DNA of 64,000 bases from an uncultured delta proteobacterium (GCA_963737265.1 CAVTRY010000007.1:320001-384000); one strand, 5' to 3'; numbered from the stretch's first letter, positions 1 to 64,000 are shown. Program-made: numbers and translations. Notes: a model not told the origin generated them from the sequence alone.

Positions 1-341
1 CCGCGAGCACGACTACGGCATGCACCTCGGCTTGCCGCGCCTGATGGACATGGGCCAGTGCAACGATTCCTACGGCGCCATTCAAGTCGCACTGGCGCTG
101 GCCGGTGCCTTCAATTGCGCGCGTGAACGAATTGCCGCTCACCCTCGTGGTTTCGTGGTTCGAGCAAAAAGCCGTGGCCGTGCTGCTCACCCTGCTTTCA
201 CTTGGCGTGAAGAAGATCGCCATCGGCCCCAATCCGCCTGCCTTCATCACGCCCGGCGTGTTCAAGATACTGCAAGACAAGTTCGATCTCCGCCTGACCG
301 GCAACGATCCGGCCAAGGATTTGGCTGCAGCGATGAGCTGA
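1..341 (+). CDS. hcp: Hydroxylamine reductase (hybrid-cluster protein), 3' end; one apparent frameshift near 120
   Basis: [16 protein letters not shown], then in the next frame [28 protein letters not shown], both characteristic HCP C-terminal motifs. Confidence 0.9.
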
Positions 342-377
342 GCGTGGATTCTCGCGCCAAAGCCCGCGGAGCCGGCA

Positions 378-1104
378 TCAGTAGCCGAGCTTCGGCGATA
401 GCCACCGCTCGGCATCCGCAACGCCGATGCCTTTGCGGGCGGCGTAGTTTTCCACCTGGTCGCGCGCGATGCGGCCGACATCGAAATAGCGCGCCTGTGG
501 GTGGCCAAGGTAGATGCCGCTCACGCTCGCGGCGGGCCACATGGCGAAGCTTTCGGTTAGCGTGATACCAGCGGCGGATGCTTGTAGAAGATCGAAGAGC
601 TTTTGTTTTTCGCTATGCTCGGGGCAGGCCGGGTAGCCGAAGGCAGGACGAATGCCGCGGTATTTTTCCGCGATGAGATCCTCGCTGGTCAGCTGCTCGG
701 CCGCGCCGTAGCCCCACTCGCGGCGCACGCGTGCGTGCAACATTTCCGCCAAGGCTTCGGCCAGGCGATCGGCCAGGGCTTTCACGATGATGGCGTTGTA
801 GTCGTCGCCGGCCTGCTGGTATTTCACCGACAGCTCCTCGGCGCCGAGCCCCGCGGTCACGGCGAAGGCGCCTACGTGATCCGCCAGGCCCGAAGCGCGC
901 GGGGCGACGAAATCGGCCAAGCAGCGGAACGGCGGCTCGCCGCCTTGTTGGCGCAACATGGGGAAACGCACCTGCTCGCGGCTGCGGCTTTCGTCGGCGA
1001 AGAGCACGATGTCATTGTCCTCGCTGGCGGCGGGCCAGAAGCCATACACGGCCGAGGCACGGATCTGTTTGCCTTTCACGATGGCGTCGAGGGCTTTCTT
1101 GCCG
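378..1104 (-). pseudogene. metH: Orphan duplicate of the metH 3' end (B12 reactivation domain)
   Basis: 374-1104 aligns without gaps to 2405-3135 (about 26 mismatches by eye, 5 aa changes); no 5' portion and no obvious RBS. Confidence 0.92.
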
Positions 1105-1273
1105 CTGGTCACGAGCAGCTGTCAGGAAAATAGAGACTTTTCCTGTGAACAGAATCTGGGTTTGGCTCGAAATACCAAGAACGCAACGCCCCGAGAGGAC
1201 ACCGCTTTGGGCTTTGGGGCTTTTGCTTTCATCTTTGCGGCCTGGTACCTTCAGCACTTGATTGGAGGTGCAT

Positions 1274-1459
1274 ATGTCTGAGGAGCTCAAGAGGCTTCTC
1301 GAAGCCGCACGGCGCGTATCGATGTCCCCTTTGGACTCCGAGAGCCAGCGTCGTAGTTTCGCCTACGGAAACACGCATTTCGAAAACGAACGAATCACTC
1401 GTGAAACCGTAGACAAGGCGGCGGAGAAACTGTCGAAGGGGAATGGTCAGAAAGACTGA
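1274..1459 (+). CDS. Small helical protein upstream of and overlapping the Fic gene; putative antitoxin
   Basis: GGAGG RBS before ATG at 1274; RRSFAYGNTHFEN motif; overlaps the Fic start. Confidence 0.7.
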   Translation: MSEELKRLLEAARRVSMSPLDSESQRRSFAYGNTHFENERITRETVDKAAEKLSKGNGQKD

Positions 1460-2108
1460 CATCCGCCGGGATTCCGAGCCGCGGTCACACCAGCTATTCG
1501 GCGACGAAGACCAGAAGGCAGAGCTCGAAGCCAGGAACGGCCTTCTCCAATTCGACGAGGTGGTGCGGCTGGTTGGGGAGGTTGAACGGGGCGCGAGCTT
1601 TCGCCTGCGCCCGTCGACTCTTCAAACGCTCCATCGCATTGCGATCCAGGACATCTACTCTTGCGCCGGCAACTACCGGACAAGTCCGGTTCACATCAAA
1701 GGCACCGACCATCAGCCTCCTCTTTGGCAGGACGTGCCGAGGCTGGTCGAAGAGATGTGCGACTACGTCAATGACCACTGGCAAGCATCGACGCCCGTCC
1801 ACCTTTCGGCGTACCTGATGTGGCGAATCAACTGGATCCACCCTTTCGCCGGAGGCAATGGCCGCACTTCGAGGGCCGTCTCCTATCTCGCCCTCTGTTC
1901 CCGCTTGGGCTGCCATCTGCCGGGCAGACTGACAATTCCAGAGCAGATCGTCGCGAGTCGTGAACCCTACTACAGGGCTCTTGATGCGGCCGATCTCGCC
2001 TGGAGCAAGAACGCCGTCGATGTTTCCGAGATGGAGAACCTACTTTCCGCCCTTCTCGCGCGCCAGCTGACCGAAGTTCACGCCGCTGCGGTATCCGTTC
2101 CAAAGTAG
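1443..2108 (+). CDS. Fic/DOC family protein
   Basis: Fic motif HPFAGGNGRTSR, plus AGNYRT and YYRALDAAD. Confidence 0.92.
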   Translation: MVRKTDIRRDSEPRSHQLFGDEDQKAELEARNGLLQFDEVVRLVGEVERGASFRLRPSTLQTLHRIAIQDIYSCAGNYRTSPVHIKGTDHQPPLWQDVPRLVEEMCDYVNDHWQASTPVHLSAYLMWRINWIHPFAGGNGRTSRAVSYLALCSRLGCHLPGRLTIPEQIVASREPYYRALDAADLAWSKNAVDVSEMENLLSALLARQLTEVHAAAVSVPK

Positions 2109-2256
2109 CGCGAGCCGCGTCGCCAGCGAGGGCGAAGATCGTGGGCAGAACGGATGAGGTGTGTGTGCGGAACAATCTCGGGCCGAGACAAGAACCGGGC
2201 ATAGAGAGGAACCGGGAATCCGAGTTGTGATACCCTCTCCGCACGGAGATTGAGCG

Positions 2257-2408
2257 ATGGGAAAATGCTCCGTGATCCAGCCATTTGATGCCGATGCGTT
2301 CGACAAGCGGTTTGACGATGTCTTGGTTCCCGCCATCAGAGCGGCCGACCTTGACGCCTATCGTGTCGACAGGGATCCGACACACGACTCTTGCCCGCGA
2401 CGCTGGCA

Positions 2409-2415
<7 letters not shown>
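2257..2415 (+). pseudogene. N-terminal fragment of a nucleoside 2-deoxyribosyltransferase/TIR-like protein
   Basis: GGAG RBS, then MGKCSVIQPFDADAFDKRFDDVLVPAIRAADLDAYRVDRDP; similarity ends after about 41 aa at the metH stop region. Confidence 0.6.
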
Positions 2416-6072
<3,657 letters not shown>

Positions 6073-6076
<4 letters not shown>

Positions 6077-7044
6077 GTCGATTCCTTGGTGGTTCGGGCA
6101 AGGCTGTCAGGTTTGCGAGCAAATGCACTGATCACGGCGAAGTGGGGCGGGCGCTTTTCGCGCGAGGTGACCTCGCAACGCTCGACCAGCAAGCCGGCTT
6201 CTTGGACGAGCCAGCCATGCAGATCGCGCGGGCGAAATCCATGGTTGATATGACCGTAGGATGCCGTGACGTCATCCCGATCGTGGTGGGCAAGCGTGCT
6301 GATCAGGAGATCGCCGCCCGGCCGCAATACACGAGCCGCCTCGCGCAGCGCCCGAGCCGGATCCGTCGCGTAGGTGAGCACGTGCAATAGGAGCACGTGA
6401 TCGAATCGCCCGTCCGGGAAGGGCAGCGCATGAATGTCCCCCGGCGCAAAATCCACGTTGCCCAGACCGAGCAGGCGGCGTCGCGCTGCCCGCAGCACCT
6501 TTGCGCTGTGGTCGAGGCAGGTAATGCTCTTGCTCTGAGGCGCAAGCAAGAACGCCATGGTGCCATCGCCCGAACCTGCGTCGAGCACATCGCCGAGGCG
6601 GACGTAGCTTAGGAACCCCAGCATGGTCGCTTCCCAGGTGCGCCCCGGCGAATAGTGGCGATCCATCTGGCCAGCGACATTTTCGGGCCAGCTGGCCCCC
6701 TTTTGCCGCGCGCGAACGACTTTTTCGCGGCGCAGACGGTCGACCTGCAACTGGGGCTCGTCCCCGTCTTCCGCCACCAAGCTCCACAGTCGTCGCGCGT
6801 TCTCCGGCATGACCGATCCGCTCAAAGTGTAGTAAGTCGATGCGCCTTGGTGCCGGTCGGTCAGGATGCCGGCGTCGCGAAGCTTGGCGAGGTGGGTAGA
6901 TGCTCGTGATTGCGGCATTTCGGTGATTTGCGTAATTTCGGCGACGGAAAGCTCATGTCCGTCGAGCAAGGCGGCCAGCCTGATGCGGTTTGGATCCGCG
7001 AAGAGACGCAGAATATCAACTGTTTTAGCCAAATCATTCATCAT
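6073..7044 (-). CDS. sahR: ArsR HTH fused to a class I SAM-methyltransferase domain; SahR-type methionine-cycle regulator
   Basis: N-terminal ArsR HTH (SQ/STHLAKLRDAGIL), VLDAGSGDG, YSPGRTWE; 4-bp overlap with the metH start. Confidence 0.8.
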
Positions 7045-7067
7045 TTCATCCTGATTTGATGATTATA
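7038..7067 (-). promoter_or_regulatory. Putative sahR-metH -10 box with an overlapping palindromic operator
   Basis: TATAAT on the minus strand (7067-7062); inverted repeats TCATCA-N13-TGATGA (7038-7062) and TCATC-N7-GATGA. Confidence 0.5.
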
Positions 7068-7103
7068 GTACAAATAGTGCTTCCATCCCTCAAGAGGTAA
7101 CCT

Positions 7104-9665
7104 ATGTTCGCCGATATGCCTCCCGTGACCCCAAGCACGCCCGGGAGCGGCCCACGATTATCGGACCGCTACGAGCTCAAAAGCCAAGCCGGTGTCGGCG
7201 GCATGGGGACCGTGTATCAGGCCATCGATCGTGAGAGCGGAGCGTTGGTTGCGCTCAAGATTCTGCATTCCCGCAACACCATCGAGCAGGCGCGCTTCAA
7301 TCAGGAGGCCAGGGTTCTGGCCGAGCTGTCCCACCCTGGCATCGTGCATTACTTCGATCATGGCGTTGCACCGCATGGATCGCCGTACATCGCGATGGAG
7401 TGGCTGGAGGGGGAGACGCTCGAAGATCGGCTGGCACGGGGCATTCTCGGGCCCGCAGCGGTTGGCCACGTTGCGCGCCTAGTCCTTGAAGCGCTGGCGG
7501 CCGCGCACGCGCGCAACATCGTTCACCGCGACATCAAGCCCAGCAACATCTTCCTCGTGGGCTGGAAGGTGACCGAAATTCGCATTCTCGATTTCGGCAT
7601 CGCCAGGCGGGTATTCGATGCCAAGCGCCTCACGCGCAAGGGGTCGACCGTGGGCACGCCACTTTACACATCGCCCGAGCAAGCCCGCGGTCGCGCCGAC
7701 GTGGATGGTCGGGCCGACATATTTTCGCTCGGTTGCGTTTTGTTCGAAGCGCTGACCGGCGAGCCACCGTTCGCGGGCGATACCCCGCTTGAGGTCATGA
7801 CCAAGGTTTGCGCCGGACGCGTTCCCGACCTGGCCTCGCGACGGGCCAATATCCCGCCGTCGATTGCATCGCTGGTACACGGAATGCTCGCGCCCGATCC
7901 CGCCGCCCGGCCACAGTCGGCCGCGGTACTGGCCGACGAGTTCGCCGAGGTCGTGCGCAAACTCGGCGGCATCGGCGGCGAGATCGCCGCTGCGAGCCCG
8001 CCAACCTCCGCCAAGCGCGACAGCATCAGCGAAATCGAGGAACACCTGGCCTGTGCCATGCTGGTGTCCTTGGCCAAACGCGATTCCGCCCTGGACGTGG
8101 TCCGCCCGCTCGCCGAACGTCGCCACGGTCCCAAGGCGGCCTCCACCCAACCCCCGGCCAGCGATCGCGTGGCCAAGGACGAGGACAACTTTCGTCTCGC
8201 CGAGATCCGGCGCCTGCTTGAGCTCTACGCCTGCGAGATGGATCGTCTGATCAATCGCACCCTGCTGCTGACCGCACCGACTGTGTCAACCGCCCACGAG
8301 CAGGCCATCCAGCTCGCATCGGCGGCGCTGGCCCTGCGGGATAAGGAGCCGGACGCCAAGATCGCCATCGCCACCGGGCGCGCGACGTTCCTCGGCCGCC
8401 TGCCCGTGGGCCGGTTGATGGATCGCCTGCCGTCGCTGATGGAAGGGCAAGAGGCCGGCACGATCCGCCTCGACGGGACAACCCGTCGGATTTTGCCCAT
8501 GCGGTTCGCGGCCAGCGGCCCGCCGAGCAATCTGCTCCTGCTGGCCGAGACCAGCGCGCCCGGCGCGGAGCGCCCGCGCGAAATCGGCGGTCGCGTCGGT
8601 CCCTTTCTGGGTCGCGAGCGCGACGTGGCAACCTTGCGTTCGACCTTCGAGGAGATCCTCGAGGAGAAAGTCGCGCGTCCGGTGCTCTTGCTAGGGCAGT
8701 CCGGCCTCGGCAAGACGCGGCTCTTACGCGAGTTCCTGGCCGAGGTGGCCGGACTCTCTGGCGATCAACCGGTGATTGTGAAGGGCGGCGGGAGCCTCCT
8801 GCGCATCGAGCGCCGGTATCCAACGCTGGCGCCCGTGCTGGCCGCCGCTGGCGTCGACGTGCAGGGCAAGTCGAGCACCCACGTCGAGGCTGAGCTGGCG
8901 GCGTGGGTGGCTCGCCAAGGCGACGGCCGCGGGCTTCTGATATTGCTCGAAGACCTGCAATGGGCCGACGGTCCGAGTTTGGAGCTGGTCGATCGGCTGC
9001 TGCAGACGCTTCACGACAAGCCCATCCTGGTCATCGGCGTGGGCCGGGAGGACGTCGAGGACAGGTTCCCAGGTCTGTGGAGCGCGCGTTCCGTGCACCG
9101 ACTTCGCCTGCGGCCGCTGCCGCGCAAGTTGGGCTCCGAGTTGCTCCGCTTCTGGGTTCCCAGTCTGTCGCGTGGCGCGGAGGATTTCGTGCTTGAACGG
9201 TGGGAGGGCAATCCGCAATTCCTGGAAGAATTGGCAGTAAATGTCGCCAACGACCATTTTGGCATTTCCGATGCGGTCTACGCCGTGGTCGAGGGACGAC
9301 TTGAGGGCGTCGAGCCCGACGTTCGCCGCGTGTTGCGCGCGGCCAGTCTGTTCGGCGACAAGCCTTTCACGGTGGATGCTCTGGTTGCCTTGCTCGGCGA
9401 AGCCGCCCGTAAGGGTATCGCCGAATGGCTGGAAATCCTGATCATGAAGGACTTTGTGGAACGCGACGTGGTGGTGGGTGAAGCGACCTATCGTTTCCGT
9501 CAGCGCTTGGTGCGCGACGCCGGCTACCGCATGCTCACCTCGTCCGACCGCGTGCTCGCCCGCCGTCTCGCGCGGGCGTGGCTGGAAGGCGCCGGGCGCA
9601 CCCTGCCAGAATTCCTCGCCGCGCCTGCTTCGTTGACCAGCCAGGTCGCCGTTAGCGGAGGGTAG
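7104..9665 (+). CDS. Hanks-type Ser/Thr kinase fused to an AAA/STAND-like ATPase
   Basis: [32 protein letters not shown]; Walker A GQSGLGKT; LEDLQWAD. Confidence 0.92.
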
Positions 9666-9780
9666 CCGCATGGCAACCGAGCCACCTCGCGTGGCGCGAC
9701 GATTTCTTCAGCGTCGTATCATGAGGCTGTCGGGCTTCAGGCTTCAAGCTAAAGTGCAGGCGCGTGAGTCGAGATCCAAT

Positions 9781-9803
9781 CGGTCCCGAAACGGGAGCCG
9801 TTT
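9781..9803. terminator. Hairpin between convergent genes
   Basis: CGGTCCCG-AAA-CGGGAGCCG followed by TTT. Confidence 0.35.
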
Positions 9804-9815
9804 GACACCGGCCTC

Positions 9816-10304
9816 TTAGTACCGGATCTTCGCCGCCAGTCTGGCGTAAGCGATGAACGGAGCGGCGGCGGCGTCACAGGGCACGCGCTCGCGCGGAACT
9901 TCCGATCCGCCGCCGGTCGCATTCAGCGCTGCGTAGAAAACGGCATCGTCGAAGCCGGCAGCGGCGGCGTCCTCGCGCGCGGCCGCGTAATAGACCGCGC
10001 GCGGCCTGGCCCACAGGATCGCACCCAGGCACATGGGGCAAGGCTCGCAGCTCGCGTACACGTCGCAGCCGTCGAGCTGGAACGACCCGAGGGCGGCGCA
10101 CGCGGCGCGGATGGCCTGCACTTCGGCATGCGCGGTGGGATCGTTGTTCGCCACCACGGCGTTGGCAGCCTTGGCGATCACGACTCCGCCCTTGACCACG
10201 ATTGCGCCGAACGGACCGCCCTGCCCGGCCTCGGCGCCGCGAATCGCCTCGACCACGGCCAGACCGAGGAAGTGCTGCTTGTCGGCCAGCGACGGCAAGG
10301 TCAC
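9816..10304 (-). CDS. Nucleoside/guanine deaminase (cytidine deaminase fold)
   Basis: GPFGA, DPTAHAE, SCEPCPMC; GTG start overlaps the yggS stop. Confidence 0.88.
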   Translation of the reverse strand: MTLPSLADKQHFLGLAVVEAIRGAEAGQGGPFGAIVVKGGVVIAKAANAVVANNDPTAHAEVQAIRAACAALGSFQLDGCDVYASCEPCPMCLGAILWARPRAVYYAAAREDAAAAGFDDAVFYAALNATGGGSEVPRERVPCDAAAAPFIAYARLAAKIRY

Positions 10305-11026
10305 GTGCGCGCTCCGAAAATCGCGGTGCCGACCCGTATCATCGTCGCGCCCTCGGCGATGGCCACTTCGAGGTCGTGGCTCATCCCCATGGAAAGCTCG
10401 GCGAGCGCCACGTTCGGCCGGCTCGGCGAGCGCTGCTCGTCGTGCAGGCGGCGCACGGCCGCGAAATGAGGACGCGACAGCTCGGGATTCTCGTCGTAGG
10501 GCGGGATGACCATGAGGCCCGAGCAACGCACGTGCGACAGGCCGGCGAAGCTGTCGAGGATCGCCGGCAACGAAGCAGGCGCGATGCCACTCTTCTGGAT
10601 CTCGCCGGCCACATTCACCTGAATCAAGCAATCTTGCCTTGCGCCGAGCACGGCCGCTTTGCGCTCGATCTCGGCCAACACGTCCCGCGACCCCACGGTG
10701 TGAACCAACACGACCTTGCCGGCTACGTACTTGACCTTGTTGGTCTGCAAAGGGCCGATGAAATGCCAGCGCGGCTGGGGCAGGCCGTCCGCCTTCACGA
10801 CCAAACTGGCGACCGCGGCGTGTTTGTCGCGGAATTCCTGGCCGTAATTTTCGGCAAAATCCCGCTGGCCAGCGGCCAGCGCCGCCACGATATCTTCGGG
10901 CGCCACCGTCTTGCTGACTGCCAACAGGCAGACACTGTCCGGCGCGCGCCCCGCGCCAGCGAGAGCCGCAGCCATGCGCGCCCGAACGCCGCGAAGGTTG
11001 GCCGCAATTCGTTCTGCGCCGTTCAC
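10301..11026 (-). CDS. yggS: PLP homeostasis protein
   Basis: LLAVSKT, FAENY, WHFIGPLQTNK, ELSMGMSHD, GATMIRVGTAIFG. Confidence 0.93.
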   Translation of the reverse strand: MNGAERIAANLRGVRARMAAALAGAGRAPDSVCLLAVSKTVAPEDIVAALAAGQRDFAENYGQEFRDKHAAVASLVVKADGLPQPRWHFIGPLQTNKVKYVAGKVVLVHTVGSRDVLAEIERKAAVLGARQDCLIQVNVAGEIQKSGIAPASLPAILDSFAGLSHVRCSGLMVIPPYDENPELSRPHFAAVRRLHDEQRSPSRPNVALAELSMGMSHDLEVAIAEGATMIRVGTAIFGART

Positions 11027-11643
11027 CGCATAACCCCAAAGGCAGGTGGAGGATAGTTGGGCACCGCCTCGAGCGCGCGCAGGTCGGCGAGGACCTCCGC
11101 CAGGGGTAGCCCTACCACGTTGCTGAACGAGCCGCGCAGCTCGGTGGCGAAGCAGCCGGCAATCCCCTGAATCGCGTAGCCGCCCGCCTTGCCGCGCCAC
11201 TCGCCCGACGCCACGTAGGCCGCGACTTCCTTGGCATCGAGCGAACGAAAGGTCACGAAGGTGGCCACCAGCCTCTCGACTGTGCGCTGGCCAAGACGGA
11301 TTTGGTACGCGGTCAGAACCTCGTGCCGTCGTCCGGCCAGGCGCTGCAACATCGCCTCGGCTTGGCCTTCGTCGGCGGGTTTGCCAAGAATTTCGCCACC
11401 CAAGAAAACCACCGTGTCGGCGGCCAGCACGGCGAGAACCGGCGTCGGCATCCCGAGGCGCTCCATCGCGGCATCGCACTTTTCGGCCGCCAGGCGCGCG
11501 GCGTAGCTGCGAACCGGCTCGCCTGGGCGCACCGATTCGTCGATGTCGACGGGCGCGATGGTTAGAGCCAAGCCAAGGCCTTCCAGCAGGTCGCGCCGCC
11601 GCGGCGACGCCGAAGCCAGAATCAAATCGGGAGTACGGTTCAC
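11023..11643 (-). CDS. maf: Maf family nucleotide pyrophosphatase
   Basis: LILASASPRRRDLL, AADTVV, GKAGGYAIQG, NVVGLPL. Confidence 0.93.
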   Translation of the reverse strand: MNRTPDLILASASPRRRDLLEGLGLALTIAPVDIDESVRPGEPVRSYAARLAAEKCDAAMERLGMPTPVLAVLAADTVVFLGGEILGKPADEGQAEAMLQRLAGRRHEVLTAYQIRLGQRTVERLVATFVTFRSLDAKEVAAYVASGEWRGKAGGYAIQGIAGCFATELRGSFSNVVGLPLAEVLADLRALEAVPNYPPPAFGVMR

Positions 11644-11719
11644 GATGTCCCGGAGTATATAGCCGGCGACGGCCACTAAGGTATGCTGGACGCCTTTCTG
11701 ATTCCGAGACTCCTCATCA

Positions 11720-12868
11720 ATGACTGCCTATCTCGACAACGCCGCATCCACCGCACCCTTGCCCGAAGTCGTCGAGGCGGTCAGTCGCGCCATGCGCGAA
11801 CACTTTGCCAATCCTTCATCCTTGCACGGGCTGGGCGCTGCCGCAGCGCGCGCACTCGCCAGCGCCCGCGAAGAGGTCGCGGCGCTCGTCCACGCCGAGC
11901 CCGACGCCATCGTCTTCACCGCGAGCGGCACCGAGGCCAACGCGCTCGGGCTGGTGGGCGCAGCACGTGCTTCGCGCAAGCGCCACGTCGTGATCAGCGA
12001 AATCGAACATGCAGCGGTGTTCGAATCGGCGCAAAGGCTGGGCGGCGAAGGCTGGCAGGTCGAGCGGGTCGCGCCCGGCAGCGACGGCTGCGTGACCGCC
12101 GAAGCGGTATTGGCCGCCGTGACCCCCGAGACGGCGGTGGTTTCCATCATGCTGGTCAACAACGAGATCGGCAGCGCGCAGCCGGTGGCCGACATCGCAC
12201 GCGGCTTGCGGTCGCTTGGGCGCAAGATCCATTTCCACGTCGACGCGGTTCAGTTCGCCGGCATCGTCCCTCTCGATGTGCGCACCAAGGGTGCGGATTC
12301 CATCGCCATTTCCGCGCACAAGTTGCACGGTCCTAAGGGCGCGGGCGCGCTTTGGCTGCGCAAAGGTGCGAACCTTGCGCCGCTTTACGGTGGTGGCGGG
12401 CAAGAGCGCGGCCTGCGCTCGGGCACCGAGAATCTCCCGGCGTGCGTGGGCTTCGGTGTAGCGGCAATGCATGCCCGCTCGGATCTCGAGCGTGCCGCTC
12501 GCGTGGGCCAATTGCGCGACCGACTGGAATCCCTCATTTTCGCGGCGGTTCGGCAAGCCAAGCCCGCGGTGCCGCTCGCCACGCCGCGCGCGCCGCACAT
12601 CGCAGGCGTTCTCTTGCCCGGCTTTCCGGCGGAGCCGGTCCTGCACGCGCTGGAGGCGCGCGGGGTGTATGCCTCCGAGGGCGCGGCCTGCTCGTCGCAC
12701 GCGCGCGAACAAAGCCGCGTCTTGCGCGCCCTAGGGGTTCCAGCGAACACGGGCGCGCTGCGTTTTTCCCTGTCGCGCCTGACCACCGCCGACGACATCG
12801 AACGAGCGGCGCGCGCGTTGTCGGAATCGGTCGAGGTCGTGGCAAAAATGGTAAACGCGGGGCGATGA
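11720..12868 (+). CDS. Cysteine desulfurase (IscS/NifS type)
   Basis: YLDNAAST, FHVDAVQ, SAHKLHGPKG, SEGAACSS. Confidence 0.93.
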   Translation: MTAYLDNAASTAPLPEVVEAVSRAMREHFANPSSLHGLGAAAARALASAREEVAALVHAEPDAIVFTASGTEANALGLVGAARASRKRHVVISEIEHAAVFESAQRLGGEGWQVERVAPGSDGCVTAEAVLAAVTPETAVVSIMLVNNEIGSAQPVADIARGLRSLGRKIHFHVDAVQFAGIVPLDVRTKGADSIAISAHKLHGPKGAGALWLRKGANLAPLYGGGGQERGLRSGTENLPACVGFGVAAMHARSDLERAARVGQLRDRLESLIFAAVRQAKPAVPLATPRAPHIAGVLLPGFPAEPVLHALEARGVYASEGAACSSHAREQSRVLRALGVPANTGALRFSLSRLTTADDIERAARALSESVEVVAKMVNAGR

Positions 12869-14031
12869 TTTCGATCCTGTGCCGATACGGCGAGCTGTTC
12901 CTCAAGGGCGGCAACCGCGGATTCTTTCTGCGCGCCATGGCCGACAACGTCCGCGCGGCCGTGCGCGACCTGCCCGAGAGCCAGGTTCTCTCGCCCTACG
13001 GCCGCCTCGTGGTGCGCGTCCCCGGCGAAGCACGCGAAGACGCCTGCGCCCGCTTGGAACGCGTCTTCGGCCTGGTTTCCGTGTCGGCCGGGGCCGAGGC
13101 GGCGCTCAACATTGATGCCATCACCGCCACCGCCGTGGCCGAAGCCAGGGCCGCCGTCGCCCGCAATCCCGAGCTCGGCCGCAGCTTCAAGGTCGAATCC
13201 CGCCGCTCGAACAAAAATTTCCCCCTCAACTCGTATGCCATCGACTGCCACGTCGGCGACGCCATCATCGACGCCCTCGGCATGCCGGTGGATGTGCACA
13301 ATCCAAGCCTGCGCCTGGGTATCGAGATCGCCACCAACGCGGCCTACATCTTCGCCGAGGTTCGGCCCGCGCCGGGTGGCCTGCCGGTGGGCGTGTCGGG
13401 GCGCGGTCTGCTCTTGCTTTCGGGCGGCATCGACTCGCCCGTTGCCGGCTGGCTGGCCGCCAAGCGCGGGCTCGCCCTCGAAGCCCTCACCTTCCACTCG
13501 CCGCCCTTCACCGGCGAACGCGCCAAGGACAAGGTCGTGTCGCTGCTGCGCATTCTTGCGCGCTGGCAGGTCGCCAAGACGCTTTGGGTGGCACCCTTCA
13601 CCGAGGCGCAACAACATCTGCGGGATACCGGCTCCGGCGAATTGGCGGTGGTGCTCTATCGCCGCATGATGATTCGCGTGGCCGACATTCTGTGCAAACG
13701 CACGCGCTGCAACGCCATCGTCACGGGCGAAAACCTCGGCCAAGTTGCCAGCCAGACCTTGATCAACATGGCCAACATCGAAAACGCCGCTCGCCATATC
13801 GTGCTGCGACCGCTGCTCACCTACGACAAGATGGAAACGATCGCGCTTGCTCGCCGGATCGGAACCTTCGACACCTCGTCGTTGCCGTACGAGGATTGTT
13901 GTTCGCTCTTTCTGCCCGCCCATCCCGCCACGGCGGCCAAGATGAAAGACATCAAGGCCGCCGAGCGCAAGCTCGACGTGGGCGAAGAAGCATCCGCCAT
14001 CGCCGAGAAGTGCGAACGCATCGTGGTATAG
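12865..14031 (+). CDS. thiI: tRNA 4-thiouridine synthase
   Basis: RYGELFLKGGNR, THUMP region, LLSGGIDSPVA, PYEDCC; coupled to the desulfurase gene. Confidence 0.93.
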   Translation: MISILCRYGELFLKGGNRGFFLRAMADNVRAAVRDLPESQVLSPYGRLVVRVPGEAREDACARLERVFGLVSVSAGAEAALNIDAITATAVAEARAAVARNPELGRSFKVESRRSNKNFPLNSYAIDCHVGDAIIDALGMPVDVHNPSLRLGIEIATNAAYIFAEVRPAPGGLPVGVSGRGLLLLSGGIDSPVAGWLAAKRGLALEALTFHSPPFTGERAKDKVVSLLRILARWQVAKTLWVAPFTEAQQHLRDTGSGELAVVLYRRMMIRVADILCKRTRCNAIVTGENLGQVASQTLINMANIENAARHIVLRPLLTYDKMETIALARRIGTFDTSSLPYEDCCSLFLPAHPATAAKMKDIKAAERKLDVGEEASAIAEKCERIVV

Positions 14032-14032
14032 C

Positions 14033-15205
14033 TTACCCCTTCGGGATCAGGCGCGCCATGATCACGCCTTCGATCTTGCGGATCTTGTCGATCACGGCTT
14101 CTGTGACGGCACCATCGACGTCGATGATGTTGTACGCCAGCTCGCCTGCGCTCTTGTTCATCATGTCGATGATGTTGATTTTATCGGCGGCCAGCACGGT
14201 GGTGATTTGGCCGACCATGTTGGGCACGTTGGCGTTGCCGACGACGATGCGCGGGCGTCCCATGTACTGCATCTCGCTGTTGGGAAAATTCACCGAGTTC
14301 TTCACGTTGCCGAACTGGAGGAAGTCGCGCAGCTGGCGGGCAGCCATGACGGCACAGTTGTCCTCGGCCTCGGGCGTGGACGCGCCAAGATGGGGGACAG
14401 AAATGACGTTCTTCTCATCGAGCAGGTCGTCCTCGGGAAAATCCGTGACGTAGCTGGCGACCGTGCCCACGGCCAGGGCCTCCTTCAGATCCGCGGTCTT
14501 GACCAGACCGCCGCGCGCCAGGTTCACGATGCGCACGCCCTTCTTCATGACGGCGAACTGGCTGCGGCCGAGCATGCCCCTGGTGGCATCCAGCAGCGGC
14601 ACATGCAGCGTGATGTAATCGGACTGGGAAAGCAGCATGTCCAGGCTGGTCGCGCGCCGAACCGTGCGCGCCAGGCCCCACGCCGCCTCGACCGAAATGT
14701 ACGGATCGAAGCCGATCACGTCCATGCCGAGCGCAACGGCGTCGTTGGCCACCATGACACCGATGGCGCCGAGGCCGATGATGCCCAGTTTCTTGCCCTT
14801 GATCTCCGGACCCACGAAGTCCTTCTTGCCCTTCTCGACCAGCGGCCCGACCTCTTTGCCCTTGCCCTTGAGCGAACGCGTCCATTCGACGCCGGCGACA
14901 ATGCGCCGCGAGGAGAGCAGCAATCCGGCGAGGACCAGCTCTTTCACGCCGTTGGCGTTGGCGCCCGGCGTATTGAACACCACGATGCCGCGCTTCGAAC
15001 ATTTGTCGACCGGGATGTTGTTCACGCCAGCGCCGGCGCGGGCGATGCCCTTGAGCGAGGCCGGAAGGTCCAAGAACTGCATATCCGCGCTGCGCACGAG
15101 AACGCCGTCGGGGTTCAGGATCTCGGACGCGATTTCATAGCAATCGCGCGGTAGCTCGTCGAGTCCGATGGAAGCAATCTTGTTGAGTGTCTGGATCTTG
15201 AACAT
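14033..15205 (-). CDS. serA: D-3-phosphoglycerate dehydrogenase (short form with ACT domain)
   Basis: RAGAGVNNIP, NTPGANAN, GLGAIG, PHLGASTPEAE. Confidence 0.88.
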   Translation of the reverse strand: MFKIQTLNKIASIGLDELPRDCYEIASEILNPDGVLVRSADMQFLDLPASLKGIARAGAGVNNIPVDKCSKRGIVVFNTPGANANGVKELVLAGLLLSSRRIVAGVEWTRSLKGKGKEVGPLVEKGKKDFVGPEIKGKKLGIIGLGAIGVMVANDAVALGMDVIGFDPYISVEAAWGLARTVRRATSLDMLLSQSDYITLHVPLLDATRGMLGRSQFAVMKKGVRIVNLARGGLVKTADLKEALAVGTVASYVTDFPEDDLLDEKNVISVPHLGASTPEAEDNCAVMAARQLRDFLQFGNVKNSVNFPNSEMQYMGRPRIVVGNANVPNMVGQITTVLAADKINIIDMMNKSAGELAYNIIDVDGAVTEAVIDKIRKIEGVIMARLIPKG

Positions 15206-15378
15206 GGTTTCTGCCTCGCGGTGATAGTGATGGTCCGTTCCCCCAGCTTCGGCCGGGTATCCTGGCCGATCACGCGCACGCCGTCTACCAGGTATGATGG
15301 ATGGTAGTGGGTCAGTTTGAAGTCAACGCGCACGGTCGTTTCGTAGACACGGGCCGCGACTTGTGGCAACCCTAGAGC

Positions 15379-15618
15379 ATGCAAAAGCGCGCACGCATGC
15401 CCAAAGACTTCAACCAACTGGCCAAGATGGTCGGCGACATCGCCACGGGTCAGGCCCCGGCCGAGCCAGACGCTAACGCTGGCAAGAATCCCGCAGCGGT
15501 GGCACTGGGGAAGCTCGGAGGCGTGAAGGGTGGCAAAGCGCGGGCCGCCAACATGACCAAGAAGCAGCGATCGGAAGCCGCTAAGAAGGCAGCCAAGGCG
15601 CGGTGGGGAAAGGGTTAG
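15379..15618 (+). CDS. Small basic Lys/Ala-rich protein (histone-H1-like), transposon passenger
   Basis: KNPAAVALGKLGGVKGGKARAANMTKKQRSEAAKKAAKARW. Confidence 0.8.
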   Translation: MQKRARMPKDFNQLAKMVGDIATGQAPAEPDANAGKNPAAVALGKLGGVKGGKARAANMTKKQRSEAAKKAAKARWGKG

Positions 15619-16589
15619 TCTTCAAACGGGAAACTTGTCTGGCGTCCGAATACCCTCGCCACGTGACGCTCGTATTCCTCGCGAGTCGCCGAGGCGTCCG
15701 CAAGACCAAGTAGACGCCCAAGATGGGTGCGCAGCGCCTTTACCCCTATTTCAGATAGGAACTGATGCAGTCTCTTGTGCGTTTCGCCTCCCCTGGCACG
15801 ACGTGTGAGTTCAAGTATCTTTCCGTGGCTGTGGGCCAAGGGCTCGTACACTTGCGCCACTGTTAGGTGCTTGAACTTCCACGGCCTGTTCTTCTCGGGC
15901 TTGGGAAGCTGGTAAAGCCGATACCACTGCTCGTACAACTCCGGCGGAAATTCCTTCTCGTAGTCGCGGGCTTCTTCGCGGACGTAGAACTTGAAAGCCG
16001 CGATCGTCTCTTCTCGCGTAGCGTCGTAACCGGCAAGCGCATAGACCAGACCCTTGATGCCGGCCTTGGCAGAGGCGCCAAGAATCACGTGGGCTTGTCT
16101 GGCTACATTTTGGTGTGCCTTCTTCAGTTTGCCGTCTGCTTCGGCCTGGATGATGGCCTTACAAATATCGACGAGGATCGTGACGTCGTATCCGTTCACC
16201 GTAACGGGAGGCACCGCCGCGACCAGCGATGACCACTGGAAAACAAGGGGGTTTCTGATCTTTTCGACGAGTTCGCGACCGAGGTAAGGCGCCATCGTCG
16301 CAGTGCTGACGAAGGCAGGTAACCTGCCCCCGCTTCCTCCAGACAGACCCAACGCTGGCGCCATCCCGCGCTGGCTGATGACTGCCGTCTTTGGATCGTC
16401 ATCAAGCACGTAGCACTCGACGTCGATGCCGAACTCTTCCTTGAAATTTCCCTTATGGGTTGCGCGCGGCGTTTTCCCTCCCCACCTGGCAGCTGCGCCT
16501 TTCTTTGCAATGGCCCGCCTCTCTTCTGGCGACAGAATTTCGGCTCGCGCAATTCCTCCCAATGCTCTTCCCTTCGGTTCTTTGTCCAT
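15615..16589 (-). CDS. P63C domain protein
   Basis: N-terminal GGIARA...AARW; VECYVLDD; EEARDYEKEFPPELYEQWYRLY; RLHQFL. Confidence 0.82.
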   Translation of the reverse strand: MDKEPKGRALGGIARAEILSPEERRAIAKKGAAARWGGKTPRATHKGNFKEEFGIDVECYVLDDDPKTAVISQRGMAPALGLSGGSGGRLPAFVSTATMAPYLGRELVEKIRNPLVFQWSSLVAAVPPVTVNGYDVTILVDICKAIIQAEADGKLKKAHQNVARQAHVILGASAKAGIKGLVYALAGYDATREETIAAFKFYVREEARDYEKEFPPELYEQWYRLYQLPKPEKNRPWKFKHLTVAQVYEPLAHSHGKILELTRRARGGETHKRLHQFLSEIGVKALRTHLGRLLGLADASATREEYERHVARVFGRQTSFPFED

Positions 16590-16697
16590 GCTTGCTTACC
16601 TTTCTTTGCTTGCATTCTAAGCACCGACAAGCAGAATGCAAGCATGAGTGAAGAAAAATGCTTGCATATACCTAACCGTTCAGGCATACTGTTCAGT
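16588..16697. promoter_or_regulatory. Divergent promoter region with repeated TGCTTGC motifs; putative leaderless transposase promoter
   Basis: TTGCAT-N17-CATACT-N7-ATG(16698); 12-bp inverted repeat TGCTTGCATTCT (16607-16618) / AGAATGCAAGCA (16633-16644). Confidence 0.55.
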
Positions 16698-17516
16698 ATG
16701 AATCGGTTGCCACAAAACAAGCAGATCGCGGTGGTGAAGGCCCTCGTCGAGGGTTGCAGCATTCGCGCGACGGTGCGCATGACCGGCGTCGCGAAGAACA
16801 CCGTGATCAAGCTTCTTTTGGATCTCGGCGCGGCCTGTGAGGCGTACCAAGTCGAGCACTTGGTCAACCTCCCGTGCAAGCGCATTCAGTGCGACGAGAT
16901 TTGGAGTTTTGTGGGCGCGAAGGCGAAGCAGGTTGCCATGGGCGCGCACGGCGTGGGCGACGTCTGGACCTGGACCGCCATCGACGCAGAAACCAAGCTG
17001 GTCCCCTCGTGGCTTGTCGGCGACCGTGGCGCGGACACCGCCCGCCGCTTCATCTCGGATCTCGCTGGCCGTCTCTCAAGCCGTGTGCAACTCACGACCG
17101 ACGGCCACAAGGTCTACCTGGACGCCATCGAGCGCGCGTTCGGCGACGACATCGACTACGCGATGCTGGTCAAGCAGTACGGCGAGTGCCGCGAGGGCGG
17201 CGAAGTCCGCTACAGCCCGGCCGTCTGCACCGGAGCGAAGAAGGAAGCGATCACGGGGAACCCGGACGCCGCACACATTTCTACCAGCTACGTCGAGCGC
17301 CAGAATCTCACCATGCGCATGAGCATGCGGCGGTTCACCCGCCTGACGAACGCTTTCTCGAAGAAGGTCGAGAACCACGCCGCTGCCGTCGCGCTCTACT
17401 TCATGCACTACAATTTCTGCCGCATCCATCAGTCGTTGCGGGTGACGCCTGCGATGGCGGCGGGCGTGACGGATCACGTTTGGGAAATCGCGGAGATCGT
17501 CGACCTCTTGGGCTAG
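16698..17516 (+). CDS. IS1-family DDE transposase (single ORF)
   Basis: HTH SIRATVRMTGVAKNTV; IQCDEIWSFV; LTTDG; STSYVERQNLTMRMSMRRFTRLTNAFSKK. Confidence 0.93.
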   Translation: MNRLPQNKQIAVVKALVEGCSIRATVRMTGVAKNTVIKLLLDLGAACEAYQVEHLVNLPCKRIQCDEIWSFVGAKAKQVAMGAHGVGDVWTWTAIDAETKLVPSWLVGDRGADTARRFISDLAGRLSSRVQLTTDGHKVYLDAIERAFGDDIDYAMLVKQYGECREGGEVRYSPAVCTGAKKEAITGNPDAAHISTSYVERQNLTMRMSMRRFTRLTNAFSKKVENHAAAVALYFMHYNFCRIHQSLRVTPAMAAGVTDHVWEIAEIVDLLG

Positions 17517-17590
17517 CCGGAGGATTCGGGAGCAACTTCCGCGACGTCCAGGCCGATAGGTCGTTAGAAGTTGCAAGACACGAGGATTTC

Positions 17591-19283
17591 ATGGGAACGT
17601 ACCTCAACGTGAACACGCTCTACTACGGCGACAACCTCGACGTGTTACGGCGGTATGTCCCCGACGAGTCGGTCCATCTCGTCTATCTGGATCCCCCCTT
17701 CCAGAGTGGACGTGATTACAACGTACTTTTCGAGGAACAGGATGGGACGAAGGCCAAGGCGCAGATTCAGGCATTCGAAGACACCTGGGAGTGGGATACG
17801 GGAGCTGCGGCGACCTTCGATGAAGCAGTTGGTGCTGGGGGGAAGGTAGGCGAGGCTTTGCTCGCATTCCGCCAACTCTTAGGCGGTAGCCCGATGCTGG
17901 CCTATCTGTCGATGATGGCCCCACGTCTCGTCGAACTGCGCCGAGTCCTAAAACCGACGGGCTCTCTCTACCTGCACTGCGATCCGAGCGCTAGCCACTA
18001 CATCAAATTGCTTCTTGATGCGGTTTTCGGCCCGGAACGCTTCATCAGCGAAATCGTATGGCAGCGCGCGATGTCGAAGGGGCTCTCGACGCGACGGCTT
18101 CCATCGAATCACGATGTCATCTTCCACTACAGCAAAGATGAGAACTGGATATGGAACGTCGACACCAACCTTCCGGCCGTATGACCCTGATGATCTCGAC
18201 GAGAAAACGGCAGGAAAATACTGCCACAAAGATCCAGACGGCAGAGTCTACCGTCTCAGCGACGTGACGAACCCCAATCCCGACCGCCCAAATCTGACAT
18301 ACGAGTTTCTTGGGATGACGAAAGTCTGGCGATGGACGAAGGATCGCATGCAGGCCGCATTCAATGCCGGCCTGGTCATCCAGACCAAACCGAGCACGAT
18401 ACCCCAGCTCAAGCGTTATCTCGACGAGCAGCGAGGACGCCCACTCGATGATGTCTGGACGGATATTCCTCCGCTCAATTCACAGGCAAAAGAACGGTTA
18501 GGGTATCCGACGCAGAAGCCGGTGGCTCTCTTGGAAAGAATCATCAGGGTTTCATCGAATGAAGGCGACGTTGTGCTTGATCCATTCTGTGGCTGTGGGA
18601 CCACGATTGAGGCTGCGGCGACGATGAAGAGGGAATGGATCGGGATCGACGTCACGCATCTTGCCGTGAGCCTAATCAAGCACCGCCTCTTGGGCAGTCT
18701 TGGAGCGAAGCCAGGCGTCGACTACAAGGTGATCGGGGAGCCGACCGACTTGGAGGGCGCGAAGCAACTCGCACTGGAGGACCGCCATCAATTCGAGCAT
18801 TGGGCCTTGGGCCTGGTAGGAGCGCGAGCTTCCGCACACGGGAAGGGTGCCGACAAAGGAATCGATGGCCTGCTCTTGTTCCAAGAAGGCGGGATCGGCA
18901 CTCCACACCTACGGGTTCCCATCTCGGTGAAGTCGGGGCATATCCATTCCAACATGGTGAGCGAGTTGCGTGGCGTGGTTGAGCGCGAGAAGGCCGCCCT
19001 GGGGGTTCTCATCACCCTTGAAGAACCAAGCGGGCCAATGAAGCGTGAGGCGGCCTCGGCGGGCTTCTACGAGTCCTCATGGGGCAAGCATCCGAAGTTG
19101 CAGATCCTCACCATAGAAGAACTTCTTGGCGGCAAAGGGATCGACATGCCGCCGATTCGCGCGGGCGGGACGACGTTCAAACAGGCGCCACGCGCGGAAG
19201 CCCAAGTCGAGCCAGAGTTGACGCTTCCTGGGATCGACGCGTCGACCACGCGGCCGGGCGGTCAGAAGCGGCGTCGGAAGTAG
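17591..19283 (+). CDS. N6/N4 DNA methyltransferase (beta class) fused to a C-terminal Mrr-like nuclease-fold domain; apparent frameshift near 18170
   Basis: LYYGDNL, YLDPPF, GYPTQKP, VLDPFCGCGTT; C-terminal GADKGIDG...ISVKSG. Confidence 0.88.
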
Positions 19284-19350
19284 AAACGGCGTCGTCAAGC
19301 TGCGTTAGGCGTTTTCGGATTCAAACTGACCCACTACCTGATGGATCGCA

Positions 19351-20106
19351 ATGCTGTCAATGATCGCTCTGCTGCTAGCCACTCCGGCGCTGGCCGAGGC
19401 CGGGGCGCGGGAAGCGCCGGCCGTGCTGTTTCCGTCAGAGCCGCTGGTTGCGGTTGCCGACGACCGGGAGGCGCATTTCGTGCCCGTGCTGCGCGAGCGA
19501 AGCAAGAAGGAGACCTGGTTGGCGGAAAAGGCGTGGCGGCCGGACGTGCACGTGCGCGACGCCGACCTTGCGCGAACGCACCGCCCCGGCGAACAGGCTC
19601 CCCGGCGAACGGGTCCGCCAAACGTCCAAGCCGAAGCGCGATTGGCAGGGGCCATGGCCCCCATCGGCACGGGAATCCAGCCCGTCACGACCCTGTTCAA
19701 CATCTGGAACCGCGAGGCGATGCCCCTCATCGCGGGCCAGCCCTACAAACGGCGCTTTCAAGTCTTCCTGCGCGACCACTACACCGCCGAGTCCACCCAA
19801 GCCGACACCCGACTCGCCATCATTCTGGCCGCGGCAGCGATTAGGTTCCACGCCCCGAGAGTCGAGATCGTTTCAGGATACCGCTCGCCCAAATACAACC
19901 TGATGTTGCGCAAGAAGGGACACCAGGTGGCGCGCGAAAGTCAGCACACGCAGGGCAACGCGGTCGATTTCCGCGTCCACGGCGTCGAGACCGAGGTCCT
20001 GCGGGAATTCGTGCGCGGGCTCCGCATGGGCGGCGTGGGCTTCTATCCGCGCACGCACTTTGTCCACGCGGATACCGGCAAGATCCGCTACTGGCAGGGA
20101 TCCTGA
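19351..20106 (+). CDS. YcbK/DUF882 peptidase M15-like protein
   Basis: Signal peptide; IVSGYRSP, SQHTQGNAVD, GGVGFYP, FVHADTG. Confidence 0.85.
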   Translation: MLSMIALLLATPALAEAGAREAPAVLFPSEPLVAVADDREAHFVPVLRERSKKETWLAEKAWRPDVHVRDADLARTHRPGEQAPRRTGPPNVQAEARLAGAMAPIGTGIQPVTTLFNIWNREAMPLIAGQPYKRRFQVFLRDHYTAESTQADTRLAIILAAAAIRFHAPRVEIVSGYRSPKYNLMLRKKGHQVARESQHTQGNAVDFRVHGVETEVLREFVRGLRMGGVGFYPRTHFVHADTGKIRYWQGS

Positions 20107-20134
20107 CCCGTTCTACCGTCGCCGGGCGGCCTGG

Positions 20135-20956
20135 TCAGAATTTGCCACCCAGGCGAAAAGCCAAACCACCTTCGGGCAAGATATTCATGGCCACAACGCT
20201 GGATAGTGTGGGACGCAGAATCAGGACGGTGCCAACGACAAGCGCGGCTGCACTGGCACCAAAGAAGCCGTAGGACGTGTAGGCAAGGGGCTTGGCGTCG
20301 TCGCAGGCCGACTGTGCCGCCGCTTGACCCTGCATCGTGTACTCGGTACGGCAAGTGTCCATCTGGCTGCGCGCGGCAAGGTTGATGAGCACGGCCGCGC
20401 CAGCGAGGATGCCTGAGCTTCCGAACGCGATCCAAGCCCCGGCCCGTGAGGGCGATGAAGGTGGCTCCGGCGAGGTCACCGATTCAATCGGCTTTTTGTC
20501 GGCTGCGGTCGCCGTCGCACCTCGTTCTTGCGAGGGTTCGGTAGCGCCGGCGGCGGTGGCCGGTTCCGCGTCCTTCAGCCTTACTTGCGCCAGCCGTTCT
20601 CGAAGCGCATCGAGCTTGTGGTTCACTTCCTGGCTGTCCTTGGCGTCGGGAACGAGCAGCAAGTACTGGTTGTAGCTAGAGATGGCCAACTCCAAATCTC
20701 CGATCCGCTCGGCGATCTGCGCGATGTTGAAGGCGGTGAAGCCGTGGGGAACGAATTTGAGCGAGCACTGGAACGCCTTGAGCGCGGCAAGGTCGTCTCC
20801 GGAATTCACCCCTTCATTTCCCCTGCCGAACCATTTCTTGGCCTGTGCCCGGCGCTGCCCGGCGTCCGCTGGAATCTCGTCGGGACAGACCTCGGCGCGC
20901 GCGGTGCCGATAGCGGAAAAAACAGCGAGGGAAATGAGAATGAATCGCATCGTCAT
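20135..20956 (-). CDS. TPR-containing membrane/secreted protein (myxobacterial type)
   Basis: Signal peptide, TPR-like helices, two C-terminal hydrophobic segments, terminal GGKF. Confidence 0.7.
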   Translation of the reverse strand: MTMRFILISLAVFSAIGTARAEVCPDEIPADAGQRRAQAKKWFGRGNEGVNSGDDLAALKAFQCSLKFVPHGFTAFNIAQIAERIGDLELAISSYNQYLLLVPDAKDSQEVNHKLDALRERLAQVRLKDAEPATAAGATEPSQERGATATAADKKPIESVTSPEPPSSPSRAGAWIAFGSSGILAGAAVLINLAARSQMDTCRTEYTMQGQAAAQSACDDAKPLAYTSYGFFGASAAALVVGTVLILRPTLSSVVAMNILPEGGLAFRLGGKF

Positions 20957-21091
20957 GAGCTACATCCGGGTTGAAGTTAAGCCTTTGCCAGGTTAACAGG
21001 AAGTCCGCTGGTTGTGAATGCACCCGCCCAAGAACCCCAAAAACTCCCAAGAACCCAAGAACGATAACACCGAATCGCGGAGTGGTCCCGC

Positions 21092-22546
21092 CTACATGTG
21101 GTTGAGCCCGAGCGGGATCCGAACGGTGAGCTTGGTGCCTTGCCCGGGTTCGCCCTTCACGGTGAGGGTGCCGCCCAGCATGGCGACGCGTTCCTTCATG
21201 CCGAGTAGCCCGAGCGATCCATGGCGCCGAATTTCTTCCTCGGTGATGCCGCGACCGTCGTCCTTCACGGCGAGCGACAGACGCGTGTCGGAGCATTCGA
21301 CCTGAATGTCGACATGGGCGGCGCTGGCGTGCCGGGTGACGTTGGTCAGCGCTTCTTGGCAGATACGAAAAAGCGGCGTGGCCAAATTGGACGGCAGCAC
21401 AAGCTCTTCCGGCACTTGCACGGCACACGGGACGTGAGTTCGGGTTTCGAAATCGTGCGCCAGCCATTCCACCGCCGCGCCGAGGCCGAGATCGTCGAGG
21501 ATGCTCGGGCGCAGCTCGGAGGAAATACGTCGCACGCAGCGGATGGTGTCCTTGACCAGCTCGACGAGAGCCGCCACGCGCGCACCGGCTTCCTTGTTGT
21601 TGGGATCGATCTGTTTGTCGAGGAAGGCGAGATCCATCCCCATGCAGGTGAGCGACTGGCCGAGCTCGTCGTGAATCTCGCGCGCGATGCGCACGCGTTC
21701 CTGCTCGCGCACGGATTCGAGGTGCGCGGTGAGCGCACGCAGCTGCTCGCGGAAACGGCGCTGTTCTTCTTCAAGCTGCCGGCGCTCGGTGACGTCGTGG
21801 GCAAAACCCGTGGTTCCGATCACCTTGCCCAAGGCGTCGACCACCGGCGACTTGAAGGTCTCCGACCAGCGCCGCTCGCCCCCGACCGGGATCTCCTCTT
21901 CCACAAGCTTCTGCTGGCGCGTGCGCATGACTTCGCGGTCGTCGGCGACGTAGGCGGCGGCGAGCTCGCGCGGCCAGACGGCGAAGTCGTCCAACCCGAC
22001 GAGCTCGCCGGGGTGCGCCTTTTCGGCCGCTTTGGCGAAGGGCTGATTCACGACGATGAATTTGCCCTCGGTGTCCTTGAACCAGACCATGTAGGGGAAG
22101 TTGTCGAGCACGCTGCGCAGGTAGGCCTCGCGCAGGGCCAGCCCCTCCTGGGCCTGGCGGCGCTCGCTGACGTCGCGGACGATTCCCACCACCGCCGCGA
22201 TGGTTCCCGTCGGATCGCGAAAGGGAACCAGGCGCGTATCGATCCACACCGGCCGGGTGTGCAGGTCCTGCTGATTCTCGGTGAAGACGGCCTCGCCGGT
22301 GCGGAAGACGTGCTGGATGGCCTGGCTGTGGCGAGCGGCGAGGGCGGGAGAAAAAAGATCGGCCTGCTTGCGTCCGACCAAATCCGCCGGCGCCCGGCCG
22401 AGGGCCCGGGCTGCGACCGCGTTCACGAAGAGAACGGTCTCGTCGGGATCCACGACGAACACCATGTCCGGGAAGATCTCGAACACCGAGGACAGTCCGA
22501 GACCGTTCTGGGTGAGAAGTCGCTCGATTTGGGAAATGTCCACCAT
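21092..22546 (-). CDS. Double-PAS sensor histidine kinase (HisKA_3, NarX/UhpB class)
   Basis: Two PAS domains; ERVRIAREIHDELGQ; QEALTNV; DDGRG; GLLGMKER. Confidence 0.92.
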   Translation of the reverse strand: MVDISQIERLLTQNGLGLSSVFEIFPDMVFVVDPDETVLFVNAVAARALGRAPADLVGRKQADLFSPALAARHSQAIQHVFRTGEAVFTENQQDLHTRPVWIDTRLVPFRDPTGTIAAVVGIVRDVSERRQAQEGLALREAYLRSVLDNFPYMVWFKDTEGKFIVVNQPFAKAAEKAHPGELVGLDDFAVWPRELAAAYVADDREVMRTRQQKLVEEEIPVGGERRWSETFKSPVVDALGKVIGTTGFAHDVTERRQLEEEQRRFREQLRALTAHLESVREQERVRIAREIHDELGQSLTCMGMDLAFLDKQIDPNNKEAGARVAALVELVKDTIRCVRRISSELRPSILDDLGLGAAVEWLAHDFETRTHVPCAVQVPEELVLPSNLATPLFRICQEALTNVTRHASAAHVDIQVECSDTRLSLAVKDDGRGITEEEIRRHGSLGLLGMKERVAMLGGTLTVKGEPGQGTKLTVRIPLGLNHM

Positions 22547-22628
22547 GGCGCCCCCGCAGCGGCATTGTACCCACTCGCGGGAGGCGGTGTTACGAAATGG
22601 ATGCTCGCGTGCTAGGGTTTGCGCGATC

Positions 22629-23940
22629 ATGAAAATCGCCGTTATCGGAACCGGGTACGTGGGCCTCGTCGCTGGGGCCGGTTTTTCGGACATGGGCAGC
22701 GACGTCGCGTGCGCGGACATCGACGCAGGCAAGATTGCCATGCTCCAACGCGGCGAGATCCCTATCTACGAACCGGGCCTCGACAAGCTCATCGCGCACA
22801 ACGTGAAGGAGGGCCGTCTGTCCTTCACCACCGACGTTTCGGCCGCGGTGGCGGGCGCCGAAGTTATCTTCCTCGCCGTGGGCACGCCGCCCAGGGCAGA
22901 CGGCTCGGCCGATCTTAGCTACATCTTGCAGGCTGCGGAGACCGCGGCGCTTGCGCTTACCGGGTGGGCGGTCATCGTGACCAAATCCACCGTGCCGGTG
23001 GGCACCGGGGACAAGATCGAGGAAATCGCGCGCAAGCACGGACGTTGCGAATGCGCCGTAGCGTCCAATCCCGAGTTCCTCAAGGAAGGCGACGCCGTCA
23101 CCGACTTTCTGAAACCCGACCGGGTCATCGTGGGCACCAGCGACGCACGCGCCATTGCCACGTTGCAGGCGCTCTATGCCCCGTTCACGCGTTCGAGCGA
23201 TCGCATGCTGGTCATGGATCGCCGCTCGGCCGAGCTGACCAAGTACGCCGCCAATTCCATGCTGGCCACGCGCATTTCGTTCATGAACGACCTCGCCAAC
23301 CTGTGCGATGTCGTCGGCGCCGACATCGAGCTCGTGCGCAAGGGCATGGGCTCGGACGTGCGCATCGGCACCAAGTTCCTGTACGCCGGCGTCGGCTTCG
23401 GCGGAAGCTGCTTTCCCAAAGATCTGCGTGCCGCCATCAACACCGGCAAGGAAGCCGGCGTGCCACTTCGGGTTCTCGACGCAGTGGTGGCATCGAACGA
23501 GGGGCAGAAGCATCGTTTGGGCGAAGACATCCGGCGCTATTTTCACGGCAGCCTGGCCGGCAAGCGCATTGCCCTGTGGGGCTTGGCGTTCAAGCCGGGC
23601 ACCGACGATGTGCGCGAAGCGGCCGCGCTGGTCTTGGCCGAGGATCTGCTGGCCGCGGGTGCCGAGGTGGTGGTGACGGATCCAGTGGCGATCCCCACCG
23701 CGAAGAAGGTCTTGGGCGAGCGCGTGCGCTACGTGGATTTCGAACTACGCGTGCGCCGAGGGCGCCGATGCGCTCGCCCTCGTCACCGAATGGCGCGATT
23801 ATCGCCGCCCCAACTTCGAGCGCCTGGCAGGCATCATGCGCGGTAAGGTGGTGTTCGACGGCCGCAACATCTGGGAGCCGGCCGACGTCCGCGCCGCCGG
23901 CCTCACCTACTTCGGCATCGGCCGCGGCGCAAGGCCGTAG
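22629..23940 (+). CDS. ugd: UDP-glucose 6-dehydrogenase; apparent frameshift near 23740
   Basis: IGTGYVGL, KSTVPVGT, SNPEFLKEG, GFGGSCFPKD; continues in another frame as VTEW...FDGRNI. Confidence 0.92.
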
Positions 23941-23971
23941 CTACAGACGCGTTAGCCATGCCGCGCGGGAT

Positions 23972-24181
23972 CTAGAGCCACGTAAAGGGCACGCCAAGCA
24001 GCTTGTCCGCGAAGATGCGCGGGGATTGGTCGTTGGTGGTGACCAATCCCAAGCGCGCGCTGTGCTCGGCCACGAAGTCGCGAAGCCCGCGCAACGCACG
24101 TGGATTCACAAAGGACGTGCGCTTGATCTCGATGGCGACGCGCCCGAAATCCCCCTCGATGTCAAGGTCGAGCTCGGCCAA
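23972..24181 (-). pseudogene. C-terminal fragment resembling the nuclease-like tail of AAA/DUF4143 ATPases
   Basis: ELDLDIEG...AIEIK...LRGLRDF...VPFTWL with no N-terminal ATPase domain. Confidence 0.55.
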
Positions 24182-24235
24182 GCCGAAACCGAAATACCTC
24201 GTTGGCCGGATCGGAAAGTGCTCGCGCGCCAGGAG

Positions 24236-24703
24236 CTAGGGCTCGCGCGAACGAGACCGCACGAGCCGGGTGGCTTCGAGCGCGGGAAGCTGAGCGAGAT
24301 CCTTTGCACGTCGAGTGGCGCGCTTGCTGGCGATCACGCGATCGAGGGACAAGATTCGCACCTTCACGCCGTCGACCTCCCGCTCAAGTGCACCGGCGTA
24401 CTCTATCTCGAAGGGTTCCAGCCCGTGGGCCGTAAGAACGATATCAAGCCTGTCCAAGCCCACGCCCCCGAAGGCGGGCGGTTGCATCCCGAATCCGTTG
24501 ATCAAGAATCCGCCTGCATCGACTGCCGCCGACTTGACCGCTTCGCTTTTCCAGTCCTCGAACCACAAATCGATGTCTTGGGTCGCGAAGGGCGCGCCCT
24601 CGAGTACGGCAGCGCCCATCCCAACCAGAATGAACCTCACGTCCCTGTGCAACAGGGCCGCTAATAGCGCCCTTTCAGCGGGCGTGAGCGCGAAGGTTTC
24701 CAC
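24236..24703 (-). CDS. Nucleotidyltransferase-fold protein (toxin-antitoxin associated)
   Basis: FILVGMGAAVLEG, TQDIDL, IASKRATRRAKDL. Confidence 0.78.
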   Translation of the reverse strand: METFALTPAERALLAALLHRDVRFILVGMGAAVLEGAPFATQDIDLWFEDWKSEAVKSAAVDAGGFLINGFGMQPPAFGGVGLDRLDIVLTAHGLEPFEIEYAGALEREVDGVKVRILSLDRVIASKRATRRAKDLAQLPALEATRLVRSRSREP

Positions 24704-24920
24704 GAGCCAATCCCCTGCGCAGCCGCTCTGTCGGGGTCAAATCAAGGCACTGAAGTGCGTGGTAGACGTCACCAACGTCGACGCCGGGCGCGTCGCTAGC
24801 GATCTCGTGGGCACGGCGCCACATTGCCTCCGAGCGGAGTGCCCAAGCGCGCTGCTCTGCCGTGAGGCCGGCCGGCACCTCAAGGGAATCTGCAACGACA
24901 TCTGGCGTTACACCTGCCAT
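24675..24920 (-). CDS. Small partner protein of the nucleotidyltransferase
   Basis: Overlaps the NTase start; LDLTPTERLR motif. Confidence 0.55.
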   Translation of the reverse strand: MAGVTPDVVADSLEVPAGLTAEQRAWALRSEAMWRRAHEIASDAPGVDVGDVYHALQCLDLTPTERLRRGLARGNLRAHAR

Positions 24921-25095
24921 GGCAAGATTATGGCACGAATGCGGGCCAAGAGATCGTGGTTGGCCACGGGGCAATGGACACCACATCGGCCATCGAAATC
25001 TCGCCGAGTGGCAGCTACGAGCCAAACCCGGCGGCGTGGGCTAACCAATAGGCCCTCCCGCGCAGCTTCCGCTATCGACAGCATCGCCACGCGCC

Positions 25096-25284
25096 GAGGA
25101 ACAGATCGACTATGTGCAGGTTGTCTGGGACGTCATCGCGGCCCATACAGAGGATGTGCCCCTTCCAGGGTGGCATAGGGAAATTCTGAATGCACAGCTG
25201 GCGGAGTATGAGAGGGATCCGGACGAAGGCGCTTCGTGGGAAGAATTCAGGGCTGAGCTTCTGGCCGTAGCCAAGAAACGATGA
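25096..25284 (+). pseudogene. Addiction-module antitoxin remnant (TIGR02574-like); start not evident
   Basis: EEQIDYVQVVWDVIAAHTEDVPLPGWHREILNAQLAEYERDPDEGASWEEFRAELL. Confidence 0.72.
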
Positions 25285-25355
25285 CCAGTCTGATTGTTCG
25301 TCGGGCCGCGCAGCTCGATGTCCGTTCGATCTAGGAATGGTATGAGGTCGAGGAA
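25281..25355 (+). pseudogene. RelE/ParE toxin 5' remnant with internal stop
   Basis: ATGA overlap with the antitoxin; MTSLIVRRAAQLDVRSI*EWYE. Confidence 0.6.
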
Positions 25356-27428
25356 GTTGTCCCCGATCATGGTTAGCGCCGACGCGTTGTAAGTCCCGCC
25401 CCAGAGCTTGCCGGCCATCAAGAGCGCGTATGCCGCGTCTTCGTCGGCGTCCGTGGCCGAACCGCCAGAAACCGCGCAAGCTTGCCCGACGCTGCCACCG
25501 CCGCTGCCAAGACACCAGGTCATCAGCGACCCGGCCGTGGCATTCGCTTGCCACGTGCCGTAGAGAGTGTCGAAGAGTGCCTGGTCGTTCATGTTCACGG
25601 CGATGAGCATGCCGTAGGCGATACCCTCGGAAATCGTGTCGTTCTGGAACTCCGGACGAATGACTGTTGCGCCCTTGACGAAGGTGGCCTTCCATTGATT
25701 GTAGGCGGGCACCAAGTACTTCGCCGATGCGCTTGGCCCTTGGGGCAAAAGGCAGCCAACCACACCGACACCCGTGGACAATGGGAAGCCCGTTCGCGTC
25801 TGCAGGCCCGAATCGTCCGTCGTGAATGCCACGTCGTCGATCCACAGGTCATAGGTGCCGGGTGCCGATCCAGCCGGCTTCGGGAAGCCAGGATCTTGAT
25901 ACATAGAAACCTGGATTCCAAGAACGTGAGCCGGATTGAATGCCGGCGCCTGGCACTTCGGAGTTCCACCGGCCGGACAGGTTCCGGCGACCGGAACCCA
26001 ACGGGGTACCAAAGTTCCGAAGGGTACGGTGAGAGTCTGATAGGTGCTTGTGATTCCCCCCCGTGTCCAAGGATCATTCAGCATCTGGCCGCGGTTGTTG
26101 TAGAGGCCAACGGAAGAGTCAGGACCGCCTACTGGACCAAGAAGCCCGCCCTGGGCAGAGGAAATCGTTTCCTGAGTGAGGATCTCGAAATAGACCGCCT
26201 GCTGCGTGCCGCTGCCTGCTTTCATCCTGAACTTGATACCAGCGTACGCACTGGCGTCGTAGGCGTTCCAGCTCTGTTGCGTCTGATCTTTAGGCGAGAA
26301 ACCGGCACCGAATCCAACGTAGTTGTTGATCGTTCCTCCAAAACCAGATCCCGTCGAGTGGAGCGCATACTTGTTGCAAGTACTGGCGTCCGGCGCAGCC
26401 GCCGTCGCGACTGGACCGCTGTTGTTCGCTGCTGGCGTCTGTGTGCCACCGCCCAGCACGGCGCTGGGCGAGCCTGGGTAGTACACGTACCACCAGCCAG
26501 TCCGGGCGGGAGATCCCTGCGGATTCATGTCCGCTTGGCCGGGAGCTGATTCGAAATTGGAGATCATCGTCGGGTCGACAGGGCAGACAATGGTGGCGCC
26601 ACCGGTACCGGTGATCTCGCCGCCACTTGTCGTACCTCCGGTTGCCGTCGTTCCACCGCTAGCTGCTCCGCCAGTGCCCGCGGTGCCACCCATGTTAGTT
26701 GAGCCGCCGCTCGTTGTTCCGCCGCTGGTTGTTGAGGCACCAGTCCCGGTCGTGCCACCAGTGACTGCTCCGCCGCCCGCACTCGTTGTGCCACCGGCAA
26801 TCGTCCTACCGCCTGAAATCACCACGCCGCCTGCGCCCGCAGTGCCGCCTTTGGCGCTCGCGCCGCCGAGTAATGTCGTGCCACCTGACCCGGTCGCGCC
26901 GCCCGCGCCGAACGTTCCACCGCCACCTGGCGCCCCGCCTGCGCCCGTTACGCCGCCCGTGCCCATTACCCCGCCAGCTCCGGATTGGTTTTGGTCTTGG
27001 CCCGTGTCGGCGGTATAGGGCGCATCTGGAATTTGGGTCTGCGGAACATCGACTACCCCGTCGCTTGAAGGTGCGTCCGGATGGGCATTGCCGCTGACAT
27101 CGGAACTGCCGTCCCCTGCGCGAGCGACATCGGTGGTCGTCGGCGCATCGTTGCCACCGTCGCCAGCGAGAAGCGCCGCGATTACGTCCGAAGGGAGACT
27201 GGCCCCACAGCCCGTGCCCTTACAGCACACGCTGACCACTGGAGGCTGCGCAACAGTCTTCGGAAACTGGACCTGCTCGCAGGTGTAGCCAGATGGACAA
27301 TCAGCTTGTGTTTTGCAAATGATGTGGCCATTCGGCACGTTGGGCGAAAAGCTACAGGCGGCAAGAGTCCAGGCGAAGCTCGCGAACGCCAGCCGGCGAA
27401 CCTGAAATCTGGGCATGGTCATCCTCAT
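25356..27428 (-). pseudogene. Lipoprotein: Gly/Thr linker, carbohydrate-binding-like domain, 3'-truncated GH8 glycosidase
   Basis: Lipobox LAAC; GGTTG repeats; YDLWIDDVAF; GH8 motifs TISEGIAYGMLIAV and SATDADEDAAYALL; similarity stops near 25356 and the ORF runs on through antisense TA DNA. Confidence 0.75.
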
Positions 27429-27440
27429 CGGAAAGCGCGA

Positions 27441-28262
27441 CTAGAAAGCCATGTTCAGGCCGGCGCCCGCGCCGCTGGCCATGAATACGGGAAAGACATA
27501 CGTCGATGTTACCCGAGTTTTGTGCGCGGTGGACGTCGTTCCGATCCAGTACAGCACGCTGCCAGAGACAACCGCCGCTGCGCCCACACCGTACGAAATC
27601 CATTGCAGGGTCTCGTAGCGACGGCCGTCCGCGAGCTTTCCGCTGACCGCGGACGCCTGGACCACATCGTTCTTGGTTTGATTAGCGACGTCACTTGCCG
27701 TCTGCTTCACGAGCAGCGTGAACACGACCCCAGTGACCAAGGCCGCGCCCCCGAAAATGCCAACTCCGATTCCGGTATATCGCAAACCGCGTCCGGGCTG
27801 GAGCGGGATGGCTTGCGCGGAGGCGACGGGCACGGTTGTCGTCGCGTTTGACACGGCGCCGCCAGCCGGATGCTCCCGCTGCCGATCGCCTTCGATTTCA
27901 GCGATGTATTTCTTCGCGTCCTTGATATCTTCATCGAGCGCGCCTTGACCCTTGCGCAAAAATTCCTTGAATCTGGACAGGGCGAGGGCAGGCTGAGCGT
28001 TCTGGTGATAGCAGCGTCCCTGGTCGAAAATCCAGATTGGGTCGCCCGAAGCCAGATACAGCTCGGCCAATAGGCGAACGCCCTTCTGGACGTCGCCCGC
28101 CACACAATCTGCTTTCGCCTCGCCCACGCGTGGGTCCTGGCCCGCCTCCTCGGCCCGCGCGACACTCCCCGCAAGCAGGCAACAGACGAGCAGGCAACAT
28201 ACAAGCAAGCCAGGCACTTTCTGCATTCTCTTCCTCACCAGGGCCGGAATACTACCAGACAA
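27441..28262 (-). CDS. TPR-containing membrane protein (myxobacterial type)
   Basis: TPR-like WIFDQGRCY, two TM segments, terminal GLNMAF. Confidence 0.7.
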   Translation of the reverse strand: MSGSIPALVRKRMQKVPGLLVCCLLVCCLLAGSVARAEEAGQDPRVGEAKADCVAGDVQKGVRLLAELYLASGDPIWIFDQGRCYHQNAQPALALSRFKEFLRKGQGALDEDIKDAKKYIAEIEGDRQREHPAGGAVSNATTTVPVASAQAIPLQPGRGLRYTGIGVGIFGGAALVTGVVFTLLVKQTASDVANQTKNDVVQASAVSGKLADGRRYETLQWISYGVGAAAVVSGSVLYWIGTTSTAHKTRVTSTYVFPVFMASGAGAGLNMAF

Positions 28263-28409
28263 CCTATCGGCTGCCTACGACACCAGCATCCGGGTGCATC
28301 CGGGGCATCCGGGGGACATCCGAGGTCCGTTGCATGAACCGCGGTTTTGGATCCCTTTGCCGCCTCGTCCCGGGCTGAGAGGTCGCCTCGCGTAGCGAGG
28401 CGGGTGAAG

Positions 28410-28470
28410 GGCCATGCCGATCAAAACGCTTCGTGATGAACGCCGGCTCGCCGGAAGAGAGCGGAATCAA
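28410..28470 (-). pseudogene. Possible tiny HipA-like kinase remnant
   Basis: LIPLSSGEPAFITKRFDR resembles the HipA xxxKRFDR motif. Confidence 0.4.
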
Positions 28471-28559
28471 GCCTGCCTCCGCCGTGCGCAGGCCCGAAGC
28501 TCGCGGTGGTATTGTTTCCGCCGGTGGCGCAGGCGGGGCCGGCGGCGCGCTCGACGCCG

Positions 28560-29010
28560 CCCTGGGACGTCTCGCAGTTGCCGGGACTCTACCCGTGACA
28601 TTTCAATAACGGACGCCACAACGGACAGCGCGGCTGACGTGCCGTTGAACACCCCCGATGCAAGCGGCACATGCCCGACTGGACAGAAGGCGTGTACCTC
28701 ATCCGCCGGTACGAGGTGCATCGCGACGTCAGCCTGTTGCGTGAACGCCGATTGCCCCGGTACCTGCCAGACCTGCAACCCAATCCGCGCCTGTGTCGCG
28801 GCCGTCAGCCAGGACGACCCCAACGGCCGTTGCTCCGGAACCTGCGACACCACAGGCGCGTGCAGGAGCAAGAAAGGCCAGACCTGCCAGACCGTGGCCG
28901 CTGGCTGTGCAAGTGGCACGACATGCTCGGCAGACGGTATTGCTGCGACACCGCTTGCACGGGCTCGTGCCAAGCCTGCGATATCCCTGGCTACCTCGGT
29001 ATTTGTTCTG
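28560..29010 (+). pseudogene. Fragment of a Cys-rich myxobacterial surface protein
   Basis: CCVNADCPGTCQTC, DGYCCDTACTGSCQAC spread over frames; no proper start or end. Confidence 0.6.
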
Positions 29011-29232
29011 GCCTCGGCCGTAGCTGACCTCGTCGACGCCGATGATGCGAAACTTGCGATGGAAGCGGCGCTTGACCGCATCCTCGACCCATGACGGCCC
29101 CCGGAGCGGCGGCTACGCCGTTGCCTTCGCAATCACTCGAACGCGCGATGAGCCAATATATTGCTATCGGGCAAACAGACGAATACGCTGAACCCAGGGC
29201 GAGTAGCCAGCCCGGCGGCCAGCCCGTGGGGG

Positions 29233-29521
29233 CTACTCGATGAAATTGACGTCGTCGACCCAGATCTCGAAGTCGTTAGGTGTTGGTGCGCCACCGACGT
29301 ACGTCGCGTTTACTTGGATGGCCATTCCGGTCAGATGGGCCACATCCAAATTGGATGTCGTAAGGTCCGAAGCACCGTGAAAACCTAGGTTGTACTGGTC
29401 CTGGCGGGTGTCCGCGAAGAAAACGTCAAATCGCTTCCAAGTCGTGTCGATCTGGTAGGCGGCGCCCTGGTAGGCGGGGAAATGCGCGGCATCCGTGCCG
29501 AACTTGACCAGGTACTTGCGG
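29233..29521 (-). pseudogene. C-terminal fragment of a carbohydrate-binding-like protein
   Basis: Open frame with no start: TTWKRFDVFFAD...DFEIWVDDVNFIE*. Confidence 0.55.
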
Positions 29522-29699
29522 CCAAATCAAGTCGCTTCATCCTCGGCGCGAGCATCTTGCGGGCCCAAGCGAGATGACCGTGGGGAGGCCCGGTCGTCAA
29601 TCTCAGGATTCCAGAGCGAGCGTGCCGGGGTGTGATAGTAGACAAAGGTATGGCGCTCCCGGGCGCATGACGCAGTGGTGCGCGAACGAGTGGCTGGTT

Positions 29700-29965
29700 A
29701 CCACCAGCACGTCGGACGCTTGAGAAGTCGAATGCGCGGTAGACGGACGGCATCAACGGAGCGTAAACATAATGCCTCGTGAGAGCGTATGGCAAATGCT
29801 GAACAAAACTCGTTCAGGATCTCTCGGTTTGCGAGCCACGGGTAGATCGAAGGATTACACTGGGAAGAGTAGATTTCGCCAGGCAAGAGCTTGCATATCT
29901 CGCCGAAGACTTGTTCAGCGCCGCCATAAACTGCTAGCCAATCGCTCACCAGTGCGTAGCGCAGC
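29700..29965 (-). pseudogene. GT4 glycosyltransferase N-terminal remnant
   Basis: YALVSDWLAVYGGAEQV, then after a frameshift SFVQHLP...YAPLMP...FDFS. Confidence 0.65.
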
Positions 29966-30313
29966 GAAGGATTGAGCTTGCGCTCGCAAGTTTGAAGCGA
30001 AATTGCGGCGACATTGATCGGTGCGGTTTGCATGTTGCCGGCACTCCAAACATTGCTCGCGTGCCGTAGTTCATCTTACGGACGGAGGGAGTAACGGCAC
30101 ACTGGTATTAATCAGGGAATTCTCGATCCGAGGACTGAATCCAGTCCAATTACGCTTTCTTGGCTTGCCCAGAGCACCGCTGACGCTCGGGAAGCGGCTG
30201 GTAAGACAGCAGAAATACTAGATAGGTTCGCATCTGACTTGTTTGCCAAGCATTTCTAATGCAACAAGCCCGGTGCGAGGTCCGGCCCATGCCGATTTGG
30301 ACTCCTTTGAGGG

Positions 30314-30965
30314 TCAGGTGATCACTTGGCTGTACGCTTGTCGGCGCGCAATCATTTCCTGGTTGACCTGGTGGAGAGAGAAGCCAGGGTCTGATTGGCG
30401 GCTATGACCGGCGATCCTATATCGAAGATTACCGTCGTCGCGAGACCGTGGTGAAAAAGTGCAACTGGTTTTTGGGTGAACACCGAGACCATTCGCGGAG
30501 ATTGCGGGCCGGCTACGGGCCGGCTCACGGGCATGGACAACACCCCTATAGTCGCCGTGAATCGTTGTAATGTAGTAGCGGACCCCATACTCTTGCAAGA
30601 CCTTCCTCAGTGGGCGCTGTTGCTTGATGTTCTCAAGGAACGGTTTATCCATAACCAAACCTTCCAGTTGAATGAGTGGCGACTTGAGGAGGTAGCCGAC
30701 CGAGCCGGCTCGGTCCCCCATTGCGTACACGCCCGGGTGTGTTTCGGAAAAGCGAGCAATGTCGATAGAAGCATCCGAGATCTCGGGTACTTGGTGCCAA
30801 TCGCGTCTGATGCCGAAGACAAGACAGCATCCCGTGCACGCAACTGCGGAGAGAATGGTCGACCGATTAAGCCAGGCAAAAATCTTGAGATGCACATTCC
30901 AGAAGCAACTGCGAATTGTCCGGAATCAGTGGGTAGGAATACCAGCCCCATAGCGTCGATTCCAG
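30314..30965 (-). pseudogene. C-terminal part of a membrane (glycosyltransferase-like) protein, lower GC
   Basis: YAMGDRAGSVGY...IQLEGLVMD...YGVRYY. Confidence 0.45.
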
Positions 30966-31044
30966 TTGACCTTCGCTGAGTCTGAGCCGCCTTACCTCAG
31001 CCCTGCAGCACGACGCTCGACTCTGCGCCTTAACCTGGACGCCA

Positions 31045-31830
31045 TGAGTGATCGACGTTCAGGATCGGAGAGTGTGATGCGGGGCGTGTCCGGTCGGCCC
31101 CAGGTGGTGTGGCGGCTCCGGCGCTCGCCGTTGGTATGGGGAGCCTTGGGTTGGGTGGCCAAGATCTGCGTCGCAATGCTCGCCGTGGTCACCCTCTTCA
31201 CCCTGTTCTTCGTCTGGGCCTTCGGCCATCCGGTGGCGTGGAGCGTCGATCGGGTGCCTGTTCGGCGTGCTTCCCCTGGCCGGGCTCCTGCTCACCATCG
31301 GCGTCGGCCTGCGGGCGGCCGTGGCGGCCGGCCCGGGTCGGATCGCCATCCGGTTCCTCGGCCGGTGGCGCGTCATCGATCTCGGACAGGTGCGGGCCGT
31401 CCGGCTCGCCGACGGCGGATCGTTCCCGGGTTCGGTGGCATTCGGCGCACGAGGTGGGCGGCGGCTTCGGCGGGTTCGGGAGTTTTGGTGCGGGCGGTGG
31501 CTTCGGCGGACCGGGTGGACCCGGTGGACCGAGCGGTGCGGGAACGGGGCGGAGGCGGGCGCGTCGGCGGACGACTCGTGTTCGAGGACGTCAACGGTGG
31601 GCGCGTGCAGATCGGGGTCGACGCGCTCGATGCCGGGCTGGCGGCGGTCGTGCGCGAAGGGCTCGCTCCCGACGCGGTCATCGACGCCGGCGCGGCCATG
31701 CGCTCGGGCGCGGTCGACGATGCCGGTGCCGCACGCTGGAGGTTCCGGTACTGCAGGAGCGAGGATGCTCGATGTTGCGCCTGGACAACCCGGCGGTGCC
31801 GCCGGAACAGGAGAGCGGCCACCGGCCCTA
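31045..31830 (+). CDS. Hypothetical membrane protein (frameshifted)
   Basis: Hydrophobic segments, Gly-rich linker, high-GC3 codon usage. Confidence 0.4.
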
Positions 31831-31875
31831 ACCTTGGGCCCCATGGCTCCGACGATGCAACGGTCTCCGGACCGA

Positions 31876-33629
31876 ATGACGGCGCCGAACGAGGTGGGCC
31901 CGGACCAGGTGACCGGCAGGGCTCGGGACCGCACGGCATGAAGATCCGCAGCTTCGAGGTCACCGACGGGCCCACCCGTGCGCCGGCCCGGGCCATGCTG
32001 CGGGCCATCGGCATGACCGACGACGACTGGTCCAAGCCCCAGGTGGGGGTGGCGTCGTCGTGGAACGAGGTCACGCCGTGCAACATGCCGCTCGACCGGC
32101 TGGCCAAGCGGTCCAAGGACGGCGTGCGCGACGCCGGCGGGTTCCCGATCGAGTTCGTCACCATCGCCGTGTCGGACGGGATCTCCATGGGCCACGAGGG
32201 CATGCGGGCCTCGCTCGTGTCGCGCGAGGTCATCGCCGACTCGATCGAGACGGTGATGCACGCCGAGCGGTTCGACGCGCTGCTCACCTTCGCCGGGTGC
32301 GACAAGTCGCTGCCCGGGCATGCTCATGGCCGCGGCCCGCCTCAACCTGCCCGTCGGTGTTCCTCTACGGCGGGTCGATCCTGCCCGGGAAGATCCCGGG
32401 ACGGCCCGACGACCAGGCCCTCGACATCGTCAGCGTGTTCGAGGCCGTGGGCGCCCACGCCACGGGGTCGCTCTCCGACGAGGAGCTGTCGCTCATCGAG
32501 CACCACGCCTGTCCCACGGCGGGGTCGTGCGCGGGGATGTTCACCGCCAACACCATGGCGTCGGTGGCCGAGGCCATCGGCATGTCGCTCCCGGGCTCGG
32601 CCTCGCCCTCGGCGGTCGATCCCCGCCGCCAGGACTTCGCCTACGAGTCCGGCCGCGCCGTCATCGAGCTGCTCGGCCCGCGACATCCGGCCCCGCGACA
32701 TCATGACCAAGGAGGCCTTCGAGAACGCCATCGCCGTGGTGATGGCGCTCGGCGGCTCGACCAACGCCGTGCTGCACCTCCTCGCCATCGCCAACGAGGC
32801 GCGGGTCGAGCTCGCCCTCGACGACTTCAACCGGGTGGCGGCCCGCGTGCCGCACATCGCCGACACCAAGCCGCACGGCAAGTACCACATGGTGGACGTG
32901 GACGCGCGTGGGGGGCGTCCCCGTGGTGATGCGGGAGCTGCTCGACGCCGGGCTCCTGCACGGCGACTGCCTCACCGTGACCGGCAGCACCGTGGCCGAG
33001 AACCTCGCCGCCCTCGACCCGCCCTGCACCCGACGGCAAGGTCGTCCACCCCCTGTCCGACCCCGATCCACGCCGACGGGCGGCATCGCCGTGCTGCGGG
33101 GCTCGATGGCGCCCAACGGCGGAGTGGTCAAGGTGGCGGGCATCGACTCGCACCCGCTTCGAGGGCACGGCCCGGGTCTTCGACGGGGAGCAGGGCGCGC
33201 TCGAGGCCATCCTGGCCGGGCAGATCGAGCCCGGCACCGTGGTCGTGATCCGCTACGAAGGGCCCCAAGGGCGGGCCCGGGCATGCGCGAGATGCTGGCC
33301 GTGACCGGGGCCATGAAGGGGGCGGGCCGCGGTGGGGACTGCGCGCTCGGTGACCGACGGGCGGTTCTCGGGCGGCACCCACGGGTTCTGCGTCGGGCCA
33401 CGTGGCGCCCGAGGCGGTCGACGGCGGGCCGATCGCCTTCGTGGCCGACGGCGACCGCATCGTGATCGACGTCGCCACCAAGACCATCGACCTCGTCGTC
33501 GACGACGCCGAGCTGGCCCGCCGGCGCGCCCAGTGGAAGCTGCCCGAGCCCCGCTACACCAGCGGCGTGCTCGCCAAGTACGCCCGCCTCGTGACCGGTG
33601 CCGAGCGGGGAGCCGTCACCGAGCCCTGA
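31876..33629 (+). CDS. ilvD: Dihydroxy-acid dehydratase (multiple indels)
   Basis: [57 protein letters not shown]. Confidence 0.93.
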
Positions 33630-33676
33630 CGCGTGGCCGGGCGCCGGGCCCTGAGCCGCTCAGGCGTCGGGCTCCG

Positions 33677-34451
33677 TCAGGTGCGGGTGGCCCGCCAGCA
33701 GCTCGTGACGTAGGGGACCACGATGCGGCCCCGGCCCGCCACGGCGGGATGGCTGGCGACGAAGTCGCCCACCCGGGCCAGGACCGCGGCCCGCTCGGCA
33801 TCGGGCAGGACCTGCACCTGGCTGCGGGTGGCCACCAGGTCCACGATGTCGGTGGGCGCCAGCTCCTGGGACCACCGGAAGTCGCGCGCCGCGGTGGCGG
33901 TGAAGGGCGCCCCGGGCGGGAGCAGCACGTCGGCGGCGCGCCGGTGATGGACGTCGTCGCCCCCGAACACCGACCCGAGCTCCGCCATCCACGCCACCCG
34001 CTCGTCGCGCAGGTTCCACAGCAGCCCGAAGGTCCCGCCGGGGCGCAGCACCCGGGCCACCTCGGCCGTGGCCCGATCGAGGTCGACCCAGTGCCACATC
34101 TGGGCCCCGATCACGACGTCGACGTCACCGTCGTCGACGGGGAGCTCCTCGGCGCTCCCGGCGCGCACGTCGGCCCGCGGGCACCCGCGCCTCGAGCACG
34201 GCCCGCATGTTGGGGTCGGGCTCGACCGCCACGACGTCGAGCCCCCGGGCCACGAGATCCCTGGTCGAGCGCGCCCGTCCCCGCCCCGAGGTCCAGCACC
34301 CGGCGCCGCGCCCGCCCGGGCGATGCCTGGCGGCGCCGGCTTCCTCGAGCAGCCACGCCACGCCGTCGGGCGGGTACCCGGGCCGGACCCGGTCGTAGGT
34401 GGCGGCCACGGGCCCGAAGGACTTGGCGCGACGGGCGGTGAGCTCGTCCAT
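33677..34451 (-). CDS. Class I SAM-dependent methyltransferase (indels)
   Basis: YDRVRPGYP, VLDLGAGTG, AVEPD, ARVLRPGG. Confidence 0.85.
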
Positions 34452-34552
34452 GGCGCACAACCCTACGGGGGCGCGCCGTCACGTGCCCATTCCGGCGCCA
34501 TCGGAGGTGCGGGGGTTGCCGCGCGCCCGGCGCGTGCAAGACTGTGCGGACC

Positions 34553-34670
34553 ATGACCGGAGAGACCCGTCACGACCGACCGCCTTCTCGTAGTTCTCCG
34601 GTAGCGCACGTCGCCGCGACAGCGGTTCCGTGCGCCTTGCGACCTCCCCGACGGGAGGTCGTTTCATTTT
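34553..34670 (+). promoter_or_regulatory. ilvB leader peptide and attenuator
   Basis: ...DRLLVVLR* (stop 34602-34604); terminator GACCTCCC-CGAC-GGGAGGTC-GTTTCATTTT. Confidence 0.7.
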
Positions 34671-34808
34671 CCGGCCACGAGATCCCCCGACCGAGACCAT
34701 CCGCAGCACCCCGCTGCAGGCACCCTCACCGACCAGACCCTCACACACCCGACCAGCGAGCCCCCATCCCCATGACCATCCCCCGAGACCCCGACAGACA
34801 GGAACGCC

Positions 34809-36628
34809 ATGCGACTGACAGGGGCCCAGGCCCTCATCAAGAGCCTCGAGATGCAGCACGTGGAGGTCATCTTCGGCCTCCCCGGCGGGGCGATCCTGCC
34901 CGTGTACGACCCCATCCTCGACTCGTCGATCCGCCACGTCCTGGTGCGCCACGAGCAGGGGGCGGGGCACATGGCCGAGGGCTACGCGCACGTCACGGGC
35001 CGGCCCGGCGTGGCCATGGTCACGAGCGGGCCCGGGCGCCACCAACATCGTGACGCCCCTGGCCGACGCCATGATGGACTCGATCCCCATCGTGGTGATC
35101 ACGGGCCAGGTGGCCACCACCGCCATCGGCACCGACGCCTTCCAGGAGTGCCCCATCACCGGCGTGACCATGGACATCACCAAGCACAACTGGCTCGTCA
35201 CCGACGCCCAGGACCTGCCGCGAGTCGTCGCCGAGGCCTTCCACGTGGCCACGACCGGTCGCCCCGGCCCCGTGCTCGTCGACGTGCCCAAGGACGTCTC
35301 CAACGCCATGATGGACTGGTACTGGCCCGCGTCGCTCGACGAGCTCGACCTGCCCGGCTACAAGCCCCAGACCGAGGGCGACCCCGCTGCTCGTCCGCGA
35401 GGCGGCCGAGCTGATCCTCGGCGCGCGAGCGCCCCGTGATCTACGCCGGCGGCGGCATCCTGAAGGCCCGGGCCGCCGAGGTGCTGCGCGAGCTGGCCGA
35501 GCGCACCGGCATCCCCGTGGTCACCACGCTCATGGCCCGCGGCGCCTTCCCCGACCGCCATCCGCTGTGCCTCGGGCATGCCGGGCATGCACGGCAACTA
35601 CACCGCCGTCACCGCCATGCAGCGCGCCGACCTGCTCATCGCCCTCGGGAGCCGCTTCGACGACCGCGTCACCGGCAAGATCAGCGCCTTCGCCCCCGAG
35701 CGCCAAGGTCATCCACGTCGACATCGACCCGGCCGAGCTCGGCAAGGTCCGGCGCCCCGACGTCGCCATCGCCGGCGACTGCCGTGTCGTGATCGAGGAG
35801 ATGCTCCGGGCTCTGGAGTCCTTGGGACTGGGCCCTGTCCCGGGCCTCGGTGAGTGGATGGCCCGTCGGTGGTCGGCACCGTCGGTGGCGCAGGCTCGGT
35901 GGCGGCCGGCGTGGCCCGACCTGGCGGCCGTGCGACTCGGCCCCTGGATGCGCAGCTGCGCGTGGCAGGAGGAGTTCCCGCTCGCCTACGACCAGGAGGA
36001 GGGCGGCGCCCTCAAGCCGCAGTACGTGGTGGAGACGCTGCGCGACGCCACGCCCGACGACACCATCGTGGTGGCCGGCGTGGGCCAGCACCAGATGTGG
36101 GCCTCGCAGTACTGGAAGTTCGACAACCCCTACACGTGGGTGAACTCCGGCGGCGCGGGCACCATGGGCTTCGCCGTGCCCGCGGCGATCGGGGCCAAGG
36201 TGGGCCGGCCCGACAAGATGGTGTGGGCCATCGACGGCGACGGCTGCTTCCAGATGACCGCCCAGGAGCTCGTCACCGCGTCGGCCGAGCGCATCCCGAT
36301 CAAGGTGGCCATCCTCAACAACGCCTATCTGGGCATGGTGCGCCAGTGGCAGGAGCTGTTCTACGAGGAGCGCTACTCCGAGGTGTACCTCTCGCCCGAC
36401 CTTCCCGACTACGTGAAGTGGGCCGAGGCCATGGGCTGCGTCGGGCTCAGGGTGGAGTCCGCCGAGGAGGTGGCGCCCGCCATCGAGAAGGCCAACGGGA
36501 TCGACGACCGCCCCGTCGTCATCGACTTCCGCACCGACGCCTTCGAGAAGGTGTACCCCATGGTCCCCGCCGGCGCCTCCAACGACGACATCATCGTGGG
36601 GCCCTCGGGGGGCGAGGGGGGACGATGA
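34809..36628 (+). CDS. ilvB: Acetolactate synthase large subunit (indels)
   Basis: [43 protein letters not shown]. Confidence 0.93.
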
Positions 36629-36686
36629 CCCGCCGGCAGCACGCCCGGCACCCCCGTGCCGGCAGCACCGGCATCGACGCTGGCCG

Positions 36687-37282
36687 GTGGCCGACCGGCA
36701 CCACATCGTCACGGCCATGGTCGAGAACAAGGCCGGCGTGCTCGCCCGCGTCGCCAGCCTGTTCAGCCGGCGGGGGTTCAACATCTTCTCGTTGGCCGTG
36801 GCACCCACCGACGACGAGCGCTTCAGCCGCATCACGATCGTGGTGGACGTGGAGTCCGCTCCGCTGGAGCAGATCATGAAGCAGCTCGACAAGCTCATCA
36901 ACGTGGTGTCGATCACCGAGCTCGCCCCCGACGAGGCCGTCGAGCGCGAGCTGCTCCTCGTGACCGTCGGGGCAGCCGGGGGCCGCCGCCGGCCGACGAG
37001 CGCGGCAGGTGATCGCGGCATTGGTGGGCGTCGTTCGGGGGCACGATCGTCGACGAGGCCGCCGACGCGCATGACGGTGATGCTGGCGGGCACGCCCGAG
37101 CCGAATCGACGAATTCGAGGACCTGATGCGGCCCTTCGGCATCACCGAGCTCCAGCGGACGGGCCTGGTGGCCCTGCCTAAGCTGTCGCCCGGTCACGCC
37201 GGCCCGCGACGCCGCCCCGTTGCACAGCGTCACCGGCACCGGAGCGCACGGTACCGGGGCCCACCAGGGAGAGGCAGGCTGA
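36687..37282 (+). CDS. ilvN: Acetolactate synthase small subunit (indels)
   Basis: VENKAGVLARVASLFSRRGFNI, QLDKLINV. Confidence 0.9.
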
Positions 37283-37283
37283 G

Positions 37284-38311
<1,028 letters not shown>

Positions 38312-38318
38312 GGCCGCC

Positions 38319-39916
38319 GTGACGTCGCCGTCGGCGGCTCGACCGGCGTGGTCGCTCCGACCGGGCGGCTCCGCTGACCGCGGCGGTCGTCTGAAGGGTC
38401 TGCCGCTCGAGGAGGTGCGCGCCGCCGCGCTGGAACGGGCCCAGGCGCTCGGGTGCAGCCACGCCGAGGTCCGGGTGGAGCGGATCCGGTCGCAGTTCGT
38501 GTCGCTGCGCGACGGCGCGGGTCGAGACCACCGTGGACGACACCGAGATCGGGGTCGGGCTGCGGGTGGTGCGCGACGGGTCCATCGGGTTCGCGGCCAC
38601 GGTCGAGCTCAACGCCGACGCCGCCGCCGGCTCGCCGACGAAGCCGCCGGCGTTGGCCGCCGAGACGGCCTCGGCCCTGGGCCGGCCCGTCGATGCTGGC
38701 CGAGGAGCCCGCCCACGGCGACGGTCCACTGGTCGTCGCCCTACGAGGTCGACCCCACCGACGGTGCCGCTGGCCGACAAGGTGGCGCTCCTCGAGGAGT
38801 GGAGCGCGCCGCCTCATGGGGTCGGACGCGCGTCGACCACGTCGCGGCCCGGGTGCTGTGCGTCGTGGAGGACAAGCACTACGCCGATCTGTCGGGCACC
38901 GTGACGACCCAGCGGCGGGTGCGCATCTACCCGGTCGTCGAAGCCGTCGCCGTGGACGCGCGAGTCGGGGTCGTTCGAGTCGATGCGCACCATGGCGCCC
39001 CCCGTGGGCCGGGGCTGGGAGTACACCGACCGGGCAGGGTTGGGACTGGGACGCCGAGCTCGAGACGCTCCCCGAGCTGCTGGCCGAGAAGGTGGCGGCG
39101 CCCTCGGTGGAAGCCGGGCACCTACGACCTCGTCATCGACCCCTCCAACCTGTGGCTCACCATCCACGAGTCGGTCGGACACGCCACCGAGCTCGACCGG
39201 GCCCTCGGGTACGAGGCGGCCTACGCCGGGCACGTCCTTCGCCACCTTCGACAAGCTCGGCACCCTGCAGTACGGGTCGCCGGTCATGCACGTGATCGGG
39301 GACCGCACCACGCCGCACGGGCTGGCCACGGTCGGCTACGACGACGAAGGGGTCGCGGCCCAGAGCTTCGACATCGTGCGCGACGGGGTGCTCGTCGGGC
39401 TACCAGCTCGACCGGCGCATGGCGGCCGAGAACGGCTTCGGCCGTTCCAACGGCTGCGCCTTCGCCGACTCGCCGTTGCACGTGCCCATCCAGCGCATGG
39501 CCAACGTGTCGCTCCAGCCCGCGCCGGGACCCGGGCCCGGACCGAGCACCGAGGAGCTGCGTCGTCGGGCGTCGAGCGGGGCATCTACGTGGTCGGGGAC
39601 AAGAGCTGGTCGATCGACATGCAGCGCTACAACTTCCAGTTCACCGGTCAGCGCTTCTACCGGATCGAGAACGGCCGGCTGGCCGGGCAGTGCAAGGACG
39701 TCGCCTACCAGGCGCAGACCACGGAGTTCTGGGGATCGCTCGAGGCCGTCGGGCGGCCGCTCCACCTACGTGCTCGGGGGCGCCTTCAACTGCGGCAAGG
39801 GCCAGCCCGGGCAGGTGGCGCCGGTCAGCCACGGTTGCCCGTCCGCCCTGTTCCGCGGCATCAACGTCCTCAACGCCCGGGCCGAGGCCGCGGCATGTCG
39901 GCGGCGCGGCCGATGA
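38319..39916 (+). CDS. tldD: TldD family metalloprotease (indels)
   Basis: LTIHESVGHATELDR, YDDEG, QRMANV, NCGKGQPGQ. Confidence 0.88.
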
Positions 39917-39953
39917 GCGGGCGGGCCGATGAGCGGACGCGCCGACGGCCGCC

Positions 39954-41412
39954 GTGATCGCGCCGACGCCCCAGGAGGTGGTCGAGCGTGCCCTGGCGCG
40001 CGAGCCGCGCCGAGGGCTGCGTCGTGATCGTCGAGGAGGTCAGCCAGGTCGAGGTCCGCTTCGCCAACAACACGACCACCACCAACGGCGTGCGCCGCGA
40101 CCGCCGTGTGGCCGTGGTGAGCTTCGCGCGGTGGGGGGCGACGGGAGCGCGGGGTTCCCCGGTCGGCCGTGGGCGTGGCCAGCCGCAGCGGCGAGGTCGA
40201 CGTGGAGGAGCTCGTGCGGGCCAGCGAGGTCGAGGCCGAGGCGAGCCGCCCCGGCCGACGACGCCGCGCCGCTTGATCGAGCCGACGGGCTCGACGCCAG
40301 CGGGCCCGACGGCGGCCGAGGTCGGTGCAGCGACGCGGCGTTCGACGAGCCGGCACCGGCGACGTCACCGGCCGTGCTCGGCGGGGTCATCTCGGTCTCG
40401 GGGGCGCCTTCGACCGGGCCCGGGCGGCCGGCAACATCCTGGCGGGGTTCGCCACACACGAGCGTCGAGACCGTCTACCTGGGCACGAGCACCGGGGTCC
40501 GGCTCCGCCACGTCCAACCGGCCGGGATCGATGCGAGCTCGTGGCCCGCAGCGCCGACGGAACCCGCTCGGTCTGGGCCGGCACGGGCACCGCTCGACCT
40601 TCGACGACATCGACGTGGCCGCCTTCGAGGCCCGCCTCGACCGCCGCCTGGCCTGGGCCGCAGCGCCGCGTCGAGCTGCCCGCCGGGCGCTACGAGGTGC
40701 TCCTCCCCCCCGACGCCACCGCCGACCTCATGGTGCCGATGTCGGAGGCCATGTCGGGCCGGGACGCCGAGGAAGGCCGCAGTCCCTTCTCGGCCCCGGG
40801 GGGCGGGACCAAGATCGGCGAGCCGCTGTGCCCGCTGCCGTTCGAACTGCGCGGCGACCCGGCCGAAGCCGGGCCTCGAGTCGGCGCCGTTCCTGGTGAC
40901 CACGCGCGTCGGGCACCGACGTGTCGGTGTTCGACAACGGGCTCGCCGCTCGGCCGCACCCGCTGGATCGAGGGGGCAAGCTGCGACCGCCTGCGCTACC
41001 ACCGGGCCGGCGCCGGCGCGCTCGGGCGTCGAGCCGCTCGCCCCCGGTCGGCAACCTGGTCCTGCGAGCTGCCCGGTGCCACGGCGTCGCTCGACGACAT
41101 GGTCGCCGACACCGAACGGGGGCTGCTCCTCACCTGCCTGTGGTACATCCGCGAGGTCGACCCGGTGACGCTCCTGCTCACCGGGCTCACCCGCGACGGC
41201 GTCTACCTGGTCGAGCAGGGCGAGGTGGTCGGGCGCGGTGAACAACTTCCGCTTCAACGAGAGCCCGCTCGACGTCCTGGCCCGCACGACCGAGGCGGGC
41301 GCGCAGCGAGCGGGCGCTGTCGCGCGAGTGGGGCGAGTGGATGAACCGCACCGCCATGCCGCCGCTGCGGGTGGCCGACTTCAACATGAGCTCGGTGAGC
41401 CCGGCCACCTGA
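39954..41412 (+). CDS. TldE/PmbA family protein (indels)
   Basis: RFANN, LPAGRYEVLLPP, LWYIREVDP, TGLTRDG, NNFRFNESP. Confidence 0.82.
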
Positions 41413-41483
41413 TGCACCCGCCTGCTTCACTGTGATCCACTGCCCGAGCACACGGGTTGCAAGCCCCATCGGCCCCCCGTAGC

Positions 41484-42659
<1,176 letters not shown>

Positions 42660-42678
42660 GTGTGCAAGCATGGCAGCC

Positions 42679-43962
42679 ATGGCGACCCCGTCCGACGAAG
42701 ACCGGCACGTCGACGGCCCTCGACGGCCCTCGACCGGCACGCGCCGGAACCCGGTCGCGCATCTCGGCCCGGGTGGCGGCGGTGTCGCCGTCGGCCACGC
42801 TGGCCGTCGACGCCAAGGCCAAGGCGCTGCGCGCCGACGGGGCCGACGTCATCGGGTTCGGGGCCGGCGAGCCGGACTTCCCCACGCCCGCCCACATCGT
42901 CGAGGCGGCCGTGGCCGCCTGCTACGACCCCGTCAACCACCACTACACCCCCACCGCCGGGATCGCCCCCCTGCGCGAGGCCATCGCGGCCAAGACCGCG
43001 CGCGACTCGGGCTACGAGGTGACGCCCGTCGCAGGTGCTGGTCACCAACGGCGCCAAGCAGGCGGTCTACGAGGCGTTCGCGACGGTGCTCGACCCGGGC
43101 GACGAAGGTGCTCGTGCCGGCGCCGTACTGGACGACCTACCCCGAAGTCGTCGCGCTGGCCGGCGGGGTGCCGGTCGCCGTCCCCACCGACGAGTCGACC
43201 GGGTTCCACCTGACCGTCGACGCCCTCGAGGCGGCCGTGACCCCGGCCACCAAGGTCCTGCTGTTCGTGTCGCCCAACAACCCCACCGGCGCGGTGTGCA
43301 CCCCCGAGGAGGTGCGTCGCCATCGGCCAGCTGGGCGGCCGAGCGCGGCCTGTGGGTCGTCACCGACGAGATCTACGAGCATCTCGTCTACGGCGAGACG
43401 CGGCTTCAGCTCCATGCCCGTGTGCCGTGCCCGAGCTCGCCGAGCGCTGCATCGTCATCAACGGCGTGGCCAAGACCTACGCCATGACCGGATGGCGCGT
43501 CGGATGGCTGATCGGCCCCCCCGACGTGGTCGAGGCCGCCTCCAACCTGCAGTCCCACGCCACCTCCAACGTCTCCAACGTCGTCCCAGCGAGCCGCGTT
43601 GGCCGCCCTCGACGGGCGACCTCGACGCGGTGGGCGAGATGCGCGCCGCCTTCGACCGCCGCCGGCGCACCATCCACTCCATGCTGAACGAGTGCGACGG
43701 GGTCACGTGCGTGGAGCCCGAGGGCGCCTTCTACGCCTTCCCGTCGGTGCGGGGGCTGCTGCGGCCGGCGCGCTGGCGGGCCGACTCGTGTCGAGCTCGG
43801 CCGACGTCGCCGACGGTGGCCATCGACGAGGTCCAGGTGGCCGTGGTCCCCGGCGAGGCCTTCGGTGCCCACGGGTACCTGCGCCTGTCCTACGCGCTGG
43901 GCGACGACGCCATCGTCGAGGGCGTGTCCCGCCTCGGCAAGCTCTTCGCCACCGCCGAGTAG
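42679..43962 (+). CDS. Aspartate aminotransferase, class I (indels)
   Basis: [41 protein letters not shown]. Confidence 0.9.
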
Positions 43963-44006
43963 CGCTGGGCGCCGAGTCGCGGTCACAGGCCGAGCGCCGG
44001 TAGAGG

Positions 44007-44085
44007 CGTCGATCACAGCAGCAGACGTCGATCACAGCAGAACGTCGATCACAGACAACGTCGATCACAGACACGTCGATCGCAG
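44007..44085 (+). repeat. Five copies of CGTCGATCACAG upstream of serA
   Basis: Starts at 44007, 44026, 44043, 44059, 44074 (last copy with one mismatch). Confidence 0.9.
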
Positions 44086-44116
44086 CCGACGACGAGCAAG
44101 GAAGGCGACGAGCCAC

Positions 44117-45689
44117 ATGGCACGGGTACTCATCACCGAGAAGCTCGCCGAGCGTGGGCTCAAGACGCTGGCCGACGCCGGCCACGAAGTCGACGTGCAG
44201 CTCGATCTCGATCCCCGAGGCTCTGCTCGACGCCATCGTGGGCGCCCACGCGCTGATCGTCCGCTCGGCCACCCAGGTCACCGCCGAGGTCCTCGAGGCC
44301 GGGACCGACCTCGTCGTGGTGGGGCGGGCCGGTATCGGGCTCGACAACGTGGACGTCGAGGCGGCCACACGGCGCGGCGTCATGGTGGTGAACGCACCCG
44401 AGTCGAACGTGCTCTCGGCGGCCGAGCACGCCATGGCGCTGCTGCTGGCGCAGGCGCGCAACATCCCCCAGGCCCACGCCGCGCTCGATGGCGGGGAAGT
44501 GGGAGCGCTCGAAGTGGGAGGGCGTCGAGCTCCACGGCAAGACGCTCGGCGTGGTCGGGCTGGGCCGCATCGGCGCGCTGGTGGCCCAGCGGGCGCTCGC
44601 CTTCGGCATGCGCCTGTGCGCCTACGACCCCTACGTCTCGCCCGACCGGGCCCGGCACATGGGGGTCGAGATGCTGCCGCTCGACGAGCTCGTGGCCGAG
44701 TCCGACTTCCTCACCATCCACCTGCCCAAGACGGCGGAGACGGCGGGGCTGATCGGCGCCGAGCTGCTGGCCAAGGCCAAGCCGGGCATCCGCATCGTGA
44801 ACGCGGCACGCGGCGGGATCGTCGACGAGGAGGCGCTGGCCGACGCGCTGCGCTCGGGCCGGGTCGGAGGGCGCCGCCTTCGACGTCTTCGCCACCGAGC
44901 CCTGCACCGACTCGCCGCTCTTCGAGTTCCCGACCGTGGTGGTCACCCCCCACCTGGGCGCGTCCACGGCCGAAGCGCAGGACAAGGCGGGCGTGACGAT
45001 CGCCGAGCAGGTCAACCTGGCGCTGGCGGGGGACTTCGTGCCCTTCGCCGTCAACGTCGCCGCCACCGAGGTGTCGGAGACCGTCCGCCCCTTCCTCCGC
45101 CTGGCCGAACAGCTCGGCCGGTGCTTCGCCTGTCTCAACGACGGGCTGCCCGAGCGGCTCGAGGTCGAGTACCAGGGCGGCCTGGCCGGCGCCAACACCT
45201 CGATCCTGACCCTGGCGGTGCTCAAGGGCATCTTCTCGGCCGGCACCGAGGAGCCCGTGTCCTACGTGAACGCACCCCAGCTGGCCGCGGAGCGGGGCCT
45301 CGAAGTGCGCGAGGTCTCGACCGCCACGGCCCGCGACTACGTGAACCTGATCACCCTGCGCTCGCCCGAGCACTCCATCGCCGGCACGCTGACCGGCACG
45401 CGCTCCGAGTCGCGCATCGTGCTCGTCGACGACCACACCGTCGAGGTGCCGCCCGCCGAGCACATGCTCGATCGTGCGCAACGACGACCGGCCCGGGATG
45501 ATCGGCGTGGTGGGCGTCGTCCTGGGCGAGGCCGGCGTGTCGATCTCCTCGATGGACGTCGACCCGTCCCGCACCGAGGGCACGGCGCTCATGGTGCTCT
45601 CCACCGACCGCGCCATCCCCGACGACGCCTTCGCCCTGCTGCAGGCGACCGACGGCATTCTCGACATCCACCGCATCACCTGCGTCTGA
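44117..45689 (+). CDS. serA: D-3-phosphoglycerate dehydrogenase, long form (indels)
   Basis: [27 protein letters not shown] domain NDDRPGMIG. Confidence 0.92.
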
Positions 45690-45707
45690 CGGCTGCGGCT
45701 CGGCTCG

Positions 45708-46726
45708 TTGAGCGGTCGGCCGCTCTGGCCACCGGGTTAGCCTCGGGGACATCGACGACCACCTCGACCGGACCCGCGATGGCGACGGGGAGGTTCTCGA
45801 GGCGGCTCGCGGCGGCGACCGCGACGCTCTCGAGCTCCTGGTCACGGCGCACTACGACCGGGTATACGCGCTGTGTCGGCGGATGCTCGGCAACGAGGCC
45901 GACGCCCTCGACGCCACCCAGGACGCGCTCCTCGCCGCGATCCGGTGCACTCGGCCGGTTCGACGGGCGGAGCTCGTTCGGTACCTGGTTGTATCGCATC
46001 GCCACCAACACCTGCATCGACGAGATGCGACGCCGCCGACGTCGGCCCGTGACGGGCATCTCCGCTGACGTCTCAGAGATCGCCGACGACATCTCGTTCG
46101 GCCCGCAGGGCTTGTTCGTCGTACCACCCCGAGCGGACCTGTCCCCGGTTGACGCTTCCGAGCAACATGAGGACACCGTTGCGGGCTCACCTCCCGAGAA
46201 CGATCGATCCGGCAACCGCGCGGTGAGGTCCTCGGGTAGGGGTGGAGGTGCCGGCCGCGCCGGGGGCGCCGGCGGGTGGCCAGGTCGTTCCGACCATGCC
46301 GACCCGGCCGACTTGGCTTCGGCCCGAGTCGACATCGACGCCGCACTGGCGATGCTCCCGATCGAATTCCGGACGGCGGTCGTCCTACGCGACGTCTGCG
46401 ATCTTGCCTACGACGAGATCGCGGCGATTCTGGGCGTCCCGGTGGGAACTGTGCGGTCGCGCATCGCCCGGGCTCGATCGGCGTTGGCGGTCACGTGGAG
46501 TAACGCGCCCAGCGGGGGCGGCGCCGCGGCCGATGGCGCCGAGCGGGGTGACGCGCGGAACCAATCGGTCCCGCCCGACGTCAAACCACAGCAGAGCACG
46601 ATGCCGAGCCCGCCCGCAGTAACGGAGCAACCCGGGGACAGACGGGCCCCGTCACGCCGCAAGCGTCTGCGCGAACCGATCGCCGAGCAGTCCCAGGCCA
46701 ACCAGGAAGAAGAGCGCACTCAATGA
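45708..46726 (+). CDS. ECF sigma factor (start uncertain, indels)
   Basis: Region 2 [17 protein letters not shown]; region 4 [24 protein letters not shown]. Confidence 0.82.
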
Positions 46727-47772
46727 CCGGGCACCTGACCGACGAGCAGCTGTCGGCGCACCTCGACGGCGAGTCGGATACCGATTCCGATGGGAGCGCA
46801 GCGCAGTTCGCCGAGCATCTCGCAACGTGTGCCCGTTGTCGTCGGCGGCTGAGCGAATTCGACGCGGTGCGCAACCTCGTGCAGACACCGGTGGTTCCCC
46901 CGTCACCGAACCTTCGCGCCGAGTCGATCGCGACGGTGCTGCGCAGCGCGGCTGCGGGGGGTGCGGGTATCGAGGGTCGGATGGATGCTCGAGCGGGGCG
47001 CGGAGCGATCGACGGGGACGGCACCGCCGATGGGAACGGCACCGCCGACGGCACGGGGACGTGAGTGGCAACAGGCCGATCAAGATGCCGGAAGGCGTCC
47101 GCAGGTGCTGGTGGGAGCAGCCGCGGCGATCTTGGTCCTGGCGACTGCCATCGGAGTTCCTCTGGCTCTCCTCGGTCGGAGTACCTCGACATCGTCGTCC
47201 GCGGGACGCTCGGCGGCAGCGCTCGGCGCATCGACCACGACGACAGGTCCTTCGCAGACGTCGGGGCACCAATCCGCGTCGGGAACGTACGGCGGCTCGA
47301 CGAGCTCCGGCGTCCCTTCGTTCGGGAGGTGGCCTCGGTCGAGGCGCTGCGGGCTCGAGTGGACGGGCTCCTGTTCGTGACCGGCTCGGTCGCTGCAGCC
47401 CCGGCGACCACCACCGGTACGAACGCCGCCGCAGCCACACCAACTACGACGGTTCCCCCCTCACCGACCAGTCTCGGGAAAGGGTCGGTCCCCGCCGACC
47501 AGGGCTTGTCCAGCCTGACGGCGGGCGCGCCAAGCGCCATCGAGTTCCAACGGTGTCTGTCGTCGGCGATGCACGCGGCTGGACCAACGACGAGCGTGCA
47601 ACTCGTTGCCACCGCCGCCTTCATGGGTACACCGGCGCTCGTGTACGTGTTCCAGCCCAGTTCGAGCGCGTCCACTTCGGGCAGTCCATCGACATCTGGC
47701 GATGCAGCGCGATCCGCGGTCGTCGTCACGGCTGTCGACGGGTGCAGAATCCTCGTGACGACGACCGAGTAA
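46723..47772 (+). CDS. Zinc-binding anti-sigma factor (indels)
   Basis: [14 protein letters not shown]...HLATCARC; TM segment; Ser/Thr-rich extracytoplasmic part. Confidence 0.75.
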
Positions 47773-47779
47773 CGCGGAC

Positions 47780-48900
47780 CTAATCGAGGGATCGGGTCAC
47801 GCCGGGTTGATCGCTTGCCGGCGTCGCCGGAGCGATCCGCGTGCCGGCTAGCCAGATCAGTGCCAGGAGCGCCAGGACCGGAAGGGCCCAGCCCCCGCCC
47901 ACCGCCAGCCCGTCGAGGACGGCCAACGAGTTGTGACGGAGGTAGCGCCACGCCGCCGTGGCGGAATTGGCGGTGGTCCGGCGTCGTGGGCGTGGCCACG
48001 AGGGGCGCTCCCGGGGCGGACGAGGTTGGTCGGTGATCGTGGCCAGGGCGGCGGAGTTCTCCAAGACCGTCTGCTGGTTCTGGAGCTGCTGAAGCTGCTG
48101 CTCCACCGGGAACAGCTGGTTCTGGATCTGGAGGAACGTGTTGATGTCGGTGGCCTGGCCGAGCTTTCCCTGGAGCAGGTTCACCTCGTCCTGGAGTATC
48201 TGGATCGTGGCCGCGTTGGTGGACGACCTGGTTCGTGACGTCCTTTCCCTGGATCTGTTGGTTCGTGACCTTGCCGTAGCCCGAGAGCGTCGGCCATGGC
48301 CTGGCTGAAGTCCGTGTCCAGGACGTGGATGACGATGCTGCCCGAAACCGGCGACGTCCGTGCCGTTCCTCCGGCCATCGACGAGCTCTCGACATAGCCC
48401 ACCGTCGGTGGCGGCCAAGGCGGCGATGTCGGTCAATGACGAGCTGAGGGCGTCCTTGCCGACCCGCAGGTCGATCGTGGCCGTGCGGACGATCTGGGGC
48501 GTGATCGGCGAACACCGGCACGCGGGGAAGCGCCCCGCCGTTGGCCGGGGGCTTGGTGCCGTCCCTGCGGCGCGGTAGGCCGGCCGACGCCGAGCTAGCG
48601 CCGGCCGCGGCCGGCTGCGCCCGCGATGGTCGCGGGGCCGCTCGGCGGCCAGTGCGGCGGGGATGCTCGATCGGGCCTGGCGACGCTGCGCAGCCCTGGC
48701 GACACGCTCCACTGGATGGACACGGATCGCCGCCCGTGACGCGGTCGCCCGCAGTCGACGCCGCGGTTGAGGCGGCGGTGCCGCCGAGCAGGTGGCGGCC
48801 GAGCGCCGCACCGGCACCAGGACGACGACGGCGACGACGGCGACGACGATCTTCCTGAGGCCTTGGACACGTGGGCCTCCTCGAACGACGACCCAGGCAC
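47780..48900 (-). CDS. DUF4349-like membrane protein (indels)
   Basis: IVRTATIDL, GYVESS, DVT, coiled coil, C-terminal TM. Confidence 0.65.
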
Positions 48901-49265
48901 GGCAGGGTCGGCAGACCGGCTCTGCCTTGACCCGGCGCCTCTTTGACGACGCCCGTGGCCGTTCGAGTTCCCGGACGCGTCCGCCCCCAGGGCGGGTCCG
49001 TGTCCGCGAGGAGTCAGCTCCCGGCGGGAACCTCAGAGCCGTTGGGCACGAGTCGACCGGGAGCGGGGGCACGGTCGGCCACGTGTCGAAGCTGCCCCGC
49101 TGGGCGGGCTGGCGTGCCGGCTCCCCGGCGAGCTTTCCGAGCGCGGCTCGGCCCACCGCGCGGCCACGGCCGCCGGCCACGCCGCCACGACGATCGACCA
49201 GCCCAGACCTCGCATCATGCCTCTCACGCCGTGGAGCGTAGATCGCCGCGACCGGTGGGGTGTGC

Positions 49266-49415
49266 TTGACCTGAGGCGCCTCGCTTTGTCACCATGGAAC
49301 CTGTCATGCGTCGAGCACCCCTTCATCCACGGCCCTGCTTCTTACCTGACGGCGAGCGCCACATCGCGCTCGCCGAGCCCGCCCCCTGTGCCCAATGGCC
49401 AGGGGGTTTCTTCTT
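49266..49415 (+). promoter_or_regulatory. leuA promoter, Leu-rich leader and attenuator
   Basis: TTGACC...CACCAT; CTG CTT CTT ACC TGA (49335-49349); hairpin CCCCCTG...CAGGGGG followed by TTTCTTCTT. Confidence 0.65.
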
Positions 49416-49449
49416 GGGCCAAGGCCCCCGGGACCGCCCGAGCGCCAGA

Positions 49450-49526
49450 ACAGACACCGAGACAGACACGAGCACAGAACACGAGACAGAACACCGAGAA
49501 CAGAACACCGAGACAGAACACGAGAG
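49450..49526 (+). repeat. Imperfect tandem repeats of about ACAGAACACCGAG
   Basis: About 5-6 units directly visible. Confidence 0.85.
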
Positions 49527-49538
49527 TGAGGACATCCG

Positions 49539-51171
49539 ATGAGCGAGAAGCCCAGCGCCAAGCGAGCCCAGAAGCCGTCGAGCCGGCCCGTACAGGGGCG
49601 GCTTCGCCGTCGGTGACGCGGGGCACCTCGTCGTCTTCGACACGACCCTGCGTGACGGCGAGCAGTCGCCGGGGATCTCGCTCGACGTCGCCGAGAAGCT
49701 CGAGATCGCCGAGCAGCTGGCCCGGGCGGGCGTCGACTACATCGAGGCCGGCTTCCCGGTGGCGAGCCAGGGCGACTTCGAAGCGGTGCAGGCCATCGCC
49801 CGGTCTGTCGGCAACGGCCCGCGACGCCCCGGCCATCTGCGGCCTGTCGCGGACCCAGCTCTCCGACGTCGACCGCTGCTGGGAGGCGGTGCGCGACGCG
49901 GCGCGGGCCCGCATCCACGTGTTCATCTCGACGAGCCCCCAGCACATGGAGCACATGCTCAAGATGAACGAGGCCCAGGTGCTGGCCGAGACGCGTGGCG
50001 GCGTGGCCCGCGCCCGGGAGCACACCGACGACGTCGAGTTCAGCCCCCAGGACGCGACCCGCACACCTCTCGACTTCATGCTGGAGGTGCTGCGGGCCTC
50101 GGTCGAGGCCGGCGCCACCACGCTGAACATCCCCGACACCGTCGGGTACGGCATTCCCTGGGACTTCGGCGCCCTGATCCAGCACATCCGCAAGGAGGTG
50201 CCCGGCGACTACGTGCTGTCGACCCACTGCCACAACGACCTCGGGCTCGCCACCGCCAACACCCTGGCCGGCGTGCAGGCCGGAGCACGCCAGGTCGAGG
50301 TGTGTGTCAACGGCCTGGGCGAGCGCGCCGGGAACGCCGCGCTCGAGGAGGTCGTCATGGCGCTGCGGATCCGTCCCGATCAGTTCCCCGGCGTCACCAC
50401 GACGGTGCGCACCGAGGAGCTGGCGCGTGCCTCGCGGCTGGTGGCCCGACTGACGGGCTACCCGGTCCAGTACAACAAGGCGGTCGTGGGCCGCAACGCC
50501 TTCGCCCACGAGTCCGGCATCCACCAGCACGGGGTCCTCGCCGACCGCTCGACCTACGAGATCATCGACGCCGCCAGCGTGGGCAGGTCGGACGCCAGAT
50601 CGTCATGGGCAAGCACTCGGGACGCCACGCCTTCGCCGACACGCTCGAGAAGATGGGGATCCACGTCCAGGGCGACGGGCTCAACCAGGCGTTCACCCGG
50701 TTCAAGGAGCTGGCCGACCGCAAGGTCGAGATCACCGAGGCCGACCTCGAGGCGATCGTGGCCGAGGAGCTCGGCCAGGACCTGGTCGAGGGGTTCCATC
50801 TCGAGGCGCTCGAGGTGGCCGGCGGCACCGTCGGCATGCCCCGGGCCCGCGTCGTGGTGAGCCGCTCGGGGGACAAGGTGGAGGCCGCGGCCGAGGGCAA
50901 CGGCATGATCGACGCGGCGTGCACCGCCATCCGTGCCGCGACGGAGGTGGAGTCACGGCTCATCGGGTTCAACGTCTCGTCGGTGACGGCGGCGTCGACG
51001 CCCTCGGCGACGTCGTCGTCCAGCTCGAGGACCGACGGGCTCAAGGTGTCGGGTCGTGGCGTCTCCACCGACGTCGTCGAAGCGTCGGCCCGCGCCTATC
51101 TGGCCGCGGTCAACCGGCTCGTCCGCATCCGGGCGCGCAACGAGCAGCGCGAGCTCGAGATCGGGCCGTGA
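49539..51171 (+). CDS. leuA: 2-isopropylmalate synthase (indels)
   Basis: [39 protein letters not shown]. Confidence 0.92.
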
Positions 51172-51227
51172 GGCCGTCCACGAGCGTCGCCCTCCGGCGG
51201 ACCTCGCGCCGCACGCTGCGACCGGGC

Positions 51228-51635
51228 TTACGCCGCTGGTACGACCTCGGCGTGCACTGCGGCACCGGCGCGCCCGGTCGGGGATCTCGCTCAGGCACTC
51301 CGGGCAGTCCCGCGTGCCGGGCTCGGCTTCCTGCCCCTTCCTGCGGCGCGCCGTCAGGGCGTTGATCGGCTTGACCACGAAGAAGAACACCGCCGCCGCG
51401 ATGAGCACGAACGAGATCAGGTCGTTCAGGAACGTCCCGTAGTGGAAGACGCTGCTGTGCACGGTGAACGATGAGGTTGGCGAATGAGTGCTTGCCCGGG
51501 ATGCGAGACAACGGAGTGAGCAGGTTCGTGCACGAACGAGGTCACCACGGCTCCGAAGGCAGCGCCGATGACGACCGCGACGGCCAGGTCGACCACGTTG
51601 CCCCGCAGGATGAATGCCTTGAAGTCCTTCAGCAT
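51228..51635 (-). CDS. mscL: Large-conductance mechanosensitive channel with C-terminal Cys motif (indels)
   Basis: [20 protein letters not shown]; CPECLSEIP. Confidence 0.9.
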
Positions 51636-51789
51636 GGTGCCTCCTCTTTCGTGGGTTCGGCCCTGTCAGCCTGCCAGCCCCGCCAGCGCTGCTACCGCTG
51701 ACGGCGCTGCGGTTCGATCTCTGCCGGTGCGACCGAATGGACGCCGCGGGGTCAGAGCCGCGACCCGGCTGCCAAGAGCCTCGGGCGGG

Positions 51790-51830
51790 GAGGGTGGGAT
51801 GAGGGTGGGATGACGGTGGGATGAGGTGGC
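51790..51830. repeat. About four copies of an 11-bp unit GAGGGTGGGAT
   Basis: Visible between leuD and mscL. Confidence 0.75.
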
Positions 51831-51905
51831 GGGACGCGGAGGCCGCGAGCCACGCTGGCAGAGGCGACGCGGACGGCGACGGCGATGGCGATGGCCGCCG
51901 GAGCC

Positions 51906-52504
51906 TCAGGCTGTGACGGTCGGCATCCAGGGAGAGCGGTGGCGCTCGTAGGCCGTGATGTCGTCTCCGTGGCGGAGGGTCAGCCCGATGTCGTCCCAGC
52001 CGTTGAGCAGGCGCTCGCGGGTGAACTCGTCGAGCGGGAACGAGCCGGCCAGCCCGGCCGCCGGTGCCTCGACGGTCCCGCGGGCGACGTCGATGGTCAG
52101 CTCGAGCGAGGGTCGGCCACACCGCGTCGAGCAGGGCCCGGCCCAGCTCCGGCTCGACCTCGACGGGAGCAGTCCCTGCTTCGTGCAGTTGTTGCGGAAG
52201 ATGTCGCGCGAAGCGAGGCGACACGACCGCCTCGAACCCGTAGTCGAGAAGCGCCCACACGGCGTGCTCCCGCGACGAGCCGGTGCCGAAGTTCGGGCCC
52301 GGCCACGAGGATGGTGGCGCCGGCGTACTCGGGCTGGTTCAGGACGAAGTCGCGGTCGTCGCGCCACTCCGCAGAACAGGCCCGCGCCGAACCCGGTGCG
52401 CTCGACGCGCTTGAGCCAGTCCGACGGGATGATCTGGTCGGTGTCGACGTCGGAGCGGTCGAGGGGAACGGCGCGTCCGGTGACGACGCGTGACGGGCTT
52501 CCAC
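51906..52504 (-). CDS. leuD: 3-isopropylmalate dehydratase small subunit (indels)
   Basis: [33 protein letters not shown]. Confidence 0.92.
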
Positions 52505-53938
52505 TGCGTGCTCCAGGCGTCGCGAGTCCCGGGGGTGGCGAAGTGGCCGGCGACGGCGGTGGCGGCCGCCACGGCGGGGGACACGAGGTGGGTGCGCCCG
52601 CCCCGGCCCTGGCGTCCCTCGAAGTTCCGGTTCGAGGTCGACGCGCAGCGCTCGCCCACGGCGAGCTTGTCGGGGTTCATGGCCAGGCACATCGAGCAGC
52701 CCGGCTCGCGCCACTCGAAGCCGGCGGCGACGAAGACCTTGTCGAGCCCCTCGGCCTCGGCCTGGGCCTTCACGCGGTGCGACCCGGGCACGACGAGGGC
52801 CCGCATGCCCGCTGCGGACGTGGCGGCCGTCGAGCACCGCCGCGGCGGCCCGGAGGTCCTCGATGCGCGAGTTGGTGCACGACCCGATGAACACGGTGTC
52901 GACCGCGATGTCGCGCATCGGCGGTTCCCGCCGTCAGCCCCATGTACTCCAGCGCCCGGGCGGCGGCCTCGCGCTCGGCCGGGTCGGCGAAGCTCGACGG
53001 GTCGGGGACGGCGCCCGTCGATGGGGACCACCTGGCCGGGTTCGTCCCCCACGTGACGTGGGGGCGGATGGCCGACGGCGTCGATGGTCACGGTCTTGTC
53101 GAAGACCGCGCCGTCGTCGGTGGCGAGCGTGCGCCAGTCCTCGAGCGCCCGCTCCCACAGCTTGCCCTGTGGGCGCGTGGGGCCGGCCCTCGAGGTAGGC
53201 GAACGTCGTGTCGTCGGGAGCGATCATCCCGGCCCGGGCGCCGGCCTCGATGGACATGTTGCACACCGTCATCCGGCCTTCCATCGACAGGGCCCGGATG
53301 GCCGGGCCGCGGTACTCGATGACGTGGCCCATGCCGCCGCCGGTGCCGATGCGCCCGATGATGGCGAGCACGATGTCCTTGGCGGTGACACCGGCGGGCA
53401 GCGTCGCCGTCGACCTCGACGGCCATGGTCGTCGGCCGCGTCTGGGGCAGCGTCTGGGTGGCGAGGACGTGCTCGACCTCGGACGTGCCGATCCCGAACG
53501 CGAGCGCGCCGAAGGCGCCGTGGGTCGAGGTGTGGCTGTCGCCGCACACGATGGTCATGCCCGGCTGGGTCAGGCCCAGCTCGGGCCCGATGACGTGGAC
53601 GATGCCCTGGTTGGCGTGGCCCATCGGGTAGCAGGTGATGCCGAACTCGGCGCAGTTGGCCGCCAGCACCTCGAGCTGCCGGGCCGAGACCGGGTCGGCG
53701 ACGGGCTTGTCGATGTCGGTGGTCGGGACGTTGTGGTCGGCGGTGGCGACGGTGAGCTCGGGGTGGCGCACCGTCCGGCCCGCCAGCCGCAGCCCGTCGA
53801 AGGCCTGCGGCGAGGTGACCTCGTGCACCAGATGCAGGTCGATGAAGAGCAGATCGGGCTCGCCGTCGGCCGTGATGGACGAGGTGGCGGTCCCACACCT
53901 TGTCGCTGAGTGTGCGGGGCTTGCGCCGGCGCCGGCAT
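52490..53938 (-). CDS. leuC: 3-isopropylmalate dehydratase large subunit (indels)
   Basis: [54 protein letters not shown]. Confidence 0.93.
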
Positions 53939-53967
53939 CGGCTTGCCGACGTCGCTCGGACTCGGCG

Positions 53968-54451
53968 TCAGCTGCCGATCTGGACGATCTCGACCCGCAG
54001 CGTGCCGCCCGGGGCCTCGTACTCGACGACGTCGCCCGAGGTCTTGCCCAGCAGCGCCTGGCCCGAGGGGGAGCCGGGGGAGACGACGTTGAGCTCGTCG
54101 TGGCGCTCCTCGATCGACCCCACCAGGAACCGCTCGATCTCCTCGTCGCCTTCGTAGCGGATGGCCACGACCGAGCCGGCCGCCACCGTCTCGGAGCTGC
54201 CGACGGCCTCGTCGTCGACGATGACGGCGTGGCCGAGGGTGTGCTGGAGCTGGCGGATCGCGGGACTCCATCTTCCCCTGGGTGTCCTTGGCGGCGTGGT
54301 AGTCGCCGTTCTCGGACAGGTCGCCGAGGGCCCGGGCGGCCTCGATGGCACGCGCGATCTCGACCCGGCCCCGGGTGGTCAGGTCCTCGAGCTCGGCCTG
54401 CAGGCGGTCGTAGGTGGCCTGGGTGAGATGGGTGGATTCGTCGTCGGTCAC
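53968..54451 (-). CDS. greA: Transcription elongation factor GreA (indels)
   Basis: [17 protein letters not shown]; SPGSP...ALLGK. Confidence 0.92.
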
Positions 54452-54612
54452 GCCCACCAAGGGTACCGGCTCGGTCGGGCGCCTCGGTGGCGAGGCGCCT
54501 GCCGCGCTCCCGCTCCGACCGCCCTCCGCCTCGCCCCAGGCCGCCCGGGGCTCTGTGGTCGACGGGCGCGGGCGTGTGGTTGACGGGGGTCGGGCGCGAG
54601 ACTGGCTGTCCG

Positions 54613-54651
54613 ATGGGAACCCCGAGCACTCCCGTAATCATCATCGAATAG
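54613..54651 (+). CDS. Leader peptide [12 protein letters not shown]
   Basis: Intact 12-codon ORF with GTA ATC ATC ATC, directly before the attenuator hairpins. Confidence 0.8.
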
Positions 54652-54712
54652 GCGCACACCTGACTGGTGTGCGCCTCCCCGACCGTCCACATCGTGGGCG
54701 GTTTTTCATTTT
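54650..54712 (+). terminator. Attenuator: hairpin plus intrinsic terminator upstream of leuB
   Basis: AGGCGCACACC-TGACT-GGTGTGCGCCT, then ACCGTCCAC-ATC-GTGGGCGGT-TTTTCATTTT. Confidence 0.82.
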
Positions 54713-54731
54713 CCGGGACGCCCGCCGAGGC

Positions 54732-54795
54732 CCGAGACACCACTGACCGAGAGACCACAGACCGAGAGACCCCAGACCGAGAAACGCCAGACAGG
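54732..54795 (+). repeat. About four copies of a 15-bp unit GACCGAGAGACCNCA
   Basis: Visible between the terminator and leuB. Confidence 0.8.
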
Positions 54796-54798
54796 ACG

Positions 54799-55849
54799 AT
54801 CGAGCACTCCCAGAGACCCACACGCGTGGCCGTGATCGGCGGCGACGGCATCGGCCCCGAGGTGCTGGCCGAGGCCCTGAAGGTGGTCGCCGCGGCCGGC
54901 GTCACCCTCGACACGACCGACTTCGAGCTCGGCGCCGCCCACTACCTGCGCACGGGCGAGGTGCTTCCCGACGCCACCCTCGAGGAGCTGCGGGCTTCGA
55001 CGCCATCCTCCTCGGGGCGGTGGGCCCGCCGGTGGGGTCGACCGACGTCCCCTCCGGGCCTGCTCGAGCGCGGCCTGCTGCTGCGGCTGCGCTTCGAGCT
55101 CGACCTGTACGTCAACCTGCGGCCCTTCGTCGGCATCGCCGGGGCGCCCGCGCCCGACTGCGACTTCGTCGTCGTGCGGGAGAACACCGAGGGGACCTAC
55201 GCCGGCGAGGGCGGGTTCCTGCGGCGCAAGGCACGCCCTACGAGGTGGCCACCCAGGGATCGGTGAACACCCGGATGGGCGTCGAGCGCTGCGTGCGGTT
55301 CGCCTTCGAGCTCGCCGTCGCGGCGTGCAGCGCCATCACCTCACCCTGGTGCACAAGACCAACGTCCTCACCTTCGCCGGCGACCTGTGGCAGCGGATCG
55401 TGGACGAGGTGGCCGCCGAGTACCCCGGGGTGACCCGCGACTACAACCACGTCGACGCGGCGTGCATCTACCTCGTCGAGCAGCCCGGCCGCTACGACGT
55501 CATCGTCACCGACAACCTCTTCGGCGACATCCTCACCGACCTGGCCGGCGCCGTGGCCGGCGGGATCGGGTTCGCCGCCTCGGCCAACCTGAACCCGGCC
55601 CGCACCGGGCCGTCGCTGTTCGAGCCCGTCCACGGTGCCGCCCACGACATCGCCGGCACCGGCACCGCCAACCCGGTGGCCGCCGATCCGCTCGGCCGCC
55701 CTCATGCTCGAGCATCTGGGCGAGGTCGACGCGGCCGAGCGCATCACCAAGGCCGTCACCGCCTATCTGGCCGAGCACCGTCGACCGGTCGCCGTCCTCC
55801 GTTCCCGTCCACCGTCGCCGTCGGCGACGCCATTGCAGAAAGGCTCTGA
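54799..55849 (+). CDS. leuB: 3-isopropylmalate dehydrogenase (indels; start approximate)
   Basis: [40 protein letters not shown]. Confidence 0.9.
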
Positions 55850-55853
55850 GCCC

Positions 55854-56785
55854 GTGCCCATCACCCCGACCGAGAAGATCTGGCTCGACGGCGAGCTCGT
55901 CGACTGGGACAAGGCGCGCATCCACGTGCTCACCCATTCGCTCCACTACGGCTCGGGCGTGTTCGAGGGCATCCGCGCCTACCCGACCAGCCGGGGCGTG
56001 GCGGTGTTCCGGCTCACCGACCACATCAACCGCCTGTTCACCTCGGCCAAGGTGTTCATGATCGACATGCCCTACAGCGCCCGACGAGCTCGTCGCGGCC
56101 AGCAAGGAGGTCGTGCGCGTGAACGGGCTCGACGACGGCTGCTACCTCCGGCCCATCGTCTACCTCGGGTACGGCGAGATGGGGCTCAACCCCTTGCCGT
56201 GTCCCGTCAGCGTGGCCATCGCCGCCTGGCCGTGGGGCACGTACCTGGGCGACGAGGGCGTGGCCAACGGCATCCGCCTCAAGGTGTCGCTCGTGGCAGC
56301 GCCACGACCCCAACGCCGTGCCGACGGCGGCCAAGGGGACGGGCATGTACGTGAACTCCTCGCTGGCCAAGGTCGAGGCGCTGAAGGCCGGCTACGACGA
56401 GGCGGTGCTGCTCGCCCCCGACGGCCGGGTGTCGGAGTGCACGGGCGAGAACATCTTCATCGTCCAGGGGCGGCGCATCGTCACCCCGCCCACCTCGGAG
56501 TCCGGCGCGCTGGCGGGCATCACCCAGGACTCGGTGCGGACCATCGCCGCCGACCTCGGCTACGAGTACGCCACCGAGGCGCTCATCCGCACCGACCTCT
56601 ACACCGCCGACGAGGCCTTCCTCACCGGCACCGCGGCCGAGGTCGTCCCCATCCGCGAGGTCGACGACCGCACCGTCGGGACCGGGCGGCCGGGCCCGGT
56701 GACCAAGCACATCCAGGACACCTACTTCGCGACCGTCCGGGGCGAGGTGGACCGCTACAAGGACTGGCTCGAACATGTCGAGTGA
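55854..56785 (+). CDS. ilvE: Branched-chain amino acid aminotransferase (indels)
   Basis: LHYGSGVFEGIRAY, ECTGENIF, LAGIT, FLTGTAAEV. Confidence 0.92.
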
Positions 56786-56836
56786 CCCCGCCGGAGGCGC
56801 GGCGAGCAGGGTCGTCCGGCGCCGGCGTCAAGGGAA

Positions 56837-58567
56837 ATGGCGCAATCCTCCGGGAACGAGCCACAGCCAGGGCACCCACGGCCGCACGCCAGCCACGGCT
56901 TCGACCTGCCGGTGCTGCCCGAGGCCGTCGACATCTTCGACACGACGCTGCGCGACGGGTCCCAGCAAGAGGGCCTGTCGCTCACCGTGGACGACAAGCT
57001 CCGCGTGGCCGAGCAGCTCGACCACCTCGGCGTCACCTTCATCGAGGGGGGATGGCCCGGAGCCAACCCCAAGGACGAGGAGTTCTTCGCCCGGGCCCCG
57101 GCCGAGCTCCGCCTGTCGACCGCCACCCTGGTCGCCTTCGGGTCCACGCGCCGGGCCGGCGTGCGGGCCGAGGACGACGAGGTCCTGCGCCAACTGGTCA
57201 AGGCCAACACCGAGGCCGTCTGCATCGTGGCCAAGGCCTCGAAGCTCCATGTCACCGAGGCGCTGCGCACGACACTCGACGAGGCCGTCGCGATGGCAGC
57301 GGACTCGGTGCGTTCCTCCGGGACCACGACCTGCGGGTGTTCTTCGACGCCGAGCACTTCTTCGACGGCTTCCGCGACGACCCGACGTTCACCCTGCGTG
57401 ATCCTGCGCGCCGCGGAGGAAGCCGGGGCCGAGGCCCTCGTGCTGTGCGACACCAACGGTGGCACCCTCCCCCACGACGTCGAGCGCATCGTGGCCGGCG
57501 TGGTGGCCGACTTCGAGTGCCAGGTCGGCGTGCACTTCCACAACGACTCCGGCTGTGCCGTGGCCAACTCGATCGCCGGGGTCCGGGCCGGTGCGACCCA
57601 CGTCCAGGGATGCGTGAACGGGTACGGCGAGCGGACCGGCAACGCCGACCTCTCCGCTGCGATCCCCAACCTGTCGTTGAAGCTCAACGTCCGCACCATC
57701 CCCGCGGAGCGTCTCGAGCGGATCACGCCGGTCTCGCACCACATCGCCGAGCTCGTGAACCTCGCGCCCAACCCGCAACAGCCCTATGTGGGCAGCGCAG
57801 CCTTCGCCCACAAGGCGGGACTGCACACCAGTGCGATCGCCCGCCGCCGCGACGCGTACGAGCACGTCGCCGCCCGACGCCGTCGGCAACGGGACCCGCT
57901 TCGTCGTGTCGGAGATGGCCGGGCGGTCGACGTTGGCGCTCAAGGCCGAGGAGCTCGGCCTCGAGCTCGACTCCGACGCGTCGTCGAGCGTGCTCGACAC
58001 CTGAAGGCCCTCGAGTACCGCGGCTACCACTTCGAGGTCGCCGACGGATCGCTCGAGCTCCTGCTGCGCAAGGCGACGGGGTGGGAGCCCGACTACTTCG
58101 AGGTCGAGTCGTTCCGGGTCATCAACGACCACGACGATCCCCACGACGGAGCCGGCGGCGACGTGGCCGCCACACCACCGAGGCGACGGTCAGGATCCGC
58201 GTCGGCGACGCCCGCGTGGTGGCCACGGCCGAGGGCAACGGCCCCATCAACGCGCTGGACTCCGCGCTGCGCCAGGCCATCGGGGCCCACTTCCCGAAGC
58301 TGTCGGCTGTCCATCTCGTCGACTACCGGGTGCGCGTGCTCGACACGGGAAGGGGACGGGCGCGGTCACCCGGGTCCTGATCGACACCAGCGACGGCGAG
58401 CGCGTATGGACCACGATCGGTGTGTCGGAGAACATCATCGAGGCCTCCTGGCAGGCCCTTTTCGACTCGATCGTCTACGGTCTGCTCCACGGATCCCGGG
58501 AGCGCCGGTTCCCCCACGACCGGCACCGAACCCTCACATGACCAGCCGAACATACCCGAACACATGA
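56837..58567 (+). CDS. cimA: Citramalate synthase (indels; end approximate)
   Basis: [57 protein letters not shown]. Confidence 0.88.
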
Positions 58568-58596
58568 CCCAGCCGAACACATGACCCAGCCGAACT
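58535..58596 (+). repeat. Tandem copies of CACATGACCCAGCCGAA spanning a start codon
   Basis: Three copies (first imperfect) plus a partial copy. Confidence 0.8.
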
Positions 58597-59107
58597 TCGT
58601 GCCGATCGTCGAGACCGACCAGGTCCGGCCCTCGTACCGCCTCCGCACCCCGCTCGACTGGCGCGCCGGTCGCGTGGCGGACCTGCGCGGGCCCGAGACG
58701 CCCGCGGCCGGGAACTGGGCGTGCCCGGTCCCGACCAGGGATACGCCCTGCTCCTCGCCCACACCCTGTTCGAGGACAGGATCGAGCTCACCGACGGCAT
58801 CACGGCCGAGGACGCCCTGGTGGGGTGTGCCGGGGTGGCGAGCCGGCGCGCTTCGCTGTTCGGGCGGGCGCCCGTGGCCAAGGACATCGAGCTGGCGCTG
58901 GTGCTGTTCGGGTTCCTGGGCGGCGCGCCCGCCGAACTCGTCGCCTGGAGGGCACCGCTGTTCGAGGCGGCCGCGCACCACTACCAGCAGCAGCGGGCCA
59001 TCGCCGGCGCGGTGTCGGAAGAGACGTTGCGCCTGAGCCCGGCCGAGGTGCGGGCTCGGCTGTCGGACTGGCGCTCCATGCTGGCGCCCTCGGCCCTCGC
59101 CTCCTGA
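58581..59107 (+). CDS. Conserved hypothetical protein (indel)
   Basis: PGPDQGYAL...RRASLFGRAP...AAHHY; strong coding codon bias. Confidence 0.65.
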
Positions 59108-59147
59108 TCCACGGCAGCGGGCCGGACTCGACACCGGACGTCTGCGA

Positions 59148-59196
59148 GCTCCGACAGCTCCGACAACTCCGACAGCTCCGACAACTCCGACAGCTC
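59148..59196 (+). repeat. Five copies of 9-bp CTCCGACA(G/A)
   Basis: Alternating G/A variants just before ATG 59206. Confidence 0.88.
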
Positions 59197-59205
59197 GGCA
59201 CCGGG

Positions 59206-60091
59206 ATGCAACAGCTCGAAGTCACCGCCAACGGGTTCACCTTCGACGCGGTGGAGTCCGGACCGAGTGACGGCCGGCCTGTCGTGCTGCTGCACGGATT
59301 CCCCCAGACCACGTTCTCGTGGCACCACCAGATGGAGGCCCTCGGCGCGGCGGGATACCGCGGGCTCGCCTTCGACCAGCGCGGGTACTCCCCCCGTGCC
59401 CGGCCCCCCGTCGGTGGAGGACTACCGCATCGGCGAGCTCGTCGGTGACGTACTGGCGGTGGCGGACCGCTGGGGTCTGGACCGTTTCGATCTCGTCGGC
59501 CACGACTGGGGTGCCATGGTGGCCTGGGTCGTGGCGGCCCGGCATCCCGATCGCGTGCGAACGCTCACTGCCGTGTCGGTGCCCCATCCCCGCGCCTTCG
59601 CCGCCGCCTTCGGCGCAAACGAGAGCGCCGCCGGGGGCCGCGCCGACGAGGACCAGCGCCAACGCTCGTCCTACATCCAGGTGTTCCGGGCCGAGGGCGG
59701 GGTGGCGGAGCGGGCCCTGCTGGGCGAGGACGGCTCGGGCGACGGGCTCCGGGCGATGTTCGACGCGAGCGGGCTCCCTTCGGACACCGAGGAGGTGCGC
59801 CGGTTCACGGCCGCCATGCTCGAGCCCGGCGCGCTCACCGCCGCGCTCAATTGGTACCGAGCCACCGAGCCCCATTCACTCAGTGACGTGGGCGCGATCA
59901 CGGTCCCCACCCTCTACGTCTGGTCCGACAACGACATCGCCCTCGGGGCCAAGGCCGCGTACGCCACGGTGGACTGGGTGTCGGCGCCGTACCGGTTCGA
60001 GGTCCTGGCCGGGGTCAGCCACTGGATCCCCGAAACGGCGCCGCCGGAGCTCAACCGCCTGCTGTTGGAGCATCTCGCCGCGCACGGGTAG
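59206..60091 (+). CDS. Alpha/beta hydrolase, epoxide hydrolase-like (indel near 59405)
   Basis: LLHGFP, DQRGYS, VGHDWGA, SHWIPE. Confidence 0.9.
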
Positions 60092-60172
60092 GAGCGACGC
60101 CGCGGCCGGGCCACCCGGCGAGCACCTGGGGTGGAGCACCAGGCAGCGCTCGGAGGGCGCGAGACTGACGGT

Positions 60173-61328
60173 ATGGACCAGGCACCGGCTTTCGCACTCA
60201 CCGACACGCACAAGCAGTTCCGCGCCGCGGTCCGCCAGATGTGCGAGGAGCGGATCGCACCGCACGCGGCCGAGGTGGACCGGGACGCGGCGTTCCCGTG
60301 GGACGGGTTCAAGGCGTCGGTGGAGATGGAGCTGCCCGCCCTCGGGTTGCCGGTGAGCTACGGCGGCGCCGGAGCCGATCACGTCACCCAGGCGATCATG
60401 GTCGAAGAGCTGGCCCGGGTGTGCGCCTCGACGAGCGTCACCATGCTCATCTCCAAACTCAGCATGATGCCCATCTTCAACTGGGGCACCGAGGAGCTGC
60501 GCCAGAAGTACGTCCCGCGCGTCGCGTCGGGCGACGCCCAGGCGAGCTACTGCCTGTCGGAGGCCGATGCCGGCAGCGATGTCGCCGCCATGCGGTGCCG
60601 GGCCGTCCGTGACGGCGACCACTACATTCTGTCGGGCACCAAGTACTGGATCACCAACGCCGGGGCCTCCGACATCTACACCGTTTTCGCCAAGACCGAT
60701 CCCGACGCCGGCCACCGGGGCATCAGCTGCTTCGTGATCGAGGCCGACTGGGGCGTGCAGCGTCGCCAAGCTCGAGCACAAGATGGGCTTGCGGGGCAGT
60801 CCCACGGGCGAGGTCGTCCTCGACGACGTCCGGGTACCCGTCGAGAACCGGGTGGGCGAGGAGGGCCAGGGCTTCACCATCGCCATGCACACCCTCGACC
60901 GCAGCCGCCCCACCATCGGCGCCCAGGCCGTCGGCATCGCCCAGGGCGCGATCGACTACGCGGCGCAGTACATGAAGCAGCGCAAGGCGTTCGGTCAGCC
61001 CATCGCCGACTTCCAGGGGCTGCGCTTCATGCTGGCCGACATGGCGATGCGGACAGAGGCGGCGCGCACTCTCGTCTATCGGGCGTGCTCGGTCATCGAC
61101 GCGGGTGATCCCGACCACGAGCTCTCGATGGTCGGTGCCATGGCGAAGTGCTTCGCCTCGGACACGGCCATGGCGGTGACCACCGATGCCGTCCAACTCC
61201 TGGGTGGGTACGGCTACACCACCGACTTCCCGGCCGAGCGCTTCATGCGCGACGCCAAGATCACGCAAATCTACGAAGGCACCAACCAGATCCAGCGCGT
61301 GGTGATCTCCAAGAAGCTGCTCGGGTAG
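60173..61328 (+). CDS. Acyl-CoA dehydrogenase (indel near 60760)
   Basis: [42 protein letters not shown]. Confidence 0.93.
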
Positions 61329-61417
61329 CGATCGTCGTCGTCCGGATTGGTCCGGGTGGCGCGGCGGGCGGCGCCGCCTGGTCGTCGGTGCGTTGTCGTG
61401 CCACTATTACCGTTCGA

Positions 61418-61948
61418 ATGCCGGGGACATGGTTGTCCATCCGAGTCGAACTGGTGGAAGGTGGTGGGGCCACCTGCTGGCCCCGTCCGGGACGCGTCCT
61501 CGCGGCGGCAGAGTCGCACAGCTTCGCTGAATTGGCCGAGGCGATCGATGACGCCTTCGCGCGCTGGGACAGGAGCCACCTCCACGAATTCGTCCTGGCC
61601 GACGGCACTCGACTATCGGTCCCCGATCCCGATGACGACGAACCCGATTCGGTGCTCGACGACGAGCTCACGCTGTTGTCGCGGCTCGAGCGGGACGAGC
61701 AGTTCGTCTACACGTTCGATCTCGGCGACGACTGGGCCCATATCTGTACCGTCGGAGATAGTTGGATCGACCCGGTCGATGTGCTCGGCTTCGTGCCCGA
61801 GGCCCCACTGCCGTACTGGGGGTGGGGAAAGATCCCCGACCAGTACAGGCGGCGCTGGGAGAGCGACGACGGCGAGTCGCAGGCGCCACCCGACCCGCAT
61901 CTGACCGACCTCCCTCCGTTGCATCCGGGCTGGGGACCATCTGGTTGA
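61418..61948 (+). CDS. pRiA4b ORF-3-like protein
   Basis: AFARWDRSHLHEF, FVYTFDLGDDWAH. Confidence 0.65.
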   Translation: MPGTWLSIRVELVEGGGATCWPRPGRVLAAAESHSFAELAEAIDDAFARWDRSHLHEFVLADGTRLSVPDPDDDEPDSVLDDELTLLSRLERDEQFVYTFDLGDDWAHICTVGDSWIDPVDVLGFVPEAPLPYWGWGKIPDQYRRRWESDDGESQAPPDPHLTDLPPLHPGWGPSG

Positions 61949-62288
61949 GCCAAAACTTCGGGTTGATGCAAAAAGGCAATGCATCGGACAGTGCGCGAAG
62001 GTGAGCGGCCACGGCGCGTGGCTGGGAGTCGGAACCGCGTGTGACCGACGTGTCGTGGGCGCGTGGCTGGATTCCCTGGGTGCTGCCGAGCGGCCGGGCG
62101 TGCGGCCGGCCGGCGTGTGGCGGACACGTGGTGCGTATACCATCTGACCAGCGGATGTGGCCGTGCGCCGGGCGGTCCATGCTCGGGCCGGTGGCGCCGG
62201 TTTCTTTGAGTGGTAGCGGGGGTCGGGATCCATATGGGCATCGGTGGCGCGTTCGATGACAAGGGCACTTCGTTGAGCGCGAAGGCCA

Positions 62289-63851
62289 ATGCGTAGCGTG
62301 AAATTGCTCGGGTCTCGGCGCGGCGACAGGCGCAGCGCCAGGCACACACCGACGGCTCGCCGTCGTCCGGGGGCGATCGTGTTCGCCATATCGACCGCGT
62401 GCGTCCTTGCTGCGGGCACGGTCCTCGTCGACGCCAGCCCCAGTTCTGCCAAGGTTTCCGCCGCGACCAACAGCATCATCACGATCGCAGGACCGGCCGC
62501 GGGCCTGGGTTCACCCCAATCGGCGGCCTTCGACCCGCACGGCAACCTGATCGTCGCCGACGAGAACAACAACGTCATCAAGGTGGTGGCGGCCTCCAAG
62601 GGCACCTTCTACGGCCAGTCGATGGTGCCCGGCGGCGTCTACACCATCGTCAGTGGGCTTTCGGGCCCCAACGGTGTCGCCGTCGATCCGCAGGGCGACA
62701 TCGCCATCACCGACACCGGCGACAACGAAGTCATCTTCATCCCGCCCGTGGGCGGTAACTACTTCGGCAGCACGTTGAGTGCCGGCCAGATCTTCCCGGT
62801 GGCCGAAGGGGTCGCGACGAGCCCGAGCTCGATCACGAGCGTCGCTCCGTGGTATTCCGCCGGTCTCAACTCTCCCGATGGCATCGCCTTCGACGCCCGG
62901 GGAGACCTCGTGATAGCAGACACCTTCAACGACGTCGTCCGGTTCATGCCGCGAGCCGGGGGAGTGTTCTTCGGCCGCTCGATGTCGGCGGGGAACATCT
63001 ACACCATCGCAGGCGATACCGTGAACGGGTACTCGGGCGACGGCGGACCGGCCGACCTCGCGCAGCTGGCGATGGACAACTTCGACGGAATCGGCGTGGA
63101 CCCGAACGGGAACGTGGTGTTCTCCGACGTCGACAACATGGTGGTCCGTGTCGTGGCCAACGTCACCGGCTCCTTCCAGGGACGAGCCGTCACCGCCGGC
63201 GACATCTACACCATCGCGGGTGACACCAACGAAGGCTTCAAGGGTGACAAGAAGCCGGCCACCAAGGCATGGCTCGACACTCCCCAGGGCATTGCGGTCG
63301 ACGGTTCCGACAACGTCCTCATCAGCGACTCGAACAACAACAGGATCCGGGTCGTCGCCGGCGCCGCCGGCACCTATGACGGCATGCACGTCAAGATGGG
63401 CGACATCTACACCGTCCCCGGCACAGCCGGGTTGCTGAACGGATTAGGCGGGATAAGCCTCGGCCCCTCCAGTCAGATCGTGATCCCCGACGGCACGGAC
63501 AACGTCGTTCTCGAGCTCGCCGACGTTCCCCCCGTTCCCTCTGTCGCGGGCCTGAAGCCGGCCTTCGGCCCGATCTCGGGCGACCGCAAGGTGACTATCA
63601 CGGGAACCGGTTTGGCGGGCGCCAGGGAAGTCCTGTTCGGTTCGCGCCCCGCCACGAGCTTCGCGGTGAAGTCGAACAAGAAGATCATCGCCTTCTCGCC
63701 CGTCGGCACGCTCGGGACCGTGGTGGTGAGCGTGGTGGCCTCGACAGGCGCCGGCGGTGGCTACTACACCTACCAATTGAGCGCGGGGAAGACGAAGCAC
63801 GCCGCTGAGCGGCGGAGCGTTCCTGGTTGGTTCGCTACCTGCTCTGGATGA
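62289..63851 (+). CDS. Secreted NHL-repeat (beta-propeller) protein with C-terminal IPT/TIG domain
   Basis: Repeats of P-x-G-[IV]-A-[VF]-D-xxG-[ND]; GDIYTIAG; GPISGDRKVTITGTG. Confidence 0.82.
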   Translation: MRSVKLLGSRRGDRRSARHTPTARRRPGAIVFAISTACVLAAGTVLVDASPSSAKVSAATNSIITIAGPAAGLGSPQSAAFDPHGNLIVADENNNVIKVVAASKGTFYGQSMVPGGVYTIVSGLSGPNGVAVDPQGDIAITDTGDNEVIFIPPVGGNYFGSTLSAGQIFPVAEGVATSPSSITSVAPWYSAGLNSPDGIAFDARGDLVIADTFNDVVRFMPRAGGVFFGRSMSAGNIYTIAGDTVNGYSGDGGPADLAQLAMDNFDGIGVDPNGNVVFSDVDNMVVRVVANVTGSFQGRAVTAGDIYTIAGDTNEGFKGDKKPATKAWLDTPQGIAVDGSDNVLISDSNNNRIRVVAGAAGTYDGMHVKMGDIYTVPGTAGLLNGLGGISLGPSSQIVIPDGTDNVVLELADVPPVPSVAGLKPAFGPISGDRKVTITGTGLAGAREVLFGSRPATSFAVKSNKKIIAFSPVGTLGTVVVSVVASTGAGGGYYTYQLSAGKTKHAAERRSVPGWFATCSG

Positions 63852-64000
63852 ACTGCGGCAGCCACTGGGCAGTGGCGGCCAGAAGCTCGTCGGTCATCGC
63901 GACGACGTGCTCGTAGGGGAGCGATCCGGCCATGGGATCGGCGAGCATGGCTTGGAGCGCGGTCGTCGGATTTCCTGACAGAGCGGCGTCCACCGTCAGC
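63835..64000 (-). CDS. 3' end of a probable GH4 glycosidase (partial)
   Basis: LTVDAALSGNPTTALQAMLADP...MTDELLAATAQWLPQF. Confidence 0.65.
   Translation of the reverse strand, partial: LTVDAALSGNPTTALQAMLADPMAGSLPYEHVVAMTDELLAATAQWLPQFIQSR

Follow-up and report, generated by a model that had tools for sequence, protein, structure and literature searches.

A probable transporter insertion sequence of a distinct IS1 subgroup in an uncultured delta proteobacterium

The window (the whole 64-kb stretch of DNA that was analysed, from an uncultured delta proteobacterium) contains a 4036-bp unit, running from TIR to TIR at 15303-19338, that is very probably an IS1-family transporter IS (tIS) recently inserted between a serA-type dehydrogenase gene and a DUF882-peptidase gene. 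Insertion sequences are usually regarded as cargo-free, and transporter IS blur the line between insertion sequence and transposon. The element described here is probably still mobile and a member of a distinct IS1 subgroup, and its intact transposase ORF and intact ends suggest that it is autonomous. Its features are listed in Table 1.

Table 1. Features of the element and their coordinates in the window.
Feature	Position	Strand	Description or basis
Left TSD copy	15295..15302	.	TGATGGAT, 8 bp, read from sequence
IRL (left TIR)	15303..15321	+	GGTAGTGGGTCAGTTTGAA, 19 bp
Small basic protein, 79 aa	15379..15618	+	Conserved core gene, where insA sits in IS1
P63C-domain protein, 324 aa	15615..16589	-	Left-slot cargo; PF10546, 44.9 bits
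Perfect 12-nt inverted repeat	16607..16644	.	TGCTTGCATTCT / AGAATGCAAGCA, divergent P63C-transposase intergenic region
Putative transposase promoter and abutting GTTCAGT	16662..16697	+	Family comparison
Single-ORF IS1-family DDE transposase, 272 aa	16698..17516	+	N-terminal HTH and catalytic core; PF03400
N6/N4 DNA methyltransferase, N-terminal part (DPPF)	17591..18184	+	Right-slot cargo; PF01555 positions 1-114
Methyltransferase remainder (FCGCGTT motif) and Mrr-like/'inactive REase' domain	18165..19283	+	Right-slot cargo; PF01555 positions 118-219
IRR (right TIR)	19320..19338	-	Exact reverse complement of IRL, 19/19
Right TSD copy	19339..19346	.	TGATGGAT

Ends, insertion site and empty site

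An earlier note on this DNA had claimed perfect 19-bp TIRs starting with GGT, an exact 8-bp TSD and a fixed gene order, and all three hold: the TIRs are identical throughout and share the tip GGTAGTG, the same 8 bp stand at both edges of the element, and ORFs and Pfam matches agree on the order small basic protein (+), P63C (-), transposase (+) and methyltransferase-Mrr-like gene (+). The contrast that it drew with the size of IS1, about 0.8 kb, is likewise sound, the IS1A of E. coli K-12 being annotated at 768 bp. When up to three mismatches are allowed, the TIR 19-mer has only two sites in the window, where the expectation from 100 shuffles is 0. The junction of IRR with its flank is bridged by a contig from the public run X1, which matches 19138-19350 with 0 differences. 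The right TSD ends 4 nt ahead of the ATG (19351) of the DUF882/Peptidase_M15 gene, which the insertion severs from its native upstream region in the source genome. The G+C content within the element is 0.54-0.64, lower than that of much of the flanks (0.60-0.70).

The empty site is found in relatives of the source organism. Each of the 12 same-genus genomes searched has both flanking genes on a single contig, approximately 80-420 bp apart and without the element, and in the four of these genomes that were aligned TGATGG is single at the junction. The source genome, a draft assembly of 25 contigs, holds one full copy. Together with the perfect TIRs and TSD, these observations bear out the recent insertion that the earlier note had proposed.

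Transposase, small gene and IS1 affiliation

The assignment to the IS1 family is supported by several comparisons. The transposase scores 48.9 bits against PF03400 (DDE_Tnp_IS1, cut-off 24.1), and its relatives carry the name 'IS1 family transposase' in JGI and NCBI records. Alignment by hhalign with InsB of E. coli K-12 IS1A (probability 94%, E 1.4e-7, 35% identity over 117 columns) places DEIW, TDGH and VERQN of the transposase on DEQW, TDGW and IERHN of InsB. Within these motifs D66, D135 and E200 are the candidate catalytic residues; they are invariant across 48 relatives, in whose alignment 73 columns are invariant and all are kept in the window's transposase, itself the first row of that alignment. 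The consensus of IS1 TIRs is GGnnnTG and IS1 target duplications measure 8-9 bp; the ends found here begin GGTAGTG (GGTGATG in IS1A) and the duplication is 8 bp.

The relationship is a distant one. Canonical E. coli IS1 was not among the plasmid tblastn matches at E <= 1e-5; profile methods were needed to show the homology. Against NF033558, the curated IS1 equivalog of NCBI, the transposase reaches 71.6 bits, below the cut-off of 100, and matches model positions 43-169 of 199 only. Moreover, it is one continuous 272-aa ORF that lacks both the insA/insB' frameshift fusion and the InsA zinc finger, so that an outlying IS1 subgroup is indicated. InsA aligns with the transposase by the HTH part alone (InsA residues 55-88), in a weak match. 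Judged by sequence comparison, the protein is a distant single-ORF IS1 relative, and ISfinder accepts single-ORF IS1 subgroups.

The small basic protein, which the earlier note had placed with the cargo, is better counted as core because of the layout conserved across the family, in which IRL is followed by the small gene, the transposase and IRR. At 55 of the 66 loci with a left TIR its homologues begin some 65-80 nt inward of IRL and are oriented alike, and its strict C-terminal motif occurs in 75 of 101 complete elements; between this gene and the transposase everything varies among relatives. Profile searches of Pfam, NCBIfam, PADLOC and PDB gave no match to the small protein, Foldseek gave no significant match in the PDB (best E 6.5), and the ESM Atlas returned just clusters named 'hypothetical' and 'histone H1'. 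An AlphaFold2 model has four helices (pLDDT 79.9), and the predicted complex with the transposase scored 0.01, which speaks neither for nor against an interaction. From its position and conservation, the protein most likely binds nucleic acid and assists or regulates transposition.

Two other readings of these core genes deserve consideration. That the small protein is a passenger fixed by IRL, for instance a nucleoid protein like histone H1 or H-NS that helps genes to be expressed or silenced in a new host, appears somewhat unlikely. Relatives are automatically named 'histone H1', the sequence itself carries no tie to transposition, and the basic motif is a portable module, since it also heads the P63C cargo proteins (in the window's copy, hhalign probability 95.4%, E 1.8e-8). 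However, the gene keeps its distance from IRL and its orientation amid variable neighbours, and it is retained in the minimal element (L067, 1336 bp), which consists of the small gene and the transposase, as would be expected of a core gene. Far less probable still is membership of the IS1595 family rather than IS1. Although tIS of the IS1595 family typically have an 8-bp TSD and passenger genes, no IS1595 model of Pfam or NCBIfam matched at E <= 0.01 whereas the IS1 models match, the alignment with InsB argues for IS1, and the N-terminal zinc ribbon is absent (PF12762 being the IS1595-type DDE domain and PF12760 the N-terminal zinc ribbon).

Cargo slots across the family and in the window's copy

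Relatives of the element are numerous, making up at least 566 of the 599 candidate stretches listed for genome contigs and at least 595 of the 601 listed for metagenome contigs. The set that was kept comprises 160 related loci from many phyla, 101 of them with both TIRs. Elements bounded by the TIR 19-mer at 0-5 mismatches occur in many phyla; because TIR calling demanded a GGTAGTG start, divergent ends were missed and the conservation of TIR positions 1-7 is by construction. An exact 8-bp TSD flanks 86 of the 99 testable TIR pairs, and some of the 13 pairs without one are nested or mis-paired ends (L036, L078). The 101 elements with both TIRs measure 1.3-5.9 kb (median 2818 bp). Copies are present on plasmids of cultured Mesorhizobium, Acidiphilium and Hoeflea. 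The closest relative among the genome-contig matches listed (L020, 86% identity) has a 5'-truncated transposase and different downstream DNA.

When core and variable genes are tabulated, the core consists of IRL, the small basic gene, the transposase and IRR, with cargo on either side of the transposase. In 99 of the 101 TIR-to-TIR relatives more than 600 bp separate IRL from the transposase, and in 53 the part downstream of the transposase is longer than 300 bp, in agreement with the two cargo slots claimed previously. Pfam searches with the 236 ORFs of 61 elements identified, among the cargo of the family, toxin-antitoxin modules, restriction-modification genes, GmrSD, Mrr, SDH-type proteases, HTH-M78 proteins and P63C; one relative (G025) carries Mrr, another (G020) an SDH-type protease, and the right slot of an Acidiphilium plasmid copy holds a RES/Xre toxin-antitoxin pair. 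Pfam leaves most cargo ORFs unmatched at E <= 1e-4, and the term 'defence-type' thus covers an annotated minority; for the same reason the family is a 'guilt by association' source of new defence candidates. The cargo pair of the window's copy recurs in none of the 160 loci. The earlier suggestion that the element spreads defence and modification genes is upheld in part: such genes are carried across the family, but here the modification gene contains a frameshift and the P63C protein has no PADLOC match. P63C, which is not a known defence gene, occupies the same slot and strand at 7 of 160 other loci, with 28-34% identity.

The right-slot gene of the window had been described as a methyltransferase-nuclease. 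Homology to N6/N4 methylases (the N-terminal part also matches the PADLOC MTase_II and MTase_III models) and to Mrr-like proteins was recovered, but the gene is split and its nuclease label is not established, as the C-terminal domain scores slightly higher against PF22722, 'inactive restriction endonuclease' (30.0 bits), than against PF04471, Mrr_cat (27.5 bits). The Mrr-like segment reads ISVKSG where the Mrr of G025 has FQCK. The N-terminal part of the methylase stops at 18184 and homology resumes in the next frame, that of ORF 18015-19283, which places a frameshift at approximately 18150-18184 and divides the methyltransferase between PF01555 positions 114 and 118. Among the 160 loci, only L021 has similar methylase/Mrr cargo, and it too is frameshifted, at a different place. 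This passenger appears to have been inactivated in the source copy.

That the frameshift is instead an assembly or sequencing error, or is overcome by programmed recoding, so that the fusion protein is made intact, seems unlikely. The source genome is a draft, contigs of three soil-metagenome runs (from one study, with no RNA data set among the matching runs listed) match parts of the element without differences and leave 18057-18191 uncovered, and L021, coming from a metagenome assembly, could likewise be in error. Nevertheless, the site is no long homopolymer, and the breaks of two independent elements at different positions fit counter-selection or relaxed selection on cargo. If real, the frameshift would also suit a dead or dying relic, which arrived through transposition but has since lost its mobility and whose genes are decaying. 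Consistent with a relic, the source genome has, besides its one full copy, two solo TIRs, of which one (C10) adjoins a 23-codon transposase remnant, and congeners hold transposase fragments with one TIR only (L017-L019). The ends and TSD of the present copy are intact, however, as is the small ORF, and the transposase is full length and retains all 73 invariant columns of the alignment that includes it, which leaves a relic quite unlikely. A recently inserted and probably still mobile element, with one inactivated passenger, is the reading that we prefer.

Upstream of the transposase lies a putative promoter with a -35 TTGCAT (16662-16667), a 17-nt spacer and a -10 CATACT (16685-16690), and promoters of this kind were found at 35 of 46 scorable family loci. 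The GTTCAGT that follows (16691-16697) abuts the transposase ATG and, with the first codons, reads GTTCAGTATGAA, which matches the inner TIR GGTCAGTTTGAA at 10 of 12 positions. Across the family, GGTCAGT at <=2 mismatches stands directly 5' of the ATG at 14 of the 46 scorable loci, as opposed to 1% at control offsets. The 12-nt inverted repeat farther upstream, a candidate operator, belongs to four copies of TGCTTGC(A) at 16590-16667, and TGCTTGC repeats occur at the same place in the P63C-bearing relatives L061 and L117. Position and conservation suggest a promoter and operator function for these sites.

Proposed mechanism and relation to known elements

In the mechanism that we propose, the single-ORF DDE transposase would use its N-terminal HTH to bind the inner portion of the 19-bp TIRs, cleave at the GGTAGTG tips and integrate by cuts staggered by 8 bp. 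Since cargo lies between IRL and its gene, the transposase would be expressed from its own sigma-70-type promoter, and as that promoter comes to an end some 7 nt short of the ATG, the transcript would have little or no leader. The palindromic repeats and the TIR-like half-site overlap this putative promoter, which is probably a site of autoregulation by the transposase or the small basic protein, and the small protein, at the insA position, would assist or regulate transposition. P63C in the left slot and the methylase/Mrr-like fusion in the right would be passengers; toxin-antitoxin, restriction-modification, type IV restriction and further selfish or defence-type modules in the slots of the family may favour retention of the element after transfer.

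A broader and more tentative view, to which we give less than even weight, is that a cross-phylum, undescribed IS1 subgroup has turned into a small vehicle specialised for addiction and defence modules, in which the small basic protein replaces InsA, a near-leaderless promoter lies under a TIR-like operator and the slots are exchanged far faster than the core. If this is true, the 1.3-kb core would offer a minimal, tractable model for the change from insertion sequence to cargo-carrying transposon, and the unannotated cargo ORFs an unexploited guide to new toxin-antitoxin and defence genes. An IS1-type core of about 1.3 kb with two fixed slots, in which toxin-antitoxin, restriction-modification, type IV restriction and unannotated genes recur, could serve as a simple experimental system for the co-evolution of cargo capture and transposase regulation, and may be a vehicle for the horizontal spread of defence and addiction genes among soil and water bacteria.

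The 'ISMhu11' subgroup of IS1 in ISfinder reaches 4.6 kb; this name was not found in our literature search, and no paper listed there linked the IS1 family with cargo, defence and toxin-antitoxin together. The TIR 19-mer and its reverse complement were absent from the literature searched, in which the 13-mer prefix appeared in an unrelated context only. The element therefore apparently represents an IS1 subgroup undescribed in that literature, and may have an ISfinder name.

Compared with IS1 itself (IS1A, 768 bp), the element has a homologous DDE core, similar TIR tips and the same order, with a small gene next to IRL and the catalytic ORF after it. It differs in its single-ORF transposase, without the insA-insB' frameshift or the InsA zinc finger, in some 40 additional aa between the second D and the E, and in a small protein unrelated to InsA (no Cys, no match). 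Whereas IS1 is 0.77 kb long and without passengers, the family described here spans 1.3-5.9 kb, with passengers and an internal transposase promoter. Transporter IS are described by ISfinder/TnCentral as IS-like elements of the IS1595 and IS66 families with passenger genes unrelated to transposition, and the TnCentral preprint lists them for these two families only, IS1 not among them. The likeness lies in TIRs, TSD, one transposase and passenger genes; the present family has IS-type ends, a TSD, a single transposase and passengers that vary between copies, but its transposase is of another family, its slots are two and defined, and it has a conserved small accessory gene. Toxin-antitoxin passengers are also described for Tn3-family transposons (PMC9330008), and defence cargo for Tn7-like transposons (PMC8649781), and in this the elements are alike. 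In contrast, the Tn3-family and Tn7-like transposons are large multi-gene systems (TnpA/TnpR, TnsABCD), whereas the element described here is IS-sized, with one transposase and, in its family, usually one or two small modules.

The element and its insertion site

The inverted repeats, exact 8-bp target duplication and gene order described in the earlier note are borne out by the sequence, the open reading frames and domain searches. The element proper measures 4036 bp and is bounded by the 19-bp terminal inverted repeat (TIR) GGTAGTGGGTCAGTTTGAA on the left (IRL) and its exact reverse complement on the right (IRR), with the duplication TGATGGAT abutting both ends. No further occurrence of the 19-mer with up to three mismatches was found in the window, and 100 shuffles gave 0 matches. 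What had been described as a methyltransferase-nuclease gene is indeed present on the plus strand but not as an intact reading frame: the N-terminal part stops at 18184 and homology resumes in the next frame. A working nuclease in its C-terminal domain is also doubtful, as the PF22722 "inactive restriction endonuclease" model scores slightly above Mrr_cat.

Features of the element and its flanks (window positions)
Feature	Position	Strand	Basis or detail
2-hydroxyacid (serA-type) dehydrogenase gene, left flank	14033-15205	-	
Left 8-bp duplication	15295-15302		
IRL	15303-15321		
Small basic protein, 79 aa	15379-15618	+	ORF; no family match in Pfam or NCBIfam
P63C-domain protein, 324 aa	15615-16589	-	ORF and domain search
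Putative transposase promoter, -35	16662-16667		TTGCAT; 17-nt spacer
Putative transposase promoter, -10	16685-16690		CATACT; followed by GTTCAGT and ATG
Transposase, 272 aa	16698-17516	+	PF03400 DDE_Tnp_IS1, 48.9 bits (cut-off 24.1)
N6/N4 DNA methyltransferase with C-terminal Mrr-like domain	N part 17591-18184; rest in frame of ORF 18015-19283	+	ORF and domain search
IRR	19320-19338		
Right 8-bp duplication	19339-19346		
DUF882/Peptidase_M15 gene, right flank	19351-20106	+	

When the region was compared with 40 relatives, both flanks were found on one contig, about 80-420 bp apart, in all 12 of 12 same-genus genomes, and no match to the element lay between the flanks of these 12. In an alignment of the window with four of these genomes its two flanks overlap by TGATGGAT, and TGATGG occurs once in the relatives. 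The element's own genome (6.55 Mb in 25 contigs) carries one full copy, the G+C content is 0.54-0.64 within the element against 0.60-0.70 in its surroundings, and the junction of IRR with its flank is spanned without a difference by a public soil-metagenome contig. Together these observations show a recent insertion into the window's lineage, as had been proposed, and confidence is high that the unit is a recently inserted IS1-family transporter IS (tIS; an IS with passenger genes).

The peptidase gene now lies 4 kb from its native upstream region, with only 12 nt of native sequence left before its ATG. The insertion falls 4 nt upstream of the start codon (19339-19351), so that this gene, if transcribed at all, must now be transcribed from within the element; the methylase gene with its frameshift runs codirectionally towards it. 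Two solo TIRs also occur in the same genome, at positions 31855-31873 of contig C10 (L187, 0 mismatches) and 44845-44863 of contig C1 (L188, one mismatch); the final 23 codons of a related transposase lie some 180 nt away from the former. Both solo TIRs are relics of earlier invasions, and like relics are found in congeners (L017-L019).

Related elements, their core and their cargo

Scanning prokaryotic genomes, one per species, gave at least 599 pattern matches (566 confirmed), and scanning metagenomes gave at least 601 (595 confirmed); from each scan the 80 best were kept for comparison. They represent Acidobacteriota, Verrucomicrobiota, Planctomycetota, Myxococcota, Nitrospirota, Chloroflexota, Pseudomonadota and other phyla. 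A protein database search returned at least 8000 homologues (all 8000 candidates scored reached E <= 1e-20), and a transposase homologue (E <= 1e-30) is present in 1-4 copies in 16 of 301 genomes evenly sampled from the window's phylum, its own genome included. Plasmids of cultured strains account for 21 records, among them Mesorhizobium loti, Acidiphilium multivorum, Hoeflea and Methylocapsa. One jumbo phage, the 321-kb Brevundimonas phage vB_BpoS-Gurke (ON529850.1, 174794-175666), carries a full-length unannotated transposase homologue with 35% identity.

TIR-to-TIR units were extracted across genomes, as the earlier note had suggested, and core genes compared with variable ones. With TIRs called at up to five mismatches to the window 19-mer, a GGTAGTG start and the nearest position on either side of the transposase, both ends were found in 101 of the 160 kept loci; many of the remainder are short contigs. 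These complete elements measure 1336-5874 bp (median 2818), and an exact 8-bp duplication flanks 86 of 99 testable TIR pairs. The TIR consensus of the family equals the window's TIR, the calling itself having required GGTAGTG, and among the target duplications the sole trend is a weak palindromic A/T bias at positions 2-3 and 6-7.

Of 66 loci with a left end, 55 (56 regex matches minus one spurious) encode, in the same orientation, a homologue of the small basic protein that begins some 65-80 nt inward of IRL, and 75 of 101 complete elements have a strict form of its C-terminal motif, GG.ARA..LS...R..IA.KAA..RW, at this place. At 1336 bp the shortest element, L067, is made up of the small gene and the transposase gene. 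Given this fixed position and the two-gene element, the small gene, the transposase gene and the TIRs form the core, and the small gene, earlier counted as cargo, moves into it. For the small protein 53 sequences were aligned. AlphaFold2 predicts it as four helices (pLDDT 79.9); in PDB profile, Foldseek PDB and ESM Atlas searches nothing of known function resembled it in structure or sequence. The P63C cargo proteins also carry its C-terminal basic motif at their head (hhalign 95.4%), which points to a portable module that binds nucleic acids.

Outside this core the elements vary throughout. Of the 101, 99 have more than 600 bp between IRL and the transposase and 53 have more than 300 bp beyond the transposase, in agreement with the two cargo slots proposed earlier. 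A Pfam search of 236 candidate cargo ORFs from 61 elements left most without a match; restriction, modification and toxin-antitoxin genes are among those annotated, as expected of an element said to spread defence and modification genes.

Annotated cargo of related elements
Cargo	Loci	Basis
HTH_3 + Peptidase_M78	L021, L042, L080, L081	Pfam
HTH-only proteins of similar size	L030, L032, L051, L066	Pfam
SDH-type ClpP-like proteases	L057, L059, L064, L095, L096; also genome G020	Pfam (L loci)
Proteasome-like proteins, right slot	L039, L044, L054, L073	
ParE, HicB, PIN, MazF, HigB, Gp49+HTH, MqsA+SecB, SocA/Panacea (toxin-antitoxin parts)		Pfam
RelA/SpoT-domain protein beside Bro-N protein	L084	
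AAA_21/AAA_15 ATPase	L028	
D12 methylase + NotI	L053	
D12 methylase	L072	
MmeI-like 831-aa enzyme	L047	
GmrSD	L088	
P63C	L061, L079	Pfam
Nested IS	L078, L082	
Mrr	genome G025	
RES toxin with Xre antitoxin	Acidiphilium plasmid copy	

Among the 160 kept loci the window's cargo pair (P63C plus the methylase/Mrr fusion) does not recur. P63C occupies the same slot at seven other loci (28-34% identity), and a methylase/Mrr-like fusion appears once more (L021, 6852-8376), also frameshifted but at a different place, in the FCGCGTT motif region. Either this cargo has decayed repeatedly or the two frameshifts are errors of assembly.

Most frequent in the left slot is an HTH (Xre) protein of about 370-400 aa, in many cases with a Peptidase_M78 (ImmA/IrrE-like) domain; the next gene encodes a partner of about 160-230 aa without a known family, and the two resemble an addiction or defence module of two genes (L021, L030, L032, L042, L051, L066, L080, L081; plasmids CP050295.1 and NZ_CP011481.1). 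The proteasome-like right-slot proteins (about 265-345 aa, minus strand) are convergent with the transposase gene and overlap its end. Their "Proteasome subunit" matches in Pfam are weak, and ORFs of the same size and position without a Pfam match (L026, L034, L036, L048, L071) are probably the same cargo.

Transposase promoter and element ends

The transposase would bind the inner TIR via its HTH, cleave at the conserved TIR tips and insert with an 8-bp stagger. Since cargo lies between IRL and the transposase gene, this gene would need, and be served by, its own internal promoter. In 35 of 46 scorable loci a sigma-70-type -35/-10 pair, often set in a GCTTGA...TCAAGC palindrome, ends at a distance of about 7-12 nt from the transposase ATG; in the window's promoter region TGCTTGC(A) occurs four times, and these copies include a perfect 12-nt inverted repeat. 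The heptamer directly upstream of the ATG differs from the TIR heptamer GGTCAGT at no more than two positions in 14 of the 46 loci, against 1% at control offsets, and in the window GTTCAGTATGAA agrees with the inner TIR at 10 of 12 positions. This TIR-like site, found in a minority of loci only, is a candidate autoregulatory binding site for the transposase. Both the proposed regulation and the role of the small protein carry moderate to low confidence.

In three loci (L082 4932-4941, L095 4400-4409, L034 5321-5330) IRL is preceded, at a distance of exactly 8 bp, by a second right-type TIR end, with no second transposase within 5 kb upstream; in L082 and L095 the spacer is the element's own target duplication. 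This arrangement suggests either insertion beside an older solo end, the ends being preferred targets, or the remnant of a head-to-tail pair. Miniature derivatives occur as well: in L027 a 228-bp TIR-to-TIR unit (2650-2877) abuts a full element, and in a contig from soil-metagenome run X3, at a depth of about 30, only 14 nt lie between IRL and IRR.

Affiliation with IS1 and transporter IS

The earlier assignment to the IS1 family holds, the Pfam match lying above its cut-off. The NCBI curated IS1 equivalog model scores 71.6 bits against a cut-off of 100 (matched positions 43-169 of 199), and no IS1595 model is among the Pfam or NCBIfam matches at E <= 0.01. Compared by hhalign with IS1A of E. 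coli K-12 (768 bp), the transposase and InsB profiles align over 117 columns (probability 94%, E 1.4e-7, 35% identity), pairing DEIWSF/DEQWGY, TTDGHKVY/MTDGWPLY and YVERQNLTMR...FSKKVENH/RIERHNLNLR...FSKSVELH (window/InsB). Residues D66, D135 and E200 are invariant in 48 relatives. Source records of relatives carry the name "IS1 family transposase". The Pfam match, the InsB alignment, the D/D/E motifs and the similar TIR tips (GGTAGTG, against GGTGATG in IS1A) thus identify a distant, single-ORF IS1-family transposase. Unlike InsB, it has about 40 additional residues between the second D and the E; its N-terminal HTH aligns weakly to InsA residues 55-88, whereas the zinc-finger part of InsA has no counterpart.

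One of the IS1 subgroups in ISfinder, ISMhu11, has elements of up to 4.6 kb. In the literature searched, neither this name, nor the TIR sequence of the element, nor an account of IS1-family elements with defence or toxin-antitoxin cargo was found. Taken singly, the window's copy is ordinary mobile DNA, and it is the family-level picture that is useful and apparently undescribed. The overall interpretation in the earlier note is supported, with three corrections: the methylase gene carries a frameshift, the nuclease is in doubt and the small protein belongs to the core. As transporter IS are already a defined class in the published work considered here, the element is rated not as a new principle but as a subgroup of IS1-family tIS that has an accessory gene and a regulatory layout of its own, in which the order small gene-transposase parallels insA-insB while the small protein is unrelated to InsA.
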